A stretch of 11,213 nucleotides of DNA, taken from positions 1-11,213 of the forward strand of contig JBFFSH010000084.1 of the NCBI GenBank assembly GCA_041572575.1. Reading direction: 5' to 3'. Position numbers and translations under genes: made by a program. The notes under the pieces are model-generated. The model saw only the letters and a program-made list of their open reading frames with translations. It was not told where the DNA came from and did not search any database. Each line of letters opens with the position of its first letter. Position 1 is the stretch's first letter. This DNA is from Thermodesulfobacteriota bacterium. GTDB lineage: Bacteria > Desulfobacterota_D > UBA1144 > Nemesobacterales > N074bin48. Positions 1 to 11,213 of this stretch are shown here, piece by piece.

Positions 1-60
1 AACTTCTGCATGTCTTAAATATCTTATTATCTGCTCTGGTGTGTAACGCTTTCTGGGCAT
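1..60 (-). CDS. IS3-family transposase OrfA, N-terminal part (partial, not in ORF track)
   Basis: Translates MPRKRYTPEQIIRYLRHAEV, typical of IS3 OrfA N-termini (RKR-x-TPEQII-x-x-LR-x-AE). AGGAGG lies 8 nt upstream. Confidence 0.85.
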   Translation of the reverse strand, partial: MPRKRYTPEQIIRYLRHAEV

Positions 61-139
61 TTCCCTTGCCTCCTATTCATAGGGTTTATTACCTAAAATT
101 CTAACTTATAATCTGGTACTATTATATGGGGCAAGGTCA
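1..139 (-). mobile_element. IS3-family (IS407-group-like) insertion sequence, left end; continues beyond window start
   Basis: The minus strand from 139 reads TGACCTTGCCCCATATAATAGTACCAG, a 5'-TG IS3-type terminus resembling IS407-group TGACCTGCCCC ends. It is followed by RBS AGGAGG (74-69) and an OrfA-type transposase start at 60. Confidence 0.85.
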
Positions 140-544
140 GGAAGAATAGGATGTTTTTTAGTTGGTGATGACTACGGAACCCCTTCTAATCTACCTTTTG
201 CAATGGCATTTCCCGGAGGTTCACCTCCCACATATATTACAGTTCACCCCACTCAGGTATATGAATCCTTAATTATGCTTGGAGTATTTACAATACTATG
301 GAAGTTCCGTAAATCACTTCCACATGTTGGCATGCTAAGCTCATTAGGTTTCGTTCTTATTGGTATGGAAAGATTTTTTATTGAGTTCATTAGGGTTACT
401 ACTCCAAGTATTATTCCTGGACTAAGTATGGCTCAGCTTATGTCATTAGCAATTTTAGCAGCTGGTCTAATTAAGATTATACAGATCCAAAGAAATTCTA
501 ATCCCCTTGGTTTAGATTTTTCGGTTAAAAGTGAAAAGTCATGA
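140..544 (+). pseudogene. lgt: Prolipoprotein diacylglyceryl transferase, 3' half, truncated by the IS3 insertion
   Basis: The frame of ORF 203..544 extends upstream as GRIGCFLVGDDYGTPSNLPFAMAFP (Lgt signature), with HPTQVYE and ERFFIEFIR motifs further on. Homology starts at 140, right after the IS end, and there is an in-frame TAG at 80-82. Confidence 0.88.
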
Positions 545-585
545 TCAGCTATTAAGTAGACGAAAAGACTTTATTAGGGGTTTAG

Positions 586-824
586 ATGTCTGAAAATTGG
601 ATTATGGATGGAGGGATGGGAATCTGAATGTTTCTTAATATAATTTTCTGGATTCTTGGGTTATCGGTATCGTCTTACTGGTTGTATGGATAGTCCGCAA
701 AACAAGTGGGAATGGGCATAAAAGAGTAGAAGAGACAGCATTGGATGTCTTGAAAAAAAGTTATGCCTGTAGGGAAATTAACAAAAAGGAGTATAAAGAA
801 AAGAAACAAGTTATTTCATCATAA
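586..824 (+). pseudogene. Small membrane protein with C-terminal SHOCT domain, disrupted
   Basis: ATG586 MSENWIMDGGMGI-TGA(625)-MFLNIIFWILG, then a frameshift near 658-660 to VIGIVLLVVWIVRK...ETALDVLKKSYACREINKKEYKEKKQVISS-TAA(824). This matches the SHOCT pattern ALDILKxRYAxGEIxxEEY. Confidence 0.72.
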
Positions 825-842
825 ATAAGGGGGGTTTTGATT

Positions 843-1508
843 ATGGGTAGAATTAGATTTTTCATGATTTTTCTTAGTTTTATTTTAGTTTTTATCATTT
901 GCTTTTTTGTAGCTAATAAGTTTGGCCATACTCAAGCGCCGTGTTGTGGAGGGGGATGGACTGATCAGGACAATATGGATAAGATGCATGATATGATGAG
1001 TGGACGGCTGCCGCCCGGAATCGAGCCAGAGGATTTGCCTAAACCTGATAGTAAAGGAGCTAAACTTCTAGTACGGTACTGTACTCAATGCCATAATCTA
1101 TCCAGTCCATCCATGCATAGTTCGGAGGAATGGCCAACAGTCACCCAGAGAATGTTCAATCGATTGTCATGGATGTCTGGCATGAGAGAGGAATGGATGG
1201 GTATGATGTGGATGAAAGCACCTACACCTGAAGAAAAAAGAGAAATCGTAGCCTATTTAAAGGAATATTCCTTAAAGTCCATTGCGTCTGATATAATTCC
1301 ATTCCCAGAATCGCCAGGAGCAATTTCTTTTAAGAATACCTGCTCCCAGTGCCATGCATTACCTGATCCCAAAATCCATACTGCCGAAGAATGGCCTGCA
1401 GTTGTAGAGAGAATGAAAGTTAATATGAAGATTATGGAAAAGCCGGTGATAACCGACCAAGAAAAGGAAAAGATAGTTACATATCTAGGCAAACATGCAA
1501 AACAGTAG
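843..1508 (+). CDS. Exported/membrane-anchored diheme cytochrome c with two tandem homologous heme domains and Met-rich linkers
   Basis: N-terminal hydrophobic segment; CTQCH (1080-1094) and CSQCH (1341-1355). Both halves share P-x-P-x-S-x-GA...CxQCH-x-L-x-x-P-x-x-H-x-x-EEWP-x-V-x-x-RM...EK-x-x-IV-x-YL. ATG843 is preferred over TTG837 because of its spacing from the G-rich RBS at 827-834. Confidence 0.88.
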   Translation: MGRIRFFMIFLSFILVFIICFFVANKFGHTQAPCCGGGWTDQDNMDKMHDMMSGRLPPGIEPEDLPKPDSKGAKLLVRYCTQCHNLSSPSMHSSEEWPTVTQRMFNRLSWMSGMREEWMGMMWMKAPTPEEKREIVAYLKEYSLKSIASDIIPFPESPGAISFKNTCSQCHALPDPKIHTAEEWPAVVERMKVNMKIMEKPVITDQEKEKIVTYLGKHAKQ

Positions 1509-1584
1509 AATGTACTTTAAAATTTTTTTGTATTCCTAGGAGTCTTTCGATAATCTTCAAAAAACTTTCGGTTGTTAATTTTAA

Positions 1585-1668
1585 GTCATAAAATCTCATA
1601 GTTATTTTAAGGTCGACATGACCTAGTCTTTTTGAAACCTGGGCATTTCCTTTAATAATATTAGCATA
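1585..1668 (-). pseudogene. Remnant of a tyrosine recombinase C-terminus (box II)
   Basis: A minus-strand frame reads YANIIKGNAQVSKRLGHVDLKITMRFYD (LGH followed 10 residues after H by the catalytic-type Y). Stops lie immediately upstream and there is no start codon. Confidence 0.55.
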
Positions 1669-1958
1669 TTATTATTCTTCTAATCATGTCCGTACATGAA
1701 AACGATAAACCAGAGAAATGGATAGAATTGAGCCAAACATTCTATCCAACTACCGGTAAACATTTATATAGTAAAGCATAATACGGTCTATTGAACACGA
1801 ACACCTTTAATAACCAAGTATATATCCCTTTTCAGATAATAGGTGTTGGTAATCTTAAGCTTCGAGGACTCTTCTATATATTCTAATGTATGACAGTCAA
1901 AACGTGCGCCATAGACCTTTTCAACTGTGAATGGTGTTAATTACTAGTAGTAGGTTGT

Positions 1959-3299
1959 TTAATTATTCTGAAAAGTTTTGATCGGTTGTTTTCCCTTTTG
2001 TATGTTTATCTTTGGTAATTGAATGAGTGTGGGTGTGGTAATTCTTCCGGTTACAGTGAGTATTATCTGACCCGTTTTTAGTAAGTTAATATAATCTTTT
2101 TCTTCTTGGTCAAGATTCATCATCGTTGCTGTTTCTAGTATGTCTTTTCCGTTTCCGAGGTTGAAGGTGATTTTGGTGTTGGTGTTGGCTTTGATGCTGT
2201 TGCTGAGTTTGGTTGGTTCCTGATCGATTATTATGATTGACTCACCGTACTCTCGTATTTGTCTCAGACAGGTTTCCATAATGGTTTCTACTCCTTCAGT
2301 TCTCTCCTTTTTCTCGTTTAGGATGTGGTGGGCTTCTTCAATTATGATTGCGTGCTTGAACGTTTCTCTGTGTGGTTCTGTTTTTCGGTATTCGTAGATC
2401 CATAGGATTAGTGCTTCGGTTAGGAAGGTTTTGTCTGCATCTGATAGGGTATCGAGTTCTAAGACCATGTTATTGTTTAGTAGTTCATTAGGGTCTGTCT
2501 TTGTTCTTGTATTAAGTACTGCCCCTAAGCCGAAGTCAAAACATAAGCTTTCGAGTACTCTGATGCATGAAGCTTTCCATAGTCCCATTCTGCCAAATAG
2601 TTTTTTCCTTCGGATGTAGTTGAGTACTTCTTCCATTAGAGGCGGGTCTCTTGGATTGTTAGAGAAGTAGTGATGTTTTTCATATACAAACGTAAGGGCT
2701 TCTCTTAGTAAGAATTCTACTCCTTCGCCTACAAAGTATGCGTGTTTTAATACGTCAACGAGTTTCATTAGCCATTCGCCTACTTCTGTTTCTGGTGGTG
2801 GGATGAGGGGATTGAAATAGAATGGAGAAGTTTTCTTTGCAACAGTATAGACTTTTAGGTTATGGAATTGTGGCAGTTGCTTTAAATCTCTGTAGTTTCT
2901 TTTCCAGTCAAAGACAAGGAAAGGTTTACTATGCTTTTGTAATTGAATCAGGATATTGAATGAAAGGTTTGTTTTTCCGGCACCTGTCATGCCAACTATA
3001 AGTATGTGTTTTATCCATTCGTCCTCTCTTAATCCAAATGAACAAAAATTATCTCCTGGTGGATATATTACTGTTCCTAGTTGATATTTCCCATAACAAT
3101 CGCTCGGTGTTGGAGGGTCAAGATGTATCTTCTTCTGATAATCTTTCCCAGATTGTTGATATAATAAGATATCTATAAGTTCATCAGCTTCATCACGTTC
3201 CTTTCCTTCTGCACTTAGATAAAAGAGCCACTTCTGTCTAGTCTGAGAATCAATTGGGGATAGCTTACGAAGCTTTTCTTCTGTGTGTGGATTAGTCAT
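1959..3299 (-). CDS. HerA/FtsK-superfamily (DUF87/VirB4/coupling-protein-like) P-loop ATPase
   Basis: KHILIVGMTGAGKT (Walker A), LVFDWK, FNPL, IIIEEAHH (Walker B), LRQIREYGESIIIIDQEP (arginine finger and Q motif), ANTNTKITF. Confidence 0.9.
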   Translation of the reverse strand: MTNPHTEEKLRKLSPIDSQTRQKWLFYLSAEGKERDEADELIDILLYQQSGKDYQKKIHLDPPTPSDCYGKYQLGTVIYPPGDNFCSFGLREDEWIKHILIVGMTGAGKTNLSFNILIQLQKHSKPFLVFDWKRNYRDLKQLPQFHNLKVYTVAKKTSPFYFNPLIPPPETEVGEWLMKLVDVLKHAYFVGEGVEFLLREALTFVYEKHHYFSNNPRDPPLMEEVLNYIRRKKLFGRMGLWKASCIRVLESLCFDFGLGAVLNTRTKTDPNELLNNNMVLELDTLSDADKTFLTEALILWIYEYRKTEPHRETFKHAIIIEEAHHILNEKKERTEGVETIMETCLRQIREYGESIIIIDQEPTKLSNSIKANTNTKITFNLGNGKDILETATMMNLDQEEKDYINLLKTGQIILTVTGRITTPTLIQLPKINIQKGKQPIKTFQNN

Positions 3300-3319
3300 T
3301 TGTTCTTTTTAATCTGGTT

Positions 3320-3661
3320 TTAGTATTCTGTTTTGAGGATCATGACGTTGTTAACGCAATAGAATGAGAAGTAGGTGAGTGGGAAGTCTGTATAGTGTAT
3401 GTGTTGTTTTATTTTATATGGTTTGTCTGCGTCTTCTTTCATTGTTATCTCTGCGGATTTGTCTTGCTTTTTGTTAAACTCCCAGAACTGAAATGGAAGG
3501 TATCTGTATTTGTGTTGGTAGCTTCCTACGAGGTCGATGAGCCAGTAAGAATTAGCTTTTTCCGCTAAGTGTTGGATTCCATCAGTATAGAGGAGTCCGG
3601 TGAAGTTTCGGTAGTATCTTTCTGTTCCAGTGAATTGTTGAAGTTCTTCTTCTAGTCCCAT
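3320..3661 (-). CDS. DUF6876-like protein of mobile elements
   Basis: LQQFTGTERYYR...LLYTDGIQHLAEKANSYWLID...FQFW...QHIHYTDFPL...VMILKTEY matches the recalled family pattern. It ends 20 nt upstream of the ATPase, so the two are likely co-transcribed. Confidence 0.75.
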   Translation of the reverse strand: MGLEEELQQFTGTERYYRNFTGLLYTDGIQHLAEKANSYWLIDLVGSYQHKYRYLPFQFWEFNKKQDKSAEITMKEDADKPYKIKQHIHYTDFPLTYFSFYCVNNVMILKTEY

Positions 3662-3724
3662 TGTAGTTTACTAAGTGGGTTATGGTTTTGGTGTAGAAAT
3701 ATTTTGTAGTGCATTAATGATTAT

Positions 3725-3816
3725 GATTTTGTAGTTCGTAAATTTTTCCCCTTCACGACGCTCCGCTGTTCTCGGGTCGGACAGGGTTGTCCTAAAAATT
3801 TATCGACTCCAAAATC
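3725..3816. repeat. Long imperfect inverted repeat (23-nt arms) enclosing a GC-rich structured core
   Basis: GATTTTGTAGTTCGTAAATTTTT (3725-3747) pairs with AAAAATTTATCGACTCCAAAATC (3794-3816). Inner hairpin GGACA-GGGT-TGTCC (3779-3792). Confidence 0.85.
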
Positions 3817-3831
3817 TTGGGTCTGCTTTGA

Positions 3832-3848
3832 GAGCTTAGAGTAAGCTC
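3832..3848. repeat. Perfect 7-bp inverted repeat (possible operator)
   Basis: GAGCTTA-GAG-TAAGCTC, 35 nt upstream of ATG3883. Confidence 0.6.
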
Positions 3849-3882
3849 CGATTAAGTAATAAATTATTTGAGGTGTTGTGAA

Positions 3883-4119
3883 ATGAGTAAACCAGTTAAG
3901 AAGTTAGTAAGTGGAAGTGTATCGGCAAGTGTCTTCTTGAACGAAGTGAAGACTGCAAATGGAGTTGTTGAGAGACCTTCTGTTGTCGTGCAACGGTATT
4001 ATAAAGACCGTGAGGGTAAGGATAGCTATGCACAGAGTTTTAGAACTGAAGACTTGCCACGTGTATCTGTTCTTCTTAAGAAGGTTTTTGAGGAGTATGA
4101 TTTGGAGGTTAAACAATGA
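3883..4119 (+). CDS. Small protein, putative PC4/Whirly-like ssDNA-binding family (paralogue 1)
   Basis: SD GAGGTG (3870-3875) supports ATG3883 rather than TTG3868. Pattern P-x5-GSVSASVF...SV-x3-RYYKDREG...SFR-x-x-DLP...L-x-x-x-F is shared with 4399..4647. The fold assignment is inference. Confidence 0.7.
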   Translation: MSKPVKKLVSGSVSASVFLNEVKTANGVVERPSVVVQRYYKDREGKDSYAQSFRTEDLPRVSVLLKKVFEEYDLEVKQ

Positions 4120-4220
4120 TCTCCTCCTTAATATTTTCTTTTTTTATTTTTTCTTTTGTGTTGGCTGTTGTTTGTGTTGGCTCTGATGTGGTTTTTAAGC
4201 AGAGACTATTACAGGTTCAG

Positions 4221-4322
4221 ATGGAGTATGAGTTGGATCATTGTCCTACTCCTTGGAAATGTCCTGAGAAGTGTTATTTGAATTGTAAAGGATGCTTATT
4301 AAAGAATACTGGCAATAACTGA
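4221..4322 (+). CDS. Small Cys-rich putative metal-binding peptide (33 aa)
   Basis: MEYELDHCPTPWKCPEKCYLNCKGCLLKNTGNN, C-x5-C-x3-C-x3-C-x2-C. TATA-like TTTTTAAG at 4192-4199 (-29). The longer start at 4116 runs through a T-tract. Confidence 0.45.
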   Translation: MEYELDHCPTPWKCPEKCYLNCKGCLLKNTGNN

Positions 4323-4348
4323 TCTTTTTGTTTTTTCATTACAAAGTT

Positions 4349-4390
4349 TTTATATAGGTGTTAGGTGTTAAAGGGTATAAATGTGAGGTG
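4349..4390 (+). promoter_or_regulatory. Archaeal-type TATA box plus GAGGTG Shine-Dalgarno for ORF 4399
   Basis: ACAAAG-TT-TTTATATA (TATA 4349-4356); GAGGTG at 4385-4390, 8 nt before ATG4399. Confidence 0.5.
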
Positions 4391-4398
4391 GTTGATGT

Positions 4399-4647
4399 AT
4401 GGCAGATGAAACTGTTCCTTTGATTCGGATTCGGAGAGGTAGTGTGTTTGCTAGTATTTATGAGCGGGAGTTTCAGGGTGAGGATGGTCTTGTCAGGTAT
4501 CGGAGTGTTACTTTGTATCGGATGTATAAGGATCGGGATGGGGTTTTGAAGCCGACTTCGAGTTTTAGGGAGTTTGATATTCCTAATGCTGTTTGGGTGT
4601 TGCAGGAGGCGTTTGATTATTTGGGTTCTATTGAGTCTAGAAGTTGA
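4399..4647 (+). CDS. Small protein, putative PC4/Whirly-like ssDNA-binding family (paralogue 2)
   Basis: PLIRIRRGSVFASIYE...RSVTLYRMYKDRDGVLKPTSSFREFDIPNAVWVLQEAFDY is clearly homologous to 3883..4119. Good SD. Confidence 0.72.
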   Translation: MADETVPLIRIRRGSVFASIYEREFQGEDGLVRYRSVTLYRMYKDRDGVLKPTSSFREFDIPNAVWVLQEAFDYLGSIESRS

Positions 4648-4788
4648 ATTACTAGTGTTGGTGCTTATATATTTTTTGGTTCTTTTTTTTTTGGATTTGC
4701 TTTGTTTTATTTTGGTAACTTTCCATTTTCATATATACGGATGTAATAAATATAAAAATTCTTATTTTGAGAAAGTTACAGTGAATGC

Positions 4789-4818
4789 GGGCGGGCTGTG
4801 GGTTGCCTCAGCCCGCCC
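4789..4818. repeat. GC-rich perfect 10-bp-stem hairpin in an AT-rich intergenic region
   Basis: GGGCGGGCTG-N10-CAGCCCGCCC, flanked by direct repeats CTTATTTTGAG at 4761-4771 and 4840-4850. Confidence 0.85.
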
Positions 4819-5188
4819 TGATAAGCTACTGATTTAGTGCTTATTTTGAGTGTTTAATAATAGATTAGATATTATAGATTGTTTTTTAAATTTGATTGAA
4901 TTTAGCGGTTATTTGGTATTGTTTGGGGTTGATATTGATTTGTAGATATTAGTACTGATTTTATTATTGTTTTTATTGTTTTATAGTAGAAAGAAAGGTG
5001 AAACAATGAAACAATAAAACAACAGTAATTACAGGTACTTACGATGATTTGAAGATTCTTATAGATTTTGAGCTTATTTACCTTCTATATAGAAAATAAT
5101 TCTATCAAAACAGTCACAATTTTGGGATAATCTCAGGGTTATTTTTAATACCATCTTTTAAGACATAAACCATCTTTGTTATCTTGTA

Positions 5189-5386
5189 ATGGTTCGTATA
5201 CGTACTGTACAGATAAGACTTACAAGAGATCAATATGAAAAGATCAAGCATTATTCCAAAGTGAGAGGTTTCAATACTATCTCATCTTATATGAGGTATG
5301 TGGCTTTAGATCAGGCCACTTTTTTAGAGCAAAAATTGAGAGAGATGCTTACCAGTATTTGGGGTTCATCTAAGAAGAAAAAATAA
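5189..5386 (+). CDS. Ribbon-helix-helix DNA-binding protein (MobC/CopG-like)
   Basis: RTVQIRLT (beta ribbon), RDQYEKIKHYSKVRG (helix A), TISSYMRYVALD (helix B). Confidence 0.75.
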   Translation: MVRIRTVQIRLTRDQYEKIKHYSKVRGFNTISSYMRYVALDQATFLEQKLREMLTSIWGSSKKKK

Positions 5387-5399
5387 CAGATAAACGTTT

Positions 5400-5948
5400 A
5401 TGGGTTTATATGGTTCGTTGGACATGCTTCTTGCATACTCACCATCTCTAACCAAGAAAAAAGTAACTGAAGCGACAAAAAGCGGTGATGGTGATAGTGA
5501 ACAAGATAGTTTGGAAACTTTACTCTCTGATAAGCTTAACAGCTTCAAGACTATCTTAACCGATATAACATCAGACATACAAAAACGTAAGCTGCTGTCT
5601 GAGGATATCATATATCGAATCTATCAGCATTACATTTACCTAAAGACTCACTTGATGGAGCTTTATACAGTACAGATAGGAAGCAGTTTTACTTTTGATT
5701 TCAGGAGGTCTAGTCTGGAAAAACAGCTTGATACTCTCAAACATGAAAAACGGGCAGAACAAGTTATTTGTAGTCAGGACATCGCAAAATTAAAAAAAGA
5801 ATTCAGGGAATGGTTCAAGAAATATTCCGACTTACTGCAAAGAGTAAAGATTATCATTCCCGACGTCAATTCTAATAATAAGAAAGGTTTAAATAGAAAC
5901 TATAATACTATACAAAATAAGTTCTTTATTGCCAACGGAAAAACGTGA
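5400..5948 (+). CDS. Hypothetical alpha-helical/coiled-coil protein
   Basis: 182-aa ORF starting 13 nt after the RHH gene, with heptad-like segments (LEKQLDTLKHEK, IAKLKKEFREW). No family recognised. Confidence 0.65.
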   Translation: MGLYGSLDMLLAYSPSLTKKKVTEATKSGDGDSEQDSLETLLSDKLNSFKTILTDITSDIQKRKLLSEDIIYRIYQHYIYLKTHLMELYTVQIGSSFTFDFRRSSLEKQLDTLKHEKRAEQVICSQDIAKLKKEFREWFKKYSDLLQRVKIIIPDVNSNNKKGLNRNYNTIQNKFFIANGKT

Positions 5949-6010
5949 GATGGTTTAGAATGTGATATAGTCTCCATGTCCTCCGCATACTACCTTTGAG
6001 TTTAAACCAC

Positions 6011-6026
6011 CAGTAAAGTTTATATA
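6011..6026 (+). promoter_or_regulatory. Archaeal-type BRE/TATA for a probably leaderless recombinase mRNA
   Basis: CAGTAAAG-TTTATATA; the TATA starts 31 nt before ATG6050 and there is no SD in between. Confidence 0.55.
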
Positions 6027-6049
6027 TAAGCTTTGTATTCTATTTTAGT

Positions 6050-7342
6050 ATGGTAGAGAATGATATTTATGATAGTAAACGGAAATATGAGAATTTTTTA
6101 GCTAGCTTGGATGATTTCTTAATACAACCTCAGAATTCAGGAAGACGGGGTTTTAGGAAGTATTATTGTAAGTTTGAGGATAATCTTGCTTATTTCAGAC
6201 TGCTACATGATAAGTTTTCTGCGAGGGATTTGAGTTATGTGAGAAGGCTTAGGTTGTTTAATTCTTTAAAACTAATTGTTTTCAGTATTGAAAAGAATTT
6301 AGAAGAAGCAACTAGAGATGATGTAGACCAGGTAATGACTTATATGCACACAGTATGTAAATCCGTTAAGACTAAAAAAGACTTCATTGTGGATATCAAG
6401 CACATCTGGAAGCTGTTATTCCCTGAAAAGGATGAGAAAGGGAGGGTAGATGAAGATATCGTTCCTTATCCTGTTAGGCATTTAAAGAGCAAGGATGTAG
6501 ATAGGAGTTTAGAGAAGCGAAGAAATGATAAACTCACTGTAGAGGAATTTGAAAAGGTTGTTCAGGCGTTCAGCCAAGATGTGCGATTGCAGGCGTTTCT
6601 TACCCTCAGTTTTGAATCATTAGGTAGACCCCAGGAAATACTTTTTACCAAGATTAAGGATGTGGAATTGTCTGATAATTATGGGAAGATTTGGATATCA
6701 GAACATGGAAAAGAAGGAACAGGGTTTTTAGAAGTTATAGACAGTTATCCTTACGTTGCTGAATGGCTGAACGATCATCCGCTCAAGAACAACCCAGAAG
6801 CTTTTTTCTTTTTAAATCTGGGCAGCCACGGACGATATGAACAGCTTAAACCTCATACTATCAACAAACATCTTCGTAATAAACTAAAAGCATTAAGAAT
6901 CAACAAACCTGTAACCTGCTATTCTCTTAAAAGAAGTGGAGTTACTTACCGAAGATTGCGGGGAGATTCAGACCTGCAAATCCAGCACACCGCCAGATGG
7001 ACAAGCACAAAACAATTAAAATCCTATGACCTAAGCCAGCACGACGACACATTCAAATTGGAACTCATTAAACGAGGGATCATACAAGAAAAAGCGTCTA
7101 AGAATCTCAAAATCCTTTCTAACAAATGCATGTTCTGTGAGACAGTAAATGGCATTGGAATATCAAATTGCAAAACTTGTAAACGTCCGCTCGATAGAAA
7201 AAAGATTGCTGATGAAATACAGCAAAAGGACAGTCGTATTGATGAACTTGAGCAGCAAATTACTAACATGCCAGGCCAGATACTTAAGCTTTTAAAAGAA
7301 AATCCACTCCTTATTAAAGAAGCACTCAAGATAGAAAACTAA
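6050..7342 (+). CDS. Divergent tyrosine recombinase with C-terminal Zn ribbon and coiled coil (archaeal-type architecture)
   Basis: LT-x-EE, ESLGRPQE (catalytic R), HGKEG (K), YSLKR in place of HxLRH, HTARW (W for H), KSY (Tyr nucleophile), then C-x2-C-x10-C-x2-C-x-RPL and a coiled coil. Confidence 0.85.
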   Translation: MVENDIYDSKRKYENFLASLDDFLIQPQNSGRRGFRKYYCKFEDNLAYFRLLHDKFSARDLSYVRRLRLFNSLKLIVFSIEKNLEEATRDDVDQVMTYMHTVCKSVKTKKDFIVDIKHIWKLLFPEKDEKGRVDEDIVPYPVRHLKSKDVDRSLEKRRNDKLTVEEFEKVVQAFSQDVRLQAFLTLSFESLGRPQEILFTKIKDVELSDNYGKIWISEHGKEGTGFLEVIDSYPYVAEWLNDHPLKNNPEAFFFLNLGSHGRYEQLKPHTINKHLRNKLKALRINKPVTCYSLKRSGVTYRRLRGDSDLQIQHTARWTSTKQLKSYDLSQHDDTFKLELIKRGIIQEKASKNLKILSNKCMFCETVNGIGISNCKTCKRPLDRKKIADEIQQKDSRIDELEQQITNMPGQILKLLKENPLLIKEALKIEN

Positions 7343-7408
7343 GATAGCATCAACCACATTCTACATTGCACTACAAATATTAAATAATCATTTTGCGGTT
7401 TGTGTTTC

Positions 7409-7522
7409 ATGACCCCAAAGGAACTAGCAATACAGTACCCACGCTGGATGTTAGAACTTGTACTAGAAATACAAGAACAAGATATGGGTAAAAGCCATCC
7501 AGGAGAAAACTCTCCAACTTAA
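7409..7522 (+). CDS. Putative 37-aa small protein (not in ORF track)
   Basis: MTPKELAIQYPRWMLELVLEIQEQDMGKSHPGENSPT; TATTAAAT at 7378-7385 (-31). Confidence 0.3.
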   Translation: MTPKELAIQYPRWMLELVLEIQEQDMGKSHPGENSPT

Positions 7523-7574
7523 CAATAATTAACCTGGCTCTATATTGTTTGTTATTGTATACGAAAATAATGGG

Positions 7575-7603
7575 TTGACTTTGAATTCTAAAATTAATAC
7601 AAT
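7575..7603 (+). promoter_or_regulatory. Bacterial sigma70 promoter
   Basis: TTGACT (7575-7580)-N17-TACAAT (7598-7603), upstream of the lipoprotein pseudogene. Confidence 0.65.
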
Positions 7604-7670
7604 CGAATTAATGTAATCGCAGTTTGAGTATATTATTTAAGTATGGAGGAAACTAGACACGAAAACTCTA

Positions 7671-8212
7671 ATGCATTATAGGGGGGGGCAGGTAGTCTTA
7701 CAATATCTTTATTATGTTTTTTTATAGTTGGATTACATATAGGGTGTAGTTCTAATGGTAGTGATGTTGGTTTAAACGATAATGGGGAAGTAAATTCTGA
7801 GGTTCAAATTTCTATTCCACAAGAATTAATAGACTTATTTATTGATGGATCTACTGGGAATGCTATATATACAGATCGATTTACTGAAACTACTGGTAAT
7901 AGTAATGTTACTATAGAGAGCGCATAATACTGTTTGAGTAGTCCTGATGATCCAGATTTTGTTGAAATATGTGTAGATGTAGATGCTCAAGAATTAATTG
8001 AAGATAATGGTTCAAACATTATTCCTGCTGGTGGAATTTTAGATTATCAGCAGACTTATTTTGCTTTAGAAGGTAGAACTATTGAAAGGACAAATACATA
8101 CATGTTGAGGGATAATAACAATAATATATTAATGCTTCAGTCTAAAGTAAGTTTAGATGCCAATGATTTAGAAAGTTTAGTGTTTGAAGTAATGAGTCCC
8201 GCACAAAACTAG
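7671..8212 (+). pseudogene. Putative bacterial lipoprotein, disrupted (G8-tract frameshift or TAG7679, plus premature TAA7925)
   Basis: The frame of ORF 7934..8212 is open from 7682 (GGAGSLTISLLCFFIVGLHIG-CSSNGS...) except for TAA at 7925-7927. ATG7671 joins this frame if G8 (7681-7688) were G9. The lipobox is imperfect. Confidence 0.6.
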
Positions 8213-8320
8213 CTAAGTTAGTTTTTCTTAACCTATACTATCTATATCATTATAATTCTTGGATTATTTAGTCTGCCAATTTATATTAATTACTATTTGT
8301 ATGCTTAGCTTTTGTTAATT

Positions 8321-8647
8321 TTAATATAATATTTTTTCTAATTCATAGATGATGTAGAGTTTTTGTTGGTGTTCGATTTTGCCGCATTTGAGTTGTTCAT
8401 AGCTCCATTCTTTGGTTTGGAATTGTCTTCTTAAAGATACCGGTAAGAGTAGGTATTTGGCGTAGTTGGACCTGCTTCCGGTTTTTATGATGGTGGCTTT
8501 TTCTGTGATAGTTTCTGGTGAGAAGATTTTGAGGGTTTCTAAGTCTCCGTTGAGTTGTTTGTATTCGTTTATGTGTATGTGGGCTTTTACTTCGATTGTG
8601 TCTTGATCATCATGTGTTCTTATATTTTTGATTAACGTGTCTATCAC
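8321..8647 (-). CDS. Hypothetical beta-rich protein, possibly AbrB/MazE-like swapped-hairpin DNA-binding
   Basis: 108-aa ORF; ATIIKTG...KYLLLPVSLRRQF resembles the AbrB G-x-x-x-x-IP-x-x-IR motif. The GTG start is uncertain. Confidence 0.5.
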   Translation of the reverse strand: MIDTLIKNIRTHDDQDTIEVKAHIHINEYKQLNGDLETLKIFSPETITEKATIIKTGSRSNYAKYLLLPVSLRRQFQTKEWSYEQLKCGKIEHQQKLYIIYELEKILY

Positions 8648-8700
8648 CCTGCCCTATTATTACAAGATCATATATGGATAAGTAATATTGTTTATAATAA

Positions 8701-9099
8701 TTATGTTTCATCATTTATTTCGTAGAACACTTTATACCCATCTGTGCTTCTTTGTAATAATCCTTTATCCATAAGAAGAGAGAAGTATTCATTGGCCTTG
8801 TTCTTTCCGATTCGTGTTTCTTTAACAAGTTTGGAGAAATAGACTTTTTTGTATTGTTTCGTTTCGTAGTCGTATTGGTTTAAGAGGTATTGTATGATTT
8901 TTTGGTGTGGATAACGAATGTCAGGGTCAGAATAGATCTGTTCTAAAATTATATTCTTTGATTGTAAGTTTTTCTGTTTTGTTTTTTTATCGTTGCTAAG
9001 TGCTTTGTTAAAGAATTGAAATGTTCTCCTACCCTGTTCTTGTAGTTGGTCTAGTTGTTGTTCTATTGATTGCAATTTTTCTAGAATAGGATCATCCAT
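8701..9099 (-). CDS. Winged-helix DNA-binding protein with N-terminal coiled coil
   Basis: LEKLQSIEQQLDQLQE coiled coil; HQKIIQYL...FSKLVKETRIGKNKANEYFSLLMDKGLLQRSTDGYKVFYEI wHTH pattern. Confidence 0.72.
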   Translation of the reverse strand: MDDPILEKLQSIEQQLDQLQEQGRRTFQFFNKALSNDKKTKQKNLQSKNIILEQIYSDPDIRYPHQKIIQYLLNQYDYETKQYKKVYFSKLVKETRIGKNKANEYFSLLMDKGLLQRSTDGYKVFYEINDET

Positions 9100-9224
9100 T
9101 TTTGTTTTTACTTCTGAGTAGATACTGGTGCATTACCTTGCTTTCCTATTTATAAAGTCTATGTCGATAAACGGTTCTGTCTTGGATAGTGGGGTTTTTA
9201 TATTCTGGAATTAGTCATTATTCC

Positions 9225-9935
9225 ATGAACTACTATTCACTACTCGAAAGGGAGGACAAAGAAGTAAGGGTATATAAACAAGAGCCTAAATCCATTTACT
9301 TAATGGTTCACGGTGAATATCACTCTCCTTTAATCTTAAAAGAAAAACCGAAGAAACAAGAAAACAAGACTGAATCGATAGATGATATAGTTAAGCCATC
9401 AGAAAAACAACTGCTCAACAGAGAACTTCTTGTAGAAGACCATCCACACTACTTAGAAAACAAAGACTTGCTCAAGGATTACCCAGACCTCATGCAAAAA
9501 AACTTCAACATGTATGAGCTAAAAATAACAAAAGAAAAAAATGGAGACTACCAAGTACAAAGCTTATCAAGCCCCAGATCAGTATATGAAACCTTCAAAC
9601 AACGGGCAGAACAACAAGATAGAGAAGAACTACTCGCTATATTCGTAAACACCAAGAATGAACTCATAGGTTATCAGCAAGTAGCCGTAGGCACTCTATC
9701 CTATGTTGTCACAAGCCCACGAGAGATTATTAAATCGGCTATCCTTGCTAATGCAGCCAGCATACTACTCATGCACAACCATCCCTCCGGTGACCCAACA
9801 CCCTCAAAAGAAGACATCGAACTTACCAATATAATTAAGAATGCTTGTAAGCTCATGGATATACCCTTCCTCGACCATGTAATCATCGGAGACAACGGTA
9901 GATACACTTCTCTAAGACAGCTTGGGAAAATTTAA
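9225..9935 (+). CDS. radC: RadC-like JAB/MPN-domain protein with atypical N-terminal extension
   Basis: E (DREE)...GTL...PREI...HNHPSGDPTPSKED...LDHVIIG. ATG9225 (TTTTTATA at 9195-9202) is preferred over GTG9189. The JAB-like part starts near ATG9510. Confidence 0.9.
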   Translation: MNYYSLLEREDKEVRVYKQEPKSIYLMVHGEYHSPLILKEKPKKQENKTESIDDIVKPSEKQLLNRELLVEDHPHYLENKDLLKDYPDLMQKNFNMYELKITKEKNGDYQVQSLSSPRSVYETFKQRAEQQDREELLAIFVNTKNELIGYQQVAVGTLSYVVTSPREIIKSAILANAASILLMHNHPSGDPTPSKEDIELTNIIKNACKLMDIPFLDHVIIGDNGRYTSLRQLGKI

Positions 9936-9936
9936 C

Positions 9937-11031
9937 TTATGATATTTTTAATTTATCGGTTTTAACCTCTTCGTTTTTGAGCCAAGGTAATTTCTCTACA
10001 GTACCAGCCAAGTGTTCAGGTGTCAGATGAGCATAGATCATAGTAGTTGTGATGGTGGAGTGTCCGAGTAATTGCTGAACGCTTTTTAGGTCAACTCCTG
10101 ACATAATTAGATGGGAGGCGAATGTATGTCTGAGTGTGTGGATTGTGACATTTTTCAAATTTGCTTTTTTACATGCACGTACAAATGATTTTCTTATTGA
10201 CTCCACAGAGCTTCCGTCTTCATTGCAGAATACATAGTTTTTCTGGCAGGGTAGGCGGGGATGAATTATCTCTTTGAATGTTTTTGTGCAGTTCTGAGCA
10301 ATATAAAATTTGTTTAACCAGTGGAGTTTTTGTTCGACTTCATGGTTCATGGGAACATACCTTATGGTATTTGTCTTTGTTGCAATCACCCTGATTCTGT
10401 TGCGCTTGAAGTCGATATCATCAAACCGTAGTCTTCTACGTTCACCATCACGCAATCCTGTATTTAATAAAACAACAATGATTGCTTCAAGCCAGGGTGG
10501 GGCGGCAAGCAATAAAGAAGTGACTTCTTCCCTTGTAAGGAAGCGAGGTTCCCTTTTCTCGACTCTCAATAACTTAACACCACTAAAAGGACTGCGATGC
10601 AAGTAATGCCACTCAACACACTTATTAAACATATTAGATAAACACCGCAGTTCGATGTTAACCGTGCGAGGAGAAACTTTTTCCTTAGTACGTACTCTCT
10701 TATACCGCTCGATATCGTGATTAGTAATATGAGGAAGCTGCATAGTACCAAAAAACTTTCTTAGACGCTTTAAGCTTACAACATCCCGTTCATACGTGCG
10801 CTTTGCTTTATTAGTCTGTGAATAAGCAAGATACTCATCAGCAAAATCATCGAACAAAACTTGTTTCTCTTCGAGTATCCCATAGTTCTTTTTTTGCAAC
10901 TCGACTTCCAAATGTCTCAAAACATTCTTAGCTTCAGACTTGGAAACCTTGCCGAGCTTCTTCCATATCCTCCTGCCTCCTATCGCAAAGACAGCGTACC
11001 AAATACCTCTTTTATTCTGTATGGATGCCAT
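9937..11031 (-). CDS. Phage-type tyrosine integrase (arm-binding, core-binding and catalytic domains)
   Basis: TGLRDGE (R), ATKT (K), HTLRH, LLGH, MIYAH (Y) are all intact. SD GGAGGTG; adjacent to the tRNA 3' end. Confidence 0.95.
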   Translation of the reverse strand: MASIQNKRGIWYAVFAIGGRRIWKKLGKVSKSEAKNVLRHLEVELQKKNYGILEEKQVLFDDFADEYLAYSQTNKAKRTYERDVVSLKRLRKFFGTMQLPHITNHDIERYKRVRTKEKVSPRTVNIELRCLSNMFNKCVEWHYLHRSPFSGVKLLRVEKREPRFLTREEVTSLLLAAPPWLEAIIVVLLNTGLRDGERRRLRFDDIDFKRNRIRVIATKTNTIRYVPMNHEVEQKLHWLNKFYIAQNCTKTFKEIIHPRLPCQKNYVFCNEDGSSVESIRKSFVRACKKANLKNVTIHTLRHTFASHLIMSGVDLKSVQQLLGHSTITTTMIYAHLTPEHLAGTVEKLPWLKNEEVKTDKLKIS

Positions 11032-11069
11032 TACAACACCTCCGAAATTGTGAAATTATTCGGATAAAC

Positions 11070-11152
11070 GGTTAGACATAGGTTAGAAAGGATAAAACTT
11101 AATGAAGAATATTAAGTCTTAGTATAGTATAACTGCCCGTAATGATTAGACA
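11070..11152. repeat. Short direct repeats, candidate integrase arm-type sites
   Basis: GGTTAGACA (11070-11078), GGTTAGAAA (11081-11089) and GATTAGACA (11144-11152), between the integrase and the tRNA. Confidence 0.5.
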
Positions 11153-11160
11153 AATAAGTT

Positions 11161-11213
11161 CGCGCCCGAGAGGATTCGAACCTCTGACCTACGGATTAGA
11201 AGTCCGTTGCTCT
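11161..11213 (-). tRNA. tRNA-Arg(UCU), 3' portion (cut by window edge); probable att site
   Basis: Minus strand AGAGCA-ACGGA-CTTCTAA-TCCGT-AGGTC-AGAGG-TTCGAAT-CCTCT-CGGGCGC-G; anticodon TCT; no encoded CCA. Confidence 0.95.

What the first reader, a model, noticed from the sequence alone, without database searches (positions are those of the whole stretch)
4190..9230. Archaeal-style transcription and translation signals inside a bacterial island: possible cross-domain transfer
Seen: TATA-like octamers at nearly constant distance before SD-less ATGs: TTTTTAAG -29 (ATG4221), TTTTAAGA -33 (5189), TTTATATA -31 with a purine-rich BRE-like flank (6050), TATTAAAT -31 (7409), TTTTTATA -30 (9225). There is also TTTATATA plus GAGGTG for 4399, and hairpin-less oligo-T runs after 4119, 4322 and 4647. 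Known: this is the layout of leaderless archaeal mRNAs. The flanks (lgt, sigma70 promoter, bacterial-type tRNA-Arg) are bacterial. Inference: the module came from an archaeon, possibly DPANN/Woesearchaeota-like. The AT-rich background makes single matches weak; the positional consistency is the signal.
Basis: partly seen in the sequence, partly recalled or inferred. Interest (0 to 1): 0.75.

Follow-up and report, generated by a model that had tools for sequence, protein, structure and literature searches.

The report
Archaeal mobile element living in bacteria
A marine sediment bacterium carries, inside one of its mobile DNA islands, an 8-kb gene block whose integrase, docking site and strongest promoter are of the type used by tiny Woesearchaeota archaea; related blocks sit in several other bacterial phyla and are conserved by selection, so this element family likely crossed from archaea into bacteria more than once and likely keeps spreading there.

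Summary
The archaeal link is real; the promoter evidence is only partly right. The window is a Dadabacteria-type contig, assembled as one unitig in two other studies; the host has no TBP or TFB. Integrase 6050-7342 belongs to a Woesearchaeales tRNA-targeting family. It keeps an unused 11-bp core matching an archaeal tRNA-Leu end and the best archaeal BRE-TATA score in the genome. Of the other named boxes, 4399 is strong, 7409 and 9225 are weak, and 4221 and 5189 are background. The block 1959-9935 is joined to a bacterial tRNA-Arg integrase. A sibling copy shows dN/dS 0.03-0.16 and conserved boxes. The module recurs in Nitrospinota, Acidobacteriota and Thermodesulfobacteriota; bacterial integrase copies need 7-8 label changes on the tree, and one origin is rejected. 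Against ongoing archaeal cycling: none of 53 archaeal integrase loci carries the module. I found no description in print; this scan noted similar archaeal-type integrase cassettes before on other bacterial DNA.

The parts
1..140 (.). Multi-copy 140-bp repeat that ends the contig and cuts lgt (IS-end-like; label inferred)
   Evidence: 93-100% copies on 11 other contigs, mostly at contig ends; high depth
141..544 (+). C-terminal part of a bacterial lgt (island cargo)
   Evidence: PF01790 positions 118-239, E 1e-23; two other lgt copies in G000
843..1508 (+). Bacterial diheme cytochrome c (island cargo)
   Evidence: 64% homologue beside lgt in same-order genome G015
1959..3299 (-). HerA/VirB4-like ATPase, 446 aa, Walker A GMTGAGKT and B IIIEEAH intact; left end of module
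   Evidence: PF01935, motifs; sibling homology ends at 1981; dN/dS 0.055
3320..3661 (-). DUF6876 protein
   Evidence: PF21781 E 8e-36; 0 of 151 Woesearchaeales; in bacterial module loci L038, L069
3725..3816 (.). Conserved non-coding stem-loop, candidate origin or nick site (function inferred)
   Evidence: inverted repeat I4; found in L145, L148, L038; 4 of 23 pairs with a compensatory change in 4 sequences; 0 of 401 Woesearchaeales
3883..4119 (+). Small protein, paralogue of 4399; PC4-like ssDNA-binding fold is a weak lead
   Evidence: 123 of 151 Woesearchaeales; atlas clusters also viral and Planctomycetota
4221..4322 (+). 33-aa Cys-rich peptide, real gene
   Evidence: homologues from the same Met in L038, L043, L165; dN/dS 0.16
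4341..4354 (+). Archaeal-type BRE-TATA for 4399 (leadered, SD GAGGTG at 4385)
   Evidence: score 10.3, top 0.4% of host; 14/14 kept in sibling, spacer 27/44
4399..4647 (+). Small four-strand plus helix protein; weak PC4-family fold matches
   Evidence: model pLDDT 77.5; Foldseek PC4 rows E 0.05-0.2; no clear VIA match; dN/dS 0.03
5189..5386 (+). Ribbon-helix-helix protein (NikA/MobC-like)
   Evidence: PF21983 E 6e-5, below cut-off; in L025, L038, L043, L060, L065, L148, L165
5400..5948 (+). Coiled-coil-type partner gene; its relatives precede the ATPase in Woesearchaeales
   Evidence: 27-30% hits upstream of the ATPase in 8 archaeal loci; dN/dS 0.12
5977..5987 (+). Unused attP core, TGTCCTCCGCA = 3' end of an archaeal tRNA-Leu
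   Evidence: identical 11-mer at the same 75-nt distance in L020; unique in G000, no host tRNA-Leu ends so; kept in sibling
6013..6026 (+). Archaeal-type BRE-TATA, leaderless spacing (-31)
   Evidence: best score of all G000 genes of 60 aa or more with TATA at -33..-28 (12.4; next 8.8); 14/14 in sibling, spacer 14/23
6050..7342 (+). Woesearchaeales-family tyrosine integrase (IntA), catalytic R193, K221, R295, Y326 present, C-terminal Cys4
   Evidence: PF00589; invariant columns; trees; dN/dS 0.05
7372..7385 (+). Weaker BRE-TATA-like box before the 7409 peptide
   Evidence: top 5%; 12/14 kept in sibling where the spacer is 7/23
7409..7522 (+). 37-aa ORF, poorly conserved
   Evidence: 56% over 25 aa in sibling
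7643..8212 (+). Broken lipoprotein-like gene with two in-frame stops, a later insertion or loss
   Evidence: six-frame read; 7307-8321 has no counterpart in the sibling alignment; no family hit
8321..8647 (-). Unknown protein of a Woesearchaeales-distributed family
   Evidence: 21 of 151 Woesearchaeales at 24-33%; 36-41% in Nitrospinota modules
8701..9099 (-). Winged-helix protein
   Evidence: weak TrmB/Sso10a hits; 42-44% in L043, L165
9225..9935 (+). RadC-like JAB protein; right end of module; domain of origin unresolved
   Evidence: PF04002; 51 of 151 Woesearchaeales 30-48% on the domain; named hits bacterial and Methanosarcinaceae 41-49%
9937..11031 (-). Bacterial island integrase (IntB)
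   Evidence: 54% to an integrase beside tRNA-Arg(TCT) in same-order G030; dN/dS 0.03
11159..11206 (-). 48-bp att repeat in the 3' half of bacterial tRNA-Arg(TCT); second copy on G000:C37:825-872
   Evidence: loose ends match the C37 sides

Best explanation
The block 1959-9935 is a mobile element with a Woesearchaeales-type integrase, archaeal tRNA docking core and archaeal-type promoter boxes, joined to a bacterial tRNA-Arg island integrase in a Dadabacteria-type chromosome; it likely left an archaeal tRNA gene as an excised circle, likely was carried into the bacterium with the help of its ATPase core, and likely now spreads among bacteria on host-type islands. Shown: physical linkage, the integrase family, the unused att core, two strong boxes, purifying selection on all module genes, and recurrence in other phyla. 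Inferred: (1) the order 5400 gene - att core - integrase is that of an excised circle opened elsewhere; (2) the ATPase, 5400 partner, RHH, two PC4-like proteins and the 3725-3816 stem-loop form a DNA processing and transfer core; (3) IntB, not IntA, made the insertion seen here; (4) without TBP or TFB the boxes cannot act as archaeal promoters in this cell, so they are likely kept because they double as att-arm or regulator sites or as AT-rich sigma70 start sites; (5) fresh archaeal input recurs, since different archaeal-type integrases occupy the same slot in different copies.
For: One unitig spans both junctions in two studies. Host has bacterial rpoB and 16S and no TBP or TFB at 96% completeness; a same-genus valS cluster is named Dadabacteria. 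IntA: 52 of 67 GTDB loci have archaeal titles; 9 of 151 Woesearchaeales versus 0 of 119 other genomes of the host phylum. A tRNA T-arm lies upstream in 39 of 50 archaeal loci and 2 of 14 bacterial-titled loci, one of them a likely misbinned contig; the bacterial copies keep only the tRNA-end core. Sibling L145 has the same IntB-JAB junction, dS 0.2-1.2 and dN/dS 0.03-0.16. IntA GC3 follows flank GC in 12 bacterial loci (rho 0.89). Window, Nitrospinota and Hyphomicrobiales IntA form a 97/90 clade. The short-ATPase clade holds 7 bacterial and 2 unassigned rows. The same layout occurs beside a urease operon (L165) and after gltX-tRNA-bacterial integrase (L065). L165 and L148 carry other tyrosine integrases in the IntA slot, L165 with a box scoring 12 at -30.
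Against: Box conservation (40 of 42 versus 48 of 90 spacer bases) at exact archaeal spacing is not explained by any tested bacterial function; the window boxes are poor sigma70 promoters (one search lists none over 6013 or 4341). Module dS (IntA 1.2, ATPase 1.08) exceeds flank cargo dS (0.10-0.40), so part of the divergence may predate capture or come from recombination. No relaxase, pilus or replication protein was recognised, so transfer is inferred. GC3 also tracks flank GC in archaeal loci (rho 0.79), and flanks may include element DNA. Several bacterial-titled contigs are short or lack a diagnostic neighbour (L025, L060, L068, L071).
Confidence: 0.55

Rival explanations
1. Two-domain shuttle: the composite element excises with IntB, passes to a Woesearchaeales cell in contact with the bacterium, integrates with IntA at tRNA-Leu and is transcribed from the BRE-TATA boxes, then returns; selection in archaea keeps boxes, att core and IntA intact.
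For: Explains in one step the conserved boxes, the intact catalytic residues and an att core with no host target, selection after the IntB fusion, 7-8 label changes, integrase swapping, and archaeal L081 whose IntA has GC3 0.65 in 0.35-GC DNA and is sister to the Acidobacteria copy. A preprint reports protein clusters shared by Nanobdellota, Omnitrophota and 10-15-kb circles.
Against: 0 of 53 archaeal IntA loci carry any other module gene or an IntB-like integrase (only 24 of them are 15 kb or longer); stem-loop in 0 of 401 Woesearchaeales; short ATPase in 1 of 301 plus one fragment and 0 of 139 phylum-wide.
Confidence: 0.25
2. Dead-end passengers: archaeal circles are captured now and then by bacterial islands and are silent; all selection happened earlier, in an unsampled archaeal reservoir.
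For: No TBP or TFB; the att core is unused; module dS above flank dS; ATPase remnants in same-genus G001 and in L151, L152 show decay; boxes are lost in L047, L065, L068, L069, L073, L075.
Against: Two copies share one IntB junction yet differ at dS up to 1.2 with no stop codon in 12 aligned genes; IntA frames are full length in 14 of 15 bacterial-titled loci; GC3 is host-like up to 0.76.
Confidence: 0.17
3. Artefact: chimeric assembly or an archaeal contig misbinned or misjoined to bacterial DNA.
For: MAG contig bounded by repeats; L049 shows that misbinning occurs in this family.
Against: Single unitigs with flat depth in two studies; an independent sibling with the same junction; copies on 0.3-6.5-Mb bacterial records.
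Confidence: 0.02

Closest known systems
Archaeal tRNA-targeting cryptic integrated elements (Krupovic et al. 2019, PMC6563490; passages seen)
   Same: Tyrosine integrase that targets tRNA 3' ends with a short att core (8-26 bp for most there; 11 bp here); small regulators; no capsid or full conjugation set.
   Different: Here the cassette is in a bacterium, its att core is unused, and a second, bacterial integrase made the insertion.
Bacterial tRNA-targeting genomic islands with a tyrosine integrase (general knowledge)
   Same: IntB beside tRNA-Arg(TCT), 48-bp repeat at both ends, bacterial cargo.
   Different: The island core is an archaeal-type element with archaeal promoter boxes.
Cross-domain protein clusters on 10-15-kb circles linking Nanobdellota and Omnitrophota (bioRxiv 10.64898/2026.05.20.726742; passages and section 11 seen)
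   Same: DPANN-bacteria exchange through small mobile elements; one IntA locus here is in an Omnitrophota contig.
HerA/FtsK capture neighbourhoods (Rakesh et al. 2024, PMC10853773; passages seen)
   Same: HerA/FtsK ATPase in a mobile neighbourhood with wHTH and tyrosine recombinase genes.
   Different: No Orc/CDC6, restriction nuclease, D5 helicase or Dnd gene in this window.
Archaeal integrons as platforms for cross-domain transfer (PMC9668308; search listing only)
   Same: Integrase-linked DNA exchange between domains.
   Different: IntA scores far below the integron-integrase cut-off (19 vs 265 bits); no cassette array seen.

Membership tests
Archaeal tRNA-targeting integrated element (Woesearchaeales IntA family) | Tyrosine integrase with intact catalytic residues, of a family resident in archaea | tested here: met
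   R193, K221, R295, Y326 invariant; 52 of 67 loci archaeal-titled, 9 of 151 Woesearchaeales
Archaeal tRNA-targeting integrated element (Woesearchaeales IntA family) | att core equal to an archaeal tRNA 3' end next to the integrase | tested here: met
   11 of 11 identical at the same distance as in L020; rough chance 1e-4 over 50 loci and 21 offsets
Archaeal tRNA-targeting integrated element (Woesearchaeales IntA family) | Integrated by that integrase: intact tRNA at one end, direct repeat at the other | tested here: not met
   No tRNA or T-arm upstream; the 11-mer is unique in G000
Archaeal BRE-TATA core promoter | BRE plus TATA at about -30 from a leaderless ATG, above background | tested here: met
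   Met for 6050 (0 of 1400 host upstreams reach it) and, leadered, 4399; weak for 7409 and 9225; not met for 4221 and 5189
Archaeal BRE-TATA core promoter | TBP and TFB in the cell | tested here: not met
   0 matches in G000 (96% complete); controls ring in 4 archaea
Archaeal BRE-TATA core promoter | Transcription start at the ATG | not testable with these tools
   Only contigs were available for RNA runs
Bacterial tRNA-targeting genomic island | Host-type integrase beside a tRNA and a repeat of the tRNA 3' part at the far end | tested here: met
   IntB 54% to G030 integrase at tRNA-Arg(TCT); 48-bp copy on C37; the link between C84 and C37 is inferred, not assembled
Integrative conjugative element | Relaxase and mating-pore genes | tested here: inconclusive
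   Only a VirB4/HerA-like ATPase far below cut-offs and a weak NikA-like RHH; the rest of the island is on other contigs
Provirus | Capsid, portal or tail genes | tested here: not met
   No such PHROG match; no IntA or ATPase relatives in IMG/VR scans
PC4-like ssDNA-binding proteins (3883, 4399) | PC4 fold | tested here: inconclusive
   Foldseek PC4 rows at E 0.05-0.2 among unrelated rows; best VIA Z 6.9 to an unrelated chain

The most novel reading that the evidence does not exclude
A family of dual-integrase elements shuttles between Woesearchaeales and bacteria: a bacterial integrase docks it in a bacterial tRNA, an archaeal integrase with its own att core and TATA promoter docks it in an archaeal tRNA, so the bacterial carriers (Dadabacteria, Nitrospinota, Acidobacteriota, Desulfobacterota, Omnitrophota) mark the cells that Woesearchaeales physically contact, possibly their still unknown hosts.
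Probability: 0.25. Interest if true: 0.93.

Novelty: new variant of a known kind. Interest (0 to 1): 0.72.

Why it matters
Archaea-to-bacteria transfer is usually seen as single old genes. Here a whole mobile unit is caught with its archaeal docking site and promoter still readable, in several bacterial phyla, at least seven separate times on the integrase tree, and under selection after joining a bacterial integrase. It gives a concrete vehicle for DPANN-bacteria gene flow and a list of bacteria to test as partners of Woesearchaeales, which have no cultured isolates (PMC8421398, passages). It also poses a testable puzzle: why archaeal promoter boxes are conserved in a cell without TBP or TFB.

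Tried and rejected
Single-protein scan of genome contigs with IntA found nothing; the alignment did. IMG/VR scans with the IntA alignment, the ATPase and the stem-loop found nothing. PLSDB gave only 25-33% ATPase hits and one 23% integrase hit. Rfam found only the tRNA end and one chance match. PDB sequence search for 3883 was empty, and the atlas gave no family for 3883 or 5400. The AU test under the mixture model did not finish; the value given is from LG+G4 on a quick tree, and the strict-set AU did not finish. SD absence and oligo-T runs were rejected as evidence. The 4221 and 5189 boxes were rejected as above-background promoters although both are conserved in the sibling (14/14 inside an overlapping reading frame; 13/14). 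A host target for IntA was sought and not found. Other archaeal-like islands in G000 were not indicated: 16 other high box scores are scattered singly. RNA run X15 covers much of the window at low depth but is contigs only and may hold DNA, so it says nothing about expression. Run X6 was read only in part and is no evidence of absence. No complex prediction or representative-library search was run. One paper fetched under a wrong id was unrelated.

Full report
Setting. The window is the whole contig C84 of G000 (2.6 Mb, 37% GC, 96% complete). G000 has one bacterial rpoB and a bacterial 16S gene and no TBP or TFB, while both searches ring in the four archaeal controls. The valS cluster of the same-genus genome G001 is named Candidatus Dadabacteria. 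Of 24 listed runs, 14 DNA runs from 9 studies, mostly marine and sediment samples, hold 99-100% of the window's words; any of them may be the source. Two DNA runs from different studies each give one unitig over 111/112-11181 with flat depth and their own few SNPs. Both junctions are therefore real.

The observation. All named octamers are where stated. A BRE-TATA matrix trained on 414 archaeal non-integrase upstreams shows the archaeal -30 peak (0.20 of genes versus a flat 0.02-0.03 in 1400 host upstreams). Gene starts in both sets come from a crude first-ATG caller. The box before 6050 outscores all 1400 host upstreams and is the best in the genome; the one before 4399 is in the top 0.4%; 7409 and 9225 are at 5% and 12%; 4221 and 5189 are background. 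Ten module genes taken without selection give p 0.03. Missing SD sequences and T runs do not separate host from archaeal genes. So the positional signal rests on two, perhaps three, boxes.

The integrase cassette. ORF 6050-7342 is a tyrosine integrase with intact catalytic residues. It has 535 hits in the protein collection, and the four hits with a taxon name among the best 120 are DPANN or unspecified archaea. An alignment of 49 of these sequences (the window plus 48 hits) found 67 GTDB loci: 52 with archaeal titles and 15 with bacterial titles. Titles reading Methanosarcinales are likely Woesearchaeales, since G034 with such a title lies in that order. IntA is in 9 of 151 Woesearchaeales genomes and 0 of 119 other genomes of the host phylum. 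In archaea it follows a tRNA: a T-arm lies upstream in 39 of 50 loci, against 2 of 14 bacterial-titled loci; one of those two, L049, has a full archaeal-type tRNA-Leu and I count it as misbinned. The window keeps only the core, TGTCCTCCGCA at 5977-5987, identical to the tRNA-Leu end of L020 and at the same 75 nt from the ATG. It occurs once in G000 and no host tRNA-Leu ends that way. This is the signature of an unused attP.

Repeated entry. On a 66-row tree (65 of the 67 loci plus the window; L077 and L082 left out as too short), the 14 bacterial rows need 8 changes, at least 7 forced by starred branches, and are one group in 0 of 200 bootstrap trees. An AU test on a quick LG+G4 tree rejects one origin (p 7e-6); a strict set of 9 rows with bacterial neighbours or long contigs still needs 6 changes. 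The tree is unrooted; direction comes from the att core and promoter, not from the topology. The window groups with a Nitrospinota (63%) and a Hyphomicrobiales copy (97/90), sister to ten archaeal rows. Upstream boxes exceed the host 90th percentile in 37 of 50 archaeal and 7 of 14 bacterial-titled loci, including GC-rich ones.

The module. Genes 1959-9935 are an ATPase, DUF6876, two small paralogues, a Cys-rich peptide, an RHH protein, a coiled-coil-type gene, IntA, two unknown or wHTH genes and a JAB protein. Relatives in Woesearchaeales: 3883 in 123 of 151, 8321 in 21 of 151, the ATPase in 34 of 301, mostly a longer form at 26-36% preceded by a 5400-like gene, JAB domain in 51 of 151, DUF6876 in 0 of 151. 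The tallies include genomes flagged unpublished (G166, G155, G146). The 3883 family also has viral and Planctomycetota clusters. The assembled module, however, was seen only in bacterial or unassigned DNA: L043 and L165 (Nitrospinota; L165 beside a urease operon and with a different integrase behind a box scoring 12 at -30), L038 (Acidobacteriota), L065 (gltX, two tRNAs, a bacterial integrase, then IntA-5400-RHH-ATPase), L025 and L148. None of 53 archaeal IntA loci had another module gene, although only 24 are 15 kb or longer. The short ATPase clade holds 7 bacterial and 2 unassigned rows, with one Woesearchaeales 4.4-kb contig and one unassigned row just outside; it is in 3 of 120 Nitrospinota genomes, one as a fragment, and several cluster members lie on contigs of 4-7 Mb. 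A 92-bp stem-loop at 3725-3816 recurs in L145, L148 and L038 but in 0 of 401 Woesearchaeales.

The bacterial carrier. IntB (9937-11031) is 54% identical to an integrase beside tRNA-Arg(TCT) in a same-order genome. The last 48 bp of that tRNA are repeated on C37:825-872, so the island probably runs past window position 1; lgt and the cytochrome are then cargo. A sibling element (L145, L144; 84-90% nucleotide identity) has the same IntB-JAB junction and gene order, lacks 7307-8321 and has other bacterial cargo beyond the ATPase. Between the two copies dN/dS is 0.03-0.16 for 12 of 13 compared genes (7409 is saturated), with dS 0.2-1.2; four cargo genes give dS 0.10-0.40. The three stronger boxes keep 40 of 42 bases, their spacers 48 of 90; I chose these three after seeing the alignment.

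How it likely works. A Woesearchaeales element excised from a tRNA, entered a bacterium and was fixed by joining an IntB island. Its ATPase core is the best candidate for DNA handling and transfer, by family knowledge of HerA/VirB4 ATPases and RHH proteins; this is untested, and no relaxase was found. Selection after the fusion, host-like codon GC and multi-phylum bacterial clades argue that the family is active among bacteria (0.55). Conserved boxes, an att core with no host target and integrase swapping argue for continued passage through archaea (0.25), but archaeal copies of the module are missing from what I searched. Silent passengers (0.17) fit the lack of TBP but not the selection. In L043 a near-consensus sigma70 promoter (TTGAAA-16-TATAGT, read) overlies the box, one way such boxes could be co-opted; the window's boxes do not show this.

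Comparison and novelty. It works like an archaeal cryptic integrated element (PMC6563490, passages) nested in a bacterial tRNA island, but fails membership as an IntA-integrated element, because IntA did not make this insertion. The review of archaeal tyrosine recombinases (PMC8371274, passages) has no mention of DPANN or Nanoarchaeota. A preprint describes clusters shared by Nanobdellota, Omnitrophota and 10-15-kb circles without naming this family in the passages and section read; its supplements were closed and may bear on novelty. Eight searches for such an element returned no description. Earlier notes of this scan report the same kind of thing on other DNA; they are unchecked and are not counted as support. 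Verdict: real, a new variant of a known kind, interest 0.72.

Noticed in passing
window 1-140: 140-bp repeat found on 11 other G000 contigs, mostly at their ends; it cuts the lgt gene, so the rest of the island is not assembled.
   Followed up: partly
window 7643-8212: Lipoprotein-like gene broken by two in-frame stops, absent from the sibling; no family or homologue found.
   Followed up: partly
window 4786-4822: GC-rich hairpin in the long 4648-5188 intergenic region, conserved in the sibling; not found to match Rfam.
   Followed up: partly
L090:6887-7001 (G001:C1), L151:3849-3977, L152:375-509: Short remnants of the ATPase 3' part in a same-genus genome and two metagenome contigs, showing the element has decayed at other sites in this lineage.
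   Followed up: partly
L124 and L125 (G035, Nitrospinota): Two further ATPase-bearing blocks with ArdC, a large RHS-type gene and several strong BRE-TATA boxes next to a bacterial HU gene; this one genome holds at least three such elements.
   Followed up: partly
L081:7519-8244: Woesearchaeales-type locus whose IntA has GC3 0.65 in 0.35-GC DNA and is sister to the Acidobacteria copy; possible transfer back from a GC-rich bacterium, or from a GC-rich archaeon.
   Followed up: partly
L049: Contig titled Nomurabacteria carries a full archaeal-type tRNA-Leu and IntA; likely misbinned.
   Followed up: partly
L155-L162; window 3883-4119 and 4399-4647: The 3883/4399 family is a near-core, unannotated small protein of Woesearchaeales (123 of 151 genomes) with a possible PC4-like fold.
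   Followed up: partly
L167 (G000:C65:641-1888): A second IntB-like integrase (41%) beside tRNA-Leu(GAG), with no archaeal-like cargo in the part seen.
   Followed up: partly
L088 (G000:C37:1070-7910): A hydrogenase and hyp maturation cluster lies just outside the tRNA-Arg repeat.
   Followed up: no
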